64,000 bases of DNA from Vicugna vicugna (taxonomy: Eukaryota). The translations under genes were made by a program, and so were the position numbers. Of the stretch, positions 1 through 64,000 are shown piece by piece; the first letter of the stretch is position 1, and every line of letters begins with the position of its first letter. Location of the stretch: positions 11,175 through 75,174 of the forward strand of contig MU058035.1 of NCBI GenBank assembly GCA_013265495.1. The letters run 5' to 3'. Under the pieces are notes generated by a model that was not told the origin of the DNA, searched no databases, and was given only the letters and a program-made list of their open reading frames with translations.

Positions 1-462
1 TGTGGACCTTTTAGGGTTTTCTATATATAGTAACATGTCATCAGCATATAATGACACTTTTACCTCTTCTTTTCCAATTTGGATCCCTTTTATTTCTTTC
101 TCTTGCCTGATTGCTGTGGCTAGGACTTCCAGGACTATGTTGAATAGGAGTGGTGATAGTGGGCATCCTTGTCTTGTCCCAGATTTTAGTGGGAAGCTTT
201 TGAGTTTTTCACCGTTGAGAACTATGCTGGCTGTAGGTTTGTCATATATAGCTTTTATTATGTTGAGATATGTTCCCTCTATACCCACTTTGGTGAGAGT
301 TTTTATCATAAATGGGTGTTGAATTTTATCAAATGCTTTTTCTGCATCAATTGAGATGATCATGTGGTTTTTGTCCTTTCTCTTGTTGATGTGATCTATT
401 ACATTGATTGATTTGCGTATGTTGAACCAGTCTTGTGTCCCTGGGATGAACCCACTTGGTCA
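1..462 (-). mobile_element. LINE-1 fragment, ORF2 reverse-transcriptase region, 5'-truncated near 462 and continuing past the left edge of the window
   Basis: Minus strand translates [52 protein letters not shown]...[21 protein letters not shown]...[15 protein letters not shown], typical of L1 ORF2p RT. The YADD motif is at 37-48. About 150 codons have no stop; there is an apparent 1-nt deletion near 450. Confidence 0.96.
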
Positions 463-759
463 GGAACGCTAGCCTATTGAGGTGAGCCACAAATGACCCA
501 GAAAAGGGTGGAGTGGGAGGGTAAGGAAGCAGGTGAGAGAGGATTTCATGGTAAAAATAAATCCAGGAAAAGCAGCATATTCCTTCCTGTGAACTAAAAG
601 GCCCACGAGCTTGTTAAAGGCCCCAAGGAGACTGTGTAACTTTGTTAAATTCAGCATTTTCCAGGCTATTGTACCCTTTACTGCACATCACTTGGTAATA
701 TGCTCCCTTCTCTCCAGGAACTAGTGTTCTTTGGAATGTTTTGGGAGATGACTTGCAAA

Positions 760-930
760 GCAGTAATGAAAGTGAACATTCATTTACTATACCCTACACG
801 AGCATCAGTGCTTTCTAACTCACGTATCCTCCCAGGAAGGCACTGTTCTGTGCCCATTTTACAGATTAGGAAACCAAGGCTCTGAGAGGTGGTCATTTTG
901 CAGATCATACCTTTAGTAGTTGGTAAACAG
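760..930 (-). mobile_element. MIR SINE remnant
   Basis: MIR core 'cccattttacagattaggaaaccaaggctctgagaggt' at about 853-890. Confidence 0.75.
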
Positions 931-1589
931 CATGCTGCTCCATCTTTCACACTCACAACCTTGTTGAATCCTTCTACAAATGACTGAACTTACAGGGTTT
1001 CCAAACTCTCAAAGCAATTGATCTTTCTGTTCACCACTATGCTAATCCTGGCCAGTAGGTAAACTATTGAAGTCAATCTTATGGAATATGTGGTTTTTAA
1101 ATGTGTAGCCTTTAAAGGGTTTAACTGTGTTACCAGGAGAAGTGGGTCTTTTCCATTTGTAGCGTCAGCACTCCCCATGGCCTTCTCGTCAGGAGCTCTG
1201 ACCCCCCTTTTCACCAAATACTCCCATATTTATACATCTGGCTTCAGGACCTTTCAGACACTCTGCAGTTGCTTCAAACTGGTTTTGTTTCTCTTATTCA
1301 TCCTGCCCCTACCCCTGAGTTTCTTCATCTGCTTCAATAAGGGCCCTGGCAACATCTGGGCTAGTTGTTATGGAGCACTAAGCTGGAGACCCAGCTCATA
1401 CATCCTCCTTCTGTGGTAGAAGGAATTTTTATTTCAACAAACCCCTCAGTGGTTCTAACGTGACTGTCCACCGAACACATGCCCTGTCTTAGTTTTCATT
1501 TGACCTCTGAGTATGAGGACATCGTTCCACCTGCCAAATGGGAACCATGGAGGAGGACCAATCAAGGTTGAGGCAAAACCAGATTTTCC

Positions 1590-1920
1590 CCCAGAGGGTT
1601 CAGCTGAAGAGATATGAGTGAAGGGGAGGTCTGGAGAGGTGTAGTCAGGGTGAGGAGAACCAGGAACACCGTTGAGGCAGCTAGGTGCTAGCAGCAGCAG
1701 GAAGCCAGAGGAGCTCGGGCGGCAGCTCGAGAGGCGCGGAGGAAGCACAGGGTAGAGGGCGGCAGCCATGGCCAGAGCTGAGGTGCTGCAGCTGAAGGGG
1801 AGCAGGGAAGAAACACCCCAACTTCTCTCTTTCCTACTATCTGACCTCCTGCTGGTGTCTCCCATTTGCTGAATTAAGCAAAAGCAGAGGTAACAACTTT
1901 CAGGAGTCACACAGCCAGGT
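1590..1920. mobile_element. Old ERVL/MaLR-class LTR remnant (family not assigned)
   Basis: 'ctgacctcctgctggtgtctcccatttgctgaattaagcaaaagcagagg' resembles a motif in ancient ERVL-type LTRs; the segment is GC-richer than its flanks. Confidence 0.45.
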
Positions 1921-2247
1921 AGCGAGACCAAAGAATGAATAGATCTAGTGGTAGGGTAGAAGTTGGGGACACCAAACAGTGAATAACCAGAAAACATTCA
2001 TTTGAAATATTAATTGAAATGAACGTTCATGGAAAGCCTACCATGGGCTTCACTTGTATCTCCCATGTTAGGGTATCACACGTGGCGGAGACCCAGTCTG
2101 TTTCAGAGAATCCACAGTCTAGAAAGGGGAGCCCCACTTGAAGAGATTAGTTCAGTGAAGTGTCACAGAGTAACTGTATCTTAGGAATTAAGCTGATAGC
2201 AATGATCCGAGATAACAGATCAATGGAAGCAGTAATCTGTTCTGTAG

Positions 2248-2445
2248 AGCAGAGGTCAGCAGAGACAGAGTAAATATTTCAGACTTAAGGGCCGTTAGGT
2301 CTCTGCCTCAACTCCACTGTTACAGCATGAAAGCAGACACAGACCATATGTCAGTGAAGGGGCATGGCTGTGTTACAATAAAACTTTATTTGTGAAAACA
2401 GGCTTCAGGCTGGATTTGGCTCGTAATTTGCCAATCCATGTTCTA
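2248..2445. mobile_element. MER58A-like hAT-Charlie non-autonomous DNA transposon
   Basis: 'gggcatggctgtgttacaataaaactttatttgtgaaaacaggc...ggctggatttggc' and 'agtaaatatttcagactt' match the MER58 pattern; length about 200 bp. Confidence 0.8.
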
Positions 2446-3477
2446 ACATAAAGCGTGTCACAGAAATATCTAAGAGATGCCCAGCACTGAGATCTGTAGC
2501 ACTGGTAACTTGGGATATGAGAGCACAGAATTATTACTGGAATTAATATATTAGTCACCAGCAGTTTGTTTATTGTGTCTTTTATGAGAAAAGGGAAGTA
2601 AGTTTGGATATTAGAGATTGGGGAAAGGAAGATACTTGCAGTGGAAATGATCTTCAGCAGATGATGGGCATTATGGGAAATGTGAATAAACCAGATTCTT
2701 CCTCATGTGTTACGTCAGCTTACCCACTACTAATGCTGTACAGAAGGAAGTAAAACAGCATATCCATATCATTGGCCTTCAGTGATGTTCTCCTACGGTG
2801 TGCTGTGAGAGCACATTAGAAGGTGCCAGAGTTTTTATACAACTGCATTGCTGTGAGATTGAATACTGGTTTCAGTTTCCATTAAGTTTCATAAGTATCT
2901 CTTTCCTTCAGATGTTAAACTAATTTTCGTGTTGTGCACACTAGGAAAAAAAAAGAAAGATAAAAAACATACCCCTTTTGAACAACTGATGTTCTCCTGT
3001 ATTGTGACAGAAAACAGACCAGACGGTCTGTGGACATGGCACCAGGTGAACTTAGAGCTCTTTACAGCAGGAGGGTAGATGTAACCTAGAGGAGAGGACT
3101 TTCACCAGGTTTTATAGTTGAAGCTTTTAATTTTTTTTTAACTTTGAATTGATTTTTATTAGTCACTAGAAACCAACGGTGGCAAGCAAGGATCTCTACT
3201 AAAATAATGACACAGGGTTGCTTTGCTACCTCTGGTCTTTGTTGGGGTTTTGGTTATTAGAACAATGATATAACAGCCCCATTAGGGGCTTTTTCTCCTT
3301 GTTTGTTCTATTCTGCCAGTTGTGTTTCTGAACTTTTTGAAGGGTCCTGGAATCCAGGACTGAAAGGCACCCTGGGGACTGTGCCAAGTACCCAGGGCAG
3401 CCTTAGCCATCCCAGCTGCCTCTTTGGACCCAGATTGTCTGACGCAACGATCTGCAGATTTCTTTCCTGGTGGACCC

Positions 3478-4011
3478 TCTAAGCTATGCCATACAATATG
3501 ATAGCCACTAGCCACGTGTGGCTATTAAGCCCTTGAAATACGGTTTGTTCAAGTTAAGAGATGCTGTGAATATAGAATACAGATTTTTAAACTTCATATG
3601 AAAAAATAATCTCATTAGTAATTCTTTATATTTCTCATGTGTTAAATTATGTTTTTAATGTATTGACTTAGATAAAATAATTTTTTTAAAAAATATACCC
3701 TAGAGAAACACTTGCACTTGTGCTATGACATAAGACAAGATGTTTTACATATATATAAATTTATATATATATAAGATCATTATTTTTGTACACCCTAAGT
3801 GATGTCACATGTCAACTATGTCAGTAAGAGGGGGGAGACTAGATTAGCTCTAGCTTCTTTCTATTGAAATGAATTATTATTCTAATGGTAAAAAGCTAGA
3901 GCTACAAAAGATAAAATAGATTATTAAAATTAACGTCACTTGCTTTCTTACATTTTAATGTTAATTACTTAGGTAGCTCACATTATGTTTCTATTGAATA
4001 GTGCTGCTCTA
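3478..4011. mobile_element. MER33/MER3-like hAT-Charlie element split by a 229-bp insertion (3680-3908)
   Basis: Left end 'atagccactagccacgtgtggctattaagcccttgaaat'; right end 'gtagctcacattatgtttctattgaatagtgctgctcta'. The insert is flanked by the direct repeat agataaaata (3670-3679 and 3909-3918). Confidence 0.75.
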
Positions 4012-5357
4012 AAAGATTTTTGAAAAACTGTATGTGTGCCTTTTCCCAGTTTTAAGTGGACATTTAGATTTTTTATCCATAAATTTGAGTTTTTTGTTAA
4101 CGGGAAGTAGAAGATGTTAAACATGATACAGAATGAAATAAGATGGTGATTGATGATAATTAGAATAATATTATATATCATTTGGTAAAAATCTTAAGTT
4201 TTAAAATCTGTATTTATTAGAGTACAACAGTTCTGATATAAATCATGTAAAATTTTTATCCTTAGGCTTTATCCAGTTTCTTTAAAAAAAAAAATCTGGT
4301 AGCCTTGCAGAACATTCCAGCTATATTTAAAGGGATCAGCATCATTAACGTTTATTACTCTGGCTTTTCTGAATTCAGAACATCTTAACACAGGCCAAAG
4401 TACTCTATTCCTACTGCCAAGCTTCTCCTTCAACAGCAATATGTGGAAAAGGGAAAGATCAAAGCCTATGATTTGTTGTGCCTTGATACATCAATGAAGG
4501 AGGGATCTCCAAAACCAGTATTTTGATTTGTCTCTTTAGTGTTCATAATAAGATGGGGGGTAGGAGGTGGTAGAGGAGATGGGCTGTATTGAACAAGGGT
4601 TCACTCTCAGACAGGTGAATTGAGTAGTGAGTGATCCAGATGTTGAGGGTCTGTCCCATGCCTGTGCAGGTTCTCCTAGGAAAGTCTTCCTGGACCCTCT
4701 GGGGAAGGGTTCACTGGTCTGAACACCCTGATTTCAGATGAGCCACTGGTAGAAGAAAGAGGTCTTTGCCCTCCTCTCCTTGTTAAACCACTCCAGAAGG
4801 ACTTCAGTAATATGAAAGAGAACAATGCAATCTGAACACCTCTTTGTCACCTTACGATGTGAGCTCCCAGATATCAGTGCAGTTGTTTGGAGATGGCTCA
4901 GCACTTTGAGGGTGGTCCACAAATTCCTCAAGTGGTGAAACTTTTTTTTTTTTAAGTACAAAAATGACTGCCTAAACTCATGCCCCTTTGTCTAAAAAGG
5001 GCTGCCAGCCAATGACTGCAGTACTAGTTGGTGATAACTTTCTCCAGATTCTTTCAGCCTTTTTGGAAGAGCTGCTGGTCCTGAGCCTAGAGTGAACTAA
5101 TGACATGACTGCGGGGACTCTTTGACAGGAGGTGTTGATTGCAGACTTTCATTGCAACACTGTCTATAGGCAATTACATTTGTCATTGCTCTCTCAAAGG
5201 TCTAGGGGGGATAACAAGAAATTAGGATACTGATTCTGTGCCCTCCAGGAGTTTTATTTCATTTTAGTTACTGGTTGGAGAGACATCTCTTCTCCTTTCA
5301 AGAAGCAATTAAGAGTGCATCCACATAGAAAACATAACCCTTGCCAGATAGTCCCCT

Positions 5358-6860
5358 CTTTTTTTATTGTGTAAAATATACACATATAACATTCACCACT
5401 GTAAACAATTTTAAGTGTACAATTCAGTGGCATTGAGTACATTCACAGGGTTGTACAAACATCACGACTGTCTATTTCCAGCTTTTTTTTCTTCCTAAAC
5501 AGAAACTCTGTACCCATTAAGCAGTCACTTCCCATTCCCTGCCCCTACACAGCCCCCAACCCCTGGCAACCTCTGTTTTACTCTCTGTAAGAATTTGCCT
5601 ATTCTAGATACCTCATATAAATAGAATCATACACTATTGGTCCTTTGACTTATTTCATTTAGCATAATGTTTTCAAGGTTCATCCACGTTATGGCATGTT
5701 ATCAAAACTTCGTTTCTTTCTATGGCTGAATAATATTCTGTTATATGCATAAACCACATTTTGTTTGTTTGTTCATCTGTTGTTGGACACTTGGGTCATT
5801 TCTACCTTTTGGCTCTTGTGAATAATACTGCTGTTAACATTGATTACAAGTATTTGAGTCTTTGTTTTCAATTCTTTGGGGGTATATACCTAGGAGTGGA
5901 ATTACTGAGTCATATGGTAATTCTATATGTAATTTTTAAAGGAACTTCCAGAATGTTTTCCACTGCAGCTGCACCATTTTACATTCTCACAAGCAATGTA
6001 TGAGGGTTCTAATTTCTCCATATCCTCACCAATACTTGGAATTTATTTTGTTTTTGTTTTTAAATAATAGCCATCCTAGTAGGTGTGAAGTAGTATCTCA
6101 CTGCAGTTTTAGTTTGCATTTCCCCAGTAACTAATGATATTGAGCAGTTTTTCATGTGCCATTTGTATAGCTTCTTTGAAGATATATCTATTCAAGTCCT
6201 TTGCCCATTTTTAAATTGAATAGTCTTTTTGTTGTTGTAGGAGCTCTTTGTATATACTGGATATTAATCCTTTAATCTGATACATGATTTGCAAATATTT
6301 TCTCCCATTCTGTGGGTTGTCTTTTCACTTTCCTGGTAGTGTCCTTTGGTGCAAAAAAAAGTTTCAAATTTTGATGAAGTTCAGTTTATCTGTTTTTTTG
6401 TTGTTTTCTTGTTGTTTCCTGCACTTTTGGTGTCCTGTGTAAGAAACCATTGTAAAATCCAAGGTCATGAAGGTTTCCACCTGTGTTTTGTAGTTTTAAC
6501 TCTTAAATTTGAGTCTTTAATCCATTTTGAGTCAGTTTTTGTATGTGGTACCATGTAAGGGTCCAAATGCATTCTTTACCTTTGGCCATCTAAGTTTCCC
6601 CACGCCCTTTGTTGAAAAGACTGTCCTCTCTCCATTGAATGACCTTTGCACCCTTGTTGTAAACCAGTTCACCACAGATTTGAAAGTTTATTTCTGGACT
6701 CTCTATTTGATCCCATTTGATCCTTATGTCAGAACCACTCTGCTTTGATGACTGTAGCTTTGTATTAAGTTTTGAAACAGGGAAGGGTGAGTCCTTCAGC
6801 TTTGTTCTTTCTCAAGATTAACTACCTGAGATCCCTTGAAATTCCATATAAATTTGCCAG
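5358..6860 (-). mobile_element. Old L1 (L1MA/L1MB-like) 3' fragment, antisense to ARID5B
   Basis: Reverse L1 3' end 'ttttaagtgtacaattcagtggcattgagtacattcac' and ORF2-end signatures 'tatacctaggagtggaattactgagtcatatggtaattcta' and 'tttgcaaatattttctcccattctgtgggttgtcttttcac'. Confidence 0.92.
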
Positions 6861-6861
6861 A

Positions 6862-7612
6862 TGTTCCCATCACACCCTCTAGGATGACCTTTAAAAAGAC
6901 AAACAGTAACAAGTGTTAGCCACAATGTGGAGATATCAGAACCCTCAAACACTACTGGAGAGAGCCATGTTGGAAAACAGTCTGGCAGTTCCTCAAAAGG
7001 TCAAACACAGAATTACCGTATGACCCAGCAAGTCCACTCCTGGGTATTTACACAAAAGAAATGAAAACATGTATCCATGTGAAAACTTTTACACAAATGT
7101 TGATAGCAGCAGTATCCATAATAGCCAAAAAGTGGAAACAACCCAAATGTCTCATCACCTGGTGAAATGGATAAATAAAATGTGGTATAACCATACAATG
7201 GAATATTATTCAGCAATAAAAGGAAATGCAATACTAATACCCTCTATAGTATGTAATGACCTTGAAAACATTAAGCTAAGTGAGAGAAGCCTGTCACAAA
7301 GAGCCACATATTGTATGATTCCATTTGTGTTAACTGTCCAGAATAGGCAAATCTATAGAGACAGAAAGGAGATGAGTGGTTTCCTAGAACTGATGAGGGG
7401 CAAAGAGGTGTGGGAGTGTGAGGGTTCAGTGTTTCTTTTGGGATAATGACAGTGTTCTAAATTTGATTATAGTGATGGATACATAATTTTGTGAATATAC
7501 TAAAAGCTTGTACATTTTAAATGGATGAATTATAATTTAATAATTCATCCATAAATGAATTAAATGGATGAATTATTCTGGTATGTGTATTATGTTTCAG
7601 TAATGCTATTAA
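6862..7612 (+). mobile_element. Old L1 (L1MB/L1MC-like) 3' fragment, sense orientation
   Basis: 'cagaattaccgtatgacccagcaagtccactcctgggtattta' and 'gaatattattcagcaataaaaggaaatg'. ORF 7069-7446 contains the L1 ORF2 C-terminal remnant WINKMWYNHTMEYYSAIK. Confidence 0.92.
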
Positions 7613-7795
7613 GGAAAAGGCAAGGGCCTGAATATATTATTTCGTACCTTTGTTATTTTACTGAATATAACAAACATCTTTGCATGACCTGAAATGTGCT
7701 TTAATTTTATTTTTAATGACCACATAATTTGAATAAAAGTAGCCATACCGTGATACAGTATTATTCCTAGATATAATACATATTCTGTTTTATAG

Positions 7796-7838
<43 letters not shown>

Positions 7839-7852
7839 ATGTATATATGTAT
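7796..7852. repeat. (TA)n(TG)n compound microsatellite
   Basis: Read directly: tatatatatgtgtgtgtgtgtgtgtgtgtgtgtatgtgtatgtatgtatatatgtata. Confidence 0.95.
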
Positions 7853-10800
7853 AGAATAACTTCAAAATGCTAGGCATTAAGGAATCAGTATTAGTCACTC
7901 TAACATTGTGTGGTGTTTAGTTTCCACACACACAGTTTTTTCTCCTGAAATAAACCATGTTGGAAATGATGAGAGATGAGATTTGGCCTGACCACTGTCA
8001 ACTACTTGTTAAATAATCATGTGTGTGAAAGTCATGACAGACAGTGATTAGGGATTTTGTTAAGGCACAAATCTGGGACTCTTTCTTACATGTTGAAAGA
8101 CTAATGTGAGGAATTTAGTCATTGAGCTATTGATCTGTCCAGTATCACACCTCAGTTAGGTTTATTTATGAGTTTGGGGGTTCTGGAAGCTCTCACGGAT
8201 GTCAGAGGTTTACATAGTTGCTGCAGGTATGGACTTGTGATTCATGCAGTGATGGTAGTGTAAGGAAAACTTGAAAAATAAAAAGCTGTGTAGATATTTC
8301 AAGGGGAAAGGTGGCAGAAGTTAATAATGATTTTTAAGACCAGTTGTACTAATAGTCACGCTTCCTTCTCTTATAGCAACTTTGACATGGTAACCACAGG
8401 GTTACCTCAGTAGTAGCTTCTTGTAAACCAGGAGAAGGTTAAGTTGACCTAAGTTCAAATCCCATATAATAGCCTCACCTGGGTCACTAGTAAATAAATA
8501 AATGCATAAATGAATCTCTGAAAAAACCTTTCACACAATTTTAGAGTAGGAGAAATTTTGTCTAAGCCCTGGCTTCTAGGCGTTCTCATGGGTTCTTTCT
8601 GTTTTCTTCTTCAGATACTGAAGCTCATTTATACTAAAAGTGAATGGTTGACTGTAGCTTAACAGTTAACCCTATGAAAGAGAGGCGAGTTAAGGTAGAT
8701 CAGGCCCCTTAGAATCACACCCCAAATGTGGTCACCGCTTTTACCTACGCGTCAGTCTGGCTTTGTGGTCTCATCAGAAGATACACCTATTGCATAATCC
8801 CTGTCTTGTGTGACATTTAAATTTGGCTGAGATGAGCCATATGGAAATTAGATGCAAAAGTCTCAAGATGAAATATTGTGTGGCTCTTGCATGTGGCTTA
8901 GAATTCAGTGACCATCTAGGGGACCCTTGGTGGTAGAGCTGGCTTTGCCTCCCAGGAGGTTCATTTGTTCCCCAGATGAAACAATAGCAGGGCAAAAGCT
9001 GATATTAACATATTAATACATATTTCTACATTTGTGTGTCCATCCATTTGAAGTGGTTTGCTTATGGAAGAGCTGGTTAAAACCCTGGGTTTTGCATTTG
9101 AAATATTCTTTATTCTGTTTGCAACCATGCACTGGTATACTTCCCCACATTTTCTTTTTATAAGTTCTCCAGTGATGTTTTGTTGCCTATCCTGAGAAGA
9201 TCTGTCTTTCCATTTATCAAAACAAGTGGCAAGCTGGGGACCATTTAAAATAGTTTTTTTTTTTAGTTAATAAAGCCAATCTTCTTGTTCTGTTATGTTA
9301 AAAGTACATTATCTTTTTATTGTCAGTTCTGTTTGGCTAGCTCTGTTTTCTGTCTTAGCAATCTCAGGGCTGCCCCACTTGCTTACTGTGTAGAAAATTA
9401 CAAAATCATTAAGGGTGGGGCAGCACCAGCTGACTTACAGTACAAACCATTTCTCAAAATAACCACAACAGTGCAATACTGATGTGCAATTTACGTCACA
9501 GTATGTTTTTATGAAATAGTTTGTGGCATTTTCACTTCTATTCCGGATGGAATCTTGTTCTCTCTCCCTTTTAATCAGTCATTTAATTTATTGTTATTAT
9601 TAATATTTTCCACTCCTTGTCTTGGCATGCCTCCAATTTAAGAGCTTTGATGAGGGAAAAAGAAAAACACAAACTGATCTTCCCCACCCTAGCTCTTCAA
9701 CATCAGTTTAACTGCAACTGTATTTTCCCCTTTGATGTGTACTGACTTCGGGTACTAAGTTGACTGCCTTAAGAAAAATTTAGAAATATGGTGGGACACA
9801 TGACACATTTACACAGAGTTGTAATCAGGAATTGATAAAGTTGATGTACAACTTTGAATTTTAAACACTTTCAACCAATTCAGGCTGTTTAGTTATATGC
9901 ACTACTGCATTTTCCTTTTGCAAATGTCTTTGTGTATAATGTCCTGTAATTAGAACAGGAAATCATTGAGTAACTGTAAGATGAATAAGAGCACTTAGAC
10001 TGAAAGGAAAATTACCTTCCGAGAAATTATATTCTTCTTTTTTTTTTTTTTCCTGCTTGTTACAATGTTGGTAATGATAGTAACAGCTGTAGCTACTCTT
10101 ATCTGTAGAATTTTCATGCTTAGGTTTTCTGGAATAAAAAATTTCATTTTCAGTAATAATCAAAAATGAATAGACAGAGAATAGGAAATGCCTAATTATG
10201 ACAAATATTCAGTGTCACAACAGAGCAGCAATTAAATGGAAACTTCAATATAATTGTCAATAGCAGTGAGAATTGGAATAGTGCCAGGTATATAAAGTTG
10301 ATGCTTTGCCGTTGGTTCGTTGCTAGGAGCACAGTGAAAAGTATAAAGCTTTGAGAAAGGAATGTCTAATGTAATAAAGTAAGAGAAAGACGCATAAATC
10401 ATTGTAAGAGCCTCTCATATTGACATGATTTTACTTAAATTGTCTCAAAACTAGACATCAAGTTTTATAATAAGCAAATTCATATTTGCTTGGGGAAGAA
10501 AAAAAGAGCACTGTAAATTGTCTTTGAAGGACTAGGGACATTGTGTCTCAAACAGAGCCTTCGTACATATTTGGAATCTTTTAAGTGAAAATCTTTAAAT
10601 GTTTGTTTCTATTGGCATCCAAATGCATTTGCCCTAATACGATTAAGAGAACTAAAGGGCAAAATACTTGGCAGATTTTTCAGTTGAGGTAATTAGGTGC
10701 AGGAAGGAACATGCATACTTTTTCCACCAGGCTCTATAAAATCCTGGTGTGAGGCTTTTTTTAAGTTTTTTTTTTTTTAAAGCTTACTGTGATGTTCAAA

Positions 10801-13039
10801 ATAGATTATAGTGGTTTTCAGTGAGCATAATAGTGTGATGTTTCCGAAACAAGCCTTCCCTCCTCCCCCGAGGATGAAAAAGAAAGTTACATTTCTAAAT
10901 TGTTGTGTAAGAGATAAAAGCAAATTTCTCCTCCGGAATTTATGTTTTCAGCCTTCTGTGCATTTGGCCACCATTATCTATTTTAAAAAATAGCATTATG
11001 GATATTTGAAAGTCAATGCTCCATTAATTCATTGTGTTTGCTATTTCATGCATCTCTCGTTTTACAAAGACAACTTGAGCAACGTGCTATTCAGAATGAA
11101 TGCCTGCTCTTACCCTCTCCTCCCACCCCTTCCCCACCCCCAGCTCAACGCTAAGGATTAAAGCAATGGTGTACAGTTACTGTTTGAAAAGCTTGGGTGG
11201 AGTCTCACGTTATAATTACAGTTTCTTAGTGGAATTTTTGTTTTGGACTTTGAGAATATATAAATAAGTGAAAAATTGACATGAGAGAGGTTAACAAAAC
11301 GTGTAATTATGATACAAGCACAGGATTAGAGTAATTTTGGTTGAGCATTACAACCAGTGTACTTTAGGTATTAACTTTTAATAAGCAAAGTTCTTTTCAT
11401 TGAAGTTGAAATGAGGTTTAGTAATTTGAGGGGGGGGTCTCTTATTCCCTCTGAATATTTCATTTTAAAATCAGCACATTGACTTTTTTTTTTTTTTTTG
11501 GTGGAGGGGTTACTTGAGAAATGGGAGATGACATTTTAATAGAATATCATGATGATGGTTTGAAATTTCAGTCTTTGGTATCAGCAATTTATTGCTGACC
11601 ATTTTCTGTGACAGAGATCAAAGTAATGTATATATAACCCAACCAACTACAACCCATTGGAGTGTGTTAGAGAAAGATTCCTTAGAGTTGTACTTTGATT
11701 TCTTTTCCTATATGGGTGTGGTTGAAAGAAAATCTTTGTTTCAGGAACACTTTGTTTGTCTTTTGTTAAACAAATGTGTGATTTATCCACTCCTTTATTC
11801 ATTCTTAGATTTATCTGCTAGACCTATTATGAATTGGAAAAGGGGAGGTGTCCTACACAGCATTTATTGTCTCCCTTGTTTCATGTGTAACTTTGCATAG
11901 GAGTGTTTGTTTATGTGTATATGAAATGCATAGGAGGAAAGAAGTAGCTGAGGAATTTAAATAAGAATTCCTGAAAGGGTTGTTTGGCTTTATTTGTTTC
12001 TTAGTGTACTAGGGCAAAATAAAATATGACGGCTGTTGAACAAGTTCATACTTTTGTAGCTGTTTCAGGAAGAAGTTAATTTAATGCAGAGGCTTAGGAG
12101 GAAGTTACAGGATCATAGAATTTTAGATCTGGAAAGTGCTTCCAAACTCATAATTTTGTACTCTGTCATACAGACCTTTTATGTTCAGGTGACTACACTT
12201 TGCCTTGAGAAAAAAATGTTTCTCCAGTTTAATAAACTTCTCTCTAAACTCCAAAGAAGCGACCCAGAGTATGTTCACTCAGTGCAACTTTGACCTAGAC
12301 GAATTGTTGATTCTTCCCACTCTCACCTTGACTGTGGATCTTCTCTTCACTCTCACCTAGTGTGCTTTGTTAACCTTTTCACAGGAGTCCTGGGGTCTCG
12401 TGGGCTTTCTCTGCTTTTTGTAAATAGTAAAACTGCTCCTCTGGGAATATCTCATTGTCAGGTTGGAAATTTGCCTCTGTCCAAACAGTGCCAAAATTCT
12501 GGTCCAAATGGATGGTTCTGTTCATAGTTAACAAAGTTATGGAGTTTTTTTGGCATCCCTAAGCACTGCCATATTAGAGCAGGTCCCAGCTGGCATCTAA
12601 CCTCTTAGTGAGGGTCAGGGTTCTACACTTGCACAAACTGGAGTTGACTTTATTTCTTATCACATGGGTAGGAGGTAGAAAGTTGATATACATGAAATGT
12701 GTGTCAATAATTTTAAAGCATTACAATGGGAATTACAGTCTTCTGGAATAAGAACATTCTAACTTAACCAGAGTCAAAGAATTCTGGCTTATAATTGGCT
12801 GAATTCTACGGTTCTCAATGAAACAGATGTCTCGTATTTTCCTTGATCAATGGCCACCATCCTCATTCCTAATATTGTAAATCAGTTTAAGCTCTAAAAC
12901 AACAGTAATATTTCCTTTGACATATTATTATTTTATTTCAACCACAGCCACATAGGAGAGGTAATCAAAGTATTAATTACCCCAAGAAGTATTATTATTA
13001 TTATTATTATTATGTGACATTTTGTAAAAATGAAAAGCT

Positions 13040-13250
13040 AATCAAATTTGGAGTTAAAAGATTGGGTTACAATCTCACATCCATCACTTGCTAGTTCTTT
13101 CAGATTCCAGGATAGTCACTTGGGTGCCTGAACCTCAGTTTTCCTATCTCTAAATTGGGATTATTAACAGGTTGTAACACTACTAATAGGGTTGTTATGA
13201 GGAACAAAAAAAAAGATACATTGTGTGGAAGGCCTTTGTAAATTTTGTTT
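13040..13250 (+). mobile_element. MIR SINE remnant
   Basis: 'cctgaacctcagttttcctatctctaaattgggattattaac...agggttgttatgagga'. Confidence 0.75.
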
Positions 13251-13374
13251 ACAATAGTGCTTTTATTTGTTTGTAGTGCTTTATTATTAGTACTAGAAAT
13301 CACAGGGTATTTTTTGCTCTTCTTTCTAGACAGGAAGATGGTCCCTCACTTCTTCATGTTTTTGGCTGAAATGG

Positions 13375-13375
<1 letters not shown>

Positions 13376-13412
<37 letters not shown>

Positions 13413-13414
13413 TT

Positions 13415-13445
<31 letters not shown>

Positions 13446-13451
13446 GGTTTT

Positions 13452-13500
<49 letters not shown>
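13376..13500. repeat. 125-nt poly(T) tract (119 T, interrupted by a, a, gg, gg)
   Basis: Read directly; non-T bases at 13411, 13416, 13446-13447 and 13452-13453. Confidence 0.98.
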
Positions 13501-13503
<3 letters not shown>

Positions 13504-13734
13504 TTTGCTGTATTCTGTGATACCTCCAACAATCCTGGGAAAGTGGCAAGAAGAAGGAAATTTAGTCCTGTATTTTGTTTTAGGTACAGTGAGATTCTGG
13601 ATAGAAACATACCTGAAAACTGAAGGAAAGAAAAAAAAGAAACACAGAGAGAGAGAGGACTAGAAAGAGAGACAGAGAGACCAAAACCCAACTGAATAAA
13701 TCACTATATGTCTATGCTAAAAGCTAAATTCAGG

Positions 13735-13930
13735 TAGTGTTTTCAAAATTTATTGTGCATGAACTACCTGGGAGCTTGTGAAAAATGTAAATTCCTGGGT
13801 CCCAACCTTAGAGATTCTGAGTCAGAGGTTCTCGATGGGACCCCAGAATCTGTCTTTTTGCTACCTTCCCCTTCTACCCTGTGTGATTCTGCTGCGGGCA
13901 GTCCCAGGAGCATTCTTCGAGATGTTGTCT
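13735..13930. mobile_element. MER5-like hAT-Charlie DNA transposon
   Basis: 'acctgggagcttgtgaaaaatgtaaattcctgggtcccaaccttagagattctgagtcagaggttc...gggaccccagaatctg'. Confidence 0.8.
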
Positions 13931-15616
13931 CCAGAATGAATGGACTTCATAGAATGTGTTTCCATGACTTGGGATCAGAGGGAATTTGCTGTTTTTCTTT
14001 GAACAGAAAGAGAAGGACTCATGGTTTGGCTAGTGTTTTAGAAGTTGTGTGAAGAAAGAGGGGTAAATGTTTGAAGCTAGGATGAGGTAGAGAGAGAAAA
14101 AAAAAGAGGTCATTTCTAAGCACAGAACATAACCAGGATGCTGATTTTATCCAGAATAGGGAATTAGGAAGAAACTAGAGATGGTGTCATCATGGTGGGG
14201 GAAAAAAAAAAACGAAGGAGAATGAAGGGATGGGAAGGAGGTGAAGTGGTCCCAAGAGTCCAGGTAACGTCTTCGGCTATAAAACTAACTCTGAAGCATC
14301 CAGTTTTACACCCTCATTCAACCCAAGAAGCACAACTTTCTCCATTTCATTTCAGGAATACTTGGAGAAACTAGTGCAGCTTTTTCTCCGTCATAGAAAG
14401 CAAATAGGTAGAATTTTGGAGTTAACAGGTTTTTGAACGGTATATACAATATATAGAAGATGGTATTAGGTGTTGAGCATACTCAAATAGGACCTCTCTC
14501 ATCTTGGGTGATCTTGGACAAGTCATGGTCATCTTGAACAAATAGAGTGTAATAGTTCAATTGAACACATCAGGGGCTGGTTCTTCAAATAGCACTTAGA
14601 GCTTAGAGTCTTGATGATGTTTGTGAACATTTCCACTAAACCTTTTTTTTTTCAGCTTAATTCTATAGAAAGCACAGATTTAACTCCAAAGGGTGAACTA
14701 GTGTCTGAGTCTACTGGTAAAAATGTCAAATTGGCATGTCGTGGGACATATATCAGCATTTCAAAACTACTTTCACTTGGGAGCTTGCCTTTAGTGTAAA
14801 CATATTTCCTTTTAATTAAGTGTGCCAGCTGATGAAGTGGCTACCCACAAACCAACCAGACAGGAGTCTAAGCATTATAAACTGTTAAAAGATGTCATCT
14901 TGAAAGCAGCTAAACGTCTCCACTCTCAAAGAAGCCTCCAGCCTGAGGAACTAAGTGAACATAATTAGAAATACATCTGGCTATTGGCCTCCTATCTGAA
15001 AAGGTCACATGCACACCTTCCACTGGTACTGGTTATGTTCCATCATTATGTTCTGTCCTTACTCATTCGTCTCCCACTGGTTACCAGATGGCCACAATCA
15101 TGTTGGTATCCTTAACAACTGTTTTGTGCAATTCCCTGCAGCATGGTGAAGGCTCGAAATATTGAGTGTTTTCCCTTTGGATAAGCAAGTGACATAACTG
15201 GGAATTGCTTCTAACGCCCTGATGGAGCAGTTATAGAGTGATGGCAAACTGGGTCATGGAGCCTACATTCAGCCTGACATTGTGCAAGTGGTACAATACC
15301 AAAGGTGGGAGGCAGGGGGTTGCCATTTCTCAGACTTAAGATGAAGGAAGAAGGATTATCCATGCAGAATCTGGTTTTTATAAACAAGCACTTAATATGG
15401 TGAGGGGTAAATAAGCATTAAGATATCCTAAGAGGGAGCTTTGTTAAGGTTGCTGACATGTTCTTGTGAGTCAAGCTGGTTCTGATGGAGCTCTCACAAG
15501 GATGCTGGGGGAGTCCTCTCAGTGTGGCTCTCCGAGTTGTGCCAAGTTACCAGATGGATCTGAGGAACATTAGAAGATAGGGGGTATGGGTCGGGGGAGG
15601 GCGGAGAAGGTGGATG

Positions 15617-16000
15617 TATCAATCATGTTGAGATAGATCATGTCGCAAAAACAAATAACCTCCAAATCACAGTCTCACTTAAAACAACAAAAGGTTTCTT
15701 TTCTGCTTATGTTATACATCCATTTAGGATCAATCAGGGGCTTTACTCCATGTTATCCTAACTCCAAGACCAGATGGGCAGGCTGGCCACTATCTGAAAC
15801 TTTACAGATGTCCAGAACAAAGGGAAGGAGGGAGTGTGGTCAGTTGCACACTGGTTCTTAAAGTAGCCACCCACTTCTGCCACGTTTCATTGACCAAAAC
15901 CACACAGCCACTTGTCTTCAATGGGTTGGGAAGCACTGTCTTTCCACCAGACCATAAAGAGAGCAAGAAATATTTGCTGAACGGCGCTAATAGCCACCAG
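15617..16000. mobile_element. MLT1-type (MaLR) solo LTR
   Basis: 'aacaaataacctccaaatcacagtctcacttaaaacaacaaaaggtttcttttctgctt' and 'cacttctgccacgtttcattgaccaaaac' are MLT1 hallmarks; length about 380 bp. Confidence 0.8.
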
Positions 16001-16511
16001 AGCAGATGATAATGCTCTTTAGACCCGTGGACATCTCTCTGGGCCCAGATGACCTTTACAGAGGCTTCAAGCACTGAAAGATTATCTAATCTAAAATAAA
16101 ACCAATACCGAATTGTAGAAGGAAGTATGAAGAAGCTCAGCTAAATTCTGATTTTTCCTACAGTGATGACTTTAATGCTTATGTATATGAATCTGATTCT
16201 TTCTAGACAGTTTCTTTGTTCTGCTGCTTGCTTGTGACCCAGACATTGTTTAATCTGTCTAGAGGGTTAGCCATCCCACTCTTTGTTTTCCCTGCCGGTA
16301 ACCCAAGACTTTCTCATGGAGCTGGGTGGGTGTGGTGGGGCTGAGAGGATGCTGTCATTAGCCAGACTGTGCTAAATGTGAACTGATACAAGAGTCCTGT
16401 TGCCTATATTTTTAGTACAAAATCAGAAGTGATCATTGAAATGATGCCATGGCCATGACAGTTCTTTGTTGGAGGGAAGAGGATAATGGAAGTGTTTTCT
16501 CGTTTGTCTAG

Positions 16512-16742
16512 GGGAGGACGAGGAAGAAACAAACGTGATAGTTCTCAGCTATCCTCAGTACTGCCGGTACCGCTCGATGCTGAAACGCATCCAGGATAAG
16601 CCGTCTTCCATTCTAACGGACCAGTTTGCATTAGCCCTGGGGGGCATTGCAGTGGTCAGCAAGAACCCTCAGATCCTGTACTGTCGGGACACCTTTGACC
16701 ACCCAACCCTAATAGAAAATGAGAGCATATGTGATGAGTTCG
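16512..16742 (+). CDS. ARID5B: ARID5B internal coding exon (exon 4 in human numbering), 231 nt, phase 1 at both ends; encodes (G)EDEEETNVIVLSYPQYCRYRSMLKRIQDKPSSILTDQFALALGGIAVVSKNPQILYCRDTFDHPTLIENESICDEF
   Basis: Peptide recognised as the ARID5B N-terminal region. Acceptor ttttctcgtttgtctAG ends at 16511; donor is G|GTGAGT at 16743. It joins in frame with the exon at 62983 (TTC G|CG CCA = F-A-P). Confidence 0.97.
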
Positions 16743-19700
16743 GTGAGTCTTTTTTTTTTTTTCCTACATGAAATACGTGTGTGTGTGTGTCTAGTTGTTT
16801 TCAGTTCTTATGAAGAGCAGTGATGGGGAACAGGGCTTACGTTCACAAGCCCGGTGTGCCATCCCACCCCGCCCATCCCCCACATTATTGCGGCATAAGA
16901 CGTCAGTGCCTTCTTGGCAGCCTCTGTTTACTGGGGCTCAGGATTATGATTTAGAATTTGTTGTTCAAGATAGAGTTTGAAGTTGCTTGGTCGACCTTGA
17001 AATTGGACTTTATAGGACAGGAAGCTTTCATGCTAGTTGTTTCTTAAACAGCTTTGGCTATTCAGATACTGATTTTTTTTTTATTTAACTGATCACTCCC
17101 TTTTCAGTGATAAGGAACTGTAAAAATGCACCAGTTTAACCACTTCAGTACTAGAAGGTGGATAGATAGATGATAGATCCCCATACCCCTGAATTTTTTC
17201 CCATACACGTATCTTTATAGACTATGCCCATCAAAGATGGGCATGTGTACACATATCTTTATCTGCATCTCTGTTTAGCTGGTCTCTGTAGATAGAAGGG
17301 AAGGAGGAGAAGATAGCACATCGTCAGTTTAGGAGACCTTGCGTGATGCCGTGAATGACTGGAGGCAGGGTGAGATCACATCTCTCACATCTTGACTTTC
17401 TCATCTCTTCACTGAAGAGATTGGATTGTACCAGTGGTTCTCAATAGGCTGGACAGTGATATCAGAATGCCCTGGAGGTGCATCATCAAACTTGTTCCTT
17501 GCAAGTTCCTATACTTTTTATAGAGGCAAGAACGCCCTCTGCCCTCACCCTACCCTTCTCTGGGAATCACCATCACAGAGTGACCAGGGTGATGACTGAA
17601 CCGCACTAACTCCCTCCTGGGTACCTGGGTGGAGAAGTGGCGGAGACCCCTGGCATAGAGAGAGCACGGGGTCCCTTTGGGCAGGAACATTACTTGATTC
17701 TGTTGGGTAATGTTTTCCCAAGGCTGGCTAATTTGCAGATTATTTAGATTCAGATTATTCTGTTTAACCAACCATTAACAGGCCTCACCATGGTTTCAGG
17801 AGTCCACTGTGGCCTCTCCAATCTGATTAGTCATGACTCCAGCAGCCCCATAGCTGCTGCGGGAGGGAGATTGTAAGTAGGTGTGTGGGCAGAGGAGGGG
17901 TGAGGATGATGGGAGGGGATATCTTGATCAAAGAAGGAAGGGAGGAAGGAGAGGATGGAGACCCAAGTTTACTGGACATGACTTTGTTTAATTGGATATG
18001 ACTTTGGTTTTTTCTTACAAACTGTTTTTTCAGATGCCTTTCACAAGTCTGGTCTTGTTGGTGTGTAAGAGTAATAGTGTTTATACAAGTTATTTTTCCT
18101 TCCAAGAAGATTTTATTGTCATTCTTAATATTCACATAACCTTTTTATTCATGTAGATGAATGTATCCAATACCTTTTTTAAAAAAAATACTCTCTTTTC
18201 AGATCAGCATTTATAAACCTTCCCTTTTCAATACTTCTCTTGTGTGTTTTTCCCCTGTATCCCCTACTCCCAAGCCCTCCATTCTGCTTGCTACTCAAGA
18301 GGTCTCTAAATTCCTGACACAAAATAAAACTGAAAGAATGCTTTCCCTCATTCAAGATTATTCAAAATTAGAGTTTCACAATGTAATATAATGAAAAAGT
18401 GTTTTAACCTTTTTGGCTAATTTAAGAGTTATTAGTCATTGAGTTTCAAAGCTGTTGCATCTCTAATTGGTAACAGAAAGAAGTTCCAATTTAACAGCGA
18501 TCACAGTGGTTGTTAAGAGTTACTAAATTAGTTGTAAACGTTCTCACAAACACAAGCATGTGACTTCTGAATGTTTTCCTGAACTTTCTTCTGGTATGGC
18601 TAATTTTAATGCTGTTTTTCTTCTCCAGCCTCTTAAAGCGGAAGCTTTCTTTTGGAATAATGGTACCTTTAAAGAGCTTCTAGATGGCTAGTCCAATGAT
18701 AATTAGAACGTTCGATTTTTTTAGTTGTCTGTACCCCAAATAGTTGGTACCACTTAGTGTATTTCATTTTTGTAAGTGAACAAAAAAAAGCTTATTCTGA
18801 CCTGATTTGAAGACCTTCACCAACATCCCTCACCCACCTTCCCCTTTTGGTCATACATCTTAATTCCCAGAGAAATTCCTTTAAAACCCCCAACTGGTTA
18901 TATTTGAAATCAACATGGGTTAAAGGGTTTGTTAAAACGCAGGGTTGGGTTTCTCCAACCAACTAACAGTTGGTAGAAGAACATAAATTTAATTAGTGAC
19001 TGGCATTAAACAAATGTTCCTAATATTAAACACTGCCAGATGACTGAAACACTTCTGTCAGATTGCCGCGAGTGCCAGGGGGCCCACAGATGAATTTTCT
19101 ACACAGTATATATTCTGTACCACACGTTTGGTGACTTCAGTAATTGGTCAAATGTAATTTAGGTAACAGTATGCCTAGGCTGTAAAAATTCGATTTTATT
19201 AGCCATATCACCAGGTGGATGAATGGTGGAGCTGATGGCAAAGACTTTATAGCATTTAGCAGCTACACCTTTGACACATGAAATTCATAAATTGCCATAA
19301 AATACCTCCAAGGCCCTTCTCCAAAGGACAGTGTCTGCTTTCCTCTGATTAAATAATGTTTATTTTATTAACTAATATATTTTTTGCTTTCTTCTATTAA
19401 ATGGAATTATGGAGTGTGGGTGGGAGGGAAGGAGGTGTTCAAAAGATGAATAAAACACAGTCCTCGCTTGTTTTGAGTATTTAAACTCTAATTGGGGAAG
19501 ACAGGATTAACGTACCTGAAAGGTTAAGTAGTGTTACAAGAAAGTCAATGATTAAGTATTGGGTGAATGTTGCAGAAAACAAGTACGGTCAGGATTTTGC
19601 GCAGTAAGCTGGTGGGTGGAGAAGGTGGCATGGCTGGAGGTGGTGATCATGGCAAGGGGTCAGGGAAAGCCTCATGGGAAAGGCAGGACTGAATCTCGTG

Positions 19701-21569
19701 TTAAAAACAGGGAGAGGTTATTAGAAAGGTTTTGGAAACACTTAGATCATTTAAAAGTCATGTCCTGACTCTCCAAGTTAGGAATGGCCGCCTTCACCCT
19801 GGGTCAGCTGTGGGTCTCTCCTTGGTTTGTTTGCCCTTGGTCATCACCCTCAGGAGGTCCTGCCATCTGGGTGGGTTTTATAAATGGCTTGGTGCCCTCT
19901 CTACCAATGGGACATGACTGTGAGTTGGTGGACCAGGCCTGGGACAAACCCAGGCTGTGGCTTTGAAATGGAACTGGGCTTTCTAACTCGGGTAGGGATG
20001 CCCCTGCATTTCCTCAATGTGCGATCCAGCTTCCTCACACAGCCCAGGTTCATCTCTGAAAATGGACTTTGCTCGTGTGGCAACCTTGCCCAACTCCCCA
20101 GACACCTCCCCGCTTCCCACTGTTTTAATGTTGCCCACTGAATAACACATCTAATTGAACAATAAAAGTAAGGCTTTTAAATCTCCACTGAGTTCCTGTA
20201 AATAAATTCTCCATGGAATTTTATGAAGCTGTTTAATGAAAAGTTTGATTAGAAACTATTAAAGAAAAATACAATAGATGAAATTTCATCATTTAGTCCC
20301 ACATTACAGTAGTGTCATTTTGATTTTTATTTACATTGGATATTCAGAATAGAGTAAATATATCCTGGTCTTAATTAACTATTCTCCTTACTTGGGAAAG
20401 GTTATTTTAGGCTTGAAGGATTTTGATAGCATACCATCTGCTTTCTTCACTGTATTTTATTCAAGTCCCTTTCTTGCTTACATTGCAGCACAGTGTCTAA
20501 ACCTATGACATAAGCATAAATTGAATCATATTAATGGTAGGTGATTGAAAAGCTTCAACCCCAACATCCTGCTTGCGTTCTTCCATCTTGTCAGTTACAG
20601 TGCTCTTAAGGGCAATGTGCTCTCTTCTTAGAAGCACAAGAGAATTGACTGTTTTTAAAAGTAAAGCAGTGGAAGCCTCAATAAAGCATTACAGAAACTG
20701 GTTGTATTGCACATGCAGTTAGCAAATGAGATTATAATAACAATGAGGGGGTAAGTGACATTATGAATGGCAATTTTTTCCATAAAAATCTTGACCCTGT
20801 GTATAATTCCTGCCCCCACTGTCCTGTCAAGAATCTGCTAACATAAGGCATTCTCTGACGCCTCCCCCTTTGCTTATACTTCTTTTTAAAATTTGATTCT
20901 TCTTTTATAAAGACACACACTGCCATTTATATTGTATTACTGTCTATGCTGTAGGGAAGACACACACATGCAAACGTTTTGTCTGTTTTTCCTGGTAGAA
21001 CAATAAAATGTCCACCAGTTTGTAATGCACAATGTTTATGTTAATACCACACAGATTGATTTCACATGTGTGAAGTGTTGACAGCTAAATCCAAACAGAG
21101 GCACCCCACAGTACAGTAGATAAATGGATAACTTTAAGGTATTGGCTTCTATCAGAGATGGAAGGCAGACTCAACATAAATGACATGAAATCAGTTTTGT
21201 AAGGTAGGTGAGGCTAAATGGATTAAGATATAGTTCATTAAAAAATAATAAAAATGTGGTTTATTTTGGTTTGAGTTTTGAATTGCAAAGAGACATAAGT
21301 CGTACTTTGAACTTCTTTGGCAGATGGTGTGTGTGTGTGAGTGTGTGTGCGTGCATGGGTGTGCTCATGTTTCTTGACAGAGGAATGGGATGGGGTTAAA
21401 GGAAGGATGTGGTAAATCACCTGACAAGAACAGAGGTGAGATGAACTGTCATCTTGGTGTTTGGTCCACGTGTAGAATGCCATGAGCTCTGATCTTCTGG
21501 GAGAAGTTGGCTACATCCGTATTAAAACATACATTCTGCCCAGGGGCTGAGAGGCAGGGGGCGGTTGGA

Positions 21570-21725
21570 CAGCGTGGCACAGTAAAAAGAGTGCTAGGCT
21601 TATAGGCAAACAGCCCAGGTTTAATCAAGGCTCAGCCGTCTGATTTGTTGTGCCTCTGGGCAAGTGATGTAAGGTCCCTCCCTTATCCCATCTATAAAAT
21701 TCAGTAGTAACAGCCCACTTGCTGG
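21570..21725 (+). mobile_element. MIR SINE remnant
   Basis: 'cagcgtggcacagtaaaaagagtgctaggcttt...ctctgggcaagtgatgtaagg...ccttatcccatctataaaat'. Confidence 0.7.
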
Positions 21726-23369
21726 GCTCAGAATAAGTCTGTATCCACTTGATTTAAAAAAAAAATTCTCTTGATAAATGAAGATTCTCTCCTGGTTTCT
21801 ATTACAGTCTTAGACCTCAGACAGATGTAGGTCGTCATCTAAACTGATCTTGCTCTTTGAATAAAAAAGGAACCATTTTCCTAAGGCTCTGAGGCTCTTA
21901 CTAGGACCTGAATGGAAAAGAAAAGTTTTTGCTTTTTACAATATGTTTGAAAGAAGCTTTTCTGACTCGGCCCAGAACTTTCCCTTTCCATTTTCCTGTT
22001 GGGTGAAATAATGACATAGACAAAAGAAGAAAAAGTAAAGGGAAGGAGAGACACAGAAGAGGGAATGAAACCTTGATTTTTTATGAAAGAACACCCAAGA
22101 CAGTATAAAATTATTTTGAAACGTAAAGGACTAGCTGGACTCTGCCTCTTCCCTCTAAACATCACATGTTTTACTGGAAATGAAAGGAAAGGCGGTTGTT
22201 TTGTTAAGGATCATGGGAATTTGTAAGTGAGTAAACATTTTTTTCCTTGCCAAAGTAGGTTTCATGGTCACAGTGGATTTCAGTGATCAAATGGCTTTGT
22301 TCCTGGCCCCGTCCACACTCAGACTTTCCCTGCCTCCTGCCTGCGGTGCCCACCAACCTCCCAAATGATAACAAGGAGGATGTTTCTCTTTAATTGAAGT
22401 AAAGTGGGAAAGGAGTTGGGCTTCTTGTATATTCTGTTTCTGCAGAAGACCTTAACCTTCAGAGATCTCACTTGGAGGGCTGCTCTGTCTTGGACATTTT
22501 CTAGAGGTTCTGTTTGTCATTAGGGAACGGTCTAACCAAGGCTGTGCTTGGTACCTTCTCTTTATTGCATATGCTGCCAAAGCAGGGACAGAGAGGATGT
22601 TAAGTTCATCAAACCCAAAAAACTCTGCTGGTAGAGATGTGTAGGATGTGTTCTATAGGACATTACCGTTAACATGGGGCTTTGTCCTCCAGGACAGTAA
22701 GACACAAAGAGGGCTGGAGGACAGGCTTCTTGGGCAGAGGTGTTGGAAGCTAGGGTCTCATCTCTTTTGGGGTTTTATGTTGCTACTGTAAATTAATTGA
22801 CAGAGTCATGATATATGGAATGGATAGGATTAGTGGATTTCTTTTCTATTTTTGGAACCTGAAAGGATATTTTAAAATAATGCTGGACTCCTTTTGAGTG
22901 GACTCAACAGGTTATTAAAAACTGCTTGGACTCAGGTTCAGTAACCTCTTGTTGACCCCAGAAGAAAGGATGTGTGTCTGTATTGGTTAGTATTTCACCT
23001 AGGATTTCATCTAAAAAAGCAAAAAAGCTATATCCCATTACATTAGCAAGATCAACATATTCCTTTCTAGGGCAAAATACATTTTTATCAATTAAAATAC
23101 ATAGACACACACACACACAATCTATAGGAAAGAGCCAGGTTATTGAAAAAATCACAGGCAAAAGTGCTAGTTAGGGGTAGGATTGGTGGAATGAGATTCA
23201 GAATAAGTCCGTACTCACTTAATTTTTAAAATCCTATTGATGAATATTCTCTCTAAACCTCTTCATTCTATCCTGTCAGGGAAACTGGATTGATTTAGGT
23301 TCCTTGGACTGTGTGTAAGGATGTCTGGGGACGCCTAGAGCCCAACACAGTACCAGAGACACACAATGC

Positions 23370-24325
23370 CCTTGTCCACTCATGCGTTTCACCAGTATCT
23401 ATTAAATACCTACAGCGTGACAAGGACCGTTGTGGTCCCTGTGCACACAGTTGTGAGCAAGACAGAAAAATTCCCCACTCTTAAGGAGCTTATAGTGCGG
23501 TATGTGGGAAGGGCATTGGCAAAATGTGGGACAGCCATGGACCATACCTTGTAGGGTTGTTGTGAAGATTAAACGGGTTAATGACTTAAAACACTTAGAT
23601 GGTACATGGCATGTACTGTTTAAGTACTCATTGTCAGCTGAACCTTCCTGAACCTCTTGCATCCAACACAACCTTAACCACATATCAGGCCCGCAGTGAT
23701 TCCTCCAAAAACACCCTCAAAATGGTTATATACCTATACAGGCTGCTAGAGAAAATGAGGTATAGTACACTACTCAAACTCATTCGACATCCATTCATTC
23801 CAGAAATACTTGTTTGTTTGTCCTTCAGCCTGGAATGTGTTTCCACAGATATCATGGGTCTGGCTTCTCATCATTCCAACCTCAGCTCAGATGTCTTCTC
23901 CCCAGAGAAGTCTTCTCTGACCTCCCCCTTTCCACAAATCCGGCTCTATCCCATCACCCAACATATAATTATCTTCCTATAATTCATCACTATCAGAAAT
24001 TAGCTCCTATACTTGTTGTTTTTTTTAAACATGCTTTAGTCTGTCTCCCCCTTCCCCACCCATACTATAATGTAATCTCTTTAAGAGCAAGGAACCTTTC
24101 TGTCTTCTCAATACTTGGCACATAGTAGGCGTGTAATAAATATTGGTTAAATGAGTGAGTGGATCCGCTCATACTGTGTGTCAATATCACTGCTCTCTGC
24201 CATTTTACAGATGAAGACACTTAAGCGCAGTAACATTACTCAGCTAGCAAGTGGGAAAACCAGGGCTTGAACCTAGACAGTGTGGCTCAGTGTCCACGCT
24301 CTTAACCCTCACACCGGAGTGCCTC
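23370..24325. mobile_element. Cluster of L2 and MIR remnants (L2 about 23375-23505, MIR about 23535-23640, L2 3' end about 23800-24165, MIR about 24190-24325)
   Basis: L2 3' tail 'cttggcacatagtaggcgtgtaataaatattggttaaatgagtgagtg'; MIR cores 'agggttgttgtgaagattaaacgggttaatg' and 'ccattttacagatgaagacact'. Confidence 0.8.
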
Positions 24326-27241
24326 TCAGCTTGGACATCGCTCAGAAAGATCTTTCAGACTTCCAGAGATCATCAGGCTGACAGGAAACAGATAACTGAC
24401 CACCAGGTCTTTAGATAATGAATGTAAAATAAGTTTTGTAGGATATAGAGATTGGAGTGTGTTGCATTGGTTAAGAAAGAGAATGGTCATAAAGATTCAA
24501 AAGCTGCAAATCACTGGATAAGGATGAATACACTCTGATGCCAGCCCCTGTCTTCTCTGGTCTGTGATACACCGTCTCCCTGCTTCAGCCCTTGCTGTCC
24601 TTTGGTCTCTTTTCAATACACCAACCAGAGTGATCACTTCCCTGCTCAAGTCTCCTGTTGGCTTATCTCATCTCATCTCATCAGAGAAGCAGATGTGAGC
24701 ATAGAGTCCTTTAAGGGTTGGGGCTACTTAGAAGTTGAAGGAGTCGGTAATAATCTGCCCTGTGTTCTCCTGGATTCTTTTTAAGACATGGGATTGCTAT
24801 GCTGACAGGACTTTCATTATACACCTCTCTGTAATTTTCTGCTTAGAATGCACTGGCTTTCCCAACTTGGCATCCTTTTTTTTAAATGAAAAAATTATAG
24901 GTCTAATTTCAAGAAATGAAATGTATGCAAGCTTTTCTGCTTTTGTCACTTCTTTATTCCTGTAGCACATAAATCATTTCCCTTTTTAAAATTAAATTTC
25001 GCTTGCCATGATTTGGTAATGGGTTTTCAAAGGAGGCAGAGTAGCCAAGCTCTCAGCTCAAGAGCCAGCTGTGCTGCCTGCTCAGGAAATCTCATTGCTG
25101 GCTGGCCTGGGCCTTGATCCCATCATCTGGGCTTTATGCTCCCTTTGGAAGTTGCCTAGAAATTCTCTCCTTAAGACTTGCCTCTCTGAACGGCCTTTTT
25201 AGCTCTCCAGGTGCCATCTTGGTGTGCTACAGAACATGAGACTTGGGCAGAAAAAGATTGGTGTGTTCGAATGCTTATTGGGTGCTTATTCATTCATTGA
25301 GACTGGCTCTAAGTCAGAGCTCCAGGCATTGTTGGGATCTTGGTCTCTGTTCTCAAGACACTTAAAAATCAAGTTGGTTGAGATAAGACTTGGAGCAGTG
25401 GTCACTACCAATATTATCTGTGATCCTTTTAACAATCTCGCCTTTGACCTGTGAGCAATCTTATGGTCACCCAGTTACCGCAGGGTCACGGACCAAGCAC
25501 GCTGCTGAAATTAGAGTGAGCACCTTCCTCGCCCAGTCTGCTGACCCCTGTGGATGGTCACACTTTTCTACCACAAAGTGAGAGGAGCATAGAGCTAATA
25601 GCCTGGAGTTATCCTGAAGTTCAAAAGAGACGATATCTGCCAAGCTTTGTAAGTGGGAAAGCCACATAATGGACACTGCAGGGCAGTCTGCAAAGGGCTA
25701 ACTGAGGAGGTCAAACTCTAGGGGCCACTGAAGATAAAGGATGCATGAAAGAGGGCCCGGATGTCAGGGGAGGCCTCTTAGAGGAAGTGGAGCTTCAACT
25801 GGACCTTGAGGGATTCAAAAAGGAGGAAGTTATTTCAGGTGATGAGGTGGAACTACTCTGGACTTTGAAAGCTCAAAGAAAGAGGTTTTTTCCTTTGCCA
25901 CTTTTAGCTTTCAGCGTAGACAGAAAAACAGCCTCCACAAGCAAAACCCTTTTTCTCTTCCTAGAAGATGTCACCTTCTCCTGAGGCAACATGTGGTCCT
26001 GAGTCTTTCTCTCACAGGCCCCATTGTGGTTAGGACCCAGAGGAAGCATCTTGGAGGAAAAATCAACTTGTCTCTTATTAAATTAGAAATGTTCCCATGG
26101 GCCTATAAGAAAGAAAAGGAAAGAGGCACCAACTTCACAGTAGGGAGTAAAGGATGAGATCCCTGCTTGATTTCTTGGCTGTTTAAAGGGCTACTTCTAG
26201 GCTGAAAGAGTAGCTTCAGAATTATCACCTTGGACCCTTTGCTCTTCTCCCCTCTGTGTTACTCAGTGCTTTTCCAGAGTTATTTTTTTTTCCTTCTGCT
26301 TGATATTAAAGTTAACAACTTCAATTGCATTTCTCTCCACTAGATTCTAAGCTCCTATGGGGGTAAGAATCATGCCTTACTCATCTTTGTATCAACATAT
26401 GTTTGTTGAAATGATATAAAAACTCCACTAGATTCCAGAGGGCTTCAGATCTCCATCATCTTGTTGCCTTTCTTAAAGTCAGATATTTCTTGACATCAAT
26501 CTTTAAGTTTTTGTTCATTGCCAGTTGGTTTAATTCTCAGAAGAAGGTGTCTAGCTCAGAGGAGCCAGGTTTCTCTCAAAGTTTACTTACCTTTTCAGAC
26601 TAGAGGAATGTCCTTCACTAATTGGTCAGTGTCTCTGGCTGAAGACTGTGCATCTGTTATGATGCTTAACAGGCCCCGGAGTCTGCACAACCTAGGGTGC
26701 TCTTTCTGAGGAAGGCAAGGGGCATCCTTAAAATAGGGCAGATGGTAGCCTGTATCCAGAAGTCAGTGCATCCACCTTTTCCGCCTCTAACCCACAGGTA
26801 TCAAAGTTCATTGTGGAAATCAAGGAACCAGTGGTGGGGCTATTAGCATACAGGACGTTGGCAAGTTCTAATTAAGCTCTGTGGCTCTGGAACATATACA
26901 GTACAGCTAGGTCACAGTTCAGGCCGGAGACTTATCAGAAGTGCTGGGAAAGAAAAGGCCTAGCCAGTATAACGTTCATTACTAGGAAGATCACTTGGTG
27001 AATGGCACTTACGCCCCAAGGATACTTCGTGGGTCGGTGGCTTCCTCTGTGTTGTCTGTGGGTGGGGATGAGGTCTTCTGTCTCCCAGGAGAGTTCCATA
27101 GAGGATCCTGGTTGAGGCACTTGCACCGCACTCAGGGTTTAGCAGGTCACATATTTTTCTTCACAGTCCCAGACATGAACGTTAGGTCTTTAAAAACAGG
27201 AGATAAAATATTTTAACAAAGATATCCCATGCAGTGTCAGA

Positions 27242-27339
27242 AACTATACTCTAGCAGGGCACTGACCACTGCCCCATCCCCAGCACACGTGCTTTCAGAA
27301 GGGATGGGGCAGTGGTCAGTGCCCTGCTAGAGTATAGTT
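27242..27339. repeat. Perfect inverted repeat with 39-bp arms (27242-27280 and 27301-27339) and a 20-nt spacer
   Basis: aactatactctagcagggcactgaccactgccccatccc is the exact reverse complement of gggatggggcagtggtcagtgccctgctagagtatagtt (checked base by base). Confidence 0.98.
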
Positions 27340-28079
27340 GCTGGTTCTTTTGAGGTTTGTTTTTATTGTAGCACAGATGACAGGTCTGCTGCTCTGGAGA
27401 GCACATTCTATCCCATAGCTCTTGAAAGAAAGGAAGCCGATGTGTGTCAGGACTTGAACAAACAGGGACTATTCAAGCCCTCTTTGAATTGGCTTGCTGA
27501 TCCTTGGTGCCAAGGTCATCTGCTCGAGCTGAGGAGGTGGCCTTAGAGAAATGCCGAGTGTGGTCTCACCCCTGCCAACCCTGGTAAGTGCTCACTCCAT
27601 CCTCGGCCCAGCCATCCACACCTTGTGAGAGGAGTGTCCTTCACATGGAAGAGTGTTCCTCAGACTTCTCAAAGGACTTCGATGCCTTACCTCTGAACAA
27701 CTCTGTGTAACCAAGGGGACAGGTGTCACTGGCCCCATTGGGCAGTTGAATTGATCAAGACAGTCAGTGGCTAAACATTAGTGCAGTGGCAGGACCTCAG
27801 TGGGACTTGGGCATGAGTTTCTCACCCTGTGCCTGTAATGCTCCCCCATGGCTGTGTGACCCAGTGCTGAAGGGTCACACACACATACAGCTGTGAGATT
27901 AGATGTAGCAAACCCCAATAACCAGAACCTTCAGTTAACCAGATGCTTCCCATCCCTCATGCCCTTTGTACAATATTTCAAGAAGGAAAAAAAAAGTAAA
28001 TAGTAAAAAACAGCTTATATTTTTGAAAATATTTTTCTCATTATGAAATTATTTCCATTTTGAAAAGTACAAGTATATT

Positions 28080-28340
28080 AATAATAATTGCCACTCTTCT
28101 ATGAGCATGGACCATATGTCAGGCCTTATGCTAAGCTCCTTTACATACATTTTCTTGCTTAATCTTTACAGCACCCCTATAAGGAGGCCCGCATTCACCA
28201 TCAGTTCACAGAGGAGGAAACAGACTCAGAAATTTTACAGGAGCTCCCAGCCACACAGCTAGTAAGTGGTCAGGCTGGATTCCAGTTCAGGTCTGTCTGG
28301 CTTCAAAGCTGGTATGCTTATCCACTCTTGGATATTGCCT
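28080..28340 (-). mobile_element. MIR SINE, near full length
   Basis: 'ttaatctttacagcacccctataagg...ttcacagaggaggaaacagactcagaa...cacacagctagtaagtgg...aggtctgtctggcttcaaagc'. Confidence 0.85.
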
Positions 28341-28349
28341 CGCTCAATA

Positions 28350-28700
28350 GCACCAATAATCTCATCAGTGTTTATCTATTACCTTCCAGTCTTTCTCCAA
28401 AGCATTTTTTATTGAGAACATTTTATATATGCAGTCGTATCTTAAAATTTTAGTTGTTATAAAATAAACTTTTTTTCATATTATTATAAACATTTTTATA
28501 GACACCATTTTAATGGTTGTGTAATACTACATAAAGTGAATTTATCAGAGTTTACATAATCCCTTTTTATTAGAAGTTTAGAGCGTTTCCGCCAGGGTTT
28601 TGTTTTGTTGCTGTAATGTATAATTAACACTGTAATGAACATCTTTGTATATAAAAAATCAGCATTTTGATGGCTTCTTTAGGATAAATTCCAGGAATCC
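28350..28700 (-). mobile_element. Degraded ancient L1 (L1ME-like) remnant
   Basis: 'ccattttaatggttgtgtaatactacata' and 'ttaacactgtaatgaacatctttgtatataaa...tttaggataaattccagga' match reversed old L1 3' sequence. Confidence 0.6.
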
Positions 28701-29509
28701 CTTACTGCCTGTTATTTTCCTTCTATGAATAGCAGAGATACCAGATAATCAGAGGCTGCTACGGACTTAGTTCACAATCAGCTCTGTCTACTGAACCTTC
28801 CACAGCTGTGGTTGAGGATACTGAGAACCAGAGTTCAGAATGGAGACCCAGGTTTCTGCCTTACTCTAAAGCACAACAGCAAAACATTTCTTCCATGAAT
28901 ACTGGGCTGAGGCAAGGAAGTGGGCTCAGGCAGAGAATTTCACCTCATCATCAGTCCTCTGAAGAACTGAGTAAAAATTTGATTTTTACTCCCAGACCTC
29001 CTGAATTTGAATGGGTAGTGTCCTGTTATCAGTATTTTAATTACTTTGTGCACACTTAAGATTGAGACTCAGTGTGGTGGGAATGCCTCAAGTTGGAGTC
29101 GGTGGCAGTGCTAGTGGAGAATTGAAGTGGACAAAGTTGTTATTACCGCCTGCTCCTTCTTCCTTAATTGCTTCTGTCCAGGTGTGATGGAGGAACCACG
29201 GGGCTGTAACAGGTGCCGACATGAGTGTCACAGTGTGGCAGGAAGTAGCAGCAGAAAATAGGGTATGTGCCTTAGGCAGCAGGTCCAGGTAAAAGGCCCT
29301 GGCTTAAGTAAAAGCGCAGAGCCATGATATGATGCTGGAGGGTACACTCTAGTACTGTTAATGACTGAGAAATTAAAAAAAAAAAGCACAATGAACTAGA
29401 GAGGACTGGAGGTCGCAATGCGACTGGGTTCAAATGCGACCCTCACACTAAATAGGGAGCTTCGGCAACTCAGTTATCTCCATGTCTTACTGTGAAACAG
29501 AAGGTTGGA

Positions 29510-29712
29510 CTAGATTTTTCAGCTTTTTGGGATCTCAGCCCTCTTTGAGAATCTGGTGAAAGCTATGAATCTTCTTCTCACAAAAATGTCATCAGCAGGA
29601 CTCTGAACAATGTTATTAGCAAAAATTAACACATCTAGCAAATACAGAAAATTCTGCATATGTTTTCCAGGATTCATAGACTATGTGAAGCCTTAGATTA
29701 AGAACCTCTAGG
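29510..29712. mobile_element. hAT-Charlie-type MITE inserted in a MIR-like remnant
   Basis: 'ccctctttgagaatctggtgaaagctatgaatc' with the terminus 'gattaagaacctctag'. MIR-like sequence lies at 29395-29510 and resumes after 29712. Confidence 0.55.
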
Positions 29713-30019
29713 CTGTATGCTCTTTAAGATGCCTTCCATTCTCACATACTTGCATTCTTTCAGTGACACAAATAATGATTTGCAATGATTCTCTGTAAAC
29801 TTTATATTTCATTAATTAGGACAGCTCATTTCCTGAGAACTTCAGTTAATTGAAAAAATATAATAACAATATCTCACACTTTTATTATATGGAGAGAGTA
29901 CTATGTATCAGGCACTATCTTAGGTGACTAAATATAGTTTATGTCCCTGAATGAGATCCATTTAATGAATCATGTGTGTTTAATATGGTTAAGACTTCAG
30001 TCAAAGGCTTGAAGCCAAC

Positions 30020-30230
30020 TTTACCATTTACTGAGCACTTACTATGTGCATTATTTTCTTAAATTCTCACAACAATACTTGGAGGTAGATACTGTTATCC
30101 CAGTTTTGCAGGTGAAAGAACTGAGGCTCACATCTGTATAAGGAAGTCACCCCACTGAGCTCATTAAGTGGTGGCTCTGGGGTTCGAACCCAGCTCTGTG
30201 TACTTGACAGTGGTTGTCCTTAACCGGGTT
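30020..30230 (-). mobile_element. MIR SINE remnant
   Basis: 'ttactgagcacttactatgtgc...gaggtagatactgttatcccagttttgcaggtgaaagaactgaggctca...gggttcgaacccag'. Confidence 0.85.
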
Positions 30231-30634
30231 CCGCTCTTTTTAGTAAACTGGTGACTCCTCTAATTCACTTAAATAATAATTATAGAATCCAACTTGTGCT
30301 AAAAATATTTGACAAAAAAAGGACCGGAAAAAAAAATGTTCCCGCAGGGGTAGCCAACTGCATTCTCCGCGTTCACCCGCACAGTCCTCGTTTCCCGCCC
30401 TGAACTATGTCCACTGGGTGACTCGTGTGAGTTTACATGTGCTCAATGGCCACCGCCTTACCTGGTGTGTATTGAGCACTGTGGTCAGTGAGCTGTTAGG
30501 CAGGGAAGACTGCAGGTGATGATGAGGTTTGTGCCTGCAGCAGGTGTAGCACCAGGCCCGGTTCTCCATCTGTGTGCCCCGCCAGGCCCATTCTCTTAGT
30601 TGCTGTTGACCGTCCAGCTTACACAGGGCACACG

Positions 30635-30825
30635 ATGCCCACCGTCCCCATCTGGCCTGTCACCTTTCTGTAGAGTTTTACTGGAACACTGCCATGCCAC
30701 ACTCACGCTCTTACATCCTATCTGTGGCTCTTTTTGTGCCACAACAGCAGAGTTGAGCGTGCCCCACAGAGCTGAAAATCTTATGCTCTGACCCTTTCCA
30801 AAAGAATCTGCTGGCCCCTGATACA
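30635..30825. mobile_element. MER58A-like hAT-Charlie element (opposite orientation to the copy at 2248)
   Basis: 'agttttactggaacactgccatgccacactc...gccacaacagcagagttgag...ctgaccctttccaaaagaatctgctggcccctg'. Confidence 0.8.
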
Positions 30826-32841
30826 GACCAAGCAACATGGAACTGTATTCCATCAAATCTAAGACAACATCGTTTGTGATACACAACATTTTTATATGAA
30901 CTGCTAAGAAATAAAAAGCATTCTAACTGTCAGGCGCCATTTCACTGGGAGACCACCGTTTCTGGAGACATTGAATTGTGCATTTACAGTCAAAATTTGG
31001 TACTTTTCAGAGAGAGACTGTAGAGACGTTAAAAAAAATGTAAACACGATCATCTTAAAGACTATTTACCTTTGCCCATTAATCAACCAGTCTGTTGACT
31101 CCCTATAAAAACCTATAATGGTAACAGACAGTATCATGGGACCCAGTAAGTTAGGAAAGTGCTGGCTTTTTGGCATCTGTCTTCCCAAAGACTGTTGCTA
31201 TTAATGAGTGGAGGAAATATTTTGGCATTGTTCTCTGACACTATTTTCAACTCGTATTAGTATAAATATTTAGGGTGTTTTAGTACAGTGGCTGTGTGGC
31301 AGTAAAATTGTTAGTTCTTTTATCTTAGGGCTGGTATATTTGAACAGTGTGCCTGTTCTTAAAATGTGTTATGAGGCTACGTACAAAAGGCTTTGTAGTA
31401 GTTTGGAATGGAAAGCTTCTCAGATGCTGCTTATGGTCAGATTCTTACCAGTCTGAAAAATATGCTAATTACATACAAGGCTCTGAGCAAAGAGAGGGAA
31501 CTCAATATTACAATTTTAAACTCCCTCAAAACAAAAACAGGACACCACTGAAGGGGAGGTAGTGATCGATGTGTAAACAGCATGTGCCTTGTCATGTGTA
31601 CACAAATCAACCATTCGGCTCACACACGTTTGTACACTCAAGTAAAATGTCCAGAGAGCATCCATACTTGCAAATATAAGTCATGTTTTGTTTTTTCTTC
31701 AAAAATAGAAATTTAGGAATTCTGAGTCAGGCTACTTATTACTTGGCTAATTCAGCTGCAGAGTAAGTTATTAATGACCCCCAGATGTTGTTTATAGTGA
31801 TTGGATATTTTCAGTTATGAAATAATGTTTTCTTTTTTATGTGCAAGTAATATTTCTTAATATGCTCTACAGCATCTGAATAAAAGTTTGATGGCAGAAC
31901 AGTTTGCATGTCCAATGTAATTGCTTCTAAGTGAGCTCTTCATTCTTCACATTTTTAGCTCTAATTGCTTTTTTTCCCATATGTCTAAAAATAAATATTT
32001 GCAAGTTTTGCGTTCTGCTACTCATTGTAATACATAAAATATTTGTACACTGAGCAAAATTCACTGATAATGTTTGCAATGGGCTATTTAGAGAAAGTAA
32101 GGTTTGTGTGGTAAGAGGAGATAAAATACATTTTTATTAGTACAAATGCCATAGAAAGCCATTTATCATATTTTGAAAGAATATTTTCAAAGGAGTGGCC
32201 AGATATTTGACCTCTGGGACTATTTAAATAGACTCAGTTGGAAAAAGAGATCTAGAGTCAAAAATAGCCTGTTTTGCTATGTAATGGATATTTTAAATTG
32301 TCTTTGGAAGGTGGCAATTAATTTTTGATTATCGGGACAGGGGCCCCACTATGTAGATTATCCAAGTCCCTGACTTCCCAGGAAGGCCCCGCTGCCTTCA
32401 TTTCAGTTTATTCCAGCTCATTAGCACCTCCACCCGAAGGTTGGCAGAGAAAAGGAGAGGAAGAAAAAATGAAATCACTTCTGCTGCTCTTAATGGCCTT
32501 TGGAAAGAATAGATCATGAATGAAATAGAAACCAGTGGGAAAAATAAGCTATTGGCTTTTCTGTGTTTTCTTTTATCCTTGCCTTCCTTCATCGACACAG
32601 ATAATCAATAGTTGGCTTAAAGACTTTTAAATGAACTCTGCACCGGAAGGCTTTGCAGTTATAACAGCAATATCATTATTCTCTTTATACCGTAAAAGAC
32701 TGGGTAGATTCCAGAGAGGTAAATATTGCCCAGTCTCCATGTTACATGTTCCTGAACTTTTTTTTTTAAACCTCCCCCTAAAAAGTTTTTATGCACAGAA
32801 TTCTTCTCCCCTACCCATATTTTTTTCCATACATACATATA

Positions 32842-33000
32842 TTTTTTAAATTGAAGTACAGTTAGTTTACAATGCTGTGTCAATTTCTGGTATACAGCAT
32901 AATGCTTCAGTCATGCATAAACATACATGTATTCCTTTTCATTTTCTTCACCATAAGTTACAAGATACTGAATATAGTTCCTTGTCCTATACAGTATGTT
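32842..33000 (-). mobile_element. Short 3'-terminal fragment of a younger, cetartiodactyl-type L1
   Basis: 'ttttttaaattgaagtacagttagtttacaatgctgtgtcaatttctggtatacagcataatg...acaagatactgaatatagttccttgtcctatacagta' is a reversed L1 3' UTR starting at the poly(A) remnant. Confidence 0.8.
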
Positions 33001-35558
33001 TATCGGATTTTGTGAGAATCCTCCTATATTTTGAAGCAGGAGACACTCGGCCAGAGTTCAGTCGGTGTTCTGTGTAATTCAGTGGGTTTGTAAATGTAAT
33101 TATTGGTGTATTTGTGGGAGAGGGTGAGCAGTGAGTCTTTCTACTCTGCCCTCTTGGCATCAGTTCTCCCCCCTCCCATGTTAAAGGCAACAATTCTTTG
33201 GGTTTAGATACAAACATCTGCTTGATCACCATATCTTGTGATCATGTCTTGTGACCCTGACCCGGCGATATTTCGCGTTATTGAGAACTGGCAGGTTTGG
33301 TCTTCACCATCATATTTGCTTCTTCATGTGTTGCTATATCTACAGTTCCCCCAGAACAATCTGTGACAAAGGTTTACTTTTATCAGAAAGCCTGCTGGAT
33401 TTATACCACATCTCAGGGTTCTAATAGATGTGACAATAAAGTCATTCTTCCATGTTTGCACCATTTAGCCATCTTTTTGAAATGTATTCTTTAAGGCATC
33501 CTGGCTACATGCATCTCAAGTTTCAGCCCCTCTTTTGGACCACTGGGCAGCCTAGAGCTTTTGAGCTTTGTCTTGGAAGCTCCATCCATCAATCAGAATA
33601 CCAAATTTACATTGTTAGGTTCCCCGGAGGTGTTAGAGCTCTGGATTCAGCAATTATTGTGAATAAGAACCTTGCAGCTAGGGTGCGTGCCAACATTCCA
33701 AGTGCTAGCACAATGGAAAAGAGAAGTGGTTTATGTTAGAATATGGTCACATTCTTCTGATTAAACCCACTCAAAAAAGACAACATTGTAATATTTTCCA
33801 ATGACTGTTTATCATGAATTACGTCAGCCTTCGTTTAAATTGCTATTATTTCTCCTTAATGCTTCTTGGTGCCTGCATAATTTACGGCACTGGCAGCCTC
33901 GGGACCATGAAATAACCTTTCACAACCAACACACAATAGTAAAGAGCATGGCGTTTTTGTTGTTAATTATTATAGGACTCCTTTAACTTTTACAAAGTGA
34001 CATAAAATATTGTTGAGGTATTTATGGTTCAAGCTACTTTTACATGGATCTATTTTGCTTCTGGCTAGTTCTTAACTAAAGCAATCATTTGTGGTTATTA
34101 GGCCGCCGGAGATATTATGTCAGAACTGCTTTAAGAGTATTATTATGTATCACATGTCATACACGACATGTCAGCACTTGAGGCTGTCTTTCAGTAAAAA
34201 CAAATGTAATTTTAGTTTGTGCTCTTTTAGGGATCGGCAATTTGTAAGCGAACCTGAGTGCACTTGAAGGTATCCCAGCCGTTCGGGAGGGAGCCTGTCT
34301 CACTCAGCCTCCCATCCTTCCCTATTAGTCTCTCTCCTGTGGATTTAAGACCTTTCCAGAACAAATTTTGGCAAAGGTCTAATTCAGAGTGAAGATTTGC
34401 TTCCTGGGAGCAACAGAATTAGCAGGGACTGGTTAACTGCCCATGGCTGAGCTGGTTTTGATTCCTCCACTCTGTGGTTTTTCATATAGATTTCCTAATC
34501 ACTGGGTCTTCTAGGCCTGAGGAGAGCCCAACCCATCGAAGACCCAGCCTTACCGTTCAGAGAGGAGACCCAAACATTGTGGAGAGATGTCTTGGGTGAA
34601 GGGTGGTAGAAACAAAAAGGATGGGAACACGTCTGAGTTTCCACAAAGCTACACTTCCAAGCAAACTTTGAATTAATATGTCACTCCCTTGGGTTCCAAA
34701 TACTATGCATATTTTCCAGTCCTTGCTTATTTAAAGCAAGAAAGGAAGGGCGTGCCAGAAAGTTTTACAAAGAATGAAAACACATTAATGACTCATGTGA
34801 ACAATGACTGATTTTCTTAACATATAATTTCTTAATTACTGTCAACCAAAATAATTTGCATAATAATATTTTCCCCTCCCCTCCCCCATCTCTGTTTAAG
34901 AGCCATAAAATAGTGATCAAAGAGCCTATTTGATCAATAGTAGGGAAATATAACTCCTTAATTCCCAGTGGATTGATGGGACTCTGACATTAGATATTCT
35001 TAAGAATAATCACCTCCAACACAATGGGCAAAATGAGCTTTCCAGTAAAACAAACAGCTTTGAAAAGAGCTTAGGGGCATTTTCTTTAGCTTGAATTCAA
35101 GGAGGAAATTGTGACTTTTATGAAACTTGCATAAATTTACATGTATCCTGTCAGAGTTTTAAAATTAGACAACATGCCTGAATGCCCTGGAAATGAGTCT
35201 GCCATCCAGATTTAGAGTGCTTTTAGCTTTTTTAATTAAAGACATTTCACAAGCCAAGCCCAGAGAAGAAGAGAATTAAGCATTACGTAAGAATGTAGCA
35301 AAATTTGAGATTTAATGAGTGAATATTACCAATTTATAAAGGAGATAAAAGGTATGAAAGGAGCAGTCATTGGGAGTTTTTGCAATTTTTTTTTTTTCAA
35401 ATGTAAGAAATGGAAGAAGTGAAAAGGCCAGGCTGCCATTTGTTGTAGCCCTCGTTCTGGAACTGGTTCAAAGCTCACAGAACTGACTGTGGGGCTGTGA
35501 GGCTTGTTAATGAGCACTTGTGGCAGTGAACTGGGATCATGGGCTTGTCACATGAATT

Positions 35559-35562
35559 TGTG

Positions 35563-35619
<57 letters not shown>

Positions 35620-35654
35620 GCGCGCGCGCGCGCGCACACACACGTATATATACA
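35559..35654. repeat. Compound alternating purine-pyrimidine microsatellite (TA)n(CA)n(CG)8(CA)n(TA)n
   Basis: Read directly; (CG)8 is at 35619-35634. Confidence 0.97.
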
Positions 35655-38600
35655 AAACTCAGAAGATAGAAGATAAGCGTTGTTGCTGCCATGTGGTTGT
35701 GAGAAACCCAAAACAATTAAAATCATCCTAAAGACCACATTTCTAAGAATCAGTGTGAACCCTACAAATGCTAATTTTCAATTCTTTAATAACTGCTACT
35801 AGTGAAATATAGTTATTGAAAATTATTTTTAGCTACACATGTTATACCATTTAAAAAACTTAGACTAAATAGTGTCAGCCCATGTTTGCTTTCCTAGCAT
35901 GTTAATCATTTATTGAGAAATTCAGAATGTAAAACATCTGGGATTAACTTGGTGTGTGCGAAGTCATCTTTCAAATGTGTATATTTCAGAACTTCTTTTG
36001 TGTATTTATTTAGAAATACGGGAAAATTCTGTAAACATTTTCTGGAATATATGTAGCATTTGACTATGAAAGAGAATTGGCATAACTGAAAACCCAAATT
36101 TCATTTTCTATAAATATTACTCTGCTGGAAGAATGGGTTTCTGAAATTAGAGAATTTAGATTATGGTTAGTGATATTTACAGGCAAGTATCTCTCTTTGC
36201 CCTGGACTGAAAGTATGAACCAGAAACGTCCGTTCTGGCCCCTTCTGGGGTGTGATGTGATGTTTACATCTAACTAAAGGAATTAATTTATTTCAGTATT
36301 TTAAGGCCTGAGCTGGAGTTGTACAAACCCTATGATGTAGGCATAACAGAGCACGACCAAAAGAGTTGTATCACTGTGGTCTAAAAGCTCTCCGGTTCTG
36401 TTCAACAATTAGTCCATGTATTTTATAGCTGAGCCTTTAAGAAACTGGCACCATCAGCATAATCATGGTAATTGGGAAATGACACAACATAGAGAAGAGT
36501 CAAAGAAGGGGAGTTATTAATGATTAGTAATTTTCTCCTTTTGGGAGGAGCAGACATGAGACCCAACATTACACAGCTCTTTTCAATTATTATAAATTGC
36601 ATATTTTGTAACCATTTTAGTATCTTGAAAGCCCCAGGGCAATTCCCCATGCCCCATGTTCTCTAATCCTCTTCTTTTTCTGAAATAGAATTAATTCTCT
36701 GTGATATAAGCAGAGCTTATATAATTAAGTTTGTTCACCTAGTCCAGTGGAATAGACCAGATGAGCTCTATAATCCTCCAAACACCACTTTCTTGAGATT
36801 CTAAAACCCATTCTATGGGGGAGGCTTTTTAGATAGCACAAGGGGTTTCCAGTTAAGGGGCATCTTTGCTTTATTTTAACCCACTAGGGCATGGAGTCCT
36901 TGGGAAACCTCCCAGCCACCATGATCCCTTATTGTGGCTTTGTCCCTGGACTTGATACGATTCAAGGACCATCATCAAAGGAATATTCAAATCAATGTGT
37001 TTTCTGTGGGCAGATATTCCCTAGGTCTTGTGAAGAACTGAAAGGACAGAAAGGATCTGGGAGCAAACCTTCTGGCAGGGAGATTAACTCAAAATTTAAA
37101 CTAAAACCAAACCAAAAAAATCCCCCAAACCCTCAGTGTGAACAATCCACAGAAATCTTCTGTAACTGGAATACAAGGTTAAATGTGTTCATTGAGCAGG
37201 GCAGCCAAACCCACTGAACCAGCGTCATTAACTTACTAGCTCTTTAAGAGTTTAGATGAGGTTTCTAGATCAAGGAAATACTGGAAACAAGCCAAAGAGA
37301 CATGCGTACGTGTTTAACAGTTTCCCCTGCCTGGACTGTCAACACACTGGGGCAAGTCTCCAACCCCTTCCCCAGTACCTAGTAGTATGGCAGAACCACA
37401 CGCTGGTGGATGACTTAGAGGAGAATGTTTTGAGGATTTTAGCTCACTGATGTTGGCCAGCTCATGCCCCTTGCAATGGACAACTCTTATGTGTTCATTA
37501 CAGTAACTTGTTAGCAGATGATCGAATATTTGACAGTAGCAAAATGCTTATTAAAATATTCATTAGTTCAGACTGTCCATGGGTTTGTTTGCTCCTTAAA
37601 TTTTAAGTGAGGGATCTCTTTCCCACAGTGCTTCCATCAGCCATCATTTGGAGTATAAAACTGACCAGCCCTGAAAGAGGTGTTGCTGTCTTCAGAGTTC
37701 CATGTATACATGTACAGAGTCCTTTTCAGTCTACTCACACCAACTTGACCAAATAGGATAATTATATACACATGGGCAGGTCATTGCCACATTCTGAGGC
37801 ATATTTTTATATCAGAAATGAAATACTGAAGAGCTTTAGGAACTGGTCAATTTAAGTTTAATTTGAAGGGGGAAGAGTCTAGGGATTTACAGCAGATCAT
37901 CAAGTCAGAGACAACAGACCCTTATTCAGAACAAGGGGGTGGGGGGAGAAGGAAAGAAGGATAAGATAGCTATGACTTAACAGAAGGACAGACAGTGAGA
38001 TGTGATAGTAATCAAGTGATAAAGTAAAATTAATAAAAGTGGTACTTTGGGACAAGTTAAGAGGGTTATGTGTGATCTCCCAATCAAGCCACAAATATTC
38101 ATTGAGTGGCAGCTGTTCTGCCCTGAACTGTGTGCCCTAGGCACACTGGAGAATGCAGCCTGTTAGGGAGAGTAAGTAAATATATCTGAATTGATTCATA
38201 AAACAAATAGTGCCTAGAAGAGTAAGGTGCTAGCTGTGTTATGAAGACTACATGCACTTGAAAAAAGATATTGATTATGGCTAGGGTGGTCAGGGCAGCT
38301 TTTTTGAAGGTCTTTAACTTGGAGGGAAGTAGACAAGGCTTAGGTATGTTCATGGTGTTTGGCACACTTGTGTTGACAATAGCTTTGGACCCGATGAAAC
38401 TTTATGTGTCACCTCTAAGGGGAGGTAGTCAGAGCAGCTGCTATTTACAGCCTAGTGGGACTGGTGGAATTATGGGTGAAATAGTCCACAGAATACAAAG
38501 CCACTAATTTCACAGAGATGAAACCTTTGGTGGGAGACTCTGAGGGCTTTATGGGTAATTTTTCACGCCAGTGCCCCACATCCCTTCTAAATTGTTACAG

Positions 38601-38944
38601 TGACATTTAGCTGGCAAATGTGAGTCTCTTTCTTCCTCCAAGAGGCCTTTGAGTGGATGAAGGGAAATAACAGGTGCCCATTATCACAGATACAGAAACA
38701 GCGTTATTGGAACTTGGGGGATAAAATGTGTTAATGGAAGAGTCTGTAATAAACAGACGTGGTTCAGCCACTGCTTTTACTCTTCCATTCTGGTGATAGG
38801 ATGCTTCTGCGGCCCTTAAAATGAAGTCATCACTTCACAATTGTTGTCTACTCACCTTTGGGTGAAAGATAATAAATATTTAGGAAATTTACCCTAGGTT
38901 TTCATAATGCTTGGTCTGTTTTCTTGTTCATTCTATTGTGGTTT

Positions 38945-39615
38945 GTTAATTTAGGTAGCTTCACTGAGTTTTCTCATCTTGTATCGAGAATAACACCTGT
39001 TTTCCAGGTTGTCCTAAGGATTGGCCAAGATAATGTATGGAAAACTTTTAGCACTATAATTCTGGTATGGCAGTTTTAAAATAACAGCAGTAGTAGTTAC
39101 GATCAAGGTCTCACAAAGATGGAGCTGGTGGTGTGTCCTCTCCTGCTTCCTCTCTTTTGTGTCTTGGATAAAGATAAGAGACTCCTTAGCAACATCCACA
39201 CAAAGATATGTAAGTGTCTGCCCCTATGTATAAAAGCAGCTTCATGTTCAAGCCTCAGTTTCCTTAGCTTTAAAATGAGATGATAATCCTCTAACTACAA
39301 AGTTGCCTATTCCACCATCCATTCATGCTTCTTTCTGTTAAGGTTACCATTCATCAATTCAACAAATATATTTTGGGAGAACTGATTATGTACTAGACAT
39401 CGCGTTAGACCTCGAGTCAAACTTAATGAATTAAACAGACATATGTCCTGTGCCCCCTTGAAGTCTAAGGATATGAATAGTAAGCAAATACATATAGTCA
39501 CACACACGCATGCACACAGAGCAGTACAGGCCATGATAAGAGGTACAAGCACAAAAAGATTGCTGTCTAGATTAAATGAAATAATGTATGTGAAAATGCA
39601 TCATAGGCTATAAAA
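38945..39615. mobile_element. MIR remnants; the second MIR (about 39240-39615) is interrupted by an L2 3' fragment (about 39310-39555)
   Basis: 'aagcctcagtttccttagctttaaaatgagatgataat' resumes as 'agattaaatgaaataatgtatgtgaaaatgc'. Between them lies the L2 tail 'cattcatcaattcaacaaatatattttgggagaactgattatgtactagac'. Confidence 0.7.
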
Positions 39616-42600
39616 TGTAGACCTTCAGAGACATAATTTTGCCTAATGTAACACTTGCTGACTGTAGCAGCCAGTGGCTACCACACATGCTCAGTGCCTG
39701 ACACCACCACTCCTTTTTCTTTGAGGCTTAATGCAGAAAAGAGAGTGGAAGGGAACCTTTCTGTTGAGTTTATAATAGCAATTACAAGCTGATAAGGGCA
39801 AAGCATTCATCAAACGATCATACCTCCGGACTTTATCTCTTTGGGTCAAATGTTTCCTGATTGATATTGACTACCATATCTTAAGCAGTTTTGAAGAGAT
39901 AAGAAGGTAGAAAAGAAATTCCTTTGAAGGAGATTTGACAAAATTTTGTTTTGTGATTTTTTTTCCTTTAAAGAGAGAGATTAACTTCTCATTGTTCTTC
40001 TTAAAGAACTACAAAACCACTGAATTGAAGAAAATACAAAGTTTTCATGGATAGATAGTGAATGAGTTCCCACTGCATGCAAGTTATCATCTCTAGTGAT
40101 ACTCTTTTCTTGTTCTGAAATTGTTTGGAAAGAACTTTCAAAATACTGAGAATGACCCTGTACCAAAGATACTTAAAAATAGACAATTATCCCAAGAAAA
40201 GAGATCCTCCAGGTTACTATATATAAACACCCTACTGGAAACAGTGCTGTAAAGCAAAGTCTTGCACATTAAGTATAATTCATTTTCATAGAACATTATT
40301 TGTAGAAGCAATGTTTTAAAGGTGGGGAGAGTAGGTATCTGACCATGGGCCTGATATCCAGCTTTTAATTGAAATGACCATAAACATTGTAATTAATCAA
40401 CTATGTACTCAATTATAAAGTATAATCTTACATTGTGAACAGTAAAAAGCTTCCTAACGTGTATATAAATCAATTAAACAGGGCAATACAGTAACTGATC
40501 ACAGAAAATTATATTTAACGAGGTGTGTCATCTATCACAGTGTTTTCCACACAGTTCTTATCTTTGTGATTCATTTGTGCCTTATTTCTGCTGCAACAAA
40601 TCTTACAGTAAAGGAACCTCTTTATCTTGGCCACGGAATTTAGTGACATTATTTTGAGCAGATTGACATGGGTATCTTTAAACAGAGTTTTGAGTGGGGA
40701 AGATTTGGGGCATTTCTAATGGCTTTTTGGGAAGATCATCTGAATTTGTCTGTCTGCCTTTATGCATTGTACATTTCCCTATAATAAGCTTGGATATTTG
40801 TACTTAAGTTGTGGTCTCGCTACTGTAGCCACAGTTGACATCTGTTGTCTTGAAATTAGATGACCCATGTTTGCTTGTGTACTTCCTGCAGTAGCTGCTA
40901 CGTATTACAACAGAGGTGTAGTTAGAAAAACATACAAAAAATACAAATCACTCTTGATTAAGCTACTGCATGTTGAGAAGTATAGGTAGAACTAATCATA
41001 TTGTCGTGTCTATATTAATATAAACCCTTCAAGTTTTACATGTATAATCAAGCAGGTCATTCCAATAGGCTGACCTAGGGACAGTGGAATTGAAACAAAG
41101 GAAAAGCATATTTGCATTTTGAACTCTGGCAAATTGGAAGGATTTCTGAAGTATTTTGATAAATATATTCCAAAATGGCTCTCTTTAAGTGGATGCTCAA
41201 GACATATTTGTATGTGGTGAAGATACACCAAAGACCCTGGTGTTGCACATTCAGACTTGTGCCTCAGAATGGATAATAAAGAACTATCTGAGTAACTTTG
41301 AAAGGGCTAGCTTTCTAATAAGGTAGTGACACCACTCATTTACCTCCTTTTCGTCCCCTTCACTTGGGTCCAGATCCCAAGTGGCTTTTCCAAGTCAGAC
41401 TCATGCTGAGTAATTATACCCAATCCCTGTTTCAAGAAACAGAACCATACAGAACTGGCCAGGGCAGGACTGCCAAATGGGGTGACCTAAAGGCCTTCTC
41501 CTCCATCTCATGGGGAGCTCATGTGGTTCTTTTGATCCCCGCCATTTCTCAGTAATGTACTAGCAGATACTTGGGGTGAAGAAAGTTGGTTTGTTCAATT
41601 ATCCATATGTCCAACCGACATGTGTTGGTAACCACTTAGGTAATTGTATGTAAGTAGTCCTGTGTAAGGCTGTGCGACCAGTCCAATAATGAAACACAAC
41701 ACAGTGCTAACCTTTGAGGTACCCACATGCTAGTGGGGGCCCCCTTCAATTAAACAGACACTTGAACCATTATTTAAGTACTGTAATAGAGCTAAGTGAA
41801 TCCTCAGATTCAGTAGACAGGAAAATACTTATTTTTTTTTTAAGTTTAATTATTCCCTTGAGTATTTTACTGGAACTAATGTAACTGAGGGACTGGCAAG
41901 TTTTATAAGTGACTAATATATTAATCCCACTCTTCCCTTCTGGCTTGTGGGATTGTCATTTGAGTCAGGGCTTAAAAATGGAACTTGATGAGATTTGTTC
42001 TAAAGATGTTGACTAATACCAATTAAACCCCTAAACATCACACACAGATTGATTATGTCTTTTTCACTCTTTTTAAAGACCCAAAGATGCACCTAGTTAA
42101 TAACCTGCTCCGTGTCCTTAATAAAGAGCAGGCTAATTAAAAATTGTTTGCTAGCTGGAAATGAATAAATGAAGAATCACATATTAAAACAGGCATCATC
42201 AGCCTGCAGAAGGAGCTGAACATGGGCTGGTGGGAATGAAAGGAGTAACTGTGAGCCCTTTATCACCGAGGATGACATGTACAAATGTAGAGTTGGGCCA
42301 CAGAGACAGGGAACTGGAGTAAGGAGGCTCTTGGCAGGATGGGCAGCCAGCTTAGTCTCCTGCTGTGTCCTTAATACAGAATGAAAGAGCAAGGAAGGAA
42401 ACTCTGTTTCCTCTCTTCCTCCCTCTGTCTCTCCTATCCTGCCTATCCATCAAGCCCCTTCATGCCACAAGTCCTGCACCAACCTCCTTTGAATCCATCT
42501 GTGTGGCTCTGGCTCTACAGCAGAGAAGGTCTTTATCACAGTGATGTGTGGTCTCATGGATACTGGTAAGAGGATAATGGTCCTTCCCTAATACAGCCCC

Positions 42601-42699
42601 ACTGTGTGGGACTGTTTTCAGCTTCTTGACCTTGCTTTTCTCTCCCTTGATTCTAAACTTCTGCTCTGTCCTTCCCGGAAAAGAAGCCCTCTCATCATC

Positions 42700-43100
42700 G
42701 GCTCACCCCTCAAACTCGCTGACTTCCTCCATCCTGCAGATCTCAGCTTGAACATCACTTCAGCTGGGTCCCTGATGGCTCCATGAGTTCAGCACCACCG
42801 TGATCTTCCCAGAGTTTCTACTTTTGCTCGTTGATGACATCTACCCCCCACAACTTACTGTATCTCCATGCCAGAACCTCAGCTTTGTGAGAATAAGGCC
42901 AAGGGATATCTTGGAGACCACTGTATCCTCAGTATGTAGCCTACATATCCTAGGTAATCAGCATATGTTGATAGGGTGTTTCAATTCTGACTCCCAGCAA
43001 ATGAACTCAATTCTGATTCCCTAGAGAGCAAGAATCCTGTCTATTGATTCTTTGGTGACCCTCATAAGGCTAACTGGTGCCCAAGAAATATTTGTTGAAA
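42700..43100 (+). mobile_element. L2 3' remnants
   Basis: 'tcctgcagatctcagcttgaacatcacttc', 'cactgtatcctcagtatgtagc' and 'ggtgcccaagaaatatttgttgaa'. Confidence 0.6.
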
Positions 43101-43585
43101 ATAGTTCTTAATTCTGGTATTATATTTACCTTAGCTAGGCATGAGAAGGGTTTCCTTTAATGCTGTGTGGGACAAGGAGAGGAGTGAACGAGCTTGTTCT
43201 TGTTCTTGTCAGGCTTGTTTCTCTCTCAGTTGGAAGGAGTTACATAAGCACAGAAACAGTAGTTTATAGTACTGAATAAGCACTCGCATATGAGGTGTGT
43301 GCCAGTTGTCACTGCATTCTGCTGGACAGCCTCTCTGCTCCTTGGCCCTCATCTCAGGGAACAAAATCTACTCCCTGGTAGGGTCTTTGAGTCAGCTGCT
43401 CCATAAAGGCAGGTAGCATAACACTGAGAACATGAACTCTGAAGACACAGGAGTCTGGGTCTCAGTCTCCACTCACCGTTACTCACCACTTTTGTGCTCC
43501 TAGGCAATTACTTAACTTCCCTAAGCATCAGTTTTCTCATTTTTAAATTGGCAGTAATGATGCTACACACCTCGAGGGGATATTA

Positions 43586-43949
43586 TAATCATCCCTCAGT
43601 ACCCATGGGGGTTTGGTTCCAGGACTCTCTCTGATACCAAAATCCAGAGATGCTCAAGCCCCCAGTATAAAATGGTGTAGTATTTGCACATAACCTTTGC
43701 GTCACACATATACTTTAAATCATCTCTAGATTACTTATAATGCCTAATACAATGTAAATGCTATGTAAATAGCTGTGAATATGATGTGAATGTTATGTAA
43801 ATAGTTGCTGGCAGTTGGCAAATTCAAGTTTTCTTTTTTGGAATTTTCTGGATTTTTTTTTTTTTTTTGATCTGATGGATTTTTTTTTTTTTTTTTGATC
43901 TGTGGTGAATCCAAGGATGCAGAAGCACGCGGATAGGGAGGGCCGACTA
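43586..43949. mobile_element. MER2(B)-like Tc1/mariner-Tigger MITE with TA target-site duplication, nested in a MIR (about 43410-44030)
   Basis: Termini 'taatcatccctcagtacccatggggg' and 'ggatagggagggccgacta', flanked by TA (43584-43585 and 43950-43951). Internal 'tactttaaatcatctctagattacttataatgcctaatacaatgtaaatgctatgtaaatag'. The MIR core stops before the element and resumes as 'tgaggattaagtg...agcacagtgcctggcata'. Confidence 0.9.
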
Positions 43950-45949
43950 TATCTGAGGATTAAGTGCAGCGCTGCACGTTTTGCTCTCAGCACAGTGCCT
44001 GGCATAAAACACTTGTTAGAGATTTGCAACATATATCACAACTCGCCTTAGTCAAGGGAGATCTGCTAGCCTCCGTCTGCTCTCCAGACCTGTTCGTGGG
44101 GCAGTTTGAGGTGACAGTAGGTGCACAGAGAGGCCTCAATTTATCTGTCCAGAATAGTCCAGAGCCACAGTGTTCTTTCCTCCACTTTTATCCCCTCTCT
44201 CCCCTCCCACCACCCCAGGGCACCACACAGACCACTCTCAGTTTCAGGTGCACTGTGCCCTCACTCATCTCTGTGGCTTCTCAGGGGCCAACTTGAAAGT
44301 TTAGAATCTTATTAATGTATTTAATGTATATATATATTTTTTATCTGTGTAAGAACCTCTTTTTTTCTTTCTGCTTAAGTCTGTTCTGAATATTTTTCTA
44401 AATTGATTTCATAGAGAAGATATAATCTTTGATTGGAATTAACCAAAATGAGAATATACAGCCAAGAAATAGTGGAAAAACAATTGTAGGATCTAAGACC
44501 CAGAAATAATAATAATTATAATAGTGCTTATATGCTCTTTACTATGTGCCAAGCCCTCTTCTAAGCTCTAAATTATTTTCTCCATTTTCACAGAGGATGA
44601 AACTAGTTGCCCATGTGAACCATATAGTGGAAAGAGGATGTAATTAGCCTAGTTTGCCCTTAGGACTCCACCCCGATAGGTAGTAATATCTAACAAAAGA
44701 AGGAGATCACCTTGCCGCAAGTTCTACCCTTGTTTAGTTTAGATATTTGACCCAATTTATAGAAGTCCATGCGTCTGTAGTTTGATCATAACATTAGAAT
44801 GTCACAAAAAAGCAAGGAAAACACACTATGAAATGAAATTTACGTTTACTGGTAAGAGGCACAGAGCATTTGGCATAAGCAGAAAGCTTAGTCTTTGATG
44901 TGGAAAATAGAAAAGTTCTTGCTGTTTCCATTTGGGTCAGAGAAAGAGAAGATGGCTCTATGATAAGTTTAGTGGGTTCTAAAGCTCGATGTAATAATTG
45001 ACCAGCCACAAGTTGTCCTGCCCTGAGGATATGCAAGTATGAAATACACGTCAGGAAAAATGTGGTCAGTGAGGAACCACACAACAGGAAAAGAAGAAGA
45101 TATTTAGTAAGACAAGTCCCAGTTAGCCTGTGAGTGGGACTTTGTTTTAAGATGAGGCTACTTACATATTTGAGTAGGGAGCTGATGAGGGACAGTAGAA
45201 GAGACAGAGGTGTAGGTGAGTGATTTGAGGTGAATCTTCTTACACCCCACCGACATACAAAAGCCAGCAGCCTGCAGTGTCCCTATTCTGGACAGCTGCC
45301 TAGGGAGGAAATGTTTTATTTTAGGTATGGCCATGTCCTCAGTTTTAAACAATTTTTTCCCCTGTTTTCAAAGATGTTCACACAATTAATGCCTCTTGCA
45401 TGTATTCAACAAAAGTTGCCTAGCAACCATCAAGAAGCATTTTGGGAGTGCAAAGGGTCTAAAAATGAATGAAGAGCAAATACAGTTTGAGTTGCAGCTG
45501 AGATGACCAGGTTTCTGATACCAGTTTCAAAACAGGTCTGCCAGGAATCAGGCCAGGCATCTTTAAGAGTAACAAGATCTGATCTGGCATCCTTGGTGAC
45601 CCACTGAAATACCCTGTTCACCTTGGACACTTGCAAAGAGGGAAAATGTAAGATATAAGAGAGACCTCTAACTGTAGCTTGATTTGCCTCTTTGCCTTCA
45701 GGCAGGACTGCCTCCTACCTAATTCCAAATGGATGTGTAGATAATGGGGTTTTGGAAAATGCTTAAGAAGGATTATAACACCTCCTCTGGTAACCCACTT
45801 TGGAATCTCTTTGGACTGAGACCACTAGGTAAAGAACGTGGGTTAATCCAGGAATTAACCTCTCTCTTCAGGTTGCTGATTTATACTAGTGGTTGGCTCT
45901 CATAGTCATACCTTATTCAAAATGAAAAGAACCTAAGGGACCTTCCAGA

Positions 45950-46225
45950 TCAGAGGTCACAGACTCAGGTGCCCAGCAGTGTCAGCAGAGAACCTAAAGG
46001 GAGAAGGGCCAGTGGGGCCTATAAGAAATCAGGAAGCAATACATACCCATACTCTGTCTAAAGGAGCAGCTGCTTTTCAGCGCCAGTCTTTTATTGTGAC
46101 CTCTTACCTCTTTAAGAAAAGTCAGACATACCAATTTTTATGTGAAAATCTCATGATAAATAATTTTTTTAAAGTCTGCAAACTAAATAAACTAGGTACC
46201 AGGCAGGTGGTCCACGAACTAGTCT
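45950..46225. mobile_element. MER102-like hAT-Charlie element inserted in a MIR-like remnant
   Basis: 'aagaaaagtcagacataccaatttttatgtgaaaatctc' and 'ctgtctaaaggagcagctgc'. The MIR-like 'tatagatgagggaactgagacc' follows. Confidence 0.55.
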
Positions 46226-47259
46226 TGTTTAATGAACGCCTCCTGTATTATAGATGAGGGAACTGAGACCTGGTGAGTGAGGGGACTCATTCAAGTTTAA
46301 TGACTGTGTGAATGCCTTAAAGACAAGTACTGTGCTGTCTTCTCTGTTTTATCCTCAGCTGGACTAGCATAGGGTCAGGCATATGATGGCAACTCCACAG
46401 GTGTTTATTGAATCAACAAATATTAGATGTTAGAAGCAAAACCAGGACTTAGTTTGGCCAGTAAGAAATCAGAACCTTTAATGCTTTTTTCTTAAATGAC
46501 TTTTTTTCCTTCTTAGTGACCTCCCCTAACTTCTATTTCAGTAGAACTCGCTCTTCTCTTTTGCCATGTTGTGGCTTGTTTAAAGTAAGATTTGATTAAT
46601 AGGAATGTTCTAGTGAAAATTCCAGAGGAAAAGCCCTGGACTCTTTCTGGGCTTCACCCTTCCCATAATTTGTACGGGAACTCCTACAAACAATAGGTTG
46701 CTTTCCTTCTTGGTGTACCATATTTAATTCCAGTCAGTTTTTTGTCTACTTATAGAGCTCCTACAATGTGCAGAGGCCTCTGTATGGTGAGTCCAAGACA
46801 TAGGAAATTCAGATGAGCCTGAGGGGGCTCAGAAATGTTTAGCCATCACTTTAGAGAATGAAGATACTTGGTATAGTTCCCTGCCTCCTCTAAAATTTTT
46901 GGTCCTATTTAAGCAACACTTTACTGTGGCAGTTTCCTTTCTTCATTTTTGTTTTGAGAGTTAACGTTGCCCAGAACGTAGAATCAATTAGCACCAAGAC
47001 ATGTTCTCCTCTTTCAACAACCTCTAGTTATTGCCTCCATGTTGGAAGGCTCTGCCAGAGTAGACAACAGTCAGTCTCCAAGGAGGTATACCAGATGTCA
47101 AGTGATCTTGCAGCTTCCATTGCACTTACTCTTTCTTCTTGGGTTCTATAAGGTGCTTACCTGTACTCTATGCTGAGGATTCAGGTGTTCCCAGGAGAGA
47201 GCTACTGGTCTCTTGAAATGCTTGAAGTGATATATTACTTCCATGGGTCTGTGCGTATA

Positions 47260-47480
47260 GTGGTAATAATAATGACATCCACCATTTCAGTGTCTCCTGG
47301 ATACCAAATACTGTGCTAGTCACATCTCGTTTTATATTTCATTCATAGTCTTTCTCAGTCATAATCTTTCAAAATAGGGATATAATCCCTTTTTGATAAA
47401 TGGGCTAATTCGACCCCAGAGAGAGAGAGGGATTTGCCCAGGGTCATATGGTCGCTTGGTTTGTGAAGTTTATGAGGAGC
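47260..47480 (-). mobile_element. MIR SINE remnant
   Basis: 'aaaatagggatataatccctttttgataaatgggctaattcgaccccagagagagagagggatttgcccagggtcatatgg'. Confidence 0.7.
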
Positions 47481-48819
47481 TACGTGCTCTCAAAGCCTCT
47501 TTGCCTTCTTTACTTCCTTATGAAACTTGGGTATCCAGCAGCAGTTTTACCAGCTTCACCAGCATTTTAGAGATGAAAGATGTATCTTTTTTCAGAAACA
47601 AACTCCAAGGGATGTTTTAAACAAAGTGGATGATTTTGAATGAGGCTGTGTTTAATTTCAGAACGGTGTTCTTTGCTGGCAAAGATAATCAGATGTAATG
47701 TCATCTGCAACCTCTCTGCATGTGTGATTTCATAAAACTGGTGTAGCAGTTTATTATTATAAAATTAGTATGGCATAGAACAAACCTGGGATGCAAGCCA
47801 GATGAAATAGACAATGAATAGTTATATAAGGTTTTGGAAGCACATGTAGTAGAACACAAGCTCACTGTATTTTCTTCTCAATTGTCTGCTGTTTGTTAAT
47901 GTTGCCTTTCAACATGATTGCATCTCAGTTTAATAGCACTTGCCATCTCAAGCTTTATGGTGCCAGGCCTGACATAGTTACATCCCCTCTGTGCTAAAAA
48001 TATTGCATGTATATATTCCACCGCAACCCGACATGTTTAGCTAATGGGTTACTCAGGAGCTATGCGCTTATATAATTAAGTGATGTATGTAATTTTGTGT
48101 TAACACATTTGCAATGTGTGTTTCCCTGGTGATTGCAATGCTTTATTCCGTGTAAAATGTGACATTTTAATTCCCGCTGAACAATTTCCTACCTTGATTT
48201 GCCTTGTTTTTGTGGCAGGGGATTATTTTGCAATCAAGATAAAAGCATTATTTATGAAATTTCTAGGCTATCCCATTACTGGGAACTTTTAACTGCAGAT
48301 CAATCTCCTATTTTATTGATTTTGTTAAAAATCTTTATTGAAATTTAAATTTAATCTCTACATTATAGATTTGCCCAGACTTTCATCTGCAGGAACATTT
48401 TTGTAGGCAGCTTTGCAGGGAGGGGGTTTCTTAAGAAGTAATTCTTTGCAGACAGTCTGCCATCTTCCCCAGGGAACTTTGTTTCTCTTAGGTGTTGCTG
48501 TCTCTGCTCTGTTGAGGATTCTCTAGTAGAGCCAGCATCGTGCCGTGGTTGTGGAGGTTCTTGGCACTATATAGATTCACAAGCAAGGCAGATCTCTGTT
48601 GAGCATTTAAGTAGTTAACAATAGCTGGGTCTCAGAGTTACAAAGTGGAAATTAAAATGTGGGTGTACATTTTCCCCCCTTATTTATGGGAGTTGTGACC
48701 AAGGGAAAGTGCTGCAGACAGGAAGGCGAACCACCAAGGACAGCCCAGCCACCTTGCCCTCTTCAGAGGTATTTCTTTTCTCCAGTGGAATCAGCAGTCA
48801 GTGCAATTTAATCAACATT

Positions 48820-49110
48820 ACTACACTCTGATTAAGTACCAGACACTGCTTTCAAAATATGATACAGAGAGTCCTTTGTTCCGTAAATGTCTATTAGCAT
48901 CTACTATGACAATGCTATAGTGACCAAGACACACATCATCTCTTCAGAGGCTAGTGAGGGAGAGAGACCCATAGATGGTTTCAATACAAGTTGACAGGTG
49001 CTAGAGTAGATGCATACTTGATACAGAAGTTAAAGAGAAAGGGTTCCTCCCCCAGCTGGAGATATGGGAGAATAAGGAAGCTTTTTAGGGAATACAATAC
49101 CCAATGCAAG
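48820..49110 (-). mobile_element. L2 remnants
   Basis: 'aatttaatcaacattact...agtaccagacactg' and 'gtaaatgtctattagcatctactatg...ctagtgagggagagagac'. Confidence 0.55.
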
Positions 49111-52100
49111 TCTAGGAGGACAGGATGGGGCAGGAGGGACAGAGGAGAAAAAGGAAGGGTGTTGTTGTCAGAGAAAGTCCAGGAACTTGGGCACACAGGT
49201 GTGGAGGAGCCACATGAGGACCTCAAAGGCATTTGTTACTATTGGAATGTAACCAGGGTGCTCCAAAGCAAGGTAGGTAGTGGTCCATGTCTCCCAGAGG
49301 TCTTGAATTCCCAAAGCCTTTCCTCACAAGAGGAGGCCCCTTAGGTCTTCGGCCCAGCCCAGCCCAGCAAAAGCAAGCAGATGGCAGGCACTGACGCCAA
49401 ACGCCAGAGTATTGCCTTGATGGCTTCGCGAGTATTTTCCTTTTAGTCCCTCCTGTTTGGGTCTGAGCAAACAGCTGGGAGTGTGGTGCACAGAAATCCT
49501 GCCAGAAGGACCCACAGTCCGTGCACTCCAAGTGAGCTTTCTCAGTTGTGTGTTTTGGCATTTGAACACAGCGGGAATGTCCTTGTCAGCTCCCATTTGA
49601 CTTTATTAATTGCAGTTGCTTGGAAAGTGTGTTCTAGTTACGTGGGTCTTGGGATGACAGTACTTGCCTTGCAGAGACCCAAGAGGAGGTATCGGGGCCC
49701 ACTGAAAAGCCATCTGCTGCCAAGGCACTGCGGCTGATCCCTTGCAGCCAGCAGACGCTAGTGTCTGTCACAGCTCTGCCTTGAGCTGTGTGACTTTGGG
49801 TGATTGGCAAACTCTCTGGGCCTCCCTGTCCTGATGTGTGGAATGAGGGCTTGGACTAGATGACGTCTAAGTTTTCTCCTCAAGCTCTGGAATTTCATCA
49901 TTCTATAAATTCTTCAAATGAAGAATCCTACCATCGTCACATCTGTGGACTCGCCATCTACTAGCAGTGATCTTTGGTTCCAAATCCAGCAGAATAACCA
50001 TAAATCACTTTCTACATTTCACCTCATGTCATTATTCTTTAGCTCCAGATTTTGGGAGGCCATCTACACTAGCACTTAAATCTAGGTTTTAATTTTTTAG
50101 GATACAAAGGGAATTGCCAAGCCTCTGAATATTCCTAGAATATATGGTGGTGTGGATCAAAGAATCCATTTCATTAGCAGTGTCGCAAGAGGCTGTCACC
50201 TAGCAGCTCCGTATTGTTTCCAGGCCCCGCCCCCACACCCTCTGCCCCAGGCCCTGAGGCTGTGGTTAATAATGTCAAAAGAATGTTTTAAAATTGCTCC
50301 TCTGTTGATTCCAAGGAGTCAGAGCCCTCACGTGGCTAGAGTCCCGGGCTAAGAGTCAAATTCTAAATTTAATTCCAGCCTCTGTGAATCTCTTCGTTTC
50401 TTGCTCCCTCACCATTTGTTGATGTTTCAGTTTTCTCATCTGCAAAATAGGTATAAGATTCCTCTTTCCACAGAAATATTTGCAGATGGCTTTGTTGTAC
50501 ACAAGTATTGGCATTATACTGGGGCAGAATATCATTTTTCACTCCATAATAGGAGTTACACAAAAGCCCTTTTGAGTACGCACCTTGTGTAAACCCTGTG
50601 CTTAAATGCTGATGAATTTCAGAGGTCAGCAAACACCGCCCCCCTTCTTCATTATATTTTTTTTAAAGCTAAACATGGCTAACTAGGGAATTCATTTTGG
50701 AATAAAAAGACATGAAAGAAAGGGTATTTCAGCTTGCACAATAGTACAAAGGAGAATAAGAATCATCATGTTTGCTAAAGAACTCACAGCTGTTTAATTT
50801 TATAGTAAAATTACTTGAAGAACTTTGCTAATTCAAAGACAAAACCAAACAACTGTTGTTGCAACACTGAACTTCCACGTGTGAGTAAAGAAGACAAGTT
50901 TAGATTAATCTGCCACTAAAATCATATTAAAAATACAGAGCATTTTTGTTAACACTGGTTGAAGGAGCGGCTTTTAGCTGAAGAGAAGACACATAAAAGG
51001 AAAATGGTACATTTACTGGTAATAAGATGAAAAATAGTTTATGTTCTCATGTACTTTGCCCCCAGCTTTTTTTCTTAAGCCGCTCAGTCTGTTTTAATAC
51101 CAGGTTTGTTTGCTTTTTGGGGATGGGCCTGTTAGGCAGGAAATTGTTGAAAGGCCTACAGCAGAAATTTTATTTAAATGGTGTTTTTAAAAATTAAAAT
51201 TAAAATTAAATACCAAATTGGGTAACTGATTATTAAATCTGGAGTTCAGATTTTTATAAAATTTTATTTTTGGAGGCTGTGGATAAATTCTGCACCTATA
51301 CTTGATTCTGTAAATTCAGAGTATCCATATGTGGCCTATTGTCAGAAACAAATAAATTGTTCCTTATTTAAAAAGAAAAAAATGGTTTTCTTCCATATTA
51401 GGGAATTATTCAGACTTCTTTCCTTGGTTCCTATAATTCCAAAACAGTTGGAACATCAGTCTATTTTTGGCTATGAAGAAACTTTTAAAATGTGGGTGAT
51501 TTTTTTTCAGGTTCTAAATTTCATACATTTCAATTTGCCACATATATAACAGTTACGGTTGTAAATACAGTGAAATCATTGTATTCCAGAAAGACAAAGT
51601 TCTAATTTCCATAGTACAAGCCCCATCCCCCTAACACCCCTTATCCTCCTCCACCTAGGAGGGCTGCTAAATGTACATTCTAAAACACATAAAGCAACAT
51701 AAAGTAGTGATTTGTGACTGTTTCTGTCAAGGATGAATGTTCTTACCTGTATTTGATTAAACTCTCTTGTTAGGTTTCTGGGGTTTTATGGTCTTCCCAC
51801 CACATCACATAGATTGACCACAAGAGGGCAACCGAGAGTTTACTTTCAGCGAACAAAGCTTGAAATGGTTTTAGTATCAGCTAAGTGTTTTAACTTGCTA
51901 AGGATTTATTTCTCTGCCTTCCAATTGTCACACATGCAGCCTCTGAGTTTCCACTAACAGCGAATAATAATCCAAATAAAGTTCTTCTGAGGGAAAATAC
52001 AGACAGACTGGTGCAGACAAGAGCTTTTGCCCAAATAAGGATCCCTTTTACGGAGACCCCATGTGTTAGATAACCATCAACTGACAGTTGGTCATGAGTT

Positions 52101-53504
52101 AATAATATTGGATGCTGAAATATGCATACCATGTGCTATAAAAGAGTTTGGAGGACAAAGACAAACAATGCTATAGTTAGATATCAGAAACATACCAGAG
52201 GTGTGCACACTGCTCCACTGGATGTAGGGTGGACCCGCCAAATAATTTCATAAAAATTATTGTTATAAGTATTATACAATAGAATGTGTAATATTCATTG
52301 CACGTTCTGTTGACGTGGCAGGGATTTTGGTCTTAATCTCTCTGCATGTTACTGCCTTAAATGCTATAGCAACTCTTGCCTTCTAAGAAAATTTCCTAAG
52401 CTTATTTCCACTGCTACTGTTTGCTGTTCTCTTATTTTTACAATCGGAACCCTAAAAGGGGGGTAAAGGTGGTCTCATCAGAGAATCCAGGTGGATGTGT
52501 AGCCCTTTGAGTGGCATGTTGTTTTGGAGAGACATTAACATCTAGTTATGTTTCTGTGCTGCTGCTGCCACAGGAATCAAAAGGTGAGGGGGTGGAGGGA
52601 AGGGCTTCGATTTCAGCTACTGTGACAAGTTGTTTGCTCACTTGGACCCATGTCTCATCCTCCCAATGAGCAGCCATCTTGTCAGAATGATGCCCACTGG
52701 TCTTTCTGGTGCTAAGAATGATTCAGGAAAGAATGTGTCTCCTCTCCTGCCCCCTAGAGTTCAAACCTTTTGGTTCTGTCAATTTTTCTGGGCCTCCTGG
52801 AGCGCCTGTCTTCTATGAACAGTCTCACTTTGTGTCATACAAAACTGTGGGACTTGAAGCACCCTGGCAAAGCCACAAAGGCCATGCCCTTGCCTTTGGG
52901 CCTGACTGTATCCCACCTCTCTACTAACTTGCAGATGAAATCTCCAAAAAGGAAAACACATCCAGACCATGAACTTAGTCAACAGTTTGTGGTTTAGAAG
53001 CATCTCCTTTCCATCAAGTCTCAATCACTCAAAAGCTATTTTCTCTTATTCAGCTGGCAAATGGCTTACCTTATGCCTAGCCCATGCTGGTAGCAGGAGA
53101 GAATAATAAATAAAATAAAAAATTAGACAGCTCTCTTTCTCATTCTCCCTCCTGCCCCTCACCACTCTCCAAGTCTGTTGTCAGAGCTTAAATTTTGCTT
53201 TGACATCTTAGTTAAGGAAGTGACAAAATAACATCTTCATCTGGGCATTTAGTTACTCTGAGTCAGTGATTACCAGATTTGAATTTTACAAAGGCAACAC
53301 CTCAGGTTTGGCACAAGTTTCAGATACTAAGATCTATATGTGACTATTCTGCGTGACAGTGAATAAAATTCTTAATTGTATTGAAACTTAGAATCATGAT
53401 TTTTGCTGATTATTTTAGCTTCAGGTGTTAATCCTGGTCTATCTGCTTTTTAACACATATTCCCAAGGATATATCTATATATTCATAACCTTAAACTGCT
53501 GACT

Positions 53505-53815
53505 AAACTGCCATCACCCAAGAGAAAGATAATACAAGCCACGTGTAACTTAAAATTTTCTAGTAACCATATTTTAAAAGGTTGAAAGAAACAATTAATT
53601 TTAATAACATTTAATTGAATGTAGTATATCCAAAATACTTCACCAAGTAACCTATATAAAATGTTATTAATGAGCTATTTTACATTTCTTGTATGGTCTT
53701 GGAAATCCAATGTGTATCTGACACTTACAGCTCATCTCGATTTGGACTAGCCATACTTTAAGTGCTCAGAAGCCTCAAAAGGCTAGTGGTTGCCGTATTG
53801 GACAGAGCAGCTCTA
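53505..53815. mobile_element. MER33-like hAT-Charlie element, near full length
   Basis: 'caagccacgtgtaacttaaaattttctagtaaccatatt...cacttacagctcatctcgatttggactagccatactttaagtgctcagaagcc...ggctagtggttgccgtattggacagagcag'. Confidence 0.85.
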
Positions 53816-56800
53816 AACAGTCATAGAAATGTTCCTTCACTGAAATAAGTGGGAAGAAGTTCTAACATCTCCCATGTATTTTCTGTGTTTATCCTAAGGT
53901 TTACGTTGGGATTTCTATGGGTATCTGCTGTTTCTGCACAGTGTGATACACTCACCCCTGTGAACTGAGCCCTCTAGCTTTCCCTGCTGGGTCATAATCA
54001 CCTGGCCTTACTGAATAGACCATCAGGCATTATGGACCTTGTAGCAGCCTCTCCACACACACCCCAGACCCCTTTTCCTTCTCGTTTTGGACCCTTACCC
54101 AATCCTGCTCCAGCACACACGCGCGCGCACACACACACTTTTCTATCATCTGTCTGTTCCTTGGTACCACAGTAGAGCTTTGAAAGTTGTTTTCCAGCGT
54201 TGTGGCGTGTGTCTGTTCTGACACACGTGAAGCTGAGGTGGCACTGGTAGCTCATGCAGGAGGAAGGGGTGAAGGGGATTTACCTGAGCAAAGACGAATG
54301 TCTCAAAGTCTCAAACAAGAACAGTCATCTTTTCACTTTTAAGCAAGAGACTATCCTATGTCTTAAATTATTCTTTCTGAAAGATAGAAAAACAGTGTGA
54401 AAAATCCCCTTTAAGCACAAATTCCTTGAGTTTTTTTTTTAAGGAATCGGGAACCTGTAACTTCATAGCTTTTTACTTTTTACTTTTCCTTATGTGTATG
54501 TGTTTGAAAAACCGAAAAGTTACTCAGAGTATGTTAGTCCAAGTCTGTACTAAGTTAAATACCTCCATGTTAATACGCACGCACGCACGCACTCATGCAG
54601 TCTCGTTTACTTATTTCCAAGAGGGGAATGTTTTCTTTAGAGATGTAGCAAATCAATTATCCTCAATGTTGAAAATGGAATATCTCATTTCCAAACCTGG
54701 GGAAATGGCTGGACAAGAATGTTCTGTTTATATATGAGTTTAAAAACGTTTGATATTTACTGCTCCTCGCGAGGTTATTCAATACCAAAATGTAGCTTTC
54801 ACTTCTGTGCTGTCATGTTCGGTAGTAACATCACAGAATATATGTCATGGACTAGAATGAGCAGGTTTATTGGTTGTAACAAAAAGAAAGAGACAAAAAA
54901 TGAATTTTCTATGTTTAAACAGTCCTATCTTCATAAACTTCATAAATTATAGAAATCAAAATGTCCTTAAAAGCTATTTCCAGAGCCGATCTTTAAACAG
55001 CCTAAAAAAAAAAAGATAAGTATCTTAAATTAATAGTCTATTTTTATTATAATCATACTAAGAAAAGCTAAATCTGTGTATAGTGAATAGTTCAAAAAAT
55101 GGAAACATGAGATGTCAAAATTTTAAGAGTACATAGTGAGCATCGAGACAACGCATTTATTCTAATTGTAATAATTTTGATGCTTTCTTTTTCCCCCCTC
55201 AACATCCAGCATGATCTTCCCCATTAAGCGAGAAGCCTGGGGCTTGGTACCTGGCATCAGGGGAGGTTGGTAGCAGGAGAAGTGAGTTGCCAGGTAGACG
55301 TGAAGGTGGCAGTTTGAGCCACTGTGGCATTTTAGAGTCCATTTTTGGTTTTGCTGGGTTTGTGACTTCATGACAAGACTTGGTAGCTAGGGGAGGAAAT
55401 CAGACTCCTCATGCAGTATGAGCACCGAGGGTACTGCCTCCCGTACCTTCGGACAGAGCTAGGTCCTCAGGTATCCACTCCGCCCTCATGGCTCTTTACA
55501 CAATACTTGGAATTCTAAGGCAAAAGTCTTTCCATAGGCTCCTGACGCCGCGGCACATAGACTTCATGACCCCAAAGATGAATCAGCATTTGCAAAGCAT
55601 TTATGAGCCACCACTTCCAGCCCCTCAGCAGGTCCTAGAGGGGATCTTTCACCTGAGAACAGTCCCCCTGGAGGACGCTGTGGGCACCAGCACAGACCAA
55701 AGTTTGAAAGGTCTTTGAGGCATTGAGTTTAGTCTCCTTCCCTTTTCTCAGAATTCTCTCCTCAGAGAGTCACTCCTCTGAAAACCCAGAGTCTCTCCTC
55801 ACTCTCCACCTAGATTTAGCTCCCAGATTCCCCCCTTATTCTGCAGGTGATAGTGAAAAGCAGCTATCATCCATTTCTTCTTTGCCAGTGCCCTTTTAGA
55901 CAAGCCTGTTACAGACTTCTAGAATATTTCTGCATTCCTTTGGAATGCACTACATCATTTTGGAATAATACATTTATGACATTTGGTCATTTAAGTTTGT
56001 CTCCCCACTCAAGATACAGAGGGGAAATAAAGATAGAGATCTGCCCATTGCTGCTGGTAAAACCTGACTCAGAGAGAGGTGTGTGCCTGTGTAAATGGCA
56101 AGAATGCATGGAGTCACATGCTGTCAAACCAATTAGCAATACAGATGAGCTAGCGAGTCCAGTTCCATTTATGGGGGGGGAGGGGAGAAGTAAAATAATC
56201 TGTGTTTTTAAGTGTTTCTGAGAAATGAAGACCTCCAGGGCAGAGAGAAGGCGGGTCAGGAAATAGTTATGCAAATCACATGCCTATGAAATTACTAAAA
56301 CTTTGATCAGAGGCATTAACAATTGCTCCAGCATTCACAAGTATGAAACAAGGAATGAGTAAGACAGGGCATGTTTGGAAAGGATTACAAAATTGTTTAC
56401 TTACATGGTTTGTTGAGCAGTCAGTGAAGTCCAGGCTGTTTTGGACTTACGCTGCCCGAACAGTCCAGGTGTGACAAATGCAGGAACTTATTCCACCTCA
56501 TTAGTGACTCTTGGGGATCTCAGTGACAAAGAGTCAAAGTAACTGGACCTCATAGAAAGATGGCTTCTTCTTTTTTTTTCCACTCTCTTTCTAATAACAT
56601 AACTTCTCACCCTTCCACAGGCAATAGGAGGGGACCTGGATTCTTTGAACACCTAGTTCATTGGAAATACTAAATTGTGGTTTGTAGGCATTGTGTTTCA
56701 AGCCACCTTGAGATAATGGCTTGGGCTAAAGCAAACTTGGAAACTCAGCGGGGCAGTGACATACAAAGTGGAGAGTGTGACCACTCCCCTGGGCACACCC

Positions 56801-57910
56801 ATGGGTCCCTGTTCCCGGCTTGGTGGTCTTGGTGGCATTTGACAGTGAGGGCATTTGAGGCTGGCTCTAGTCTCAGTTCACAACTCTAGCCTCAGTTCAA
56901 GACTCATCTTCTTAATGCCTTTATTTGAGAAAAATAATGTTAAAAAGGGAACTGTCAGAACAGTTACAGAAAATAACACTCTTGTAGCTTTTTTTTTTTA
57001 AATCATGCCTATTGCTTTAAATGCATCATTTAAGTTATAAAGTCCCCCCAAATGGAATTGTGCTCGTTTAATTTCCTGGTGTGTTCATATCTCAGATAAC
57101 ACACTGGTTTCTCAAACATTTCTGTTGGGTGTGGAAAATTATTTATAGGAGAATAGAATAAAAGTAAACTTGAATGTTCCTAAATCTACATGTAATTAAC
57201 GCTTTGTGAATTCATGAAAAGATTCAGCCAGTCTTCAGACACTGAGTACCAGCAGCTACAGTTTTCTGGCCCTACTCTGTTAGGTGTGGAGTACAGAGTA
57301 TATGGAATAAAAACTGTGGATTTAAAATAAAAATTTTAGGGAATCATTTATGAATTTAAAAGTAAAAATGTTGGCTTTAAGTTAAAGCCAAAAGGAGAGC
57401 TGAGAGCTTCTGTTTTTCTTTTCTTTTTTTCCAAGTATTTGAAAACTCAAATTCTGTAAGAGATTATCTGTGAAATGCCTTTCTTTTATTACACCCATAA
57501 ATTTCAGGAGTGGCTTTGATCAAGCCTTCTGCCATTCTCGGTTTCTAAATCCTTTACTCATACGTTAATAACTTTAAAAACACTCATCCTATTTTTGTTG
57601 TAGTGAAAGAGGAAGTTTCTAAATAGTCAAAAGGGAAACAATGAAAATAGAACACAATAAATGATAACTAAATTAGGGTACTTTTTTTTTTCCCCAGAAA
57701 GAGCAGTGCTCCATGCTGCAACTTGCCAGAGTATTTTAAGATTGTCTGTCTGTAAAGAAAATGTACCAAAGAATTGAGATCCTCAGAGGAAAAGCATTAA
57801 AGAAATGTGAAGTATTATCAGTAACACACACTATACATAGAATAGTATTTGCCAGTCCTTCATACTTCCATCAGTGGAGTTTATTTTTCTGACTTATATT
57901 TAGTGTTTAA

Positions 57911-57929
57911 CACACACACACACACACAC
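57911..57929. repeat. (CA)n microsatellite
   Basis: Read directly: cacacacacacacacaca. Confidence 0.9.
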
Positions 57930-59074
57930 AACTTGCAAATCAAATGAGTTAATGCTCTGCCGGCTTCCTCTAGACATTGACCCGGGGGGTCAAACTCTTA
58001 GGAAAATGATGCCTGGTTTTCCATTCCCCTAATTCCAGTCCCTACCAACAAGCAAGTCCTATCTTTAAGTGGAAGCTCACAGAGAATTTCTCGAGAGAAT
58101 ATGTAGCTGCTTTGGCAACAAAATCCTCTCTCCAAAACGAGAAGAAAGAGTTGTTAACGGATGAGTCAATCCAGCTTTTATAGCAGTTTATCTTCGTGGT
58201 ATTTCCAAGAGCATAAATGTTATAAAAAAAGAGAGACGGTCATGACAGGAAGAACACAGTAGAAAAAAACAGGAACATTTAAGCCAAAAGCAATTTACTT
58301 TGCCAGTAACTGGTTACATTTCCTTTGTTTTATTATTATTATTGCAAGAGCTGGGGTTGAGATGAAAGTTTCCCACACCTGCACTGCCCTGACACGTAAC
58401 TTGTCAGAACCCACAGTGAAATAAATACATAAATGAATGCCTGCAACTCTGAGCTTCTAGACTGTTTAAGGGGAAAAAAAACAAAGTTTTGCTATACACT
58501 CTTAAAAAAAAAAGACTATAATTCACTAATATTTGAAGGAGTTAAAAAAAAAAAAGGAAAAAACAAAACACTTGGTTTAGATGTCAGAGCAGCCTGGAGC
58601 ACTGGCGTAGCCGATTCTCCTGGGATTAACACCTATAGAAATAGAGGTGACCTCACAATGGTGAATACTTGTTAATTTCATGGCACTGAGTAAGAAGAAC
58701 AGATGGGTAGTCAGAGAGGAAACATTTTTTAAAAACCACAGAGATCTTCCACTGATTCAGCATAAGAGTCAGTCAGTGGCCCACTGTAAAGAGGGTAATA
58801 CCTATGGCACATGGCACTTGGAGTTTTTTTGGAACTCTGTGACTGTAGTGGAAGTCTTGTCCTGTGCTACAGCAGCAGGACTGATGGGCACCCAAGTGCA
58901 CTGTCAAGTTTGTAGGATGCTGTCTGATGCCTGAAGTAGGCAGCAGTGCCCTTGTGCTACGTGGTATTTGAGAGTGTTTTCATTTGGGGAAAGCTCCCTG
59001 GTGACGGCCAGCCCAAGTTAATAATATAAACACCTCATTATGAGACAGAGTAAGTGTGCCTGTCTATGTGTTAG

Positions 59075-59315
59075 AGAGAAGTTACGTAAAACAGGGGCTC
59101 TGGACAAAGTCCAGTTGCCTGGGGTGGAATCCTTCTGCTACTAGTAACTGGTAGAATGACCAAAGACAAGGAATTTCATCTCTAGCTTAGTTACCTGGTC
59201 TGTAAAATGGGCATAATAATTGTGCCTTCATGTTGGCTTGTTTTGAGTTTTAAATGAGTTATTGTATGCAAAGGGCTGACTGGCATTCCTTCCGTATGAG
59301 CTATTACTATTATTC
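59075..59315 (+). mobile_element. MIR SINE remnant
   Basis: 'ggctctggacaaag...ctgtaaaatgggcataataattgtgccttcatg...tttaaatgagttattgtatgcaaagggct'. Confidence 0.8.
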
Positions 59316-60249
59316 AAGAATAATATTGAAACCATTTGTGCAAAGAGCATTGACTAGACTCTGTGAATGAACCAGGCCATTAGAATCCATATAAACCAGT
59401 GGATTATACACACATATAACAGTAGCTATGCATTTATTGCTTCACACTTTTTTTTTTTTAAGTAGAACTGACTAGAACCAGTGAAGCTATCAGTAGGTGT
59501 ACCGCTGGCTTCCAAGAATGACTTTGTTGGTAAAGAATGGTCTCATCTAAAGCACTGGAGCTGGTGTAACTCTAGAGTTTCAGGATTTGGGTTCTCTCTG
59601 TAAAGACCAGTCCTTAGCTGTCAAAGAGAAGGCAGCTTTTGGTTGGTCCAGGGTAGCTGGGAGGTGGTGAGGGCTGTTTCTTACATAAAGGAGTTAAAGA
59701 CCAGAGCTTCCACCTGAGCCCTGACCACCACACCACCAAGCATTTGTTTTCATTCACCTGCATAGCAAATGATATGTTTTCTTGACCATGTAGGAAAAAA
59801 AAACGTAATCTGGGGACCAGAATATTGCTCTCCCAAAAAGCCAGCCTTTCAATCGCAAAGCTTCACCTGGGGTCTCATGGATCCAAAAAATCTCCAGTTG
59901 TATTATGGGGGCTCCCCGCTAGTACTGCACACTCCGTCCCCCCCTCCCCCGCCCCGAGGCTTTGAACATCTGTTCTTCAGGCCATTTGTTCATTGCATGT
60001 AGGACAAAACTATGGCCCCCCTGAAGATGCCAGGCACAATAACAGAAAGCAGGAATTACAGGCTGTAGGTTTCCCATCTCAGTTCCCACAGCAAACTCAA
60101 GTCATTGGTGTATGTATGCAGAGCTCACAGGTGAGCAGGAAAGGTGAATGCAGTTTTCCAGGTGCCCAGTGTGACAGGTATACACGTGGACAGGTTGGTG
60201 AGCCCAGATCTTGAAGACACCACAGAGGTATATGTGGGCATCTTTATTT

Positions 60250-60520
60250 CCACTAGTCACTTGATGATTCAACAAATTCCTATTAGGCAGTGCTGCCCCT
60301 GGGTGAATGCCGGGGCAGATGAGAGATGAATCTGACATGGTCCTGCCCTGAATGACTCTCTAATTTAATATAATAATAAGGCACACGACACAGCTGAAGT
60401 ATAAATAATATAGTGGTACCCACGACCCCCATAAGAGAAGGTCAGAAAAGGAGTTCAGAGGGGAGACTAAAAGAGGTATTTGAGTTTGAGACTTGAGTGA
60501 TTGGTAGGATTTATCCAACC
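60250..60520 (-). mobile_element. L2 remnant
   Basis: 'attcaacaaattcctattagg...gagatgaatctgacatggtcctgccctgaatgactctctaat...tttgagtttgagacttgagtgattggtaggatt'. Confidence 0.65.
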
Positions 60521-61019
60521 ATACCTGAAAATATCAGTGTTCTTGCCTTCTTAGGAACAAAAGGCTCTTTCTCTTGATCAAATGCCATTTAGAGTTTTAA
60601 GATTGTGTGATCAGAATATTAGGTGCTAGTCTGTTCTAAATTTGTAATTCTCAGAATTTGCTGGGGAAGGGCATGTGCCTCGCTGGGTTCTGAAAACAGC
60701 TCAAAGAATGGAGAAAATAGACCCGATTTGAGGATGACTTACTGTCAGTTCCTGGAACCTTTGCCTTTATTTAAAACAGCCTGTTCAGTGCAAGTTCTCT
60801 CTATCTGAAAGGCCTTTGGGATTTGAAAGCTTTTCTGGAAATAAATGCCTTTTAGGTTTAAATGCTTTTTTGCCAAAATGTTAGGAAGGAAAGATCAGAC
60901 TAACAAGTCTTAGAACAGAGGCGATATTGTTTTGTTTTCTTTAATGAAATGCCTCAGACCTAGCCCAAGTTCTGTTTGTTTCTGTCAGCTTTGTGCTCGG
61001 CTATTATTTTGATAAGGGA

Positions 61020-61440
61020 CATGAAAGGGCAGCCTTCCCGCCCTCATTAAGGTCTTAGCACTTAGGTCAGTTGTGGAAACACTTCTGTGCTACACCAAGT
61101 CTTCAAACCAAAATAGTCCCCGCCCTGGCTCCAGGCAGAGGACCCTGTCAGTTCATGGAAGGTGGCATCAGGCTCTGACAGAGGAGCAGGAGGTCAGGAT
61201 CCAAAAACTGGCCAGATGAAATCACCAAGCCCGCACGGGGAGGTGGAGGGAGCCGAGCCCTCCCTGCCAGTCTGGCAGCTCCAGCCAAGTCCTCAGAGCT
61301 CATCCCACACACCCCGTGCTAGTCACTGCTGTGTGTTTACATGAGTAATGGAGCTGCTGGGGGAGGGGAGTTGTAAGCAGAGCGCTGCGCCTCGCAGCAG
61401 CTCTTGTTCGTTCGCATTCAGAGGGAAGCTGACGTCCACA
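61020..61440 (+). promoter_or_regulatory. ARID5B: Putative internal promoter of the short ARID5B isoform
   Basis: Locally GC/CpG-enriched and free of recognisable repeats. GC-box-like cccgccc near 61037 and 61118, ggggaggggag at about 61360-61370 and CRE-like TGACGTC at 61430-61436, directly upstream of an ATG-G|GT donor. The TSS cannot be fixed from sequence. Confidence 0.7.
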
Positions 61441-61540
61441 CCAAGTCAAGGCGAGCCCTCCAGGGACGTGGCCGGGAAGCAGTCACATGCTGTAGCTTTC
61501 ATGAGCACAGACAGCATCAGGCAGATGTTTGTCGACTGGA

Positions 61541-61544
61541 ATGG
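61541..61544 (+). CDS. ARID5B: Coding end of the alternative first exon of short ARID5B (ATG + G), spliced to exon 5 to give M-APNLKGRPRKKK...
   Basis: ggaATGG|GTAATC: strong Kozak context (G at -3, G at +4) and a phase-1 donor matching the phase-1 acceptor at 62983. Consistent with my recollection of a mammalian short isoform lacking about 243 N-terminal residues. Confidence 0.8.
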
Positions 61545-62982
61545 GTAATCGCTGCTTTTTCTTTGCTTGATTTTTTGTTTGTGAGTTTGTTTACCTTTGA
61601 TAATTCCAGGCTGGCTTTCTTAGATGGACTTTCAGACAAACGTTTTTTGGGAAGTAAGGGGAAAGCGGGTTTGGGAAGGAGGAGTCTGAACCCCAAAGCC
61701 ACTTTTTCTCAACTTTTGCCCGATTGTAAAGGCAGCTCTGTTTTACTGCATTTTGTCAACAGCAAAACTGTTATCCACAGTAGAAAATCAGATTAGTGGG
61801 ATTAATTGTGTTTATAAAATGGGTAAAATGTAAAATATCCTAAAACCACTAGTTAACTGCGTGACATAAGTGAGATTAACAACAATTAAGAGGGTTTGAG
61901 TTGTTCAGATTTTGGATGGTTATAATCATACCTTAAAGTAATAAAACGTGTGGGTACCTTGAAAGGTCCCCTAGTGAAATTGCTTAGGTTGTAATTCATT
62001 AGTCTGGAATTCTTCAAAGGCTATTCGGTTAGTTGGTTTGTTTTAATTTTGCTTGACTTGGGTGACTGATGGAGTTAAATGTGAAAGCTGATGCCGGACA
62101 GTCGTAGCACTCAATAAACAGCAGCCTTTTTTTTTTTTCTCTCCTGCTTTCTGTATGGATATTAAAAGGATTCAAGCTCAGCATCCAAGATGAAATATAA
62201 CTTTCATTTGCGTCTTGTCTCTGGCTTTTAAAAAGTGTAATCTCCAAGGAATCAGCCTAACTCCAATTCAGTGTGATCTTTGGAAGTTATTTTAAATAAA
62301 CCTCGAGATCTCCATAAAAGATATATATTGAAAAGGAAAGAAAAGCATGCTGACTTAAATGTGTCTGCCAAATTTGCTGAGATTTGAAACATGCTGGTTG
62401 TAATACTATTAGTAAATACATGTTTTCAGATTGTTACCGTGAATTTCTCTCTGTATAGTTTTCTTCTTACTTATTTGTATGATAATTTGGGGAAATGCTC
62501 ATGTCTCAACTTTTAAAGAGAGATGTTTTGAAACGTTACATCATAGTGATACCATAATGGCCTGGCATATAACTTAGGTTTCTGAAAACAAAAAGATACA
62601 AACCAAAAAACAAAGAATGATCTCAGAGCCTGGCTCTGGGCTGTCTTTCAGCCCAAAGTATTTCTTTTCTAACAATAGAGAAGTGCATTTCCCTTATCCT
62701 CATCCTTTAAAGCTAAAAGCTTTATTTATTTCTTCATGTTATTCATTCTAATTAGACACGTTCTGTGTAATAGGTGAGCTTTGGGAAACACGTACAGAAG
62801 TGTAGAGTCTACTTAGATGCCACCCCTTCAGGGAGAGGGAAGCGTGGAAGGAGGCTTGGCTACACAGATATGTACATTTCTCTGAACAATTAGAGGGTGC
62901 CGCTGGAGTAAGATTTTTGCTTTTTAATAAGGAAACCCATGCAAATGAAAATGTATCTCATTTGTTCTTCATTTGTTTTCAG

Positions 62983-63095
62983 CGCCAAATCTTAAAGGCA
63001 GACCACGCAAAAAGAAACCGTGCCCACAGAGAAGAGATTCATTCAGTGGTGGTAAAGATCCCAACAACAATTCCGATGGCAAATCCGTTGCCAAG
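62983..63095 (+). CDS. ARID5B: ARID5B coding exon 5 (human numbering), 113 nt; encodes (A)PNLKGRPRKKKPCPQRRDSFSGGKDPNNNSDGKSVAK
   Basis: Acceptor tttgttcttcatttgttttcAG ends at 62982; donor is AAG|GTACAG at 63096. The peptide continues ARID5B after ...ICDEF and includes the basic GRPRKKK motif. Confidence 0.96.
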
Positions 63096-64000
63096 GTACA
63101 GTCATTAAGCTCTGCGGTGTTTGTTTTGCTGCATCTTTTAATTTTTCCCTTTTCTCTCTGTCTCTCTGCTCCTGTGTCTTAGTGGCAGTTTTCAACTCAG
63201 AACGTGACTTTGGTATTCACAGCTCTCTAGCTGTGTCAGTTCCTGCCACCTCCCCTCCCCCGGTGGCGAGGGGGGAGGGGACAGTGGAGGCATTTTGATT
63301 AGTCAACAGAAAGACTTCCCACCTCCCAGTCTGGCCTGCTGGGTAAAGGACAGATGATTAAGCGCCCACGTCACTGAGGCTGCGATTTCATAGTAGGTGA
63401 CACAATGACATAGTTTACTCTGCTTGTATCAAAAATAGACCAGCTGAACCATCCTCTTTCTGAATGTGTTCATCTAAATATGTTTCAGAGATTAACAGAG
63501 GATGAAATTAGAAATGGCTAGAATTAATCCCTTTAGTTATTTTTTTTATTTTTCAAAGTCACCTCTGATTTACCTTGGAGTAAAATTAAAGACACATAGC
63601 CCAGTACTTACAGGTATACATATAATATATACATTTATATGTTTTCTAAGACCACTCTTAGTACAGAATGAAAGTCCAAATTCTAGACTATTTTTCAGGA
63701 CCTGGGACCGTTTGGCCTAAGCATTTTTTGGAATCTTGAAAGTGCATGCCTGAAGCATTTAGCACTAAGAAGGGTGAAGTGTCACTTTGTATTTTTAGGC
63801 TTATCTTTTTTTCCTTTTGTGGGCTAGGATCATATTTCCATGGTTCTGTTTATGGGGTGTTTGCGTTTAGGTGTTGTTTCTGTGCCAAAAACAACAATAG
63901 CCCCTTTAGGGCCTAAATTGAAGCCCGGATTTCAACTGACACCACGTTTCCAGATCCAAGGGCTCAACTTATGAAAATGGGAGCATTACTGGTGAATGTG

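Follow-up and report, generated by a model that had tools for sequence, protein, structure and literature searches.

Hairpins derived from MITEs are known, such as MADE1/mir-548 and those of the hAT MER families. Perfect inverted repeats can also be made by template switching, for which a four-point model has been described. According to one report, the event types 1-4-3-2 and 3-2-1-4, which make such repeats, represent 31% of the high-confidence human-chimp switch events (PMC5453318), and another gives the length copied in ape template switches as 12 (median) and 128 (maximum) (PMC7954356). Of the new hairpins found in human genic regions, 6,054 have stems of 30-55 bases, and 57 of these (0.9%) are in miRBase; among the intragenic cases of switch-born miRNAs, 81 of 99 are located in sense-strand introns (10.1101/2023.04.19.537475).

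The hairpin analysed here lies in a camelid ARID5B intron. It is genuine and apparently single-copy, was probably born by a template switch, and is intact in some animals and decaying in another. So far, there is no sign that it has a function.

A perfect hairpin in an ARID5B intron

A direct scan for stems in the whole stretch of DNA analysed (64 kb, hereafter the window) returned the structure of the original prediction at every coordinate: the two arms pair at 39 of 39 positions, with zero mismatches, around a 20-nt loop that carries CACGTG at 27286-27291 (Table 1). It is the longest of the 48 perfect stems of at least 10 bp with loops of up to 100 nt in the window. The next-longest one, with a (TA)n microsatellite left out, has 14 bp, and the expected number of stems like that of the hairpin is about 1e-16 per window by chance. 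With the basal extension, in which 27238-27240 pair with 27341-27343, the stem reaches 43 bp and is 98% paired, with one mismatch. The arms are GC-rich, as had been noticed before (56%, vs about 40% across the window). None of the 13 TRF rows of the window overlaps the hairpin. The RNA fold of 27200-27380 has an energy of -95.8 kcal/mol (z = -11.75), and none of 200 shuffles was equally stable; in addition, the folding stability of the hairpin is about the same on the plus and minus strands, for RNA and DNA alike. CACGTG has nine copies in the window, and its chance is about 0.2% per 20-nt loop, as estimated post hoc. The hexamer TCAGAA, which was thought to sit at the start of both arms, does occur at 27237-27242 and 27295-27300, but its first copy shares one base with the left arm and is not separate from it.

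Table 1. Coordinates of the hairpin, of its junction and variant features, and of the flanking exons
Feature	Position	Strand	Remarks
Left arm, 39 nt	27242..27280	+	39-nt collapsed unitig in X1, X5 and X7; unchanged in X15
Loop, 20 nt, with small internal 4-bp stem and CACGTG	27281..27300	+	80-nt unitig; no differences in 3/3 DNA runs
Right arm, exact reverse complement of left arm	27301..27339	+	X15: one G absent at 27306, 27313 = A
Basal extension, 3 further pairs with 27341-27343 past one mismatch	27238..27241	+	candidate inverted microhomology
Hexamer TCAGAA, direct second copy at 27295-27300	27237..27242	+	candidate return-switch microhomology
Six bases at arm-loop junction, reverse complement of 27339-27344	27280..27285	+	possible hint of a second short switch (post hoc)
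90-nt segment skipped in one X15 contig	27235..27324	+	2-nt homology; 40% of summed depth of both forms
Upstream ARID5B coding exon, residues about 168-244	16512..16742	+	donor site 10.5 kb before hairpin
Downstream ARID5B coding exon, residues about 245-282	62983..63095	+	

The location of the hairpin in an ARID5B intron was likewise borne out, by the two flanking exons, which together encode ARID5B residues 169-282. The peptide of the upstream exon gave 536 matches. Of the 120 listed, those with a name are ARID5B and the rest are unnamed hypothetical proteins, and the gene is therefore called ARID5B here. Searches of Pfam and PDB gave no match to the exon peptides, and ESM Atlas returned irrelevant look-alikes only. 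Over the 113 residues compared, alpaca P0123 and the Bos representative P0007 show no difference from the protein, and Camelus P0064 differs at one site. A self-BLAST of the window gave only two dispersed repeat pairs, whereas a ruminant or pig window is expected to carry many SINE copies. The animal is therefore probably a South American camelid. The hairpin lies on the sense strand of a 46-kb intron, which we take to be intron 4, at 10.5 kb from the donor site. Alpaca ARID5B isoform X2 (P0122, 943 aa) is without the peptide of the upstream exon. If this short isoform starts near 61000-63000, the hairpin would be present only in the pre-mRNA of the long isoform.

Several other features were observed in the window. 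An open fragment of an L1-type reverse transcriptase (Pfam RVT_1, E 4.6e-28) lies on the minus strand of 1-459; it runs off the window start, and its upper end is abrupt, as in a young L1 truncated at the 5' end. The old L1-like pieces 5593-6088 and 6870-7352 are oppositely oriented and 69% alike over 513 nt; in the pre-mRNA, they could possibly pair as a long and imperfect dsRNA. At 7521-7577, close to where an L1-like segment ends, a 13-14-nt AT-rich unit is arranged as direct, inverted and direct copies with perfect 13- and 14-bp stems; this looks like a second, smaller template-switch cluster, suggesting that such events recur in the window. A 43-nt inverted match with 86% identity is formed by 11691-11733 and 12930-12972, which are 1.2 kb apart. 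The 125-nt tract at 13376-13500 is 93% T, has no obvious adjoining retroelement body, and could be either a genuine expansion of a tail or an error in assembling a homopolymer. A 27-28-nt unit is repeated in tandem at 43829-43902 (2.4-2.7 copies, with T runs), presumably within a DNA-transposon end.

Intact, variant and skipped forms in sequencing runs

Among 24 sequencing runs, 14, with four organism labels, contain 0.92 of the 174 window words sampled, and no run exceeds this value. Judged by their descriptions, none of the 24 is a small-RNA library. Four runs were compared in detail, namely X1, X5 and X7, which are DNA, and X15, which is RNA by guess. The evidence consists of assembled contigs, some records having been filtered out, and the right flank is absent in all four runs, so extra copies of the arm could be hidden. 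In X1, X5 and X7, which come from three studies and carry three labels, the left contig stops at 27271, the arm is a 39-nt unitig and the loop an 80-nt unitig, with no differences within the hairpin. When the window was simulated at k=31, identical pieces resulted (39, 80, end at 27271), and a one-arm control gave a single unitig. Since all three DNA runs show the graph signature predicted by two perfect arms, the hairpin is not an assembly artefact. A single 147-nt contig of X15 also runs across both arms. The ratio of arm depth to flank depth is 2.5 in X1 and 1.9 in X5, as two copies predict. In X7, the arm has 0.58 and the loop 0.26 of the flank depth, which we read as hairpin dropout. One of these three runs may be the window's own source, but not all three. 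They all disagree with the window at 27057 and 27153, which are either private alleles or errors in the window's assembly. The two differences explain about half of the missing words, and the rest were not placed, the right flank being absent from the contigs. That an assembly or library artefact made the hairpin could be argued from the 0.92 that no run exceeds and from the use of contigs instead of raw or long reads; however, the predicted unitigs recur in DNA runs from three studies and X15 covers both arms in one contig, which leaves this account with a negligible probability.

The 147-nt contig of X15, a run of organism E, differs from the window in the right arm, where the G at 27306 is missing and the T at 27313 is changed to A, and its left arm and loop are unchanged. 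The two changes bulge one base and break one pair without compensation, and the fold energy goes from -91.9 kcal/mol for the window form to -79.6 kcal/mol for the X15 form. Perfect pairing of the arms is therefore not universal. The runs of organism E contain 0.36-0.39 of the sampled words, which corresponds to about 97% identity if the whole stretch is covered, and partial cover by a closer animal is equally possible. Under neutrality, two or fewer differences in 148 nt have a probability of 0.81-0.18 at 1-3% divergence. At 3% pairwise divergence, one lineage keeps the 78 arm bases intact with a probability of 0.31 and another gains at least two changes with a probability of 0.33; the corresponding values at 1% are 0.68 and 0.06. 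Therefore, the perfection of the arms needs neither selection nor conversion, and the earlier argument that zero mismatches imply a recent origin, ongoing conversion or selection does not hold as a requirement. The X15 pattern fits neutral decay. An invariant left arm would also be expected from a conserved 5p guide or from later correction of an arm (n = 2 changes).

In addition, X15 contains a 58-nt contig that joins 27234 to 27325, with a depth of 9.4 vs 14.2 for the full form (one contig in one run), and the pair of 58- and 147-nt contigs is the prediction of a two-form bubble. Of the right arm, the AT-rich outer 15 nt (33% GC) remain in the skip form, and the GC-rich core, the inner 24 nt (71%), is lost. 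This geometry would result if an enzyme with the plus strand as its template opened part of the stem, came to a halt there and jumped. Hairpins have been documented to be skipped by reverse transcriptase, in the form of falsitrons and of dsRNA region-skipping, with a falsitron share of up to 70% of molecules and repeats of 3-16 nt in 35 of the 57 cases reported there (PMC8240250; PMC10628436). Splicing was rejected as the origin of the skip, as none of its three equivalent placements has GT-AG, GC-AG or AT-AC ends on either strand. The skip form is also unlikely to be the ancestor before insertion, which would need a palindromic insert from elsewhere together with a copy of the retained 15 nt. 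On balance, we lean towards an artefact of reverse transcriptase as the source of the skip form, and a genomic deletion allele is a serious possibility. Coexistence of a perfect, a decayed and a deleted allele without any role of a miRNA is doubtful.

Origin of the inverted repeat

A short-range template switch during replication is probably the origin of the hairpin, which is most likely neutral, and it is the best explanation of the locus, as the original prediction had proposed. The arms are perfect and non-repetitive, the loop is short and microhomologies are present at both ends. The locus also shows an inverted copy of at least 15 nt (39/39 pairs), a stem of the 30-55-base class with a central loop, and no simple repeat. 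We infer the switch, the arm that is new, the age of the event and its neutrality from the sequence as it stands today. The polymerase would have switched from its template to neighbouring sequence, of which it copied about 39-43 nt in the reverse direction, either on the nascent strand folded back on itself or on the opposite strand, before it switched back; a single event would have given a perfect inverted repeat. Since then, the hairpin would have stayed intact in the haplotype of the window and the three DNA runs and begun to decay in that of X15. The hairpin is presumably transcribed passively in the ARID5B pre-mRNA and may fold in cells to a very stable stem, which would block polymerases, with the depth dip and the 90-nt skip as possible outcomes, yet be a poor Microprocessor substrate.

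The proposed role of TCAGAA as the microhomology stands only in part: as a direct repeat, the hexamer cannot prime an inverting switch, and it is a possible microhomology at the return step only. Direct recurrence of a hexamer by chance is about 0.5% at a fixed site, again a post hoc figure. At the outer end, 4 of 5 bases form an inverted microhomology (27238-27242 vs 27339-27343). The direct hexamer and the loop-start hexamer mirroring 27339-27344, both noticed post hoc, together hint at serial switching or snap-back repair. The human genic span is near 1.5-2 Gb, so the human hairpins amount to about one per 300 kb; therefore, one per 64-kb window is unremarkable, though most would no longer be perfect. 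Against a template switch, the 39-nt copy is long for the class, given the median of 12 reported in apes (PMC7954356), and an old decayed element or hidden extra copies are possible.

A size of about 100 nt and perfect inverted ends are also what a young multi-copy MITE would have, with the arms as its terminal inverted repeats. However, no target-site duplication was found beside the 39-bp or the 43-bp arms, and the flanks differ. With up to 3 mismatches in 20 allowed, nothing in the window matches the arms except the two arms themselves; arm depth is about twice that of the flank or less, and none of the three DNA runs has another contig on the arms at 85% likeness or above, in a search that caught unrelated 33-38-nt matches elsewhere. 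When the arm decay of three putative old MITEs in the window was gauged, their arms aligned over 11-24 nt only, so the contrast drawn earlier with decayed MITE ends is a tentative one. The exact 24-nt arm pattern had 0 matches in metagenome contigs, where host DNA is scarce, so this result is uninformative. We consider a young multi-copy MITE very unlikely. The statement that the hairpin is not a recognisable repeat fits the one copy seen in the window and the run contigs and the lack of a target-site duplication; an old decayed element may yet be its source. Such an element, or an older switch product, might have been an imperfect inverted repeat that was re-perfected by arm-to-arm switching, with X15 as the uncorrected state. 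Conversion from near-perfect to perfect repeats has been reported in human and chimp (PMC5453318), and the two X15 differences are confined to one arm with 7 nt between them, which keeps the correction reading alive, since a single switch would erase both. The inner stem, 27255-27326, starts with CAG and ends with CTG, and we take these to resemble hAT-type ends; however, pairing continues beyond them and the outer ends lack an 8-bp target duplication. No template of at least 8 nt for the X15 changes was found within 26900-27700, and diverged copies were found neither in the window nor among the run contigs. Because correction needs the same two changes plus a switch as an extra event, decay is more parsimonious, and we regard a re-perfected repeat as unlikely.

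Alternatively, break repair by snap-back SD-MMEJ or by serial switching could have inserted a patchwork; in the strongest form of this proposal, the hexamer was joined directly to the right arm in the ancestor and all of 27243-27300 is new. The two junction hexamers, one direct and one inverted, and a mini-palindrome in the loop are consistent with it, and snap-back SD-MMEJ is described as using an inverted primer and microhomology repeats and as yielding new inverted repeats (PMC5728401). However, both hexamers were chosen after the fact, and about 9 nt of the loop are without a clear template. The left flank and the loop can be aligned with gaps, but this likeness was rejected, as 909 of 5000 random 30-mers matched or beat the score of the local alignment. 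Insertions made by snap-back SD-MMEJ are usually shorter. Break repair is therefore an improbable source of the hairpin, and a simple template switch is the reading that we prefer.

Candidate RNA function and comparison with known systems

The suggestion that the hairpin is a candidate miRNA, endo-siRNA or ADAR substrate came out as unlikely, though not refuted. In its favour, a sense-strand intron is the usual context of switch-born miRNAs, the stem falls within the 30-55-base class, and RNA-type runs contain part of the stretch. Moreover, a register with cuts at 27255 and 27328 puts a miR-34/449 seed, as given in PMC5363356, in the last 22 nt of the 3p arm. The match is a modest coincidence, because 38 candidate seeds were scanned, and in this register the Dicer cut is uncertain since the upper stem has 26 bp. 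Efficient pri-miRNAs are reported to have a 35±1-bp stem together with UG, UGU/GUG, CNNC and mismatched GHG motifs (PMC9856966), which enhance processing and are not strictly required. The stem of the ARID5B hairpin, in contrast, has 39-43 bp, and the motifs are nearly absent across the 19 plus-strand Drosha registers: basal UG is present in 1/19 (86-nt precursor), CNNC in 0/19 and apical UGU/GUG in 0/19, and the sole basal mismatch (27340) is not in a GHG. A search of Rfam over the window gave 0 matches at the gathering threshold and 18 below it, the best being mir-4716 at 55 of 76 bits. The sub-threshold miRNA matches were rejected as structure-only, since mir-4716 scores on either strand and only by virtue of pairing. 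The miR-34-like seed is broken by the X15 substitution, and the X15 contig shows no A-to-G change, in a setting where contigs drop minor variants, RNA status is guessed and matched DNA is lacking. Only 0.9% of the class is annotated as miRNA (10.1101/2023.04.19.537475). Taken together, it is most unlikely that selection has kept the hairpin as an intronic miRNA, siRNA or editing substrate, whether functional or proto-functional.

In the most specific version of this idea, the hairpin arose in a single step as a proto-miRNA of camelids; where the allele is perfect, it would be cut at about 27255/27328 to give a 3p RNA with the miR-34/449 seed, and the X15-type and 90-nt-deletion alleles would be losses of function. 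This version is extremely improbable. If it were true, ARID5B transcription would feed an extra miR-34-like repressor, and if the skip were also genomic, the alleles would show the birth and death of one miRNA gene. The literature search found no report on this locus or on an ARID5B intron microRNA in camel, no alpaca small-RNA study as judged by title, and no genome-wide count of perfect inverted repeats.

On the best reading, the hairpin adds one case, from outside primates and mice, to a documented kind of mutational product, and matters little in itself. Its importance would rise only if small-RNA data showed a processed product with the miR-34/449 seed. Its value is that of a test case, as public data show all three of its forms, perfect, decayed and skipped. 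There is also a practical warning: such a hairpin fragments k=31 assemblies and can lose about four-fold depth, and it may produce a false intron in cDNA.

MITE-derived hairpins resemble the ARID5B hairpin as intronic palindromes of about 80-110 nt. However, the latter has no target-site duplication, no other copies seen, GC-rich arms and no mir-548 match in Rfam. The falsitrons and dsRNA skipping described in PMC8240250 and PMC10628436 share with the X15 skip non-canonical ends, removal of a stable hairpin and a large share of molecules, but the X15 skip has a 2-nt repeat only and one end 15 nt inside the stem, and the RNA status of the run is guessed. Snap-back SD-MMEJ (PMC5728401) likewise gives a new inverted repeat with a short primer and microhomology repeats at the junctions, and in the present sequence such an insertion would look the same as a template switch. 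The intronic miRNAs hsa-mir-4713, hsa-mir-576 and mmu-mir-3086, born by template switching (10.1101/2023.04.19.537475), are similar in size and also lie in sense-strand introns; the ARID5B hairpin differs from them in having no known read stack, a stem that is too long, nearly absent motifs, a 20-nt loop and no Rfam membership. The hairpin also resembles the template-switch hairpins of the four-point model (PMC5453318; PMC7954356; 10.1101/2023.04.19.537475), which are likewise perfect, unique, intronic inverted repeats with a short spacer and a stem of the 30-55-base class, followed by later point changes in a related haplotype. We infer membership of the ARID5B hairpin in this class without a parent-child comparison, and its copy is longer than the typical one (median 12 nt in the ape report).
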